Positions 1-64,000 of a stretch of DNA of 64,000 nucleotides are shown here, in pieces. A program made the position numbers and the translations under genes. The notes beneath the pieces are model-generated. The model was not told where the DNA came from, ran no database searches, and was given only the letters and a program-made list of their open reading frames with translations. Each line of letters starts with the position of its first letter. The first letter of the stretch is position 1. This DNA comes from Botryllus schlosseri (taxonomy: Eukaryota): NCBI GenBank assembly GCA_051294905.1, contig CM119374.1, forward strand, positions 19,592,001-19,656,000. The letters run 5' to 3'.

Positions 1-183
1 ACGGTAAAAGTAGAACTAGAACTGCTATAAAGCGGTTGGTATTGGTATATATTGGTATTTTGTACAAGTCTTTACACATGCATATGATTTCTCTCGATAT
101 ACAAGTACTGTACTTCCAGAGGCCTTTTCCAATTTATTGGCAGTGCAACGCAATGTAATAATATATACCATCGCTTTCTCAAG

Positions 184-372
184 AGTCCAGATGTGTTCGA
201 CATCGGTAACACGACCGCGCCAGCCGCGGAACCTTTAGCGACCAGGCAACATTTGACGCTGGAGGAGAAGCAAAAGCTAGCCAGGGCCAACGAAGCCGAG
301 TATCGAATGAAGCAGCAAGGCGAGCTGAAACCCAAGCAATTGCACAGCGCCGGCGGCGCGAAAAAGGGTCAG
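184..372 (+). CDS. SCYL2: SCY1-like pseudokinase 2 (SCYL2/CVAK104), penultimate coding exon
   Basis: Translates to SPDVFDIG...HLTLEEKQKLARANEAEYRMKQQGELKPKQ...KKGQ, matching the remembered vertebrate SCYL2 motif SLTLEEKQKLAKEQEQAQKLKSQQPLKPQ. Acceptor ctttctcaag at 183 (alternative ccag at 190); phase-0 donor CAG|gtgtgt at 372/373. Confidence 0.85.
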
Positions 373-866
373 GTGTGTATTGTTTGATGACAGGTTGAAA
401 AGTTTTGAAAACGTGGTTTGCATCACTTTTTCCGATGATGCCGCAATGAGAACCGCGCGAAATGCGGCCCACGTATCGCGGTAACGGAACATATTTTCGA
501 AAATCCCACCTGTAAGTGGGATTTCAGGAGTAGCCACACCCACATCCGATTAACCACTCGCAGTGTAGAGATTCCTAAGGAATTTTGACTTTTACTTGTA
601 ATTTTGTGGAAATTTACGGCTCCGCTAATTGAGTAGCAACGCTGACTACTTCTACATGTGATTGAGTAGAAATTTAACGCTCTACTTCTACTTGAGATAC
701 TTTAATTGTCACTGAGTAGATATTTAAGGCGTTACTTCTCCTTCTACCCGAAAAGCAACCTTGACTACTTTGATAATTTCTGCATGCGATGAATCGCCGT
801 TAGTCTTGCCTGAGATAGGTAATCTCGTCGGGAGTTTAAACCGGGAATCTTTCTGTATACTTGCAG

Positions 867-1394
867 CCCAAGGACTTAACGTCGACTCTGATGCAAAACA
901 ACCCGTCCGCGATGTCGCCAGGTTCAAATATCATGGCGTCCAGACCTATGAACAATTCCTCATTTTCTCCGAACAATTCATTCATAAAACCCTCGAATGC
1001 GTCGAACCGATCAATCTCAAGTTTCGCGAGCAATCCGCAATCGCAATTTTCAACTATGTCCATGTCAAACGGCACAGGCTTTAACGGGGCTACGCAAACT
1101 GGGTACGCCGGGCAATCGTGGAACACGGGCTTCCCGCGACAGCCGAATTCATCTTTGGACAGTCTCATGTCTATGCCTTCTCACTCAAAACCTTCTATGA
1201 ATGCGATGCAAAGTATCCCCGGCGCACAACGCTTTGGCATGCCACCGACAATTCAAAGGCCGCCCGGTATGAATCCCGCTAGCGCGTTTAATAACGCTAA
1301 CCCTTTCACGCAGCCTCCGCCTATGACTGCTCAAAATCAAGGTAAACCCACTGGCAATTTGAGCCAACAAGATTTACTAGACTTTTTAGGATGA
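867..1394 (+). CDS. SCYL2: SCYL2 terminal coding exon (low-complexity S/N/P/M/Q-rich tail)
   Basis: Acceptor tctttctgtatacttgcag| at 866, phase 0, in frame with the previous exon. Starts PKDLTSTLM (vertebrate TKDLTDTLM) and ends QDLLDFLG-stop (vertebrate NDLKDLFG); TGA at 1392-1394. Confidence 0.88.
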   Translation, partial: PKDLTSTLMQNNPSAMSPGSNIMASRPMNNSSFSPNNSFIKPSNASNRSISSFASNPQSQFSTMSMSNGTGFNGATQTGYAGQSWNTGFPRQPNSSLDSLMSMPSHSKPSMNAMQSIPGAQRFGMPPTIQRPPGMNPASAFNNANPFTQPPPMTAQNQGKPTGNLSQQDLLDFLG

Positions 1395-1417
1395 AGCCTC
1401 GACTTGAGCCTGCAGAA

Positions 1418-1423
1418 AATAAA
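1418..1423 (+). promoter_or_regulatory. Candidate polyadenylation signal AATAAA of SCYL2
   Basis: AATAAA 24 nt after the stop codon; use is not demonstrated. Confidence 0.4.
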
Positions 1424-2750
1424 GTGATCGCCTTACCGTTCAACGCATTGTGACGCCATGCAAACGACGTTGCGGTATTGTTTCGTGTCAAATATGGAAC
1501 CGCGACAAACAATATCTTCACATTACCGAATAGGAATTAAAATGGAATACGTTTGGAGATATGATAATATCGTTTATGGCGATAACATATTGAAAATCAC
1601 AGGTCCTATAATTTGTCACCGATGTTGACCGCTGGCAATATACGACTGGTGATGTGAATCCTTCAACGAACATATTAGGACGCGATGTTGAGGTTTCGTA
1701 CCTCCTGAAGCCTATTTTAATATGGATCGCGGACCGTATCTGTATCGTGTCTGGTGCTGGAAGTTTTGTATAGGTTAACCTACCGAATGCACTTTTTCGC
1801 TTCTGTAACGATATAATTGCCGGAATAGGTTTGCAAGAGTAATTTTTCGAACTCTATATTTGGCTCTGCGGTCGGCTGTATAAAACTAAACGCGCATCGT
1901 TACTTCACAACATCCGTTCCGAGAATACGTTCCTTACAGACTTATCAGGTGTCTCTTATCAGGAGTTATTGGCCTATTTTATGATTCAATCAGTTTCAAA
2001 AGTAACAATTAGTATTGCTTTATTCACGCAACTTATATTAAGTTACTGTTTAATATCAAATCTATATACTTGAAGAATTGCTTTCAGGGTTCATGTCCGA
2101 CCTCTTCATGTATTGCGTATTCGTTCGCATGTGCTTTTACTGTGGTCAGATGTGTAGCGTTTCTTGAATACCCGACTTTTTGCGGTATGTTAATCACAAC
2201 AGCCTGCCGTGTACAAATGCCCGGATGTCAACCAAATACGTTGGTAAGTGTGCTGCGCTAGGTAAATCGCTACCATCCGGAACCACGCGGGGGCCTTGTA
2301 TCATGTAACGTGGAAGCACGGCACGCGATTTCAATTAAAAATCGCTGTATTCGCTTTGCTTTTACTGAATTACTTTATGCCTGATGTTGGCTTATTGCCG
2401 TTCTCGGTCACGTTGCTTTACTTCCGTGCAATAAACAGAAACTTGTCGAAGATGGTGCTACACACGGTCAGGTTTTGTATGGAGGTGTTGTAAAATATGC
2501 GTATCTGAGCTAGCTGAAGAGTGGCCGAGAACATGTGGTGATGTACTGTGAGTTAAACGATGTACAATTGTACAATATAGGCTGCCTACTTATTCCGTTT
2601 TTGATACATTTTGTGTCGCAGCAAAGGTAGCGGAGTCGTTGGAAGCAGAGATGAGCATGGATTTGTATTGGGATTTGTGAAATTTTGTTCGATTAGGATT
2701 TCAGATTTCTTTTTGAACGAATTAGGATTGGAATTGCCGATTTTCCGGGG

Positions 2751-2988
2751 GGAGAGAGAGAGAGAAGATCAAGATGCTTTTGACGACGGAGACGCGGTAT
2801 GATCGTAAGGTCATCTAGTCAGCACCCCCGTTTTTCCCTCCATGCTATCCGTGGATGCTGAGCGACTAGCTCCCTATAGCAGGATAGCTGCGGATACCAG
2901 TTTTAGAGCCTTTGGTCTGACCCGGCCGGAGATCGAACCCACGATACACCGATCAAGCAACCGGACTGATCATTACACTATCTTGCTC
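2751..2988 (-). mobile_element. tRNA-derived SINE (family 1) nested in the MITE
   Basis: On the - strand: A-box-like TAGTGTAATGA, B-box GGTTCGATCTCC, core GGGTCAGACCAAAGGCTCTAAAACTGGTATCC, and a (TC)n tail. Confidence 0.7.
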
Positions 2989-2989
2989 A

Positions 2990-3313
2990 GATAAATTGAT
3001 TGATGTTGTCTGGCGAATTGTACAGTTACTTCATGTACTTTGACACTCATTATGCTTTTTATTTCGTTTTACATAACTTTTGGCATAAGATGTAGGCTTC
3101 TAAGAGGAATTCTAAGTTTATATCGGATTAGGATAAGGATAGGAATATATTGGATAAATTGATTGATGTTGTGTGGCGAATTGTACAGTTACTTCATGTA
3201 CTTTGACACTCATTATGCTTTTTATTTCGTTTTACATAATTTTAGGCATAAGATGTAGGCTTTCTGAGAGGAAATCTTAGTTTATATCGGATTAGGATAA
3301 GGATTGGAATATA
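2990..3313. repeat. Tandem duplication, two ~161-bp copies (period 163)
   Basis: 2990-3150 and 3153-3313 are near-identical, both starting gataaattgattgatgttgt and ending ggaatata. Confidence 0.92.
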
Positions 3314-3879
3314 CAAAATTTATGGATTAGGACTACAGGATTAGGATTTGAAGCTTCGGATTTGGATTGGATTAGGACATAAAAAATTCAAATACGCTCA
3401 TCTCTGGTAGGAAGCCGAGTCGAAAATTAGACCTATTTATATAGGCCTACTTACATCTTACCCGTGTTGGGATCCAGTCACCACAAGATTTTGACTCATG
3501 TCAATTCACTTCAAAAATAATTCTCGTGAAGTCACCCGAATTCAGAGAGTGACTCGACTCAATGAAAGTCGGCCAGCATTACTATATTAGATGCCTTTTT
3601 GCAACAGAACGGGCTGAAAAAATATGACTTTGGTAATACAACCGAGAGAGAAAAATTTGAATCTCGCGACTGTCGAACCCTATAGAATTTTATTTCACAG
3701 TGTAGCTGTTAGTTGTCATAGTGACGACGTCACTTCACAACCAAGAAATAAACCACACAGCGTATTTTATCGACTGCGCCACGGAATCAAGCTATTGATG
3801 TTCCGGACAAAATAGACAGTTTGTATGACCTTCCATAGTCTATATCGAAAACTCATTCGATGTGCGTCCTTGTTGAAAC

Positions 3880-4138
3880 CAGGGATATCTAGACTTAGGG
3901 ATTGAACACTCTTTTTAGCTCGGGCTAAATTCAAATTATATGCGATGTCTGCTGTCTGCACTTTCCTCCGCTACCTACTGCTGCCCACGATTACTCCTGT
4001 ATTATAATATTTTCTACGTTGAAAATTGCTATGCTTCTGCGGCTCAACTCCCGTTCGATAACATTATCCTCATATCGTTAATTGAGTGCGCGGTCACATG
4101 ACTAGTTATCAATGCCGGAGTTTAGCTAGATATCCCTG
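3880..4138. mobile_element. Old hAT-type MITE with CAGGGATATCTAG TIRs
   Basis: Perfect inverted repeat accagggatatctag / ctagatatccctggt; degenerate 8-bp TSD gttgaaac / gtagaaat (6/8). Confidence 0.6.
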
Positions 4139-4556
4139 GTAGAAATATGTCCGTCCTAATCTAAATAGTAGAGAGATATGCATAACCTTGGTAAAAGCGT
4201 CTTCATTTGAAATTTGAAAAGTCGTCGGTATCGTATAATCCACTGGAGTAGCCTATATGAGTTGAAGTTGGAAGCCAGTTCATTCACCATGTATTCCGTG
4301 TACTCTATATTTCGCAAAAGAAATACTAAAATTGCATCTTCTTAACTCTCCTCTCAAGTCTTCTCTGCTATTTGCTTAATCCCATCTATACATAGGCAAT
4401 TGAGCTTAGCGAGGACGTGTTTTTGTTCAACGATGTCATCTGTTAGCAATGCTGTCTTGACTTCCCTATCCATTACGATTGCGAAGCAGTGAAAACAAAT
4501 GACGTTACAATGCAGTCGCGAATTTGAAATGGTATGGATATTTATGGTTTATAGCC

Positions 4557-5505
4557 TAGGCTTACCATATTTTGGAAATCTAAAAAGAGGACACTTTTTC
4601 AGAAATTTGAGACTTGCAAAACCGGAGAAGAAATCTCAAAAGCCGGTGAATTTTTCCCACTTCGTGATCGGTTGACTAAAAAAAAGGTCATCTTTCCGCT
4701 CAGAGCTCAAAATACCGTTTTCTCTCCTCATTGCTAGGTGGATGACTAAAAAAAAGGTCATCTTTCCGCTCAGAGCTAAAATCACCGTTTTTCACTCCGC
4801 AATACCCGCTTCTGTGCTAATTTACGGCATATCACTCGCAATTTGCTCTAAATCTGACCTAAATTTTCAAATATGAGGACAAAATCTCAAAAAAGTGGAC
4901 AAACGGGCGTCCTCCGAGGACACTTTCAAAAAAGTCAAAAAAGAGGACAAATCCTCTTAAAAGAGGACGTATGGTAACCCTTAGGGCTGGGCAAAATCGA
5001 GTACCTGAGTGATTCGATTCTGAATCACGTAATATGCTTCGAGTCGAGTCGAGTAATCGAGTATCACTCATTATGACGTCACAACAGGATGTACTATGTC
5101 GAAGTCCAAATATGAACCTTTTATGCCACCACAAAGAACGTAATGCCTGTTATCCATCACATTAAAGATACTTTGGTATTTTTTCGACCATACCGATTTC
5201 ATTGCACTTCTTAACAATTTTGTTGGATGATAATGACTTCGGAAATGTGTTATTTCCAGTAACGTTCGTAGCTTTAAACTGTGCCTGGTATGCTCAAACA
5301 CGGCCAATCAAGGTTTCACGGCTTCCTCAGTGGAAAATAGTATCAAAACTATAATTCTCGTCAGTAAATTAACTTTCAGTTGCGAGGACCGTATAATTTC
5401 AGTACTCGAAAAAATCGTCTTTTACTACTCGACTCAAATCATTATAATTACTACTCGATTCAGATTCGAGTAATCGAATCATTTTGCCCAGCCCTAGTAA
5501 CCCTA
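4557..5505. mobile_element. hAT MITE (TAGGGTTACCATA-type TIR), interrupted in its right TIR
   Basis: Left end taggcttaccata; right end tatggtaacccta once the inner element is removed. Perfect 8-bp TSD TTATAGCC (4549-4556, 5506-5513). Internal 70-bp-period duplication at 4674-4795. Confidence 0.85.
4982..5496. mobile_element. hAT MITE family A (TAGGGCTGGGCAAAAT TIR), copy 1
   Basis: 16-bp TIR; perfect 8-bp TSD GTAACCCT (4974-4981, 5497-5504); TCGAG-rich subterminal repeats; second copy at 33618-34142. Confidence 0.92.
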
Positions 5506-8500
5506 TTATAGCCGGAACCGGAATAACGTGATGTTCCTAGCAAATTTCCCGAGAATCAGCTTAAATTTTTGAGGTACAAGGTTTATCTTAGTTCTCACAT
5601 TATATACTTACCGCAAGATGGCGATATGTAGTAGATAGCTCTTGAGTTGGCTGTCCAATACTAGGAGTTAACCCAAGATGGTTTTGGAAGTATGCGAAAA
5701 GAAGATACTGACACATTTTTTCTTCCTTTTTCTTCTTCAGTGGTGGGTGATTGCTTGCGCTAAGCTAGGGAATGACAGATTGATTTTGGCACGTCTTTGT
5801 GATTCATATGACTAACATGCATGGTGCGATTCTCGCGATGAAGAGGTCTCGACAGCATGACCACGCACGGCCAAGTTAGGTTGCTGAATGCTGATTAGTG
5901 ATTAATCTGTCTGTACGACTATGCTCCAATGGATTGACGCCAGGTATACACACCTAGGCGCCAAAGCCACCGATACCACCCAAAATGAGAAATGACCTCC
6001 ACAATTGAAAATCTTCAGCCATGAAGCCGGCTCATTTGTAGTGCATTTCGAGAAAGATTATCTACGCCCCAGGTAACGGTTAACTTTCAACATTGAAGTG
6101 TTGTCGCTACTAAAACGAATTCCTCATTCATTTCCTTGTAATTATTTGAATTGGGAATGACGTAACGACCTTTTCAATTACTTTACGCAATTTCGGACGA
6201 ATTGTTAGGTTATTATATGACCTTGAGTCTATGATGGCTAACTGCGACTTTTACAACCACCAGTGCCGGTTCGTGCTTGACGTAACTTAATCCAGCACTG
6301 AGAAATCTTCTTGAAATGGGTAATATGGCACTCAAGAGTCTCCGTCCTGTTTATGCTACGGAAATCGTTAGGTGCGTACTGCGTAGGCTTAATACACATG
6401 TCCGCGTTTGTTTAACAATTCCAAAAAGATCATCAAATTTGTGTATACAAGATGTGTATACTAGATCAATTGATAACTGCATGCGAGTGAAAAACAACGG
6501 AAATTTGGAGATCAAGTCCCTGATTGAGTACATTACTTTTTTGACTCAAGTCACGTGCTGTGAAGTGAGATTAACGATAAGCCACGGAATGTTGAGTGCA
6601 TAAAACAACAAAGTATAACCTTATCACTGCTCTGGGAGATATATCATCCGTACTACTAATGATTAGATGCAGTGTTTCCAGTTTTGGATATTCTGATATA
6701 TTCGGGTATAATTTAGGATAAAATGTATTATATCATTAGTGTGTGTTCATTTATTCAAATCTTCATTCAATTGCGCAGTGTAGCACATTGATACTGTGTA
6801 TATATATTTTCCATTTTCAATATTCCAATATTTCTGTCCCCTTATAACTATCAAATATGGATTGCTCTCGTCAACTACTAATTTAATCCAAGCAAACTTG
6901 GTACATTTGTGGCAATTGGAGGCAAACTTCAAATCAGGCTGTGCTCTCTTTGTAATCTTTTCTCCCGGATTAAGATTACGATACCCATTTCGTCTTGTTC
7001 GTCAGGTCGTCGCTTTATAATGGAGCCCTTTGCAATGGGTCAACACCGCAGATAAGTTTAATTAATTATCAAACACATTCGCGTGATGGAAGAAAAAGAG
7101 GTTATGTATTTTCTCCCAAAGGACTTTCAAAATTGAGCTGTTTCAATAAACTTGTACAAATAACTTATTTGGTATGTTGCAAAGGTCAGTGAATATGTTA
7201 TCCTACCGCTGCGCAGCTATGTATGTCAAGTAGCGTTATATTTTATGCAAATCTGATGTATTTGTTGCCAAGCTGTGATATACCCTAACAGCCTTGAGAT
7301 GTGATTAAACCGATAAAACAAGCCATTGACATGTTCTGGGCTTGAAGGAACGTCATGAATACCATTGAATTATCTGAACAGGATAGAAAATTTAAACACT
7401 TTCAATTCAAAGATAAGGCACAGGCGATGACACCTTTAAATCGCGCATTGTGCTGGTCAGCTAGGCACTTTCAATTTCGAAATCAACTACCGACGACCTG
7501 GTCTACTACTCTGCTGGCTGAAAGCAGCAATCATGTAATGGCATTGTCATCTGTTTTTACACTTTGCCATTCTCTCGACAGAAAATAAACGAGGAAGCCG
7601 CATTAAAATGTCGGTCTCACAAAATCGTTTGTCTGATCTGGTTGTTTAAATTCCGTATGGAAAAATATCAATAATTGTATTTACAGAACGTTATAGCTCC
7701 TTATTACATCACCAAAATTTCCCGTTCAACCGACGTCAAGCATGATATGTGCAATGTACATTCTGTATATTGTGGTAAACCTATTTATTGTATTGATGCT
7801 CGCTGTTACATGTCAGTTCGTGCCGTGATTCCCGGCCTATTGAATATTTCGCTTGTTTTCTTCCTCAACCATTAAAATGCGTCTGAGAATGTTAAGAGGT
7901 TGTCTTGCTGATTAGAATGGAATTTCGTTTGTCCTGGAGCTCATCTTTATCATCAGAACGAAATACACATTCACCTAGTATAACAAAGCTGATATGTCAA
8001 TATGTACCATGTTCCCCAACAATGTTTTGTGGCATCTTTGCGATGGCATTCGTAGTACTGGTTGACTCAAGTGTTTCTTCAAACACAAAGACTTTCCCAC
8101 GAAGGCCGGCAAGCTGGAATACTGCGTGCCTAGGTGTTCTGCGGCCGGTAACTTTAGAACGGACGTTTTTACTGCAAATGCAAATTTTCTATTATCCTTC
8201 ATATGGCTCCTTTCAGGCATTACAGTTTTATGAATTGTGATACTGCTTTACGAGATCCTTGACGGTCCCATGGAACGTCCGAAACATGTGTTTCGTTCAA
8301 CAAAAATACAAGCAAAAATTTTGATCAAACCCATTTTTATGCTGACCAAAAGTCAAAAATCTACTTTCGTGACTAAATACGTTTCAAAATATAAGCATTC
8401 CCTTTCTGTCGCCTATTGGTGTATTTATTATACACATTTCCCCCCACTTTTTAAAATGATAGACTAAACGGGAGTAATCATTGACATCGATATAAATTGC

Positions 8501-9527
8501 TGCGTAAATTTCGATACAAAAATTAGTCATTTATAGATTCAGAACACGGATCGACATCATTTAGCACAACAATGTGACGTCGTGATGCGTTGTAATCCGA
8601 AGTTGAAGTGATGGACCATTTGGTAGGCATCGTATCCATGCCACCTAAGAACATAATTTGTGAGCATAAGTATTTGCTGAAATGTTGTTGCATCAAAATG
8701 TAGGCATATATTCCGGGGTCACCCTAAGGGCGACGAGAAAATAATGATTCTATGTACCACGAAAGGCCACTCGTCTCCATATATTTGGATTTACAGATGT
8801 CTCCGGAATGTGACTAGAGTTCCCGGAAATTCTCCAACACACTGCTGGTTCCAAGAGCAAAGTCCGGTATACTCAGGTTTATGTAACTGAGTATAGTTAA
8901 TCAATCATTCTAATATTAGTACCTCGCTCTTATTTCGAGACAACCAATAAGGGTGCTTGTATACGTGCAAGATAGTATGAACAAACCTCGCAGCAAACTC
9001 GAGATGTATTTATAGTCCGTAATCAAACACATGGTCTATATTAGGGTGGAGTGAAAATGACTTTTTTTTTTCAAATCAAAAAAGGCCTTCCTCAATCCCG
9101 ACAAATGACCTAAAACTTCAATTAAAAGTGACTTCAGGGTGTTGCCCCCATTTTCCAGCCGGCAACCCCCCAATTTCTGCGCGTGGGGGGGTAAAATGGC
9201 CCATCTCGGCAACCGCTGGTCGTAGAGTCATGATATATAGCTCAAAATCTGCGGAAGCATCAGGTTTCTATCTGTCTTCTGAAGAAAGTTTTCTCTATTG
9301 TGAACACAAAATGAGTTATAGCCAAAAAACTATATATACGCACATTTTTGTTGAAATTCAGCATTTATTCTGACGAATTGTGATCTGTCATTAGTTTTTT
9401 TTTTGAAGTAAAGTAACACAGTGGCAATACCAAATATTGGGCCCATATTACAAATATATTCACAACACAGTCCGTTTAAAATCGGTTCAAAACATCATAA
9501 TGAAACACTCACATTTAACGACTTTTA

Positions 9528-10460
9528 TTAAAAATGCATTCTTTTGTCAAGTTTTTTCATCAGTTTACGAGACTTAATTTTTCGGCGAATGAGGCCATCT
9601 CGTCTTTGAAATCCCGAAACTAGTGCTGATGCTTCTGTTACGGGCTTTATATGGCGTTCCACTGTTTGATTGTGGCATGGATGAAACAAATTCAGAGGCT
9701 TTTCGCGGCATTCTTTTAACTCTGCATCAGTTAAGTGCTCAATCGTTGGAGGAAGTTGTTGATAAGGTTCAATATCAACCAATTCGTGGTATGCCTAGGC
9801 TTTGGGACACAGAATAAACGAATAGGACCCCAGTTCAATTGGTTGGAACTGCTATGACTTTCAATGTCCACAAGTGAATTTTATTCGGCGGCATGTTTTC
9901 GAAACGCAAGCACCTTGGTCACACCCTTATTTCGTATGTCTTCATTATCATCTACCAGCATTGCAATCATAATATTTTCGGGGTGTGCGGAATAACCGTT
10001 TCTTATCACCACATTCGGAGCAATTTTTCGAACGTTTCGGTCAGAGAAATTCAAAACCTGTTTAATCAAGTTGTGGATGTTTCTGGGTCCATGTGTTATA
10101 TGTTTGTTTCCCTTGATCGCAAACCAAGTTGGAAAATATACTTCAAGGCAAAAACGAACCAGAATCTCCAGGTTTAAAGGCGGTTCATTAACTCTTACAT
10201 AATACCGTAAAACTCTGCACTGCATCCTAAAGTTAGCCATCTTGAATGCGCAACCGGTGGTCCAACCTCCAAGTAAGCCAGATCATCATCAGCATTTCCT
10301 TGAATAATTGCCCAGCACATTTATAAGCATATACCTGGTCCTTACTTAAGTCACTAACAATTTCCTATGGGAGCTTTTGAAAGGCCATAAGTGGTGGCGA
10401 GAGCTTTTTGAATTGAGTAACTGGCCAACAAGATACACTTCCACGTAGTTTTTTTCAATT
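9528..10460 (-). pseudogene. C-terminal part of a hAT-like (hATm-type) transposase, with frameshifts and stops
   Basis: Motifs in order on the - strand: DLSKDQVYAY, HSRWLT, RVLRYYV, VYFPTWFAIK, NGYSAHPENIMIAML, PCHNQTVERHIKPVTEAS...RDGLIR. These match remembered consensus motifs of this transposase group. Confidence 0.8.
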
Positions 10461-10461
10461 G

Positions 10462-10880
10462 GGTGTGACCAAGGTGCTGGCGATTCGAAAACATGCCGCT
10501 GAATAAAATTCACTCCTGGACATTGAGAGTCATAGCGGTTCCAACCAATTGAACTGCGGTCCTGTTCGTTTATTCTGCGTCTCAAAGTTGAACTTGGAAG
10601 CAAAGGTATACCACGAGTTGGTTGATATTGAACCTTATATCAACAACTTTCTCCAGCGATTGAGCACTTAACTGATGCAGAGTTAGAAGAATGCCGCGAG
10701 AAGCCTCTGATTTTGTTTCATCCATGCCGCAATCAAACAGTGCATGGAACATCATGTAAAGCTCGTAACAGAAGCATCAGGACACGTTTCGGGATTTCAA
10801 AGACGAGATGGCCTCATTCGCCGAAAAATTAAGTCTCGTAAACTGATGAAAAAAGTTGACAAAAGAATGCATTTTTATAT
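10462..10880 (+). pseudogene. Second, inverted copy of the transposase C-terminus
   Basis: GVTKVLAIRKHAAE*...VRLFCVSKLNLEAKVYHELVD..., followed by a frameshifted copy of the PCHNQTVER/VTEAS/RDGLIR segment on the + strand. Confidence 0.8.
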
Positions 10881-13289
10881 AAGACGTTCAATGTGAATGT
10901 TTCATTATGATGTTTTCAACCAATTTTAAAAGGACTGTGTTGTGAATATATTTGTAATATGGGCCCAATATTCGGTATTGCCAGTGTGTTACTTTACTTT
11001 TGAAAAAAACTAATGACAGATCACAATTCGTCAGAATAAATGCTGAATTTCAACAAAAATGTGCATACATATAGTTTTTTTGGCTATAACTCATTTTGTG
11101 TTCACAATAGAGAAAACTTTCTTCAGAAGACAGATAGAAACATGATGCTTCCGCAGATTTTGAGCTATATATCATGACTCTACGACCAGCGGTTGCCGAG
11201 ATGGGCCATTTTACCCCCCCCACGCGCAGAAATTGGGGGGTTGCCGGCTGGAAAATGGGGGCAACACCCTGAAGTCACTTTTTATTGAAGTTTTAGATCA
11301 TTTGTCAGGATTGAGGAAGGCCTTTTTTGATTTGAAAAAAAAAAGTCATTTTCACTCCACCCTAGTCTATATGCTGAGGGTATAATATCTGGTATTTCAA
11401 GAATCCCAAGCACCAATACTAATTGTGATCTGCAAAAACGGCGAAAAAATGATTAATGACAACGAACCCGCCTTCAAGGATCCACCAATCTGAATCGCGA
11501 CTGCTTCGCTTGTGGCAAATTTGTGATAAACAACCAGTTACTTTGTGATATTATATGTGTGTACTTTACCCCCTGGGTTTGCCAGTACGGCAGATCGCGC
11601 CAAGCGATCTTGACGTCAGAAATACCACCTGAGCATGCCGTGTGTGATGTTGTGGAAAGCACATTACGGAAAATATTATCACGAACACAATCAATATGCC
11701 CCCTCGAGGAATTGAGTTCGTAACGCTTACGAACAATAAATTATCAGATATTTGTTATTTATTAATCACCGAACAGAGAATTCACTTCTGTTCTTTACTC
11801 ATTCAAGAACTCAATAAGGCTTTTTGACACTTTGATCTTTGACTTGGTAAGATAGTAATGAGTATTATTTAATGTTTATTGGGTGTATTTCTGCTCCGAC
11901 AATGCTGAGATACAGCACGACTTGGTTGGTAACTCATTTCAAGCATACTTGCTGTTATATGTCATAACCGGACTGCTGAAGTAGACTGACTGAATAGTAC
12001 CTATCACCGTGTTTACTTACACCGTGTGTCACCTCACTGCAGCGACAAGACGATATCGCAATCCGCCATGCGTAAGGTGAAGATAATCCCAAACAACAAC
12101 AAAGCCAATCTGAATTCGTTAATGCCGCCTCTGTGTTTCATTCAATGAATTGGTGGATTGGGATGATATAATGAATCAGACATAATGACGTCGCGCAACT
12201 ATCTTTAGGAAGAAGAATCATATCATTGATACCATCTACGTTTTAGCCGTTTCTGTTCTGTTCTCAACACCCATACGATCCATTTCGTAAATATCTGGAT
12301 ACTTTCACCTCCCGCGATCGTCTATACTACGTATATGGGGCACACCTACAGTTTATGGATCCTTGAACATTTTACAGGTATACAGGAAACTAATTAGAAT
12401 CTATACATTATATTATTTGCATAATATGCTCCCCACGGAACGCACGAAGGCCTAATTCGCTGCGGGAATGCATCGGTATGTCTGTGTTGTTTTAATCCAG
12501 AAATTTGATCTATCAGGAGGAAGTTCGTAATTGATTACTTGTTTCTCTTGTGGTTTTCGAGCCGGCGTCTTATTATGTGTTGGATGTTGACTGTATAGAC
12601 GCACGAATGGAAGTTACGTACTTTTCCGCCTTCCACAAAACAGATGCGCGATTTGTGGACCCTTCTTTGTGAATTGCTAAGGTCATGCTCTGCACACTAC
12701 AAATCCATGGGTGGAAAATAGGTGTATCTATCAGATTTACACCATAGCGCGGGGTGCAGCAAATCTGGTAAACGGCACTTTCAGGCATACACAATTGTTT
12801 TTTACGCCCATTCCAATGGAAGAAAAGAAGTCAAATAACCAATCCTAATAGAGATATATCCCAGGGGTGTACTGGGCTCTATTTACATTCAACACCTATT
12901 TGGCATTTCCTGGGGTGAAACACGAAACGTTCTATACTCATGGGATATATCTCCATACCAGGAATTTCTATCTCAGACGACTGATCAATAATTTACTTGG
13001 ACTGACAACTTCAAATTCCAAATGCTTTGCAAGCATTTCGAATCAACCCGGATTGTACTTACTACTCCAACTTAATATTTTGTCCACAAACCCCAACAAA
13101 ACATCTCTAAACAGACCGATGCTTCTATAAGTAAGCTATTGGCAATTTGGCAATTAAAATGAGTTTGTTCCGTAGGATATTTCATCTCATACAGCCATTC
13201 CGTTGATGTGAGTCCCGAAGCAGTTGTGAATCGAAACTTACTCGCGATTTTGCTAATTTCGAAAATTATAAAGTAGGTTATCAATTATT

Positions 13290-13355
13290 TTGCAAATTTA
13301 GAGGTTTCGCGGACCCACTGGAAATTCTTCGCAGACCTCTGGTTGAGAACTACTG
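13290..13355. mobile_element. Solo right end of a Charlie/MER5-like hAT MITE
   Basis: cgcggacccactgg...ctctggttgagaactactg resembles the ends of the MITEs at 37905 and 39178; no left end or TSD found. Confidence 0.45.
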
Positions 13356-14840
13356 CGCTAGACACCGGCCCACATTCGTGGAATATACGATCAATTATTA
13401 TAATGTGATCCCGGGGATGTTAATGATTTTGGCTGATGTCGTCCACTACGAAAGTGTCCTTTCATCTTATATTGTCACTTTATGGTATTCTATTCTATGT
13501 TGTTGAGGCATTACTTCGTAATATTGATCAACAGCGTCACCGTTCTACGAACGGAGATGGGTTGTTCAGGTGATCTAAATAGAATGATTGTCTATGATTA
13601 GCCTTTGTTAGTTAATCAGTCAATGCGTATATTCAAAAGATCACAAAAGTCAATACGTAACGAGCCATAGAGGTTGTTCACTTCGTGCTGATAGATGACA
13701 TGGAAGGTATTTTCGGATATGGCGCATTCTTCTAAATCAGCCCCAGATGTGCACGAATCTTGTCGACGGATCTTTTTTCAAGTTAAAATGTTCTGTTATA
13801 ATCAGTGTATTATACCATGAATCAAGAGTCCGAGGAAGTTATACAAGCCACTGTATCATGCATAACCAATAACGCACCGATAAATTATTGGTTTAATTGT
13901 CCATTTTTCGCTCTGCGGTACGAATAATTCGCGGGCGATTTCTGGTTCTGCGTCTTAAGTTTACATAGAGGCGTAAGCGAGGTCAATCAATGTTGATATT
14001 TTACAATCGACCATTCAACGAATCGGTTTTGAAAACAAACGCGCAGGTGTCTGGCAGACTTGATCGGGGTAAGGGCAAAAGTATGAAACAATGGCTCTTT
14101 CTCTGTAGCCTGTAACAACATAAATATTGAACGAAGTCAGTTTATTTACTCGAAATCGTCTGCGGGCCGCCAGGTATCCCAATTATTTCCCCCCCGCAAA
14201 CTAGTTACGTAGGTATAAATGGTATGAATTTGCTATCGAAAATCCCCGAAAACTTCACTTTCACTTTGGAGTATGCATTCCAAATGTTATATCTGCGACA
14301 GCCGGCGTTTGATAAATAAATTCACCTACCATATCTTAACACTGGGTTGAGAAGCGACGTGACTACGCGCCCATTACCATGCTAAAACATACCAAGTATT
14401 CGCAGTAAAAACGTCCTCAATGAAATATAACTACCAGCTAGATCTATCATAAAAACGCGACTATTTATTGACCGAGCTAATGTGGTGGGTTCAGATAGAA
14501 CGTGAACATTTCTAACATATGCCATAGGCTATATACCACGATTCCGTTGGATTGCTTTCAGTCGATTGATAACATGATTTCCATTCTCGTCAATATTAGA
14601 TTTTAAACGTAACCTATAACTGCCATCCCCCATTCTGAATCCATGAAAAAATGCAGGCAGAGAGATGAGTCGGCTCCTTGATACCGTATAGTAGCTAATT
14701 CAACTTGATCGAAGTGGCATCGAGTTGAAATCCAGGCGCATGTTTGTCCACAGGGCGCGCTCTCGTGTCGCGAGTATATGGAGTGAAAATCGACCGAGAC
14801 TTGAATGCGCCTGTCCTGTGAACTATATCGATAGCGATGT

Positions 14841-14948
14841 GTGTTTGTCTGTTTGTTTGGGGTATTCAATGTGTTTGTCGACTACAACGGTCATTTACAC
14901 CCGGCATTTTTAATTTCGTACCTGCCGTCTTGTAGCACGGCCCACTTC
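14841..14948 (-). mobile_element. 5'-truncated SINE (family 2) with 15-bp TSD
   Basis: Homologous to 39435-39560 (tgtttgtcgactac...ggtcattta...tagcacggccc.cttcta); (TGTT)n-like tail; perfect direct repeat TATCGATAGCGATGT at 14826-14840 and 14949-14963. Confidence 0.85.
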
Positions 14949-17725
14949 TATCGATAGCGATGTCGTAGTCGGTGTTACTTGGTAATATTCATAATACTGT
15001 TCGAGTTGCGCGAAACCCCAATGAAGGTGAGTCACGGATGCAAATCGTTCTTTGCGCATGTTCTCGATGTTTACTTTTGCTGGTGCTGACCGTGCTGAAG
15101 GAAAAGGTCAAAACAAGGTAATGTGTAACAACACAAGAAAATTTATGCTCGATATGGACTAACGTTCTTCAGGGTGTCGGATAATGGAGAGAGGCACGTA
15201 CGCCATAAATCAGACGGAGATCAGCAGGTGAACTCTATTATTCTCCCACATGGAACCAGCAGATACCTCCCCTATGCGCTATCCTGTATTATTATTTACC
15301 TTTTTAGAAAATGGAACTAATAAACACATTTTAATACTCCGCGAGGTCCATATCTTTACACCAGTAGACGTATAATATCGCTTATGCATAAAGCACAGCT
15401 GGTTTATGGATATTTTAATATGGTGTGCGAGCTCCTATGACGTCACTCGTTCGTTTGTAAAACCCATGCTAAGAGTTAGCTAGTGTTGATTATCGATTAG
15501 CTGCTTGTACATAAGCCACAGGTACGCTAGAATAACAAGGCAAGCAATTTAACAAGAACTTATTTATTGATATGTATTCTCAGCAAACATATTTCGAATG
15601 GGTCTTTTGTAATGCCGTCCTTTACACCGTTTGTCGGCCAAACGGACACCTGATCAAATGAAATAAATACGGATTCGGCACGCGCCTGCCTCGTTGAATC
15701 GTATTTCTCATTCGCCGTAATGGTGGATACTTTGTATGCGTGGCTTAGATCTCTATTGTACATGGTTTGGTCTCGAGAAGACGCATCGGAAACATTATTC
15801 GAGCGGCCTTGACAGTTTTATGTGCTTTAATATGTTGCTCAAACATTTCAAAAACCATCACGGAGAGTTCTCTGACTATGTGAACCTGTCCAGCGACAAC
15901 TGAAAAGAGAAATCTCCGCCAACTGAGCGGTATACGGTAAACTGAACGTCCAAAACACCTGATGCCATCTATAAGATATGTTCGATTTTTTTCGCATAAG
16001 AACAAGCGATAGGATAAACCACAACGACTGTTTTGTGGGTTACAGTCATCTCAGCGACGTCACCGAAGAGGAAGCGTAGCGGGTTTTCCTTGTTCCGCCA
16101 CAACAGTTTGAATTCATGCAGTAAATATATACGCGCCATTGGAAAGGATTGCATTAATAGGCACCCTTAAAATTATTTTTATACCATGTACATTTTACAG
16201 TATACAGGTTACTGATATAAACTTCTCCACTTGTATTTGAAACATGGCTTGCTCACTTGATCAGGAGGCACTTTAACATACTGAATGGTAACTCTTGCAT
16301 GCAATCGCTTTGAACACGCTGGAATGATATCAAAGTCACGTTTTACCATCGTAATCATCACGTAGCAACGGATATTTTTCACGATTTTTGGGAAATATGT
16401 CCGTCAAAATACCATATCCATCGTCCGACTTCACTTTATCTGAACCTTAAAAACCCGCGAAGATGGTTATGAGACGCGCATGACACATACCCAACAGGTA
16501 TTCATTAATTTACTACAGTTTACCTCTGTTCACGTTGCTACAGACCGTTTACAGAAAATATAATATGGCTTCACATTCCTGGTGCGTAACTCACTAGACA
16601 TATCGGCATATCAAAACTTTTTCCGAATAGGTATAGCATATGCTTCCTCTATACCAAAGGACTGAAAATTCCAGTACGATCTCAGTAACAATCACTTCTG
16701 ATAACACAGTTTTGGGTAAATTGGTTGCACCTTAGATACGATTGACATTCCATTTCTTTCATAGGAATCCTAGCAACCGTATAGGTCTTATCGTAATTCC
16801 CAACTTTTGTATCCTATATAATGTCCACGTATCGAAGTGTATCGGTTGAGCCGTGCCTTGCACATGGTATGTTAAGTATCTGCTTGTTATAGGTACTTAC
16901 TGGACTTTCATCAAAACAACCCGATATGTTATTATTACGGTTTGGCATGCACTGTTATTCTCTTGTAACAAATCCTCTCTAACATAAGACTTCGTTTCAA
17001 GTATATTTCGAATTTGCACAAGGTGTATTTCAAAGGAGACTGCAGCAGTGGCAACCAGTTGTTGTCTGAACCACAATTCTTCAAGTGCTTTTAATGTACC
17101 CAGACAATATCAACACAACCAAAATTGGCATGTCAAAATTTGCCACAGTGCTACAGCGCGGCTGGTATTAAATCTTTATAAGAGCGCTCCTGCAGAGAGC
17201 GCAATTTGTATAGTCTCTGCGAAGGTGGTTAAATTTCAGTATGATGTTTCAGTAACCGCCTGAATCGTCGTAACGACTCCTTCAAGGTGTCGACGGCATA
17301 TGTTTATTGAATACTGTGTCAACACCACCGCAAGGATTTCGTAATAGACCATCGGCATGATTTGTGGTGTAATACACGCGTTGATAATAAGTTATCCAAG
17401 AATGCGATCGGAAAATCTATATTGTCCGTCGTGTGCTAACGATGCGACTTGAAACTTGGTCGCGACTGTGAATAATTTAATTTGCTACGTCGCGTATTTA
17501 CTTTGCAAGTCAAATCGAGAAGAATCTCTGTCGTCAGATTAATCATATATAAACGTTGAAAAAGTAAAGGGTCTATCGTTGACAAAAATCCGGTTAGCCA
17601 AGCATTGTCCATTGTCTTGGATCTAATGGTAATATAATTTCACTAGTAATGAGTCAGACTCTGCTCTGTTGTCAACTTATGTGTTCCCGAGGCTTAAGTT
17701 CCCATTGCACTAACACACTTATGAC

Positions 17726-18152
17726 TAGGGTTGCATTTAAAACAAACGGTGTTTTAAACCACTTTGTTTAAAATATATTTTAAACAGTGTTTTAAAAAGA
17801 GGCCTTTAAAAAAATCGTTTTTTTTCAAGTTGTAAAATTAAGCCATAATTGTGTAAATACTTTACAAAACATGTTGTATGAGCCTACGGACAATTACCAC
17901 CCGATGTAGCCGACGTATATCGATATGGAATGATTGGAACAGTCAAAATAATCGGTTCAACAGCAATACATGAATTTCGTCAAAGGAGCTATTTTGACCC
18001 TATTGTTTTAGTTGTCCATGTCAATCCACTATGATGTCACAATCGGATATTCGTAATATCGTGACTTGAAAAAACATAAAAAAAAACAAAAAAAAAACAT
18101 GTTTTAATTAGGGCCTTGTTTTAAATAGGTTTTTGTTTTAAATGCAACCCTA
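17726..18152. mobile_element. hAT MITE family B (TAGGGTTGCATTTAAAACAA TIR), copy 1
   Basis: ~20-bp TIR; perfect TSD CTTATGAC (17718-17725, 18153-18160). Confidence 0.92.
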
Positions 18153-21100
18153 CTTATGACTCGGATTTGAATAATATTTATCTGCAGATGGGTGAACGGG
18201 AACGATTTTAGAACAACCGGGAACGGCATCGTCCATCCAATTCAGCTGTGAGAAGATGATCGCCAGCATTAAAAAAAGCGACTGTGTGTGTGTGTTTCGA
18301 ATTTAATCCCAAGAATACCTTTGTCGACTCCTTTCACGCCGCTACCGTGTAATTAATGGTGAGCGAATCGATATATGCTACCTGAAAAGATTAGGGGTAT
18401 GCGAAGGAAGTGGAACTAAGTGACGTCATATTTCTGCCGTAACGTTGCCATACATACTATGACATGAAGAGTATAAATTTGGAGGCCGTTTAATGCATGA
18501 ATATTATTTCATTTATTCACAGTAAAACTGGTAAATACACGCACACTCCGAGGGAGGGGGTATGCACCGTACGGAAAATGCGAAGATTGAAGTAAACTTT
18601 TAAAATTTCAATAGTATGGTCAAATTGTTGGTTCTGTGCAATGCACGACGATAATTGCGGTAGATCAATATTTGTCAAGGGTTTTAAAGGTAGGGATAAT
18701 TGAAAATGAAGAATAGAAATTAATTTATTCTTTATTCACGGTAAAACTGGTAAAAACAGATATAGATGGAGAACTGGCATGGGCCCTATGAGGCAGAGAT
18801 AGAAATTATTGTTGTTATCATTATTAATATTGTAGAAATTTGGAGGGATGCTAATCGCTATTTGTGACCTCGTGCTCTCCTCGATATTTGGATATTTCAA
18901 ATCAAGCGGTACTGCATGTAACACAACCGAACTGCGAAACTACGAAAATTATACAAGAAAACAATTTACCGAAACACATATCTCATGATATACGATGTGT
19001 GTCATATCGATATGAAATATCAGTGACATTATCGGATACTGCATTGGATCAATAAAACTATAGCCGACGACCATACCAACCCATAAAAAAGTTAGTTCCA
19101 TATCCACGAAGAAACTGTGTTTGGTTTGGGGTCAAGTGCGGTCCAAGAATAAATTATATATAGCGACGGGTTCAGATATATTTATTCGTCCGCAGTTGTT
19201 TTCCGGAAAGTTACATGTGTAGCTACGGTGAGTTTATTACGTTTTAAAAGAGTTTAGAGAAATATTTGTGCCATTAACATGCTTACAGTTGTTCGCAACC
19301 CGTATGCAATCAAAGCGAAGTAAACTGTAACCATTTCACTTGTTTTATTACGGTACCATGAAAAGGTATGTCGGCATCTAGAAGTGCAGGAATTGCCTAG
19401 ACTCGATGTTGTGAAACAGTTTTTAAATTCAAGAATGTTACTTTTTGCATGTACGGAACGATGTCGTATAATTTCATGAGAATTCTAGGCGAATTCACAA
19501 TCTAATAGTGCCTATAAAATCTATAAAGCAAAGCTGTATACAGTTTATGAGGTCACGTGTTTTCTTATCGTTGCCTCACACCATAGCATGGCTTAGTAGG
19601 CTCGACAAGAATCATACTAAGAGAAGGATTTAAAGTATTGTGTCGCCATGCTAAAACGGCTGGCATAGATTAGGTGAGATTGGTATTTACACGTTTTGTG
19701 ATCAACGAATAATTCCAGAAAATAGAAATGCTGCAAACAACAACTTCGCAGATTGCGATATGTAGCGTGTGTATACGCCCATGACGTCAGGCGATTAGTT
19801 CCCTGATGCTATCAATGCCTCGATGGAAAAATATTCTGTTATACCTTTCACTAGAAAATACCTGTCTCGAGTCGCTATATCTGGAGCTTCGTGACAGGGA
19901 AGGGCCATCAGAACCGTTATGCATAACACAAACATCAAAGTTTTTTTAGTAGTATTCAGACAGTAAAAAAAATATGGTATGGATGGACATATGTCTACAT
20001 TTATTAATAGTGGCATATTGCCCCACGGACTAAATCATGCTTTGTTTAATAGTTATTGATACATTGACTATGATAACCTCATTATTCATATTGGTATTAT
20101 TATAGACACACGATAGGTGATTTATAATTTCGAATATGAAATAAACTGCTTTCATGTATACATATGCTGACTTGGTGGTTCGGGCAAAGAACTCTTTCGC
20201 AAGGCTGATGTTCCGTTGTAGAATAGGTGAGATTATCGAGTACTGTAGCCTGTCTACATAGAAAGCAGGAATTGATCCACAGCTGTATATTGCATGGACG
20301 GTCGCAATCATTTAGTGACATCGGGGGCTTAAAATCGTGACAGAATTCGAGAAATACGCAATACAACTGGTCGAGAAATACAATTTTTAACTACATCCTA
20401 GCACCTAAATCTTGATAGTATAGTCACGGAAAGGGGATTAATTAATCTCATGTTACATTAAGCAAAGCTCGTCCAGGGCGGGCAGACTCACATGTAATTT
20501 GTTGGGGCAGCTCTGATGTCTGTCTTGCACTACGATGAATTTATGATGCAAGTAGAGCGTACTTTCGAGTGTACGTAGACGAGTAGTTTTGTAGCCATAT
20601 TTGCATTCGTGAATCTATCATTGTGTAAATACCAGCCTATTTACTCACTGACAGCGTAAGTGCATGCGCCAGTCCTTACGTTTCGATGCTACGATAAGTT
20701 GTTTGAACTTGCCCAATCCATCTAATCTAATTTCGCCTATCGCTCCCAGACAGGGATCTTACTTTTTGAGAGCGATGTGGCTGCTAACGTCCTCATCGCT
20801 TTCACTTATGCCCCAACTCGGCAAAATGGTTTGGTTGTCATATCTATTTTTGTTTTTAGTGGTATTTCGTGGAAAACCTCAACAGTGTATCGAAGTTTTG
20901 GATTGATCGAACGAATTCGAAGCGCCGCTACATGGTAGATAATAACTGCAAGCCGATATGTGTTCATTTCTCTGACGGGTGATAACAAGATGCAGTTCAG
21001 AACGTGGTCGCATAGTCATACATCTCTGTCGGTAAACGATGCGAACTCAGAAGACCAATCGAACACAAGCGTGCATTGCTTGAAGTTGGTCACGTTCTCG

Positions 21101-21804
21101 ATAGAGGATGGTACACAGGAGGCGGATGGGGTGAGAAGAGATCACTGTCCAGTCAGCTACAACAACGTTATTTCGGATCTTTCGCTACTTAAACACCAGC
21201 TGCCATATATGAAATGCAAATGATGCTAAATTTACGGATGGGTGTGACTAAGTGGTCAAAGTATGAATTGTTGTACCTCAAGTAGAGAATAATATCGCAA
21301 ATTTATACTCAGAAGTAGGGATTTCCAAGACATCCTAAACTACATTCAGGTATGGAGAGTGAGAAGTCTCAAAAGTAAGTCAAGAAAGTAGTTTCCTAAA
21401 GCAAATTTGTTCGAGACATTGCATCCTTATAATAGACAATCAAGGGCGGATATACTTTTGAAGCTGAAAGATATACCATCAGGACTAACACGAAATGCCT
21501 AATAAGATATTGAAAATTAGCGTGCTTGTCCAAACAAATATTCGGATCCCACAATACAGGGTCTATTTTGCCCAGTTGTTATAACAATTCTCCTGCAAAT
21601 ATGATGCACGACTATCCACAAGTACTTGATACTTTACCAAGTCCAAAGCATAAATAGATGATAAGTTTGTTTTCTAAACGGTCAAGTAGAAGTACCGGAC
21701 GTTAGTCGAAGATCATATCTACTTGAGTAAGTAAAGTAGTTTGGAAACGTAGAAATACTTCGGTGCTGACCACTTCTTCTTGTGAGTCGAAACACCATTA
21801 TATT

Positions 21805-22115
21805 TACGGTTGCATTTAAAACAAACATGTTTTTTTTGAGCCATGACGCCAGGAATATTCAACTGTGACGTCATATTGGATTGACATTGACAATTGAAAA
21901 TAGAGGGTAAATATAACTCCTTTGATGAAATATCTACGTACCATCCGATATCGTATACGTCGGCTATATCGGGTGGTAATCGTCCGTGGGATCATACAAC
22001 ATGATTTTTGGAAAGTATTTACACAATTATGGCATAATTTTACAACTTAAAAAACACTATTTTTCTGAAATAAGACCTTTATTTAAAACAACCATTTGTT
22101 TTAAATGCAACCCCA
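21805..22115. mobile_element. hAT MITE family B, copy 2 (inverted, shorter)
   Basis: Degenerate TIRs tacggttgcatttaaaac / gttttaaatgcaacccca; internal sequence is reverse-complementary to 17880-18060; TSD attatatt / attgtatt (7/8). Confidence 0.82.
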
Positions 22116-25100
22116 ATTGTATTTCATCAACAAGAAGCTGCGAAATACGTGCATGTATTGCCACTGCGGCGTATCCAATACAGCCAATGACACACTGCCG
22201 TCCTTAAACTTTCTGGCTGCGGTGGTATAATATAATATAGATCAACCCACCGCTGCAATTGATACAGTTTAATCGCACTTGATGAATTTGAGTTGGAGGA
22301 AGGAATGTGAGCTTGTTGATTCAACAATTGGAGGACAGAGATGCGGCTGCTGTATACGGCGAAGCTGGAATTTGATAACCGAATTAGAGTGTTTACGCTA
22401 TGATGTTCAACTGGCGATGTAGGCGAAGTTATTTCCGATCACCAATTCATGAATTCCAGATTGCGCGAAATGCGAGGCTTCATTCTGCTTCTTATGAATA
22501 TACCACACCCACCAACATCTTCAACATACTGTTGTTCAGAAGTGTATGAGATTGGGTATGGTTTGCATACTTCCGTGGAAAATCACAAAATTAGACAGAT
22601 TTCTGTATCACTATACTGACTGGTCTTGGTTTCAGGAATCTCTGTAATTTTATACCTATAAAGCATTAAGGGCTACTATCAGAATTCACTATCGCAGTTG
22701 TATCAGAGATCCTTTGCCTGTGCGCGTCATCAAAATTATCGTTTATTTACACGGCGATGCATTGATTGTGATCCCCGCAATGAGCAGACAAAAGACAATT
22801 GTACTCATTACAAGACGTAGAAACCATTTCTTTTGTTCAAAACTCGATATTTAAAAGTATTAAAGTTCAACCGTGATCATCTTTGTTGTGTTCGCGCGAA
22901 CTTGACTTTGTTTTGAATACAAACCGCATCATAATCCTTCCACTAATGGCGCATGTCGCAGGAGGTCCATGAAATCATTGTTATCTTGATCATTGATTAG
23001 TGGCTGGGATTATCATTGTTACAATGAAATCGCACAAATATAACACGAGCAATGAGCATGAGCAATCTGTAAACAAAACCTCCGTTCGTATGCAGAGTCA
23101 CGCAAATTCTATAGTTGCATTTTTGCAAGAATGCATCGTAATCCTCAGAGGGATATCAAGTTACAGATGCTCAATTAATCATTTCAGATTAAACTGTCCC
23201 CGTCGCTACTACATGCATTGCATGCATAATTCTTTGGGGGATTACGGTTATGTAACGTTCAGACGTTATTATTCGAGGTGTGAAACTGATTTTGAAGTTC
23301 AGTTTCTATACAGATTGATTGATACCAATACAAAGACGGGCCTGTCTTGTAAGGTAGCAGGAAATTACCGACATTAAAGCATCGGGGCGGGTTCTAGCGT
23401 GGTTGGCAGGCAACCCTTTTAGTGTTAGATATACATTGATTTGTGAAAATACCATGTGCATTTAGTTAGGCCATGACATGAGTTAAACCTCTCTTCGAAT
23501 GTCACAACCATCAGGCACGATGGTTTGATCATGATAATATTCATTATTATTTTAATCTGAGTATATCAACGTATAGTCACTGATGATACTCAATAACAGG
23601 TAGTGATACAAGAGTGTGATAAGTACAAATGGAAGTGCGATAATGGTTATATGTGATCATCACAGAAGAAACATTCGGTTTTAGTAAAAAAACAGGAAGG
23701 TGAAGAATGACTCTAGAAAACTCTGCAACCAATAACAATTCATATCAAGTACATCTCTGCAGCAACCGTAGAATGAACGTATGCCGGAGTATATATAATA
23801 GGCTATGGATTATTCGTATATACGGATTTGCCCTTCTCCATAGCCAGTGACATGTGGTAAAGTGACGTTGGTTAGTCATAAGTCACAAGAAATGTGAGAA
23901 TATGCCGCCCCCACATTCGACTGTCGGAGACAAAGCAAATATATACATGGTATATGAAATTTTACGGATCTAACAAATATTTTATATACCCCCGCTGCAT
24001 CTAGACTCAGTAATATCCCTCCCGGGGAGAATAATATGATGACGGAATCATCGAGGAATGATATTCTTTCAGCAACAATCATAAATTTAGTCTTTGTCAC
24101 GGTATGGTGACAATATTGATCTCCCTATTTCTTTCTGGGCTAACTTCAGATCCTATTCAAGAAGCAGCGGTGGTATTAAACCGACCTGCTGCGTTATTGC
24201 TTAATTGTGCGTTTATTGCCGGTATTCACAGGGACACTCTCCTTATCTCTTTCTGCGTGCGTACAGTGCCGTAACATTGTTCATACAGAGCGCGGAAAAC
24301 CCTGTTACTATAGTCTCTAGTCACGATTTGTTTACGGCGCATTTCAATTTGTGTTCGAAGGATCACATTCCGTAGATGTAATATGCACGAAATAGAAATG
24401 CAATTCTTTGATATGAAGCACTAAGGAGCGTCCACCAGTCATACATGAATTCAACCTCCGTCATACCATTAACCGAATTTGAGAGATATATTCAGGTAAC
24501 ATTCGAATGACTGCAATCTGCAATTGGAACTGAGCAATTTGACTGGAATGCATGCAACCCTAAACAAATAATAATCGCCTAATAATCGTGTCACATCGTC
24601 CCAGAAAGAAATCAAAGTGTTCTAATGCTGTACACTATGTATGATTTGAGCCAGCTACATTGATATCAACTCGACGTGAGATACAAGAAAACGACACACG
24701 ATTATAGAGTGATATTGTGACTGAATTTGACTTTGCTTCCTGGCGTTCTTTTCTTGTGGAATCGATAGGATCCAGTGTATATTAAATACACTGAACGTGA
24801 AATAAGTCTCTGAGGTAATCCATATATAGTCGCTATAGCCCCGGTGATAAAGATGAGTTAGAGACCACGACTATCAAAAATTTTCGTGGACATCCTTATG
24901 CACATTGAACGCCCGCGTGGCGCTTTTCTTAATAAATGCAGGAAAAAAAGATTTCCAATCATTGTGCTTGGTTTGCAATCATATCATAATTTACAAGTGG
25001 GCATTACTTACATGCTTTTTCAATTTTTACTATAACGACGACATATGTAGACTTTCGATTTTTCTTCACATCGTGTCTGAGATTGAGATGCATTCTCAAC

Positions 25101-26898
25101 TCAATGCTGTTTTTCAACGTTTAGAGATTGCCAAATATGGAAATCGCAGTCGATACGATTGAAGATAACTCAAAACACTTTATGAAATCCACGAGGCCAA
25201 CAATATAGCATGTACTTAAATCGATGCCATTTTTGGCTGCACAGAGGCCGATCAAAATAGTTTCCGTCTCAAAATGTAGGTTTGATTTCCGTTTTTGATA
25301 TCATCCCTAATAACAAGCAACCTCCGGATTACCAAGAAATAGTCAGGGAGGATGAAGTTTAATCGACTCGTCTAGAACACCCCACATAACCCAACCCGTA
25401 TCATTATCGAATCAAACGAAAACGTGATATGTGTTTGTGTTCGCGAACCCTATATTTTCCACGTATTAAAGCCAAAAATGGCCTACAGTATACTTCACCC
25501 GTGTCATTATATTTGCAGACATTTCTGAATAAATCGTTCAAATTACTGTCTTTCGGACTTCCCTTGTCAGGAAGACAGAGTACTTGAACAGTTTGAAGTT
25601 ACAAGGTGTTTTTTACGCGACAGTCGGAAAAAGTTAATCTAGATTTCATTCTCTGAAAAAAGCCCACTCGAGAAAATTACGTGTGCTCAGAACTGGCTTG
25701 CTTTTGTCGAAGTATGACAAGCTCCCCAGTGCAGAATGAATTCTGGAATTCCGATGTAAACACTCACAAATTGTTTAACAATAAAGCTATCACTTAACCC
25801 ACTTGAAGCCGTGCAAAAACCCGCCCGGCATGTGATTCTTATCAACCGGCACACATTTCTGCGTAATTTTCTCATTTATGGTGAAGTGTTGATTTAAAAC
25901 GGATTCCCGATAATTTGACATGTAGACAGACGACAGCGCTCCGATGCTTTGACAACCGATCGCGTCGGTGACGCCTGCCAATTACGACGACAATCATTAT
26001 ATCACCACTCGAGGTATTATTAAATATCCAAGAATGCTAAGAATGAGCCAACACATTAGGATTTGTGATAGAAAGGTGGAAAATATTGATGCATCATATT
26101 GTACGCCTCTTCTATCGCTTCGTGATTGACCGGAACCATGTTTGACTTCTGGATTCTGTCAGGGCGCAGGCTTTGTTTATAGTCCGTCTGGAATGAGCGA
26201 TATCTCGCCTGCTGTTGAAGGACGATGCATCAATAGAGTTCTGGGACGTAGTCAAAACTATTTTAACAACGTGGATCAATCATGTTTGTGGGCTAGATGG
26301 GCTCTATTGTAAGAAAAGATTAAATAAGACTTTCCCCGACAGAAATTTGCAGACGCTTCGCACATTGAGATCGCGCAAGCTCGGTATTCCACAACCACAC
26401 CAATAATACCATACCTATACTCACCACTCATGACTGTATTGTATATATGGTGCGTAAACGCTCTTGCATTTTCGACTATTACTCGGTTTCGCAACAATGT
26501 GTCACGTTAGTAGTGACGTAGACATGAATATCATTGATCATGACATTGTGAGGTCCAAAAATATGAGGTTGATATTATCTATAGAACTCGCAGACCCTGG
26601 ATTTAAGATAACAACACTAGTAAGCAATATGTCAAATAAACACTACAACATATATATATTTACACTCTGTGACTATATCATAGCGTTGATAAACATCCCC
26701 GAATATTAATGGCGGATTTTTTTCCCGAAATACTTTATTTTCTATACAGTTTTGGGTTCAAAATTCCAAAAATGAGATTACCGTACGAAAATGAGGGACT
26801 ACAAGAAATATTACTACTTACAGAGTGAACGGAGGTAAATCAAACGGTACTAATTATAACATGAAATAGATTGGTGAGGGTTTCCTTAGGTGTCCGGT

Positions 26899-27146
26899 CA
26901 ATACTGAGAAAACCATTACCGAGAATGCCATTACCGAAAATGGACATTACCGAGAATGCAATGTATGCAATGCAGGCATGTTATGTATATGAGCAGCAGG
27001 TCGTGTAAATGTGCTTCACGGCGTTGCCACATTCGGTGTCGAATCCAGGTAGCAATTTCTCGACAACGTCCGTCCCAGTAAGTTAGATTCTTTGCGTGGC
27101 TATTACCGGTAATGTCCATTCTCAGTAATGGTTTTCTCGGTATTGG
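26899..27146. repeat. Palindromic MITE-like relic with ATTACCGAGAATG unit repeats
   Basis: Arms 26899-26955 and 27102-27146 are reverse complements built from ~15-bp CATTACCGAGAATG units; no TSD resolved. Confidence 0.65.
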
Positions 27147-27261
27147 TATATATACCCGGTTCTTGTTTTGTATTTCGTCGGTGCTCGATTGGGAATTGGA
27201 AAGAGCTCTTCCTATGTCGGTCGGGCACTAAATCAAATTGGCTTCGTCGGGATATTCGCCT

Positions 27262-27785
27262 TTCAATTCAATTCAATTCAGTTTGTTGCTAAAAATTTAA
27301 TCATTTCAATACATCACAACACTGCGATACAATGAAAGATAGGAAGGTGTCGATACGACTTGGAGTAGTCTTTGAAATCAGATACCCACCTGGCCTAGGC
27401 GATATAAAAATGGCGACATGCACATTGAATGAAAAGTAAAAGAAGATAATATAAAAGGAAGTTGACAAAAAGGTGACATATATCGGAAGGCGAGATCGAT
27501 ATGTCAAATCGTGGTCCGGTAAACTAGAGGGCTAACTAGTGTTATTCAGTAGAAATTATTTGTATTTCGACTTGAATGTGGACATGCTCGATGACTGTCG
27601 GATAGCAAGCGAGATATTGTTCCACAAATCAGGTCCTGCATATTTGATAGAGTGATGATCTTTTTTGTCCACCATACGGTAGTTGGACGACATTGACGTG
27701 CGTTTGTCGTACTTATGCACTTTTGATACCGAGGTAAAGAAGTTATTGAAGTTTTCGGGGCAGTAGCCGCAGTATATTACGTAAA
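27262..27785 (-). mobile_element. 3' end of a CR1/L2-group LINE (ORF2 C-terminus, 3' UTR and tail)
   Basis: PENFNNFFTSVSKVHKY...SIKYAGPDLWNNISLAIRQSSSMSTFKSKYK* is typical of CR1/L2/Crack ORF2 ends; tandem (TGAAT)n tail at 27262-27280. Confidence 0.8.
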
Positions 27786-28914
27786 GGGAACAGGTTAGGT
27801 GCGTGAAACTAAGGTGATCCCGAAGTAACATGGATGTTAACTGCCATGATGAAATAATCTGGCACACTTCTTTTCGAAAGGCTGCCAAGCACCTTCCCTA
27901 CTTTCCAGACTAAAAAGATTTTCAGAGTTTAGTGTGACATTAAATGCTTAATCGTTATGTAAGTTTCGAATCGCTTATTGCGGCGTTTGCAAAAACCGTG
28001 TACAGGAAAAGCATGTAATCAACTCAAAACAACGGACTAATTTTGTACCTCACGAATCCAAGTCTACTGTAAATATTGTACCAAATCTCTAAATAGAGCC
28101 AGGAGATTTTTTTTTGCAAGAGCCTTTCAAACTGCCCCGCGCACCGATTTCGCGGACCACTGGTCTGTAGCATAAATTTCCAGACTTGGGTGGATGAGTA
28201 TAGAATAGGCCTATAACAAGAATATCGTTTAGCCGTCTCGCGCTTCTGCCCTTCGCCAGCGATAATCGTGTTTGAACATGTGATAAAGACTTGTACGCAA
28301 GACCTCACTTGAGAAGACCGCGGATTACTCGCGGCTTCTGCGATTTTCATTACGTAAACCCGTCGGTCTTAAAACAATGGATTTTCTCATCCGTTCTGTG
28401 ACTCCATGCGCGTGGCACGCCGCTAGGGAATATCTCCTACTCAAGATAGCAGAACGTGAAAGCTGATTATGTACTTGATCCGCAGATGAATCAATCAGAC
28501 GGGGCAAATATGTTTGAGCAACGTATGGTAAGATGGAAAGTAGAATCGAAAAATGTTATAGGATAATAAGCAGATCGCATCAACATAAACAAAATATTAC
28601 ATTCCTGGCGCTGGAATGCGGAAATTAGATTTCGCGGGGAGATTGAATCATGGGTTATACGCTTCCTTTTTTGATCCATGTGGTAACATATCTTTTTGGT
28701 ATAGTGCGAAGGTTCTGCTGACCGTTGTTCCCTTCAAAAGTTCGTTTTCGTAAGGCTCTACAACTTAAGAATTCTGTTCAATAACAAAATTGCACGGTAA
28801 TGTAAACATGATCAAAATACCTCGAATTGCACCTTGCTATCACCCCCTGCAGGACGGTGACTGCAATAATGGAATAGGGACACAATACTCAGATATGATA
28901 AGCTATAGTATAAC

Positions 28915-29504
28915 TATAGAAATTAAACATGGAACGGCAACGACCGATTTTGCAGCTTCGTTCCGCTTCGCCGAGGCTGGAGTGAGGAATTGTTTTGCGT
29001 AAGCGACTGTAGGATTTCTGACAATCCAAAAGCTATCTTCCCGAGCGCAGAAATTATTGAACCTGGTCTTCATCGAAAGCTACTGTTGCACCGATTCCGA
29101 AAATATAAATTAACATATTGATCAGGCACTGATCCACCTAGAATCCGTCCTCCAATCTGAAAAATCGGCATTGTTCGAACAAACGGAGAGTCGCAACGGG
29201 TCATTGTTAAGGCCACTGTGTTGCGGTTACCCGATTGTTGTGAACAATGCCGATATTTCAGGCTTGGAGGACAGATTCTAGGTGGATCAGTGCCTGATCA
29301 ACATTTGAATTTATATTTTCGGAATCGGTGCAACAGTAGCTTTCGATCAAGACCAGATTCAGTAATTTCTGCGCTCGGGAAGATAGCTTTTGGATTGCCA
29401 GAAATCCTACAGTCGCTTACGCAAAACAATTCTTCACTCCAGCCTCAGCGAAGCGGAACGAAGCTGCAAAATCGGTCGTTGCCGTTCCATGTTTAATTTC
29501 TATA
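28915..29504. mobile_element. 590-bp foldback element with ~262-bp inverted arms
   Basis: 28915-29176 versus the reverse complement of 29242-29504 differ at about 13 positions by eye; ends lie in TATA, compatible with a TA or TATA TSD. Confidence 0.9.
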
Positions 29505-32500
29505 ATTTGATTGATTCTCGAGAGTGCTCCAAAAGTATATCGATATTCCAGTTGTAAATAATGTAATTGCACAACTCAGTCCTTCCTTCCTTCCTTAGCC
29601 CGAAAACTGCCTAGAGCGAGATCATGAACTTATATTCCCCCCTGTGACAGGGTTATACATTCGTAATGAAACAACAAATTATATTCAAGTCCCACGGGGT
29701 CAAATTGTACTGGGCGGAATAGGGATATTTGTAGGTCGGAAACTAATCCTGAATATACAGAAATGCAATCAATCATTTTTATGGCAGGACAATTTCACTT
29801 TAATCGCGCTGTCGTGAGTGATTTCTTCGGAATGACACCGTCCGCTTATTTAAATTAATGACTATAGTAGTCTCGCAATATTTTATACAGTCTTGCTGGG
29901 GGAAAGGATGCAAAAAGAGATTGTGTTTTAGTTGAGCGTTGTATAAGAATGCTGACTTCACAAGACCACATAATGTACTTGATCGCGTTCGTGTTCACAT
30001 CGACCCTTTTATACAATACCGTGTTCACACGAAATTTAACTTTTAGCGATTCGCAACATCCTTATTATCCTTCCATTTATTTGTTCAATGTTCAAATGTT
30101 CACAGGCCTCAGTATACTCAAACTATCTCACGAGGCGCGACCGAATTGGATGAAATGGAATGAATTTTTCCAGGAATCATATGCTCTAAAGGTACATTCG
30201 CGCCTGGACATTTCAGCATATAACAAAGGTAACAAGGCACAATATTTGGATTTAAATGATCAGATATCACGACCTGATCTTTAAAATGATACACTTTAAT
30301 CTACACAAAAGTCAGCTATGGTTGGAATGTTTCTCAAAAATATTCTGACAATGTCATCGCTACAATCAACGCGTCTGTTTGCCAGTGGTAAATACCGAAA
30401 ATACCGGGGCTACCGTCGAATTCATACCTGACACCTATGTAATTTTCGACCGGTTTACTTTAACGCTCAGCAAACCCATAGTCTAATTATTCGCACCTGG
30501 GTGTCAGCTGCAGCGCGATATCTGTATCATGAAAACACTTCAAGGACACTTTCAGACGCCGGAAATGGAAATCGTGGTTTATGAGAATATTGCAACGGAT
30601 TTTTCGTAAATAGTTCATGATATCCTTTAAAATATCCTTCCACGGTGAAAATAAACGAATTATCGGACTATTATGGAACGCTGTAATTAAACTCACAATT
30701 CCTAGGAAATTAGATAACTTTGACTGTTCTCACGCCGACGGTGAAGTCGATTGCGGTTAGGACGGCTAGTCTGCGGTCAGGTTTCTACCATATTTTAGTA
30801 GAATACTAATCCATTTTAGGGTCTTTTGAATCGACCGAGATAGGCAGTGGCAGTCAACGATGAAACACTAAAGATTATGATCGCAAATTGACAATTTAGG
30901 TAATAACATAGCTGCAGCAATAATTTGGAAGGGTCTTAGAAATTCCGCACATTCAATATCGCCGATTTCGCAATACATATATATCATATGATTTAGCAAA
31001 ATTTCTATGGGTGTAACAGCGCAAACCATAAAAATCCGTACACGGTCATTATATTAAAATAACCCTACTTGATTTGGAGTCCGTTGCCTTTTATGATTCA
31101 TGTATATAGCATGGCAAGATGGCGCTCTTATACATGCTTGCTTATAATGCTTATGCACCAGTCGAGTATGCAGATTCATATCCAATGGAACATTCCTACA
31201 GCTTCTATTAAGGCTTTTGAATAAGTTCTGACACTTTATGTAGATACCTCCTTTCCTCTGTATATTTATATGAAATTTGAACGTTTTAACATCAGAGACA
31301 CTGGACGGAATCAATTTAATTCATTTGCTTCGGTGTATTTTTGACCTCACGAAATTCGTCGATTAATGTATTTGCATCTCGGTGTAGTAGAGATAATAAT
31401 AATATTTTGAGTATAATAACAGGTCAAATTACACAATTCTCGAAAAGCAACGAACTTTTATGAAGTCCCGAATTGGATTAATACTCAAAAATATACGAAC
31501 TGTATGAACTAAAGCGATAATACATTAAGTGATAAGTATGTGTCATAATATTTGTTCAGGTTTTTAGTGTTCTGGCGGGAATTGACGATATCGCAATGGA
31601 GAGGACTGAAGACACAATGGAAAGTATTTTCGTTTGAAAATTATAATTGAGTGCGGAGAAATAGGTGAAGACCTCATATATTAGGTGCTACGAGAATAGA
31701 ATTTCTATTCACGCCAAATTAGGTAGATCTAATTGTTTAATAATGATCCTTTATGAGTTTGAAAATTCCGTCATACTACGATCCGACACGATAGTTGAGA
31801 TACTCATGCTGCTACAGTAAGTGCATTGCCATTCCTAATTCGACAAAAATGTCCTTCGATGAACTCGAGAACAAAATCACGTTTGTTTAATTTACATGAA
31901 GCGCGTGCTCACTGCTCACTATACACATTTGACCGAATGCACAATTTTCCCATTCACTGCGTATGAAATAGTTTGAATTGAGAAAAATGTTTCTGAATTC
32001 ATGTGATCGCCCGAAAACACTGGCCATAATGCGTTTCAAATCGGTCAACACACAATGGCAAGAACAAACCACAGCGTTATGACATCATCATTATTTCGAT
32101 AATGACACATTGCAAGGTTATAATTTGTCGTGTCCTTGACTGTCTTTCTCATGGCACACAGTGTCATGCGTTGAGAACAAAAAGGCTAATCGTAATTTCT
32201 AATGCGTGTTTGTGTCTCCTTTCTGTATGCCGTAATTGCAATTTACTTTTCCATGAATTCCATGCGATCAAACGAACTTTAGTCAAGGGTGTAATACAAC
32301 AGCGAAATCACGATAAAACATGATCGGTATAACAAATTCTGGGCCCATTCTCCTTTCTCGTATGTTTATTGACAATTACGTGATCATATTGTACTTATTG
32401 CACTTGCGATATCTGACGTCATTTATCTTGATGAGTTACGACATATCCCTATATGTGGCATGTGATGATATTAGGCGCTGAGACGTAATTTATGTAAACC

Positions 32501-33617
32501 GGTGATAACACTGCCTAGTGCGGGATGGACCGGAAGATATTTGAAACAGATCATCACCATTTGAGATATGTGCAAGTATTGCTAGCCTTAATACCAATCC
32601 ATAGTTATTCCTAGAGAGGGGAGTATTTTGTCCGGATATTTAATCTGCGTTTGACTCTCGTATCATAATTTGATAAGTAGAAATCGGACTTCGGCAAACC
32701 ACAACGTTCAGTTAATATCGCTGCAATAACCCTTGGTAAAAATTGTTTTGTTTGTCACACACGGCATCATTCAATACCTGATATCTTTAATGGTTCATTT
32801 TGCCACCTCAATATTCGATTTCAGATTCACACAAAAGCACGCCTTTTGTTTAACAAGCGACCAATATTATTATAAGCTATCGTAAAGTAAATTTCTTCCA
32901 AATAATGAATTTTAAATGTACTCGACAGAGTCAAGGAGGCGGGGTCACACAGGGGCTGGTATACATTCATGTCAATTGAGGTGCCTAAGTATCGTAGACC
33001 CCTGTTACGTGCATGGTTTTGCGAATTAAGACTCACAAAAGTAGTCTTCTAGTCATTCCTGTCCGCCGCACGGCGATACAGCAATGATTCGAAATCGAAT
33101 ACCCCTTTATCTGCATCTCAAACGACCCCGTCGTCTGTTTGTAAGCTTACTCATAGATGAGGCGTGCTGCTATGTCAACCCGATTACACTGGAATGCGGT
33201 TCTAGTCATGTTTTCTCGCATATTATTACGAATTGTATGATACCATTGTCTTCGTTCCTATCGCCTTGTCAAATTTACTATGATTTTGGGGTAGCGGTTA
33301 CGAAGAAAATTACAAATGTCGTTGGTAGTCCGAAGGCGCTTCATATTTCAGCTTATCCAAATATTCCCGAGTAGCCAATTACGATCAACTATCGAATTTC
33401 AGACACCTCGATAGACATTTGCAACTTTTTATATACCCAGTTAAACTCTCGCCTCCGCTATTAAGAACAATGGACAGCATCGATACATGGATGCGAAAAA
33501 CGACGGCAAAAATTGATTTAGACTTTACAGCAACTACCAAGAGAAAAATATTATTGTATCCGTATGTAAAATTCTCACCGCTTTTATAACATTAAACTAC
33601 TCGCTTTCACTTCTAAA

Positions 33618-34142
33618 TACGGCTGGGCGCAATGATTCGAGTACTCGAATCTGAATCGAGCAATAATTTTAATGATTCGAGTCGAGTAGTAAAAGACAGT
33701 TTTTTGGAGTACTGAAATTATACGCTTCTCGCCACTTCAAGTTAATTTATCAACGAGAATTATAGTTTTGATCCTAATTTTCACTGTTGAAGCCTTGAAA
33801 GCTTGATTGGCGGTATCGTAGCATACGAATCAAATAGTACAAAGCTACGAAGGTTACTGGACGAGTGGACGTAGCACATTTTCAAAGTCATGATTATCCC
33901 ACATAACATTGTCACCAAGTGGAATGAAATCGGTATGGTCGAAAATATACCAAAGTATCATTTATGAGAAATAACAGGCAATATATTCTTTGTGGTGACA
34001 AAAACGGTACATATTTGAACTTTGACGAATTAAATCCTGTTATGACGTCATAACGGGCGATACTCGATTACTCGACTCGACTCGAAGCATATAACGTGAT
34101 TCAGAATCGAATCACTCAGGTACTCAATTTTGCCCAGCCCTA
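33618..34142. mobile_element. hAT MITE family A, copy 2 (inverted)
   Basis: Reverse-complement homolog of 4982-5496; TSD cttctaaa / cctctaaa (7/8). Confidence 0.88.
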
Positions 34143-34484
34143 CCTCTAAATAGCATCACGACGTGTTCTGTTCAACTTTATGCATTACTCCTGTGCCTCG
34201 GTGGACGAATTGATAAATAGTTCTCTCTACCTTTCTGGATGATGTTTGTCTCCCAGAACAAATTATACTAGCGATTGCGTAACTCATTGTCTCGTATCAG
34301 TTATATATTTAAGCAATGTTAAGCATGGTTACTCTAGTACAGAGATGTAACCGCAGACAAGTCATACTATGTTATCCATGAGAAAATGTTCAAAACAGGT
34401 ACTACAATACATTAACTAACATGTGTATTAAAACCCAACAAAAACGACACAAATATTACACTGCAATTACCGGAATACAAATAA

Positions 34485-35896
34485 CACTGATCAACACATA
34501 TTTATAGGCGGACAAAGTAAGAGTGGTATAAGGGGTTCTGAAGGGCACTGATTCCGAATATGACCTTAGTTTTTTCAAATTGGCTCGATTTTTTGGAGAT
34601 ATCCACGGGGCTATTTTGACTAAAATCTCATAATTTCACTGTATGGGCTGGATAAAAAAATCGTCTCAGTCGTACTATAAAGTTCAGAAATTCAATCTAC
34701 TTGTTATTTGGACACGATGTAGACTGTTTTAAATCAAAATACATCAACAGAATTATATTTGGGGGTATTAGATTTATCATAATTGAAGAATTCCACGGAT
34801 ATCATGTACATAAATAAACTTCAATCATGTATATAAGTCTTTACCTAAATACTCAAATAACGCTGCATTAATTGATACAGTTTTATATCAACCACCCAAT
34901 TTAAAATTCAAAATAATCAGTTGTAATATAATATTAATAACTTATCTTGAAGCAAAATTGGTTCTTGTACTATTTTCGGTTGTAAGCAATTTAGTGCAGT
35001 TTTTCGAAAGGTTCCAGCAATAGTCTGCCATAATATGTTCGTCGCATCTGCACTGATATCTTTCTTTTGTTCTTTTGATGTATTGGTGGAACCTTTCCCC
35101 TTTCTATTCGCTCTAATCAACAATATTATCAGAAAATATATCAAGATGATTGAACCGGAAGTGAGATTCAATGCTCATGTTTGCTCCAAGGTTTCCATAT
35201 GCAGATACCAATTCTCGGACCAACTGTCTGTAGTTGGGTCCTTTGTGGTCTTCCAAAAAGTATTATTTACTACTTGCTAGAAGAGATTCCATGGAGTGAG
35301 TACCTTTCTTAATATGAAATTGTAACCCTTAGTCCGTATTCGAATCTGAGATCCATCAAAGATTCCAGACTTAAGCTAATCGTTTGATATGGATACTAGG
35401 TATACCCACTTTGTTGGCTTTACGGAAAATTATCCATTTACAAGTGAAAAGAGATGCGACGCATATGAGTATTTTAGTTAGGCTTCCAGGGACAGACTTG
35501 ATAGCTTTATACTCCTCTTTAATCTTGGTAGAATGACCAATTGGTACAGGAGAAAATATATTTCCATTGTGCAAAAGTACAATTTTTAGGCTGGACAAAC
35601 TGCTTTTTTAAGAAACAAAGTTCTCGCATCAGGTCATGATAATATGGATGGAATAACTGAGAACGACATGAGTTTTAATCATAGTCAATTATCTATTTAT
35701 GCGCAGTATAAAAGTAGAAAAATTCAAGATTTACTTCCAACCAAGTGAAATATTTATGGGTAAATACATTGATTTTAAGCTTTTTAGGCGTATAAATATC
35801 TTCTTTTTCTAGAGCCAATCCAGCAAAACTAATGTAATATTCGTATTCAGCGACCTTGAAAACCCCATGCCATTTTTTTAATTTTGTTGACCAGTG
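34485..35896 (-). mobile_element. Internally deleted Chapaev3-like (CMC superfamily) DNA transposon
   Basis: TIR CACTGATCAACA...TGTTGACCAGTG; TAA at both flanks (34482-34484, 35897-35899); shared subterminal motif atattcg.a.tcag.g.cct...aacccc at both ends. Confidence 0.8.
34990..35610 (-). pseudogene. Degenerate Chapaev3-like transposase fragments
   Basis: SLKIVLLHNGN...PIGHS, QSGYT*YP, GIFDGSQIR, NYRQLV...LGANMSI..HF..HLDIF, GERFHQ...ERYQ...IMADYCW, in the expected order with stops, frameshifts and deletions. Family assignment is from memory. Confidence 0.78.
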
Positions 35897-37518
35897 TAAT
35901 CATCATATACATTCAGCAACCACGACGCGGATTTGTTACACGTAGGAAGAACCATATACCTACGGTACTCCAATCGCCTATAGCATCATCGATACTCTTT
36001 TGGTTATACATCGACCCCATATTAACGCCATACCATTACCAAAGTCTATATATTAGATACTCCTACAACCTCTAAATTATTATTGTTATTCACACATAAA
36101 GAAACTTGCTTCGCCAAATTCGTACGGTGCGCATTATTTAAACCTGTTGGAAGTACCAAGGTGCTTTATGTGCCCACAATTCAACCCTGCCGAGGCCTAA
36201 TGTGACCCGAAAGGGCCAATCTTTCTCGGAGTTCGCGGATTAGACATCTTCATGTTGCCGAGTGTACATGAAAAACTATTTCGGAGAAAATTTGCCAATC
36301 GAAGTAGGATTTAACAAAATAGAAGTAGGATAATAAAACCAAGCTTAAGCTTTCAATTATACGATGGATGTACTGTATTATTTTCTAATCAGCTTTGATA
36401 AATCGCTGAACTCCGTCATTACATTTTGCATTACATTAGCAACAACGAAAATAATGTCAGAAACGAAGTGAGGATTTGATGAAGTGCAGAATCAGATTGA
36501 GGATTGCACGCCTGAAACCTTGTAATAATTGGAGCGAAAGCGCAATTTCGACTAAAATATCAACAATAAGTACGTGAATAAAATTTTTAAAATGCTTCAT
36601 TTACTAAAAAATAATGGCAATTTCCTAAATATAAATGAAGGTGATTTTGACCACGACTGTTTATCAAGCTCATCAGATGCATAACATAATAACATGCTAT
36701 TAGAAAAAAGCTTTTCGGATCGGAGAAGCATGTCGATTGCAAAAAGGAAGGCCACACTTGAGAAATAATATACATATGATCATGTCCAACAAATGAGCTA
36801 CCAGGATTGTTGCGAATAAATCACGCCGTCAGAAATTCATCCAATGTAAAATAAAGCATGACCTATGGGCACGACGATTCGAGATTCATTTGCAATGCAT
36901 CGAGTATAGTGTGGTAAGAGTTTATGTTCTCGAGTAACTAAAATATACGCCCTCCTCACGAAGAGTTATTTTATCAACTGAAAGCCCCGCTTTATACCAT
37001 ATCTCAACATCGAAATCATGTTGCATAAGGCTACGAATTAGAGTCCATAACGAAATATTCGTGAACTCATGGGACAGAGGAAATCATTTTGCTTTGAGTT
37101 CAACTGGCAAAATGTTCTGTGGACACAAAAAAAGGATTAAAATGTAAGTTTTCTAAGTGATTATGCCGGTTGTGGCGTCATAACATGTGGTGCTGGAATA
37201 GTCGAAGCGACTCGAAGCTTAATACTCGACTTGGAGTCGAATCAACCAGGAACTCGATTTCGTCCAGCCTTGGTTTATTCTGAGTACTGAATGAGGAGAT
37301 GGCAATGTTTGATGATGCAAACGGAGGTCGAGGAACCTTTTTCAGGGTACTCATACGTTGTCCCGTGCACAAGCAAATAGTGATGTATCGTATCCATGTG
37401 TCAGCAGTTCATCACTTTATGGTACGGTGATTACAGAATGTAATCGAACCGCATATATCGGGTCACCATAATGTAGTTATACGTACATGGTACGGTATAC
37501 ATGCTAATTCCATTATGT

Positions 37519-37905
37519 CAGTGGTTCCCAACGTGGGCGATATCGCCCCCCAGGGGGCGATTTGGCGGTCTAGGGGGCAAAAATGACGAAGAGGGCGACA
37601 GGGGGGCGAAAATGGACAAAGGGGGCGACGGGGGCGAAAATAGCGAAGGGGGCGATAGGGGGGCGATGACGCGTCTAAACGGCTGACCTTTTTGTTTAGT
37701 CAACCCACGCAAAATTTAGTTACAAAAGTGTGAAAAGGTGTGTCAAATCAGACTTCGAGCCGAAAATTTGACCTTTTTTTTTTTAGTCAACCCGCCGGTG
37801 ATTGCAATTTGTATGCCCAATTTTCGGTACACAAAATTTGGGGGGCGATGATCGGTGTTGACCTTGAAAAGGGGGCGATGGGTCGAAAAAGGTTGGGAAC
37901 CACTG
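37519..37905. mobile_element. Charlie/Buster-type hAT MITE (CAGTGGTTCCCAAC TIR)
   Basis: TIR cagtggttcccaac / gttgggaaccactg; perfect TSD CATTATGT (37511-37518, 37906-37913); many GGGGGCGA motifs. Confidence 0.92.
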
Positions 37906-38692
37906 CATTATGTGATTGTCGTTAAAATATGATCTGCTATTATGAGCTCACGGCGGTCCGCAGCCCTATCCAGTGGATACATGTGTGATGTGTTGTGACT
38001 TGCGAGTGTTCGAAACAGACTATTCGACAGAACTGCTCAATTGATAATCGCTACTGGAGGACGTTGGAGCATGTGGACGATATTTAAGAATGAATAACCT
38101 GCGAGGCCATAAAATGTTTTCGCATGTGAATTGGTACGTGACTTCGATGGTTTAGGCTGGACTATGTTGTATGAATGTTGTACTTTTTCTACCGGGAACG
38201 GGAACTACAATACCTACCCAATCGTAGGCCCCGACTGCACCGTGCACACAGCATACAGTACAGTGCACGGGGTAGGATATAGGGGCTGTATATGGGTCTG
38301 GTGTGGCGTGACTGTGAATTTCGACACCGGGGCTCACGTTAGGGTTTGGAGTAGGCCTATGTGTCGCGCAATCTGCATGGAAGGTTGGCAGGGCAGTATA
38401 CGCTCGAGGGTCAATTGTGTGTTGATGACATAGTTCGTGTTTGCATGTGTGGACATGGGTGGGTTCGTTGTGGTCCACGTTGGTCACAGTGCACTTACGA
38501 TCGTACTCCTAAACACAGCGGGAAAAGTAACTATTCAGGGCGCAACATATATTGTTGGACTCAGTGGGGCGTTGATAAACTCGATATACGTCGAGATACG
38601 GTGTTATCAAATATTCAAGATTTGCTGCCATTTTGATATAGCCGATATGCCGATTTTACTACGAATGGACAATGGACATGACATCTGGAACT

Positions 38693-38858
38693 TTAGGACT
38701 TCCGGTCATTGTCAGAAGGGTGATTAGCTGACGCCGTCTGTGGTGGATCACTTCTGCATTTGACTTTGACTCGTATTGACTGCATTTGAAGGATGGTTCG
38801 TCGTAGCTCATCACAAGTCTTGGCTAGAATGGTTGATTGCTTCAATTTTTCTGCTTCC
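38693..38858 (-). CDS. Candidate terminal exon of the long isoform of the secreted precursor
   Basis: Acceptor atatttatgttacag| at 38859. Phase-2 entry gives (R)EAEKLKQSTILAKTCDELRRTILQMQSIRVKVKCRSDPPQTASANHPSDNDRKS*; the other two frames close early. Confidence 0.5.
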
Positions 38859-38967
38859 CTGTAACATAAATATGTTTCAATTCTTATCTGAACCTACTTC
38901 ATGAAATTGCGACATCAAATGTCGTCAAATTTGGCTGTGTGCCTTTTACATATAGGCCTATCTAGAA

Positions 38968-39178
38968 CAATGGTTACCAACGTGGGCGAAATCGTCCCCC
39001 GGTGGGCGATTTCGAGAAACAACGGTTCAAAATACCGAAGGGGCGCGACATGGGGGGCGAAAATATTAGAATGTCCAGTGAGATGGATTTAATTACAACA
39101 CGCAAAAATGCAGGTGAAGACGGCTTATTTTCGAGCTTGATAAGGAGGCGATACGTCGACAAAGGTTGAGAACCACTG
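38968..39178. mobile_element. Short Charlie-type hAT MITE related to 37519-37905
   Basis: Ends caatggttaccaac / gttgagaaccactg; perfect TSD ATCTAGAA (38960-38967, 39179-39186). Confidence 0.88.
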
Positions 39179-39434
39179 ATCTAGAAGAATGTATCAGCCA
39201 ACTGGACACTTGAAAGTCGCAATTGCTTAGTAGTTTAGCAATCGTAATATGGTTATCTGCAATTATATAGCTATTTCGACTAGCTATTTGCCTGGAATTT
39301 TCGCTCTGGCATGCGCTGCAATCCAATTAAATGTAGCAGTCTGAAAATCAACCGATAGTCGATATGGATTCGGACACTTGTGTACCCAGCCCTGTAGTTC
39401 ACCGTATCTGGGAATAACAGGATAGGCATGTAAG

Positions 39435-39713
39435 TGTTGTTGTTGTTGTTGTTGCTCGTGGTATTTATGGTGTTTGTCGACTACTATGGTCATTTAAACC
39501 AGGCCAATTGTGATCATTTTTATTCCGTAGAAGCCTAATTCTAGCACGGCCCGCTTCTAGGCTTTTATAAGACACCGCTTACGCGGTTGTGCTGGCGAGG
39601 AGAAGCCTAGATAAACCTCCAACACTAAAGTGGGAACTCGGGAGTCAACCTCATTCGGACGCGAACCCTCAATGGTGTTGCAGCTGTGGATTATACCACT
39701 ACGCTATCTCGCC
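39435..39713 (-). mobile_element. Full-length tRNA-derived SINE (family 2)
   Basis: On the - strand: head GGCGAGATAGCGTAGTGG (A box), GGTTCGCGTCC (B box), (CAA)n tail; homologous pieces at 14841-14948 and 60439-60541. Confidence 0.82.
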
Positions 39714-39784
39714 ACGCCTTGTACGTGTGTAGCTGACAAGCCGGTCAGCGGTACAAACTAATATGTTTGTCTGCATCCATTCAC

Positions 39785-39933
39785 CTGGCGAGGTGTTGAA
39801 GTCTGGTGCGGTCAGGTTCATGCGGCGCCACGCGAACGCGAATATTGCCTCTTGCGTTGTGATCATTAATGCGTGACAACAGATCGAGTGCGATGTCTCT
39901 TCGGCTTGGAATGTCTTCGGGCGAAGGGTAAAT
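39785..39933 (-). CDS. Candidate internal exon of the long isoform of the secreted precursor
   Basis: Branch-like CTAAT and acceptor ctccccttgcag| at 39934; donor CCAG|gtgaat at 39785/39784. Phase 0 to phase 2, encoding IYPSPEDIPSRRDIALDLLSRINDHNARGNIRVRVAPHEPDRTRLQHLA(R). Confidence 0.5.
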
Positions 39934-41667
39934 CTGCAAGGGGAGTATTTAACCCATTAGCTTGATTAAGATTTTGATGTATCTCTAAAATGAAGTCGCG
40001 CCGCATCCGCTTCGTGTTGTCGCGTAAGAATACAATGTCGATCTCGCTCCGCGAGTCACTACTGATTGTCGAGCGCGAGATCCTTCTCGCAAACAAGCCA
40101 CAGTTGAGCGCGCGATCACCTTATCGACGGTCAGGTTCCTAAGTTTTGATTGGATAATTTATCACCATATGGACACAATTTTGATTCGTGTCTCTTTAAA
40201 GCTGCGTTGATAGAGTTGATATAACCCTTCCTTCTGTAACTTATATCACAAGCCTGTACCTCACGTAGTAGGAGGAAAATTATTTCAGCATTTTATAGTT
40301 GCAATGTTGCCCTTTGCGGACTACTACAATGGACGAACTTTGGAAATCAGTATGTAAGTTACTGAGATAATATGGGATCCTAGTTGCATCTTCACTATCC
40401 AACTGACCGCGAAGTTATTGAGCCGAGTGGAAGCCAACGCCACCCTACCTTATACTTTCAACCATTTGACGAATTCCGTGTTATATATGCATGCTATGTT
40501 CATTGCTCATTGTTAAACATAACGGGGCAGGCCGTGTGCGAAATCTAAAGTCGATGTAGAAGAACACTTGTGTGATCAACTTTGATATTCGATTAGGCAT
40601 CACTAAACGGGGGCAAGTTTTATGACTAACTATATCAAGTCAGTGTATGGTGGATATTGCTTAATCTCTGAATAAGAGAGATGCCGCTTCTCTTGTCTCG
40701 AGATTTTTCCGCCGCCTTACATCATGCCTCAAAATACCGCTATATTTCAACGAGCTATTCGGTACGTCGACGTAATTACTCTCTGTTTGCAAACAGAAGA
40801 GATCAGTCGCCTCACAACTACTGCATGTTTCCTTTTGTTTTAAAATAGCTATCTTATTCGCCGGCTATTTTGACGGCTCGTAACGCGCGTCTCCTGTGCA
40901 CAACGGAATTCACGACGTATCGCCAAGACAAGATTTTGCGTGTAATAAAATATTATATTGAAAAGGAATAAATATGTAGAAACAAGAAAAATAAATAGTA
41001 AAATGGCGTAATTGCATATAGAAATTTGATGAATCACAGTGGCATGGCTCATATCACGAAAGCAAAAACGTTCATTCAGAGACTGTAAATCCAATGCCAC
41101 TTTACGGAGCCCGTTATTCGCAGAGGCTGAAGCCCGCAGTTTCAAATTCCTCGACAAAGGTACTTTGAATCGATTGACATTATATTTCAGCCCTCACACG
41201 TTACTGATTTCTTCAGATTTTATCAATAACTCTCCTTGCCTGCGTCACAGTGTTGTAACAGGCTTCCGCTAAGGGGCAAGTGGATAGGTAGCGTTCACAG
41301 TCACAGAAGCACGAGTCGCAATTCTGGTTTGACGCTCGAAGTCCCCAAATATTTGAGCGGTTGAAGTCGATTTTCGAGTGAAGCACAGGTCATAGCATTA
41401 CACTGCACACGTTGATAACGCTTGTCACGGCGTTTTTATGTGTAGAAACGGATATCCGATTGTAGATGTTCAGGCAAACATATATATATCCACTGAACTA
41501 TGCAGTTCATGAGCTTTTGTAGTCCTTGGAGCATGGTGATCGCTTGGGATGAAAACTAATCCTTTGCGTAGCATTTGTGCTCCGAGCCTTTCTCTCTCTT
41601 CCTCCCTATAACCTCACAACTCATGTCCATGCCCTTGTTCGGCTATGTCCGCGGCAGAATGTTTGCT

Positions 41668-41718
41668 TCAACCGATGCGAGTCTTCAGCTTGAAGAGTCT
41701 GATAATTTTCCGCAAATC
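41668..41718 (-). CDS. Exon 3a (terminal, short isoform) of the secreted peptide precursor
   Basis: Acceptor ctgacctaatttcgcgcag| at 41719, phase 0; DLRKIIRLFKLKTRIG-TGA. Confidence 0.6.
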   Translation of the reverse strand, partial: DLRKIIRLFKLKTRIG

Positions 41719-41849
41719 CTGCGCGAAATTAGGTCAGTTATATAGGGCACAAATTTTCGATTTTCCGTACTCTATCGTGTTGCTGAACTCCGACTGTGGC
41801 ATACGGGCTATTGGTGTATGTAATGCGCATAAATATCACAAATATTCAC

Positions 41850-41973
41850 CTTCATTGATATGCTGCGGCTGCCGCTGGTTCTGGCGAGGAGGGTCTGGAG
41901 CAATCTGTATCTATGCGTTTCTCTGATGCCGCTCGACAATCTTGCATTCATGATGATATCCACATTTCGTCTG
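41850..41973 (-). CDS. Exon 2 of the secreted peptide precursor (PTH-family-like mature peptide)
   Basis: Acceptor atctctctttacag| after a 65-nt intron; (S)RRNVDIIMNARLSSGIRETHRYRLLQTLLARTSGSRSISMK; donor AAG|gtgaat. Confidence 0.8.
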
Positions 41974-42038
41974 CTGTAAAGAGAGATTTATAGTTTTAGT
42001 CTATATTCCGCATTCAACTCAAGTTACGCTTGTCTTAC

Positions 42039-42142
42039 CTGTGGTGCTTGGTGACTTTTCGAGTTAGGCTGTCTCTGACCGGCACAGCAAGTGTGCAAAT
42101 CGCCAATGCGATGATTGTGAAAAGAGTGATGTAAAGCTTCAT
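42039..42142 (-). CDS. Exon 1 of the secreted peptide precursor (signal peptide and propeptide)
   Basis: aaacgaaaATG context; MKLYITLFTIIALAICTLA-VPVRDSLTRKVTKHH; strong phase-2 donor CAG|gtaaga at 42039/42038. Confidence 0.85.
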
Positions 42143-42219
42143 TTTCGTTTTATATTCAGTTCGTCGACGTAACAAGGTCCTTCGCAGTCGTATTATCGAT
42201 CTCTGCTGTTGCTTGTCTT

Positions 42220-42255
42220 ATTTGACGGGAGGTGACCACGGCAGGTGTTTATATA
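42220..42255 (-). promoter_or_regulatory. Core promoter: TATA box and initiator-like site
   Basis: TATATAAA at 42255-42248 on the - strand; GTCA(+1)AAT with A at 42223, 32 nt after the first T of the TATA box and 81 nt before the ATG. Confidence 0.6.
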
Positions 42256-45200
42256 CCCGATTTTACCGGGATTTTTTCTCTCGGTGCCGCTTATTTCAAA
42301 AGATTACGTCTGGTAGAGAAGCGATGGAAACGTTTATGCGAAAAAAGAGAGACGCGAGACATCACAAGCTGATGCTTGTTGACGCTGATGCGCCTTACGG
42401 TATATTGTTATGACCGAAAGATACTAGTTTTTACACTACTCTTGGATGTAACAAACCATGCTAAATAATAATATTTGAAAAAAGAATTCTCGGCAATCCG
42501 ACGAACTGCCAAGATGGATAGAGCAGCTCACAATTTATACATAAAATACACTGTCGAAACATTTGCTTCCTACACATTCAACAGATTTGATGGACTGCAT
42601 CGTGGTAAATTGCAATACCGAGCCTGGACGGAACGCATCGCAAAATATTGAGATATCACGAGCTGACGTTTCGTGCCGTAACACGGAGGCACGGATATAA
42701 CGTACGCCGAGTACGATGCTATCTTGTGCCGGCGTGTGTACCGCAAGAGTGCCGGCGTGTAATCTTGGACCGTGTGAAAGTAAGCAATGTCGAGAGTGTA
42801 TAGCTTTCGGCCTCGCTTTGCCATTATCAGTCACATTCTACATGGCAAACTGATTGTACTCACGGTATATTGTCAACATACTCTTACTGCTCATAGACTA
42901 GATACCTCCTTCGTCAAATATTGAATGTTTTGTGGACTTTTAATTCCAGATCAGAAGTATCCAAATTGAATTTTACGATGGCCGGGTCCCTCGCGGAGCT
43001 ATTTACGATGATGTTTAAAAAGGATTAGACATAATAATATACACAGCAGCGCTTAAAGATGTAGCATTAAATCAAAGTAAGTAGCATAGACCTGTAAATT
43101 ACAATAACAATTAGACACATAGTTAAGTAGCGTAGTAATATCAATTGATGTAATATCATCAACTTGAAACAGGGAACTATAAGCCACAACCTATTGTTGT
43201 AATCAGCATGGTATCCGTCAAGTAACTTTAACAGAAACAAGACTTTACTCGTGAACACTGGAAAAAATTCATCTATTCACGCTGTCCAGCTGAAGACCAA
43301 GTATAGCGTGTGATGGCAGAGCTTCCCAGCCAGTGGGTCACTGGTAGGGGGCGAAGGTATTTCAGTTGGGTCACAAAGCATTTCTAAATGTTACAGTTTT
43401 CTATTCGATATGTCATTGAGTTTGTCACCAAATTTCTCCCATTCTCTCACCACTACGAGACCGGCTTCTAAACTGTAGCTGTAACTAAATCCAAAGCTCG
43501 GAACAATATGAAAACGGTTACTCCTAATGCTCCGTTGCGTGTGATATTGTCAATAAGCCTTAAACTTGATATAATAATGTCTAATATGCAAGCTCAACTT
43601 TCATGTTTATACAATTCTTTTCTCATTAATTTGTTTTTCTTTGGTTTGGTTATAAAACTTGCATTAAAATAGGGTAGCGAACCGAAAAAGATTGGGAATT
43701 TTGGCGTATTAGATATTTTCTGTAATTTGACAGAACGAAGTTTCCTTGGTTCACTTGGGATCCATTCGCATATTACTGTATACTGCAACGGGGCCTACAA
43801 CCCCGACCCGACATTAACTAAATGCTAAGGTAAATTGGAGACGCCCATGATCAACTTGTGATCAATAGCTATTATTCGACTGGTCTAATCATACCTGGCG
43901 GGGTGCATTTTATATCCATTATATTACGCAATTTTATGATCCAGTCGGGTATGTAGAACTAGAAACCTGCAGTGGGATAACATTTAAAAAGGTGTTATAC
44001 TCGGAACATCGTAGTATGGTCTTGTGCGTTCCGAATTAGACCTGCAAGCGTTACTATACGGTTTACAGCTCACGTACAATATGCAGAGTGTCGAAACAAG
44101 GACTGACATGATATGTAGTCATTCAAAATAATCCAAGCTAACCCTAACACAAGCTAAGATGACCCCTAACTTCAACCAAAGCTAACCCAGACCTTACTTC
44201 GCTCGTTTGAATAACTCGATATTATGTCACTTGCTATTTTTGGTACCCCCGCCATTATGACAGTCGTTGTTTTGTCGGGATGCCACGGCTTACATAGGTT
44301 CATAATAAGGACTGGGAAATGGGCACAATATGTATTCTGGTATTAATAATCGAACTTTAGAATTCTTCCGAGTACTGCAATTTATTTCATCATCATCGAT
44401 ACTTATCGTACAGGAGATGGTGAAGAACTTAATCACTGTGTGAGACTACTCGCCGACGAAATCTTTCACTCAGTCGGTGCCTGGCTCGCAACTCGATCAA
44501 TGTACAGTACATGTACAAATTTAGTATGGATGAGTCGCCCTAGAGGCTTATTTTCCTTCATGGACAAGTCGAAAGACTCGGCTGTAAGGGTTTTCATATG
44601 CCTGATGTCATCAATGGGTATTACTCGAATAGCAGACGTGAATCGAATGCTCTCGGCTCGACTTAGTTGGAGGGACTACAATTTCATCACCCCCGTCTGT
44701 CATGACATTAGTCCATGCTACTACTAGGCAGATTTAGGAACTTTCGAAAATTTGTTTCATTGCAAATTATTATTTATTACTTAACTTTTGTTTTCATATT
44801 TAGAGAAAGTCGAGCAATATGGTATTAGAGCACTCCGATTCGACTAGCCAAATATGCTATCAGTGTATCAGAATATGCTATATTCTATCAGTGTCATGCT
44901 GTGCTGAGAAAGTTGTCCGACCTGTTGTTGCGTGACTTATTCTGTGCACTGAGCCTTTCCGATTACCGGCGTGGTTGCGTTGCTTTTTTCGGCGTTTTCG
45001 CCGTTACGCTGTGACACCCACTAACTTTCTTCGCTGGACGTTCTCAACACGTCATGATACAAATACCCGCATGCATTGTCTGGCTATTTCCTCTCCAGTA
45101 ATCGGAGCTGACTACAGGACGTCGTACTCGGATCCTGCTGCGGATATAACTGCAGTAATTCCAACAATGATTTCACTTCCACCTACTTTACCCTCTGTTT

Positions 45201-48200
45201 GTTTTGTAAGCGTCTACGTATAGGCACTCTATTATCCCTTATCGAATCTGAACACCTCAATTGATGAAAGTTACTCGTTTTCGACGATTGAAGTCTTTCG
45301 CGATGCTTTGACCTTAGCCGGAACCAACCTCTTGAAATACATGATTGGCAGGAAGATCACATCTGAGATTCAATTTATAGAACTGTAGCTGTGCAGAAGG
45401 AATATGAGTGCCATTGCATGGCTGTTCGTTAGCGACAGATATATATACGTAAAGAGTAATACCTTGAATGGGTCTTAGATATAAACAGTACCAATTTCTG
45501 AACAATCGCATCTTTGTCAAACGACTCCAAACAAATTACGAAAGTAGCTTAGCCCAAGGCTTGTTTACCTCTCATCAAATCGATCAACCGACGCTTTAGC
45601 GAAGATATCATAATTGACCATAAGCTTACATGAATCACACTTGCTACGGGACTACGACGTCAATATGAGGATTACGTACGAATCACCTGCCTGCAACTGG
45701 TGTAGCAGTTGACGCTCTGATCAACATCGCAAGCGTTTGGGGATTTAATGCAGTTAAGATTCCAAAATGACATTTTTATATCAATAGGGTTGAGTGATGA
45801 TGACCGCAATATGCACTTTCATGAGCTCATAAACGTTGATACAATGTGACGTAATTCATCTGTGAAAGTCATTTACGGGGGATCTCGGTCCCGTCGTTTT
45901 GTGCAGAGTCTAATTTTGTCAATGCCCACGTGGAAGTGTTGGTCGTGATTTTGATTGTGGAACATTCCGGCGCGAGTATACGACTTCTGACGGGACGCAT
46001 CGTTGGAAATGTATATTCGATCGTCGCGGTAAATAGCTCCAGATGCTTGGTATGTTGGAATGCAAAACTAACCACGTGTTGTTGCTTATTTCCAAATTTT
46101 CGCGAAGATTCTCCACAGATGCAACGCATCCATCGAATATAACTCAGTCGAAAACTATCCATCTATGTCACAGACCAGACGCCGTGTCTTCGTCGACGGT
46201 ATCTCTGCGCACTTCGGTATAGTATCCGCCTTGAATTGAAAGTCATTTCAATTCCACTGTATCAAGATGAGTGAATTTTACGGAGAAAAGAGGATTTGCG
46301 CATTTCTATTACATCAGTACTTGAAAACTTGACCTTTCATGCGACGTACAAATAAAGTACATCTACATAGAGTATAATTGGTACAGGTCATTCGATTTGT
46401 GATCCTTCTGGCTGCCAGAAAAGGAACGTAAACATTATTTATGACGGTAACGTCCAAAGCAGTATCTTGACTCCCTGGTAGCAGAATTCTGATAACTACG
46501 ACTTCGTAAAATGGAACTCACATTAGCAGGGATTTGACACAATATATGATATTTATCATATTCCCGTTTTTTATCCAATAGATGCCTTTTATAATTATAT
46601 TTATTATCCTTTTATTATTTTGTTTAGATGGATGTGGTCAATGGGTCATGTTACCTGAATCTATATTATGCCTTTCTTCATTTTCTGTCAAATGATAGCA
46701 AATCCCATGCGTTCCATTATACACGTTACACGATCAGCAGACGAACATCAATGAGAAGCCGATACGTGTTGATTTGCTAGTAACATGCGAGTTCTGTGAC
46801 AAGTATAGGATCTTTTACGCATTCAGAACAGTTTATGTATTACCAAGACCATTTCCTGTATATCACTGATAGACCTCACGCCAATCGTTACACATGTAGT
46901 GGTAGGTCGCATGCAGAGGTCTCCCTCTTCATGACATCGCCTTCCGTTAATTTGTTCTAGGCATATCGTATTACTAAGCCGCTGATTGGTGTTTTATAAA
47001 CTGCACCCGGTATTTGTGATATTTTCATCAAACGAATCCCTGAAATCACTTCATTGAGAACCTCCTGGGAGCTGTATTTTCCTGTCTCACATGTCCCAAT
47101 CCCCCTTTGATGTATTGAGAAGCGTTCTCAAAACCGCATAATGCAACGGGGACAGGGTATTCCGCTCGGTGTTGTTTGTGTACTTATTTCCGGGCTTGAT
47201 GGTGTTGGTGTGCATTTCATGCAATGACTCATTATGGGGGGCTGAATAGAAAGGGGTAAAATCAAGCAAAACGTACCTGCTTTGGCAACAAACAATCTGT
47301 ATTGATAACACAAGGTGCTCACTTCTACTATGCCACAAGATGGACCTCTTGAATACAGCTGGTGTCACGTTAAATTGCGCTTCGATGGTGTTAATTTTCT
47401 ATAACTCGACCCGTCTATATCACAGAAAATTCTAAACGTAGACAAAATTCTAATATAGGCCGATGATTTTGCAAAGTCACTTCCATTTGATTGTATTTGT
47501 GATCGAGAAAATTCTGAAAAATGAGGTATCGGTGTCGCACTCTCAGTATCTGGATTATCCTTGATAATTGGTAGATCCAACCGAATACTTCGACGTCACT
47601 CGGACCACACGAAAACACCGTTTTATTGAGGTTCGACCTGTCGGACGACAGAGTTACTATGTTTTGCTATTCACTCGAAACACGCCGTGGTGCATTAAAT
47701 TTTAAGCCTTCCAAATAGATTCATGGTTATGCTGCACCTATTTGTCAACGAAGGTTGTTTCGGCACGTATGCATGGTCGCCCATACGTATTCTTTGAATA
47801 TGAATATAGAGTAGCCTACACAGTCTGTCGTGATCAAAATTCCCTGAAAGTTGATTCCTGAATCAGTCTGATTCAGAATGGTACGTGTATCTGGATACAT
47901 TTATTGTTATACGAAGTTGTGTACTTCGGCTATATTTTCTGTCATCGACTTGTCAATTATCCACGAGCGACGTGACAGATTTCGGCTCCATATGATTTAT
48001 GTGTTTCTCGAATCCATTGCTATATTTACACTACTTCACCGTTGATTTGTGCACGGCACTAAATTTCCTTCGTCATTCATTAGCTCCTAGAATTACCGTA
48101 AACTAATCCTTATTAATCAGTATTACGATTATTGTCATTTCTTGGGTCTGTGGTGTGACTGGTGTCTGCCCTGTCAGACTATTGGAGAGATTTCCGTATC

Positions 48201-51200
48201 TGGATTGATGGTGACTAATGGGTCGACTATTATGCATGTTGATATATATGTATAATAGATACTTAAGTATCGTAGGCCCCCATACGGTAATGCTATATCT
48301 CGTAGATATACTATCAATTAAAAGTCAGACTATTAAAATTTACGCACCCGAACCTACAACATAAGCAGAAGGTATATATACAAATACATATCCTCAGTGT
48401 GTACAATATCATACGCTGGACATTTCATATTTTCGGTAGATATCAACTAAATGTACCTTGTCATTATATATGTATGTATATTGACGGATTATTCTCACCA
48501 TGGGTCGGTCAATCCTAGGTATTATGAACATGTACAATAGCATATGCTTCAAAAGCATATTGTGAGCGTCGCGGGGGTATGGATTCCTCTCGAGAGCGAA
48601 AATACATCGTCGGGCTGTGATCAAAGTATATACTCATTCACCATTTCACGGAATAAGCATGCAGCCATATTTGCAATGGTTGAATTATGTCTCTGATTAT
48701 ATTGACTTTAATCCGCAACAATATATGACTTTCAATACCCGCTACCACCTTTGATATCAGTCACGTCACGTTTATATTCCGCGCATGTGCGTCTTTTGAG
48801 CGGCTTTGTAAGCTCGTACTCGATTGATACAAGAGTGGCAACTGCATATTTACTGTTGTCTTAAAAATCTACATTTTCTCATTTAACCTTATAGAGTATA
48901 AGCATTTTGCGTTGGTATCCATACGCTGCGATTCTGCCCAGACGTTTCATGAAATAGTCCGATTAGACCTTATTAGGTTCATGACTGTGAGATAATTCTT
49001 TTCAAATGTTTGCTGTCAGTTACATTTATGTAGTTTTCCGATTATTAACACTATAGTATATCGGCTATATGTCAAACATTATCTAATATAATTGCTGGAG
49101 TAATGTGTAAACAGTTATTTAACTAGTGGATATCTACAATGACCAGCTGTACAAAATTTATAAGTGCTAATTCTTCTCGTCATCAGTGATATGAACTCGA
49201 TTGCTATGTATAGGTGATAACATAAGCCATTCACTTTTCTATAGTTAGCAATGAGCAACTGAGCATTCACACTGTCATATTCCAGGCCCGTATATAGATG
49301 CGTCCAAATTTTGGCCACGATGTAAAGTTTTTTGTCAGCGAGAATCATTTCTACAGTACGCCATTCTACGCTGACTGTTCGGGTCACCATCTGATTATAC
49401 CAATATCAATGAAGTCGTGATTGCCGCTCCTATCTTTTTAACTCTATACCAACAATTCCCTGCTCCAGAGCGACTATTAAATGACCACATACGTGCTATT
49501 CCTCGGAATTCCTATTACATTATAGCCCGAACGTTGCTGTATCGTACCAAAGTTCGTCCGGTCAATCTCTTAGAGATTCGGAGTCGGTTGACTCACATGA
49601 CTCAGCGTTAAAATACTATATTTCGCGTCACATATAACTGCAATGGTTTTATTTTAAAAAAAATACCGCCATCTAAGAGCACGTATTCATCTTGTGCATA
49701 CCGCCATATTTCTTCGTAATAAAATGTGACAATGTTTTTACCGATATACTATAATTGTATATATTTTTGGATAGTGTTATTGGATTTTTTGCTTTCATTG
49801 TAATTGTCTGTTTAATTGTTTTCAATTTTCATTCATAGTTTTATTTTTGTATTATTACCTTCACTTTTGCGCAGTAGTTGAGTGAGCCTACAAGCTGCTG
49901 GTTATACTATTCTCAACCTTTTCGCTCGGCATCTTTACACCCGTGGATCCTATATGTGGAAGGACTGTCGATTTATACCAGTATTCTATTTATTTATATG
50001 TGTATATGTGAGGAGGGGCGCTTCTCGCCAACTGAGGCCTTTTGCACCATGTCTGGTCGTGATCATTGATGAAAATGTATGTCCCGGTGGGACAACCTAT
50101 CAGGCTATACAGGAGAACGGAATCTGGTATCGTATAGAACTGAATCGGCTATTTCCGCGTGAACTGTTATTGACTGGTTATTACGGTTGTTCAGAATTAA
50201 TCGAATCTCAAAAACTCATTGCTCTGGCCTGTATAGTTCTCACAACATATGTATTTCAATTCAAACCCACACTACTTAGTACCTTCCCTATAGGGTATAG
50301 CATCATAATGTTTGTGTAATATACGCCGTTAACGTGTATTCATGCGATATTTTTGCAGCGCTTTTTCGGCGTATTCCGCAACATAGTTGCGTGATTCAAT
50401 CCTGACAGTCTTCGTAAGCCTTTTATAAAATATTCAATTCCTTGACTGCAACGCGTGAGAGTCAACAATGCATATACGTCATATCTTCGGTATGCTATAT
50501 AGTACATGAATGTTCGTCGCCCTCTTTCTGTTACTGCATTTTGATTACATTTAACAACCAATACAAATACCAAAGTTAGCGATAAGTGAGCTTACCGCAT
50601 CTCATGCCATCATTCAACGTATGTTGTGAGCTTACAGACCACACACGATCTCGTTTTCAACATATCGCAACATTTAGGTGTATCTGCGGGATAAGAAGTT
50701 TACATACATGATAGTCAATGATTTAGTCCCATAATCCGATTTGCTCACACCCACCTGTCTGATGCCGCCACCGGTCAATTTCGGATAAAATATTCAGCTC
50801 GTCACGTTAATTTTGTTGTTTAATTCAGAACGAAGATATTTTGTGTCGAAATCGACGTTTAAGGTGTCACGATGTCGTACTGGTATAGGTGAGGATAGTG
50901 GGTATATGGGAGTGCTGTTTATTATTTTAACAGGGCGATGATAAAAGCCTATTGACTAAAAATAGTTGTTCGCGCGCAGTGTGTAATGAGATCTGAGGAT
51001 AGCGAACTGGAATGTACTATAAGTTCAACCTGAATTTATGGATACGTAGTGGTATAATCGGGGATACATACCTTACCCAGTCTGTGAAGCCGAGTCAATG
51101 TTGTCACACGTTAGCATGATCAGACACTCACGGTTGCGTGATGTTTATTCAGATGTCGAATTACGATTTAATTTTGTCTGCTACGGGTTGGTTTTTGGTT

Positions 51201-51851
51201 TGTCCACTATATCACATATGGAATCGTCTTATGCTCAAATGCCGCGTGCTTTTTTGCGTCGATCCCATTGAAACATTTCGCAATACTCCGGACATGTCTA
51301 TGGTACACAAACATTTCGTCATGTAATGGAAGATTTACAGCGGTTTGCTGCTTTTGTAGTTCAACGTAAATTGCTGTGGCATGCTCTCATGCTTCAAATG
51401 AATGCGTCTGTATTGTGCTAAGGCAAATGCGGGAATCGAATTTACTCGCTTATAACAGCGGATGTTCTGTAAATGATGTAATGACAAATGAGCGCACATA
51501 TCCATAGTGGACTACATGTTGAATTCGAGGCCAAAGATAAGTCGTAGTAACATCAACTGAAACCTATTCGTTACTATCATGGGTCATTTTATCACTTCTT
51601 GATTCTACTTGTTCAATTAATATATCATGGATATTTGCAAATTCGTTATCACCTTATCAAGTATTTTGTGTTATGTTAAATTGCTAGGGCAGCTTGTGTT
51701 AAATATCCGAGCATTAGGTCTCCCCAACCACGAAAGAATACGGTGCACCAAGTCATTTAATGTAGTTGACAAAAGACGGAATTATCCTGTACGACATTAG
51801 CAATTAAAGACAAGTGGTATGACCTGATATTCGTCACGTGCGAGCAACCGG

Positions 51852-51856
51852 GGAGA

Positions 51857-51892
<36 letters not shown>
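51852..51892. repeat. (GA)n microsatellite
   Basis: About 40 bp of GA dinucleotide repeat with one interruption. Confidence 0.95.
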
Positions 51893-51895
<3 letters not shown>

Positions 51896-54800
51896 TGTCT
51901 TGGCGTACTCTCTCTTATGAAGGATCACTCATACATTTGGAAATATGAGACGCAAGTGATGTAATAGCCGTTGGTCGAGAACGAAGTTGATACTTTGTTC
52001 AGTTTTGGCAATCTCTATGCAATGAAATTGTGAATGGGCCGGTGCATCTAATATCATCTCACTCATTTGAACTATACTTATGTTGCTGTATTTGACCATA
52101 AATATTATGTTGTTATCGCTCTCAACAAAGCGGAGAGACAACCAGATGCAGTTGTCTGGGAATCGATTAGAATACCCTTCGAAGCAAATCAAGCAGCTTA
52201 TCTCACGTTCTTCGATATATATTAGAATCAAGTATGGTATTTTGCTCATGTTCATCAAACCAGTAGGTTGATATTTGGTGTCACACAAAACGTGGACATT
52301 GCTCATTGCACGGAAATCTCGTGTAACTTATCATACATGAAATAGCCATAATTAATGCCATGATCTTTGTACGAAATTCAAAATATCATTGCGAAATGAC
52401 CATTTGACTCAACAACTGAGGTCCTTCATTACTGTATGTATGATATAAGATGAAGGAAGATTGTCACTTTGAGATCATCGATACCCATGTTAAAACCCCT
52501 AAAGATTTTATTTTCTCTTGTTGGTAAATATAATTCAACGGAATTACGCGTTTTCGTCAGTCTGTAGACCCGTCCAATGTACATTGTACATAGGTATCGA
52601 AACCGATACGTTGTTTTTAAAAAGAGAAGTGCTATCGTAAATTACGATTAGTAACTCACTGCATTTTGTGGTGGAGTGTTATTTTCAAATAGCACACGGG
52701 GTCAACTTCCGCTTCATCACATTGACCGATGAGTACCGGTCTGACATCGGCAAATCCAAGACGTGATTAACGCCCCCTTTGCCAGGAATTGGTGGTATTT
52801 TCGGGCGTTGGAAATCCTTTAGTTAACTATAAATCATATGCGCAATCTTATACATTGTCATAGCGTGCAAGATAAAACATAACTCTTACAAATGTTGAGA
52901 TATATTCTTTTCTTCATTTCAACTAAATTTCTTGGAAGAGTATCACTAACCCTAAAACGTTACGTGTGCGATGAGGCAGTCATTAAATATAACGCTTCAT
53001 GCTACTGTGACATGAAAAATCTGTACTGCACAATGTTTGGGCCGTATATATACTATTGAAAGATTTGCACCAATTAAAATGTCGCAGCCATCATCCGCGT
53101 CATATATGGGTCGGTCGTAGCTATAATCCGATGGCGTTTTGTCTGTTGACCGTATGGGGTTTCATATAACATCCTTGCTGTGGAATTCATAACACTGCCA
53201 GTTTTCCGGGAAGGAATTTTAAGTAACGCAAGCGTAAGTATCGCAAGGATTGTTTGCAAATACTCCCCACAAGACCCCGTTCAAGTAAGTACATCGGAGG
53301 TCTGTTGTTTGGGCTTTGTGATGCTTTGACCGAAAACATATTTCTTTGTGCTTATAGTTTGCTTGGATCCATGCATTGTTTCATGGGATACAACAGAAAA
53401 GTAATCGGCTTTGCACAATACTCTGCTTTGGGTCATCAATAAGGTGCGCGACCGGGTTTTAGCAAAACATAAAAACGCTCCGAGAATTAGTTTTTAAATA
53501 TTGCCTAAATATTACCGGAAAAGGGGGATTGTTTGGCTTCGCCCTCATTCAAAGTCACACCAGAAAAGCAGCTATTGACGTCATTGAAATTCAGGATGGA
53601 TGCTAGTCTTTTCACTAACTTCTTCCTCCATTTCATTTAACTTCTTAGCTATAGAAATAGGATTTGATTTTTTAGTTTACCAAGCTTAATATAAATCCAT
53701 TTAAATTCTTTCCGTCACCGATGCGGAATTGAAACCAGATCAGCTTATTGACCAATAAATTAAGCATTTGACTTTTCGTTCTGGGCTCATGAATTGACGT
53801 AGACTAAAGGAGAGTCACTGCCTTAGTTCCGATGCGATGAGATATTTCTCGTTACGTCGTTGTAGGGTTGGTAGCCGGTCGCTGTGAAACTCGACACAAC
53901 ACCGACGACCTCGCGATATGACACCACCTCGTTGGAGATATGCGGTGAACAACATCAACATCGCGAAAAGTCAATTTGGAATTTTTGCTAATTCGCGAAT
54001 ACATGCTGATTTGTTTCGCTGCTTCACTTGTGTCTCGTTCGCTGATTCTCTGTGCATGGGCTTCTTGCGAAGGATCCCAGAATAATTTGCTTATCTTGAA
54101 AGTTGGAAGAAGGCAGGACGGGGTCTTTTATATACTATATACATCTTGTTTCCCGTTCTTCCTGATTTCGGAAAATCTTTGTTGCCAATCTTTGCTAACA
54201 ATGACTTCATGAAACAAACATACACTGCTAACAAAATATTCTACGCATATCTAAACAAGATTCATCTGTCAAAATTTTGTGAGAAACATTACCACGTTTT
54301 ATTGGAACTGCGAAGCAACCTCTTTGCGCGGCGAATGTTTGGCCTGGTCAACAAGCATACACTCTTCAATCAAAAACTTTGGTTTATTTTTGAATCATGA
54401 ATGTGATGCAACTGTCCTACAGACGAGTCTTGGAAATTGAGACCGCTGATGACCCGAACAAACATAAAATGCTTTTTCGCATAGTTTTGAAGTCCTTCGT
54501 GACAGCGTATACTATAAGCTCGGCGGGGTATGTTTAATCGTAATTGCCCATCATTCTGTAAATTTGTTCGGCGAGTAGGTGTTTTTATAAAGTTGTCATA
54601 TTCAAGGTCGTTCAACCTACGGTTTTTCTAGTGCACATAATCTATCACAGGAAAACTTGTGGATTCACTCTAGTTTGTTTTCATGTAGTTGGAGCTGCAA
54701 TCACAATCCAATCACGAAGTCCGTTTTCCGCGAAACGATCCATCAGATTCTGCAAATATGAACTCCGGATCAATACCGTCTCCATTTCGCTTTTTATCTT

Positions 54801-55898
54801 TAGATTTCTTTCAAACAGCCTTAGTTATTCTAAACTCCTTGATGGAATAATATTGATCGAGAAAGTTTACAGACGGAAGTTTTTCCTCCCATTGAAAAAA
54901 TATACTCTACAAAAGCTTTTGCCCTCATATCGACCTTAAGTCAATCAAACAGTCCAAGCTAATCAGTATTGTATAGCGGTAACGAAACAGTGTCATTTTT
55001 CATGTATCCTGGAACGTTTTATTCTTCGATAGATTGACACCTCTTTCGTTTGCTTGTCATTCTCATTGTAGTTAGTTTATTAGCTTTGACGTGACGAATT
55101 ATAGTAAAATACGGTGCTCGGTGTACATCCTTTGTACCAGGTCATAGTTGTTCATTTAGAAATCGATTATACGAGGATATAGGCTACATTCTCACAAATT
55201 CGACATGACATTTCATCATGAAGGGTTCGAAACTATAGCGGAAGTACTGTAAAGAGTAAATACTAAAGTATTTTACGGATGTATTTATAAACCATAGGAA
55301 AAAGGGATATTCAATGGAAAAAGCAGCCAATATTGTACTAAAACACGTATATGGGTGATTCGTGACTGCATCAGAATCAACATCGTAAATTCGAAATATA
55401 TACACCTATTATTATTTAATTTCCGATAAAGGGATTCCATATCACTGGGGGAAAGCATACATAGTCAAGCGCTACATAACCGCGACGTGTGCTGCCTTGT
55501 AGTACGCTATATTTTTGCGCAATTTTGGGAATTTGAATACCTTGACTCAAAGGCCGATCACGTTACCTCAAAGAAATCGCAGTGTTGGATTTGAGTTTCT
55601 CTGTCAATCGGCCCACGACTCCTATAGTTTGTAGTTATGGAATTTGCTGGATAATATATATGTGACTCTTAGACTCATGTAAAATATTCGTGTCCCAAGC
55701 GTTTTCAAATGCTACTGATATGTTAGGAACCTAATTTGTGGTTTTTGCAGTCAAGGATATACTCGGTAAATCTGACAACGGTAACATAAAGTCGATATGC
55801 TTGCATAACTGCATATACCGTATGTACGATTGCGGCGACTGTACTGTACGACCATATGCTTTAGTCTGGGAATGTTGAGGAATCGTTACTCGGTCTGA

Positions 55899-55922
55899 TG
55901 ACGTCATGAATAGTTGACGTCA
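55899..55922. promoter_or_regulatory. Tandem pair of full CRE palindromes (TGACGTCA)
   Basis: TGACGTCA at 55899-55906 and 55915-55922; function untested. Confidence 0.3.
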
Positions 55923-58900
55923 CAGAACGTCATTACTTTAATGTAGATCCCTAATCGGCTTGAGCGTTATATCCGATCGTGGAATGTATCCGATAAGCTT
56001 ATGTCTGCGACAGTGTGAAGTAATGCCTTGAAACACCAACGCGGCATATATGGACACTGCGCAGTGGAATTATCACAGTTGTGGGTCTATGTGTCCTCGG
56101 AATATGTCAATGGTTATTTATAGATGAAAAGCAAAGCCGGACGAGCACTCCAAAGGAATTGTGTTCTATTTTGTGGTTATAATTCATCCTGAAGTGTATG
56201 GGACGTCTATTGTTGTATTTTGGCTGCCATTGGATTCCGCGACTATAACAAATTATCCGTCGGCGATACTGCGTGAGTAGCAATCGTTGCTAAGTGGCTA
56301 CTTCCTCTCCATAGAAAAAAAATCTCTGTTCACTTTAAAGACATCACGGTTCCGTATACTGGTTGTTGTGGCAACTTGTCCAAGTATAGTTGCTACTCAA
56401 ATTTGTCAATCGGACTTTCATCAGCTTGCACTTACTACGCCGCACCTCGGATCGAAGTGTGAAATATTCGGAAATAATGGTATGCGTCGTGCAGAATATA
56501 CATAAAAAGAATCACCCATTCGAAATGACAAGGGTACGTGAATGCTAACTGCGTCAGAGATAATCCGTTAGAAGTACATTGGAACCAAACATAGACATCG
56601 TTAGGTTTTATTGACTTTATGTCGAATCGACTGTAAGATGGTCATTATTTTTGGAGCTATTTCTAGCGCGTCATCTATCTGTGTTTATTCAGAATGACAA
56701 AAGTGAGGTGTTTCCAAACCAGGAATCAATTGTTTTGATTTGGTATGGATATTCTGTATGACTTATCTCATTCCACAAATGTGACTCGCATCGCCTCGTG
56801 CGTTTGACGTCGCGTCATATCACTTGTGGTAGAGGCGGCGAGCGCCTATTTATGACTGGGTGTTCTGCCGTTGTTTTGAAACATGGATTAGAAGTGGGTT
56901 GGTTTGAGACCCATCTATCAGCTAGCGATTCTTACAACATGTTTCTCCCTCGCTGCAACACACATTTCGGCGACACGGTGATATTTTCGTGCGTCGATGC
57001 GTCAAACGACGCTGTGCGTTCCTTGGGCGGGGTTGTGATTGAGACGAACGAAATGATAACAGACCAATAATTTCTCGGAAAGCAACATTGCCAACAATAT
57101 GCACTATTTTTACGACGGCACGAGCAGCGACTATAGGCAAAATTGGAACGGACGCCCTTCCCGAATCTTCGTGGTTTACATCCGTAAATCATCGCTTTAA
57201 GATCCGCACCTCCGATGTCTTACTAAAACAGGACTTGCTATAAGTCGGCAGCTCCGTAATCATAATAAAACATATTGGGCCGGTGTAAATGACCATTGAT
57301 GTCAAAACACCAAGAATACTAAACAACCACTGGAGTCTGGACAAATTCGACTCGGCCACATCTCATTTTTAGAAAAATATTTAGGCTTTCCCAATATTGA
57401 CTGATCGGCACCATGCCAATAATGCAATTTTATATCCATTATACATATACATCCGGGGCCTACGATATTCACTGAATATCGTAGGCCCCAATACATCATA
57501 TTAAATCGACAATAGTATATCATTACATGAGCATTAAATCAACGCTATAAGGAATTCAGTTTACAACCTTGTCCACAACTTATCGAGTTTAGGCATAATG
57601 CCGCGATGGTTCACATTCCTTGTGAACATAGTTGAACAGTTGTCGATTCGTTGTTGGCAACGTGACAGAACGACATCTAGCTGTGAATGCGGTATTTAAT
57701 TACCATGAGGCCTTCCATTAAAATCTCCACCGTACTTATACCAGAGATTTGCCAGACGGCCCGCTCATCATGGCGACTTCGCGCGTAGATTGAACTATAG
57801 CGCAAAAATATATGACACACAATTGGTTATTGAAGTTATGTACCTCGAGGAGTCTCTTCAAATAAAAAAACATTTAAAAAAACGATTACACAGTAACAAA
57901 ATTTATTCACATTCATTCACAAATTTATTCGGGGCTTATCAGACATATTGCTCATGAACGAAGATGCATTCGAGTGTATCCGTAATTCACACACATAAAC
58001 TTGCATTGCCAGTGAAATATATTTGACGATGCGGTGACTATATATATCGCAGTCGTTCATAGATGCGAACCCGTGCATTTGTATGAGATATATTTCGGAC
58101 TTTTCAATGACGGTATATGATCTTTTCGGAAGTAATTAATGGATGTGCAGCAGTAAACACCCTCAGCCGATGACCCGTGCTGTTACGAGATTATTATGCC
58201 TCGCTGAAGCAACATCACAGACATACCGTCATGAACATGAAAGATCAATCTTCATCGTATTCCAAGAACACTTTTCTCGTGATGGAATCTTAATAAATAA
58301 TCCTCATGCGGTATTGTTGAACTGTCCCACTCGTTTCCATGTGGATCTACGTTCTGTTTGTTTAGTCCATAGATTTTGGGTGTGAGGTTTGGGGTGTCAA
58401 CCTTATCGGGGATTAAAAGCGCTGTTGTCCTGTCGCACCCTTGGGTTATTCCGGCATCGTGATTCGGAAATCAATGATTTAGCGTCCAGCTGTAAGCTAG
58501 TTGGGTAAAGAATGAAATGCCGGTCCATCACCAAATTCGGACCGCCCGTCTTATATAGTTTCTTGATTGTTTTGGTACGTGGTTACGTGGATATGAGAAT
58601 GTAGACATATTTGTAGTAAAGTTCTAAGACATAAATAACACAATAGCACTACACCAATTTACAGGACAGGCCATATCTGGCTCGAGTCTGACCCTCTCGC
58701 AAGTGCGTGGCTGGAAATGAAATTGACCTGTCAGTTCGAAACAAAGCTCATGTTCATGTTTGGAAATATATGTAAATCTGGGCCCCCATAAGTCTTTCTT
58801 AAAGTTGTTTCGAGCGAGGTCGGTTTTATATTTTAATATCGGATTATTACTTCTAGTTACGCTCAGTGATATGAAAGCCTTGATGTCTCGAAAACCCGAA

Positions 58901-60438
58901 TGATGCATCGTCAGACACATTGCGTCTTCGGAAAAATCGTAACGCATGATGCAGTATTTCGATTTGGGATAATGCTGATATCTGCCCGCCTCCCGCATCG
59001 AAACCATATGTGATCCTTGTTATTTGGAACTTTCTCTGGGGAATTTGAAATGTTCCGTACACCAGATCGCATGTAGTATGACGTTTGGTAGCACCATTGA
59101 TTGTTTCGGACTACATCCTGGTGATTTTGGACGAAACTAAACATATGAAATATACATTGACTTTCCGTTCACTTGGTGACATGGAAATTGTATCGCCCAT
59201 CTGTTATTACAACAAAATTATAATTGCATCATCATATCCGCATTGCTCACTCTTCTTTGATCGTGACCTGATATCAAATGCTAATATGTGCTGATAGCAA
59301 ACATTACATGGGGATTGGGGATTTACGTGATGAAAAACGACCGATTGGAATTTTTGGGATGACAGTGGCAGTTGCTAATGAAACTACCCAGTATTGATGA
59401 AGATTAACGTACTGTGTACGCTGTACAATATGATTATGTTGCGACTCCAACCCCCAGGTATATCGAGTATTGATTTCGCGATGTATCAATTGCAACAAGC
59501 TCGTTGAGTTACGAATTCAAATTATAAAATTGGTACAATCGACTATTATCCTTAACATATGCGTTCTTGTTTCTCGGGTTTCTCTCGTTTTGCAATGGAC
59601 CTCGACAAATCTCATTTTCGTTGTCATATATTTATCGGACTGAGTACTCGAATCCGAGTCGAGTATCAATTGTTACGTGTCGCAGTAGCCAGAGTAGATT
59701 TTGCGAGTAACCAAACTAAACGCCTTCACATAATTTATTGTATCAATGAAAATATAGTTTGAACCATTTCCATCGCTGGAATCTCGAAACCGTATTTCAG
59801 CATCGGACAACATGTTGCATAAGGCTACGGATGTTCATGGGACGATATTTCTGATAAGTAATGATCGAGCCTCACAATGGTCACAAAGCGTTATGAAATA
59901 GTCCTCCCGGTCCAGAAATGGTTTTCCTTGTGCACGATAAAGACGATTCACGTTATTATTACTCAAATTCTCGATTCAAAGCTTTAAATTCTAGTCGGAG
60001 CCGAATCACCCATAGGCACTCGATCCTGCTTAGCCCTAAATATTTGTTTCTGATCAGTTTACATGGTGATGTTACACCCTCGATCCCTCATGCCTTTTTG
60101 TTTCACACGGGGTTGCTAACTTTGCGTGGGTAAGTGCTATTACGTTGTTCCGGTCCAGGTAAAGTTGCTGTTCCGTACATGTCATTGTTCGCGCGTATGA
60201 TTTACTTGTCCGTAGACAGCAACGACTGACTTTTCATTTTTCGGAGTATATATTTTCTTACCGCATGCTATACTGACTCAAAGCTGTTTCTGACCTTCTT
60301 TCCAAGCAACTATCTATCTACTTGAGTACTTTACGCTTTTATAGTTTTCGGCTTCTCTATGTGAAAATGCTTATCACGACTTGGAAAATTTTATTGATCA
60401 TATGTAAAATTATATGAAGTGTTATATACATAACGTGT

Positions 60439-60541
60439 GGCCTAGATAAACTTCCAAAGCTAGGAATTCGGCAGTCGAACTTGGTCGGACTAGAACCCAT
60501 TGGTGTTGCAGATGTGGATTGTATTGCTACGCTATCTGGCC
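60439..60541 (-). mobile_element. 5' (tRNA head) fragment of SINE family 2
   Basis: Reverse complement GGCCAGATAGCGTAGCAATACAATCCACATCTGCAACACC...GGTTCTAGTCC...GTTTATCTAGGC aligns to 39605-39713. Confidence 0.75.
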
Positions 60542-60768
60542 TCTGTTTTTAGGCGTCCAGGTCGTGGCAGTGTCAGTGTCATTCATATCAGCCAATTCTG
60601 CCCCCGTGGAATGCTATTACAGTCGCCGAAACCGTATCAGCTAGTGATGGATAGTGATATTAGGCTCAGGAAAATAGCCTTGTTTGAACAACAACATCAA
60701 TATTTTTAAACTGAAATCAATTTCAACATTTCAAAATACTTCACTAAGCGTTCTTCCGAAATCCCAAA

Positions 60769-60845
60769 CCAGGTCGCGGGCCGCAAAATGTGACCTAGCG
60801 GGCTGCATGCGGCCCGCAGACCGCGTGTTGGTTTGGTGACCCCTA
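60769..60845. mobile_element. Solo end of a hAT MITE (GCGGCCCGC-rich, TAGGGGTCACCAAAC terminus)
   Basis: cgcgggccgc...gcggcccgc...tttggtgaccccta is a typical hAT MITE end; no partner end or TSD found. Confidence 0.5.
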
Positions 60846-63800
60846 TAACATGATGATGTTATTTTTATACCGATCCTTTTTCGGTAGCACAGTTTGTGTG
60901 TTTTTCTCGGAGGGAATTACTCTTTGAAAATTTTGAACCCAATCGGTTTCACACCATTCGGAATGTCGTGAAATGAGTGATATTTTGTGTGCAAATCAAT
61001 ATTTAACGAATGAAGCCACATGAAAGAGTAGAAAATGGCTTCGCGTATTGGCAAACACACCAAGTGGGGTATCGTGTCGTCTTGAAAATGTTGACCTTGT
61101 CGTGAGAAATTATGCAAAAACGCCACCCAACCATTATTCTTGTCGATCCATATTTGTCTGGCGGGTGGTGAACTGTATATATTTCCATCAGGGCCATAAA
61201 CTGTATCACTTGAATGAAGTACTGCTATTTTCGTATGTCTGTGACGTCAGTTTCGTTAGCCTACTTGTCGATAGCGCGCTAACCATACCCATGTTTCGTC
61301 ACATCATAGTGAATGAATTCGAACGCGTATTCAATATTTTAAGCGACAGACATCCACCTTCCTTGGTGTATATGAATAAAAAGGACATGGGCATGTCCGC
61401 TTACGTGCAGAAAGTGACGCAATGAGATGTTTCAAAAATACATATCCAAATACAGACAGATTGCACACAGCTGAGACCTAACTAGACAACGCCAGTCGTC
61501 ATGACGAATAGCATCCGGCATTTGACAACAAATGTGAGTTATTTCGGAAATTTCGATGTCATACAGACGCCGCAGCCGCATTGATTCTTGTGTTATAAAT
61601 AATTTTTTGACGTTTACATGTACTAAATATAGCAAATAAGAACTAGATTACCCTATCTGCTACAGTTCCAACACAAAAAATTATTGGACCAATTCAGTAT
61701 TTCAGCTCGAAACTGCAATGATATCCAACCTATTGAAGTGACGATAGTTTGTGCAGACGATTTTCGTAATCCTAATGCTATGCGGCGGGCTGAGATAAAT
61801 CTATAACGTATAAGTGCATGCTACGATACCATATTTGGCAATATTTTTACCGGAAGAAAGATTGTAATGATATCCTTATGCCTAAACACACTGCTGAACA
61901 GTGGGCGCACAGTACAGTGCCCGCATGGCAAGTCGTGAGTCGAATTTCAGTTCTCTCTGGGCCTACGACAGAAGTTATCGTAGACCCCGGTTCTTTACAT
62001 ACCAATACTCATGCTGAAAGCTACTGCATGAGTGGCATTCAGTACGTCTCGCAACCATGAATTACATCTACATTGAGAATTCTACAGGCCACTTATGTGG
62101 TATAGAGAAATGAACCTTATTATTATTAGACTGGTGTTTAATGATACCCTTCTCTGCCAATATGTGCAATGTGCATGAGATGACATGCGATGGCTAGTTT
62201 TGTTTCAACATACAGGTCAAAGCCAACCACCGATTACAAATAGGAATGCGAGACTGCTGTGCACTTACGTCTTATATTTCCAAACTGTTCAGTGAGTTTA
62301 AACGGTGGTAAGAAGCGGGTTGGCTATACCAGGACCCAGTAGTATTTTGCTTCATATCTAAACGAAACTCACAGTCCATCTTGTTCCAGCCAATACTTCG
62401 AATTCTTCTCACGCTGATAGTGACCGATGTCCAGGCATAATTATTTGAGGCATATGCCAAAATTGCCAAAAATAGCTTATTTTTGATATTTTTCAGATTT
62501 TCTTTTTTTTTAAATTTTGGCATCTCCATGAATCACTAGTTTTATGCTGTAATTAAATAGAAAACGTTTTAATTTGGCCTTTCTTATCCAACGACAGTCA
62601 TAAAACATGCAGTTTGCCATCAGTGGCAACAAACGTCAAGAGAAAACGAATTTACAACGATGTTGGAGAGCGAATTCACCCGATACAAAACCGACAGCTT
62701 CTGCATAGCATCAAAGTTCAATTGTTGATTCGCTATGCGTGCAAAAATCACGGGCAGTCACGCCGGTCACAGTACTACTTATCATACCAATTCAAAAGGG
62801 TTGCTGTTACTTCTTGATATCAGCCTTCACTCTATACCCTCATCACGAGTGTAACTATGAGCGGATTCAATTTTTAATATATTATTAAAAATAGACTATA
62901 CCTAATTTTGCGGAAAGGATCATTTACTTTCTAATCGCTGGATTGATCAGTCCACAAATTGACCGTAATTCCAGATTAAATTACTCGACTTTTTGGCCTC
63001 GACCACTAAGATTTACATTTTCATTTCATGGACCCCTTGGAGCTAGTCCGCGAACTCCCAAAGGTCCCAGTTTAAGAATTTCTCTTTACACATTTGGTTT
63101 GTCGCTTTTTTTTGCATAGTCAAAATTTTACTTTGGGCATCTAGCTCACGAAATGCCAAATATAATTATGCAAACCTGTAATCGGTTATGGATACCTCAG
63201 TGGCAAATATAGACAAACAACACAATCCAGACGGAAAACGCTGCCTTCGTCGCGTAGGAAATAATGCACGCAATGGAGGAACTAATGATATCCTTATCGA
63301 ACCAAGATGGATGTCAAATTTGCCAATATGTGATAAAGTATTCCATGCAGTATTGTCAAGGATCTGACTAATATTTATTGCTTATAACTCATGCGGAAAT
63401 AGTCATCATAAATTCTCTTGCATTGCTGATCGCCGTTACCAAATTAGCATTTTTCCTAATCAAAGTACGCAGACGACTTCTGTCTGTCCAGACACTTACT
63501 TCTTTGGAAATCGAATTGATTTATTGCGATATGCCATATACAGTAGAGTGATTTCTTTGTTTCCAGCTCCCTAAGGATGTGTTCTTATGTGAAACGCGTC
63601 GGGTAGGCGCAATTATCAAGAAATTTTGCGGATAATATACCGGAATAGCACCTTTCAAGACCATGAATGATTGGTACTCTTTGCAGTATCAAAACGTGAC
63701 AGAATGCTATCTGCACATGATCTGCACGAACCACTTTTAAGCAAAATAAACTTGGGAGCAGGAAGATCCGAGCATACCTTGATCGGTCATGATGTCATGT

Positions 63801-64000
63801 TTTAGGAGTTCCCTCCGTTATTGCATGCCGAATCGCATGTTTGCGCCTCTCCGCGCAAATACATTACACGTAAGGTAGTCTTTAATCATCTCGGCATATG
63901 TATAATGCATATATACTACCTCCCCATGTGATGAGAAGCTGCTTGCATTTGTGGCGGTATACGCCATACTGCGTATAAGGTTTGTTGGAGTTTTTAATCC

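What the first reader, a model, noticed from the sequence alone, without database searches (positions are those of the whole stretch)
41668..42255. Spliced secreted-peptide gene missed by the ORF track, with PTH-family-like architecture
Seen in sequence: TATA and Inr at canonical spacing, three exons with GT-AG introns of 65 and 131 nt, and a 92-aa product MKLYITLFTIIALAICTLA-VPVRDSLTRKVTKHHS-RR-NVDIIMNARLSSGIRETHRYRLLQTLLARTSGSRSISMKDLRKIIRLFKLKTRIG. It has a clear signal peptide, a dibasic RR site and a C-terminal Gly (a possible amide donor). Established, from memory: vertebrate PTH and PTHLH have a phase-2 intron in the codon just before the KR cleavage site, and an R-x-x-hydrophobic-L-x-x-x-L helix near residues 20-28. 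Both appear here (AG|C AGA CGA; R-Y-R-L-L-Q-T-L-L, R at mature position 19). Human SCYL2 and PTHLH are both on chromosome 12, which is only weak macrosyntenic support. Inference: an invertebrate PTH/PTHrP/TIP39-like or other class-B GPCR ligand. A cationic helical antimicrobial peptide is the alternative.
Basis: partly seen in the sequence, partly recalled or inferred. Interest (0 to 1): 0.82.

Follow-up and report, generated by a model that had tools for sequence, protein, structure and literature searches.

The report
Orphan secreted helical-peptide gene, sea squirt
A colonial sea squirt really does transcribe and splice this small gene for a secreted, strongly basic, helical peptide (in two splice forms), but nothing measurable ties it to parathyroid hormone, so it remains an orphan candidate hormone or defence peptide.

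Summary
RNA-seq junction reads confirm both GT-AG introns (65 and 131 nt). Template-switch reads put the start site at 42223, 32 nt after the TATA box, and a poly(A) end lies near 40936. The mRNA encodes the 92-aa pre-pro-peptide. The gene is larger than reported: a second splice form joins exon 2 to exons at 39933-39785 and 38858 downward, giving a 180-aa precursor with a second S-RR site.

The parathyroid hormone (PTH) reading is not supported by sequence:
- Pfam PF01279 gives no match.
- Alignments to verified PTH and PTHrP(1-34) are at chance (p 0.78 and 0.38).
- No homologue turned up among 1.84 billion proteins, and there is no paralogue in the genome.

What remains is generic: an intron just before the dibasic site, one 30-residue helix, and a loose R-x-x-hydrophobic-L-x-x-x-L motif.

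An alignment anchored at the cleavage site resembles GHRH and secretin (p 0.0005 and 0.002, post hoc). A family profile does not confirm it (p 0.14).

The genome carries PTH-receptor-like and secretin-receptor-like genes but no ligand gene that Pfam can detect, so a class-B ligand role stays open, at roughly one in four. A cationic defence peptide is about equally likely.

The scan noted this same stretch once before, and not on other DNA.

The parts
42248..42255 (-). TATA box (TATATAAA), first T at -32 from the mapped start site
   Evidence: Sequence; spacing checked against the cap site mapped
42039..42223 (-). Exon 1: 5' UTR 42223-42143, then ATG at 42142. It encodes the 19-aa signal peptide, the 16-aa basic pro-piece and the first two bases of Ser35.
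   Evidence: 26 X24 reads end at 42223 with a template-switch-oligo tail; translation; hydrophobicity
41974..42038 (-). Intron 1, 65 nt, GT..AG, phase 2
   Evidence: 45 junction reads in X24 plus contigs in X1 and X2
41850..41973 (-). Exon 2, common to both isoforms: last base of Ser35, RR (41972-41967), then 39 residues of the mature peptide. Residues 1-30 (41966-41877) are predicted to form one continuous helix.
   Evidence: AlphaFold2 single-sequence model, helix over residues 2-32 of the exon peptide, pLDDT 85-89
41719..41849 (-). Intron 2 of isoform A, 131 nt, GT..AG, phase 0
   Evidence: 41 junction reads in X24 plus contigs in X1 and X2
40936..41718 (-). Exon 3a (isoform A): 16 codons for a cationic amphipathic tail ending in Gly, stop at 41670-41668, then a 732-nt 3' UTR to the poly(A) site
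   Evidence: X1 contig of 1064 nt ends at 40936; poly-T loose end at 40934 in X24; hydrophobic moment 0.96 over 11 residues; AATATA-type signal about 20 nt upstream
39785..39933 (-). Alternative exon 3b (isoform B): continues the frame from exon 2 and contains a second S-RR site
   Evidence: An X2 contig joins 41850 to 39933 (skips 1916 nt, GT..AG) and 39785 to 38858; translation; the one SNP seen here is synonymous
38450..38858 (-). Alternative exon 4 (isoform B): 55 codons with two Cys, stop at 38695-38693, then 3' UTR. The 3' end was not mapped and may reach about 38021.
   Evidence: X2 contig record 8; translation; RNA-like assemblies of three studies hold a quarter or more of this exon's words; both coding SNPs are synonymous

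Best explanation
This is a single-copy gene of a colonial ascidian for a small secreted pro-peptide of the prohormone type.

Shown:
- A TATA promoter, with the cap site at 42223.
- Two mRNA forms that share exons 1 and 2. One ends in exon 3a (92 aa). The other ends in exons 3b and 4 (180 aa).

Read from the sequence:
- A 19-aa signal peptide and a 16-aa basic pro-piece.
- An S-RR convertase site placed exactly at the start of exon 2.
- A mature peptide whose first 30 residues are predicted to be one alpha-helix, followed by a flexible Ser/Gly-rich linker.
- An isoform-specific C-terminal part. In isoform A it is a 16-residue, very amphipathic cationic tail ending in Gly, a possible amide donor. 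In isoform B it is a second S-RR site followed by a 92-residue piece with two Cys.

Inferred, and my preferred mechanism: the products act outside the cell as signalling peptides. The free N-terminus set by RR and the long helix would suit a class-B1 (secretin-type) receptor, and the genome has at least seven such genes with no ligand gene that Pfam can detect. Alternative 3' exons would change which C-terminal peptide is co-released.

It cannot be filed in the PTH family. If anything, the peptide looks more like GHRH or secretin than PTH, and that resemblance is weak too.
For: Gene and transcript:
- Junction reads, cap-site reads and the poly(A) end are; the translations are.
- The isoform B joints have GT..AG ends.
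- RNA-like assemblies of three studies hold a quarter or more of isoform B's last exon.

Coding constraint: the three SNPs seen in the isoform-B-specific coding exons are all synonymous. With about 24% synonymous sites that has p of about 0.013, on small numbers.

Helix: AlphaFold2 gives one helix over residues 2-32 with pLDDT 85-89.

Register:
- An ungapped alignment anchored at the RR-defined N-terminus scores 20 against GHRH(1-29) (p 0.0005) and 17 against secretin (8 of 27 identical, p 0.0024).
- The family-wise p over the five hormones tested is 0.0023.
- When these hormones are slid along the whole precursor, residue 38, the first after RR, is the best register for secretin, GHRH and PHM.
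- The GHRH, secretin, PTH and PTHrP reference sequences were verified in the PDB.

Receptors in the same genome:
- Three tandem PTH-receptor-like genes on C3. For the copy tested, the best PDB hits are PTH2R at 3e-20 and PTH1R at 5e-18.
- Three secretin/VPAC/PTH1R-like genes on C6.
- One CRF/calcitonin-receptor-like gene on C15.
- Genome-wide scans with PF01279 and PF00123 find no credible ligand gene.
Against: - No homologue at all was found. The word-indexed search found none, phmmer against 1.84 billion representatives found none, the protein atlas gave no usable hit, and the genome has no paralogue. There is therefore no conservation evidence for exon 2.
- A 10-peptide secretin-superfamily HMM scores the peptide no better than 14% of its own shuffles. 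Pfam gives nothing. The hallmark His/Tyr1, Phe6 and Thr7 are absent.
- I noticed the GHRH/secretin resemblance before testing it, so the p values are optimistic.
- Exon 2 carries two amino-acid polymorphisms inside the helix (Y57I, T62N) and no synonymous change. Run X24 also shows a strongly divergent second allele or copy (table 7).
- Fast change, net charge +10, a tail with hydrophobic moment 0.96 and fairly high expression suit a defence peptide as well. Expression was about 1,100 of 12.9 million sampled reads, roughly 80 RPKM.
Confidence: 0.4

Rival explanations
1. Host-defence peptide. The precursor releases a cationic amphipathic helical peptide, possibly C-terminally amidated, that acts on microbial membranes, like other sea-squirt antimicrobial peptides.
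For: - The mature isoform A peptide has net charge +10. Its tail has a hydrophobic moment of 0.96 over 11 residues and 0.62 over 18.
- It ends in Gly, and from general knowledge clavanin-type ascidian peptides are amidated.
- It was assembled in at least 14 RNA-like runs of four studies and reached about 80 RPKM in X24.
- It is an orphan with no homologues.
- It carries non-synonymous polymorphisms and a divergent second allele.
- The same species makes a styelin-like peptide, botryllin, in morula cells (PMC9966394, abstract seen).
Against: - The pro-piece is basic (+3), not the acidic, charge-neutralising piece usual in such precursors, and isoform A has no acidic extension.
- The first 30-residue helix is only moderately amphipathic: no 18-residue window within it reached the moment of 0.49 or more seen for windows reaching into the tail.
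- From general knowledge, sample-specific alternative 3' exons and a repeated S-RR site are typical of neuroendocrine genes, not of antimicrobial peptide genes.
- The isoform B exons look constrained.
Confidence: 0.3
2. True PTH-family gene. On this reading it is the urochordate co-orthologue of vertebrate PTH/PTHrP/PTH-L/TIP39 and the natural ligand of the three PTH-receptor-like genes on C3.
For: - The intron lies directly before the dibasic site, and the motif here is S-RR. A review reports the first intron before KR in shark pth2 and before an SRR motif in teleost pth-l (PMC4354418).
- Alternative 3' exons change the C-terminal domain, as reported for PTHrP and PTH-L (PMC3009671).
- R-Y-R-L-L-Q-T-L-L lies at mature positions 19-27. 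Shuffles place such a motif at positions 18-21 in 0.2-0.5% of cases.
- Val2 is present.
- PTH-receptor-like genes exist, and PF01279 finds no ligand gene in the genome.
- Sequence tests have little power in this family: phmmer with PTH(1-34) does not recover natural PTHrP at E<=0.01.
Against: - No PF01279 match.
- Anchored alignment p 0.78 (PTH) and 0.38 (PTHrP). Local alignment p 0.74, 0.16 and 0.35 for PTH, PTHrP and TIP39.
- The S/A-V-S-E-x-Q-x-M/L-H activation motif is absent.
- The motif is one residue out of register and was picked after the fact.
- From general knowledge, a C-terminal Gly is not a PTH-family feature.
- An intron before the cleavage site is not specific to the family.
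- Reviews say PTH-like peptides were already predicted in tunicates by Mirabeau and Joly 2013. I could not obtain those sequences to compare.
Confidence: 0.1
3. A young, fast-evolving, lineage-restricted secreted peptide with some other extracellular role (for example tunic, adhesion, or self/non-self or gamete interaction), or with no settled function. On this reading the hormone-like features are coincidental.
For: No homologue anywhere. Single copy. High allelic divergence at the locus. Similarity between the two S-RR peptides is not significant (p 0.13-0.19). Exon 3b has only a chance-level resemblance to an AAA-ATPase segment (E 0.17).
Against: Clean promoter, efficient splicing and solid expression in several studies. 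Synonymous-only variation in the isoform B exons. A well-formed signal peptide, convertase sites and a confident 30-residue helix.
Confidence: 0.2

Closest known systems
Vertebrate PTH / PTHrP / PTH-L / TIP39 family (Pfam PF01279)
   Same: - The layout: signal peptide, short pro-piece, dibasic site, then a helical peptide of 30 or more residues.
- An intron placed just before the dibasic (S-RR) codons.
- Alternative 3' exons that change the C-terminal part, as in PTHrP and PTH-L.
- A loose Arg / hydrophobic / Leu pattern around residues 19-27.
   Different: No profile or pairwise similarity. No S/A-V-S-E N-terminus. The motif is out of register by one. The peptide ends in Gly. No orthology or synteny evidence.
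Secretin / GHRH / PACAP / glucagon superfamily (Pfam PF00123)
   Same: - The peptide sits on its own exon directly after a dibasic site.
- Asp3, Leu10, Ser11 and R-L-L-Q-x-L at positions 21-26 match secretin in the register fixed by the cleavage site. Against GHRH the matches are Asp3, Ile5, L-L-Q at 22-24 and Arg29.
- Pairwise p is 0.0005-0.002, and residue 38 is the best register on the precursor.
- A possible C-terminal amide.
   Different: His/Tyr1, Gly/Ala4, Phe6 and Thr7 are missing. The family HMM is not significant (p 0.14). No Pfam match. The mature isoform A peptide is about 54 residues rather than 27-44.
Protostome iPTH / PXXXamide / QSGamide, the ligand of invertebrate PTH receptors (PMC7224569)
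   Same: Signal peptide, dibasic site, a single mid-sized peptide and a Gly amide donor. That family also has no sequence similarity to vertebrate PTH, which shows that PTH-receptor ligands can be unrecognisable by sequence.
   Different: The features described for that family are an N-terminal Ser-Asp, a Pro at -4 from the amide, and Gly followed by two basic residues. None is present here.
Ascidian cationic alpha-helical antimicrobial peptides (styelins, clavanins, botryllin)
   Same: A short secreted precursor, a strongly cationic amphipathic helix, a possible C-terminal amide, lineage restriction, fast evolution and good expression.
   Different: A basic rather than acidic pro-piece, and no acidic extension. 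An N-terminal dibasic processing site that is repeated in a second isoform. Alternative splicing. No sequence similarity was detected in database searches.

Membership tests
PTH / PTHrP / PTH-L / TIP39 (PF01279) | Significant match to the family profile | tested here: not met
   hmmscan of the exon 2 peptide and the other exon peptides against Pfam at E<=10 gave no PF01279 hit. A genome-wide PF01279 scan does not pick up this locus. Its only hit is a repeat artefact on C16.
PTH / PTHrP / PTH-L / TIP39 (PF01279) | Conserved N-terminal activation sequence (S/A-V-S-E-x-Q-x-M/L-H) at mature residues 1-9 | tested here: not met
   The mature N-terminus is N-V-D-I-I-M-N-A-R, and only Val2 agrees. N-anchored BLOSUM62 scores are -35 (PTH, p 0.78) and -23 (PTHrP, p 0.38). 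The reference peptides were verified.
PTH / PTHrP / PTH-L / TIP39 (PF01279) | Receptor-ectodomain binding pattern Arg20, Trp/Phe23, Leu24, Leu28 (from general knowledge of the solved PTH1R ectodomain complexes) | tested here: inconclusive
   R19-x-x-L22-L23-x-x-x-L27 is present, one residue out of register. The pattern arises in 2-5% of shuffles at any position and in 0.2-0.5% at positions 18-21. It was chosen after the fact.
PTH / PTHrP / PTH-L / TIP39 (PF01279) | Intron immediately before the dibasic processing site | tested here: met
   A phase-2 intron splits the Ser codon just before RR. The literature reports an intron before KR or SRR in PTH-family genes (PMC4354418). This is not specific to the family, and the phase in vertebrate genes could not be checked.
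PTH / PTHrP / PTH-L / TIP39 (PF01279) | Activates a PTH receptor | not testable with these tools
   Candidate receptors exist as three tandem genes on C3. Their ectodomains are split over several exons, so a complex prediction from unaltered references was not feasible.
PTH / PTHrP / PTH-L / TIP39 (PF01279) | Orthologues or conserved synteny linking it to vertebrate PTH loci | not tested
   No tool here reaches other tunicate genomes. No neighbouring gene was identified: none of the ten ORFs of at least 110 aa that were scanned has a Pfam domain.
Secretin / glucagon superfamily (PF00123) | Significant match to the family profile, with the His/Tyr1, Asp/Glu/Gln3, Phe6, Thr7 N-terminus | tested here: not met
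   No Pfam hit. My own 10-peptide HMM gave 0.8 bits, and 14% of shuffles did as well. Only Asp3 of the hallmark N-terminal residues is present.
Secretin / glucagon superfamily (PF00123) | Pairwise similarity in the register set by the cleavage site | tested here: inconclusive
   GHRH p 0.0005, secretin p 0.0024, PACAP p 0.017. The best register is residue 38 for secretin, GHRH and PHM. The test is post hoc and the signal comes mainly from the R/K-L-L-Q stretch.
Protostome iPTH / PXXXamide | N-terminal Ser-Asp, Pro at -4 from the amide, and Gly followed by basic residues | tested here: not met
   Compared with the description in PMC7224569: there is no Ser-Asp near the N-terminus, Lys stands at -4, and Gly is followed by the stop codon.
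Ascidian cationic helical antimicrobial peptides | Cationic amphipathic helix released from a short secreted precursor | tested here: met
   Charge +10, hydrophobic moment up to 0.96, predicted helix.
Ascidian cationic helical antimicrobial peptides | Acidic pro-piece or C-terminal extension that balances the charge; haemocyte expression; antimicrobial activity | tested here: inconclusive
   The pro-piece is +3 and isoform A has no acidic extension, so the charge-balancing feature is not met. Cell type and activity cannot be tested here.

The most novel reading that the evidence does not exclude
The peptide is an endogenous ligand of one of the sea squirt's class-B1 receptors: either the PTH-receptor-like trio on C3 or the secretin/VPAC-like trio on C6. 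That would make it a highly diverged urochordate member of the PTH or secretin/GHRH ligand lineage. Alternative 3' exons would yield different co-released peptides, in the way PTHrP or calcitonin/CGRP genes do.
Probability: 0.22. Interest if true: 0.75.

Novelty: new member of a known kind. Interest (0 to 1): 0.42.

Why it matters
Tunicates are the closest living relatives of vertebrates. This genome keeps PTH-receptor-like and secretin-receptor-like genes, yet profile searches find no ligand gene for them. Reviews cite only computational predictions of tunicate PTH-like peptides. They also report that genome and transcriptome searches find no PACAP-type gene in tunicates, although partial PACAP-like cDNAs have been described.

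A well-expressed, correctly processed helical peptide gene with two splice forms is therefore a concrete candidate to test against those receptors. If it activates one, it would show how far class-B ligands can drift and would help date the PTH and secretin ligand families in chordates. If it turns out to be a defence peptide, it adds one more lineage-specific ascidian effector, which is of modest interest.

Tried and rejected
1. Word-indexed homologue search with the 59-aa open frame around exon 2, region 5-46, so that 32-103-aa proteins were eligible: nothing.
2. phmmer of the 41-aa exon 2 peptide against 1.84 billion representatives: nothing at E<=0.001.
3. Protein atlas by features: no usable hit.
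4. Own-genome searches with exons 1, 2, 3b and 4 and with the 1.4-kb mRNA region: self only, so no paralogue.
5. Pfam on all exon peptides: nothing beyond a chance 9-residue AF4 motif at E 0.18.
6. phmmer of exon 2 against all PDB chains, which include the peptide hormones: nothing at E<=10.
7. Exon 3b gave E 0.17 to a segment of proteasome ATPase Rpt1. I rejected this as chance: Pfam finds no AAA domain and the own-genome search finds no AAA gene.
9. The genome-wide PF01279 hit on C16 is a T-E-N-G repeat containing stop codons, not a gene. The PF00123 hits are at chance level, E 7-9.
10. Full-text search for fragments of the peptide in papers: none.
11. Neighbouring genes and synteny: none of the ten ORFs of at least 110 aa that were scanned has a Pfam domain. 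SCYL2 was not located, and the synteny argument was left untested.
12. tRNA and Rfam scans of 38000-42800: nothing.
13. Full-length spliced proteins (92 and 180 aa) were not submitted to database or structure tools, because they have no reference and would have had to be typed. Complex prediction with a receptor ectodomain was not attempted, because the ectodomains are split over several exons.
14. Mirabeau and Joly 2013 and On et al. 2015 are not held in the library, so the predicted tunicate and amphioxus PTH-like peptides could not be compared.
Full report
**What is there**

- ATG at 42142; exon 1 ends at 42039.
- A 65-nt GT..AG intron.
- Exon 2 at 41973-41850.
- A 131-nt GT..AG intron.
- Exon 3 from 41718, with the stop codon ending at 41668.
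- A 279-nt spliced CDS for a 92-aa product.

Intron 1 is phase 2 (AG|C), so the two Arg codons are the first whole codons of exon 2.

Earlier notes of this scan identify the genome as a colonial sea squirt. Its size (495.5 Mb in 219 contigs) is in line with a chromosome-level assembly such as the Botryllus schlosseri one cited. I did not verify the species.

**Transcription**

I laid four runs on 38000-42800.
- Raw RNA-seq run X24 has 45 reads (31 distinct starts) across the first junction and 41 reads (27 starts) across the second.
- Assembled contigs of two other studies (X1, X2) carry the same joints.
- 26 X24 reads end at 42223 and continue with a template-switch-oligo sequence. That marks the capped 5' end, 32 nt downstream of the first T of TATATAAA (42255-42248).
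- A poly-T loose end at 40934 and the end of a 1064-nt X1 contig at 40936 give the poly(A) site, about 20 nt after an AATATA-type signal.

The isoform A mRNA is therefore 42223 to about 40936, roughly 1.09 kb after splicing.

About 1,100 of the 12.9 million sampled X24 reads fall on the gene, roughly 80 RPKM. At least 14 RNA-like assemblies from four studies hold the spliced part. Run X21 (organism B) gave no reads, which is no test.

**A second isoform**

An X2 contig joins the end of exon 2 (41850) to 39933, and then 39785 to 38858. Both skipped stretches have GT..AG ends.

The 180-aa product keeps the signal peptide, the pro-piece, RR and the 39 residues encoded by exon 2. It then runs through a second S-RR site into a 92-residue piece with two Cys.

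X1 and X24 show only isoform A. In X2 the two junctions have similar depth (15 against 21). RNA-like assemblies of three studies hold a quarter or more of the last exon of isoform B.

The three SNPs seen in the isoform-B-specific coding sequence are all synonymous. That is about p 0.013 under neutrality, on small numbers. Its 3' UTR is roughly three times more variable.

The two S-RR peptides are not significantly similar to each other (p 0.13-0.19).

**The product**

- Residues 1-19 form a typical signal peptide (mean hydrophobicity 2.3, T-L-A|V). The 16-residue pro-piece is basic.
- AlphaFold2 without an alignment predicts the exon 2 peptide as one helix over its residues 2-32 with pLDDT 85-89, followed by a disordered Ser/Gly-rich stretch.
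- The mature isoform A peptide has net charge +10. Its exon 3a tail has a hydrophobic moment of 0.96 over 11 residues and ends in Gly.

**Is it PTH-like?**

Every sequence test says no, or says nothing.
- Pfam gives no PF01279 hit at E<=10.
- phmmer against all PDB chains, which include PTH, PTHrP and other peptide hormones of 20 residues or more, gives nothing at E<=10.
- Ungapped alignment from the RR-defined N-terminus scores -35 against PTH(1-34) (p 0.78) and -23 against PTHrP(1-34) (p 0.38).
- Local alignments give p 0.74, 0.16 and 0.35 for PTH, PTHrP and TIP39.
- The PTH and PTHrP reference peptides were checked against PDB chains.

The R-x-x-hydrophobic-L-x-x-x-L motif is present at mature positions 19-27, one residue off the PTH register. 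It arises in 2-5% of shuffles at any position and in 0.2-0.5% at positions 18-21, and it was selected after the fact.

Two architectural points do match what reviews report. The first intron lies before KR in shark pth2 and before an SRR motif in teleost pth-l. Alternative 3' exons alter the C-terminal domain in PTHrP and PTH-L. Neither is specific to the family.

Sequence tests also have little power here. PTH(1-34) itself does not retrieve natural PTHrP at E<=0.01, and the insect ligand of PTH-type receptors has no similarity to PTH.

**An unexpected, weak lead**

In the same N-anchored test the peptide resembles GHRH(1-29) (score 20, p 0.0005) and secretin (8 of 27 identical, p 0.0024). The family-wise p over the five hormones tested is 0.0023.

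When these hormones are slid along the whole precursor, the first residue after RR is the best register for secretin, GHRH and PHM. The GHRH and secretin sequences were verified.

The hallmark His/Tyr1, Phe6 and Thr7 are absent, and I noticed the resemblance before testing it. I treat it as a lead only.

**Receptors and missing ligands**

The genome has class-B1 receptor genes:
- Three in tandem on C3 (9.56-9.72 Mb). The transmembrane exon of the one copy tested is closest to PTH2R (3e-20) and PTH1R (5e-18).
- Three on C6 (5.33-5.66 Mb); the one tested is closest to the secretin, VPAC1, PTH1 and PAC1 receptors.
- One on C15, closest to the CRF and calcitonin receptors.

Genome-wide scans with the PTH and glucagon/secretin profiles find no credible ligand gene. 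So ligands that escape profile detection must exist, which keeps this gene in play as a candidate.

**No relatives, and fast change**

No homologue was found by the word-indexed search, by phmmer over 1.84 billion representatives or in the protein atlas. The gene is single-copy in this assembly.

Exon 2 carries two amino-acid polymorphisms in the helix (Y57I and T62N) and no synonymous change. Some X24 reads join exon 2 to an exon-1-like sequence that differs at many positions, which points to a divergent allele or an unassembled copy (table 7).

**Verdict**

The gene and its processing signals are real. Its family is unassigned. My estimates:
- 0.40: a signalling pro-peptide. This includes the class-B1 ligand reading at about 0.22, of which PTH-receptor ligand is about 0.10.
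- 0.30: a cationic defence peptide.
- 0.20: another or unsettled extracellular role.

The deciding experiments are cell-type localisation, orthologue recovery in other ascidians, peptidomics and receptor assays.

Noticed in passing
window 41973-42045 (reads of run X24): 12 reads join exon 2 to an exon-1-like sequence that differs from the window at many positions (sense G-F-T-R-E-L-I-K-H-H-S against D-S-L-T-R-K-V-T-K-H-H-S). 10 reads leave exon 1 into a sequence that shares only the first 14 nt of exon 2. The assembly has one copy, so this is a very divergent allele or an unassembled paralogue.
   Followed up: partly
window 39449-39770: A dispersed repeat inside the isoform B intron has very high depth in RNA-like assemblies (about 4050 in X1, 119 in X2), with many different flanks. 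It is not a tRNA gene and matches no Rfam family.
   Followed up: partly
window 39805-39888 (exon 3b): The peptide A-L-D-L-L-S-R-I-N-D-H-N-A-R-G-N-I-R-V-R-V-A-P-H-E-P-D-R aligns with a conserved segment of proteasome ATPase Rpt1 (10 of 28 identical, E 0.17 in the PDB search). Pfam and the own-genome search do not back it, so it is probably chance.
   Followed up: yes
G000:C3:9562000-9716300 (loci L003, L006, L012, L016, L020): Three tandem class-B1 receptor genes. For the one copy tested, the transmembrane exon is closest to human PTH2R and PTH1R. These are candidate orphan PTH-type receptors of this sea squirt.
   Followed up: partly
G000:C6:5330000-5662100 (loci L004, L007, L009, L013-L015): Three further class-B1 receptor genes; the one copy tested is closest to the secretin, VPAC1, PTH1 and PAC1 receptors. 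A single CRF/calcitonin-receptor-like gene lies at C15:11622500-11628500.
   Followed up: partly
window 42250-42774 and 38021-38198: Run X2 has low-depth contigs (about 7 and 20) upstream of the mapped start site and downstream of the mapped part of exon 4. It also has an unspliced contig across intron 2. These could be pre-mRNA, DNA carry-over or further transcripts.
   Followed up: no
G000:C16:15921701-15921931 (L023): The only genome-wide PF01279 hit (20.5 bits) is a tandem T-E-N-G-type repeat containing stop codons. It is a profile artefact, not a PTH gene.
   Followed up: yes
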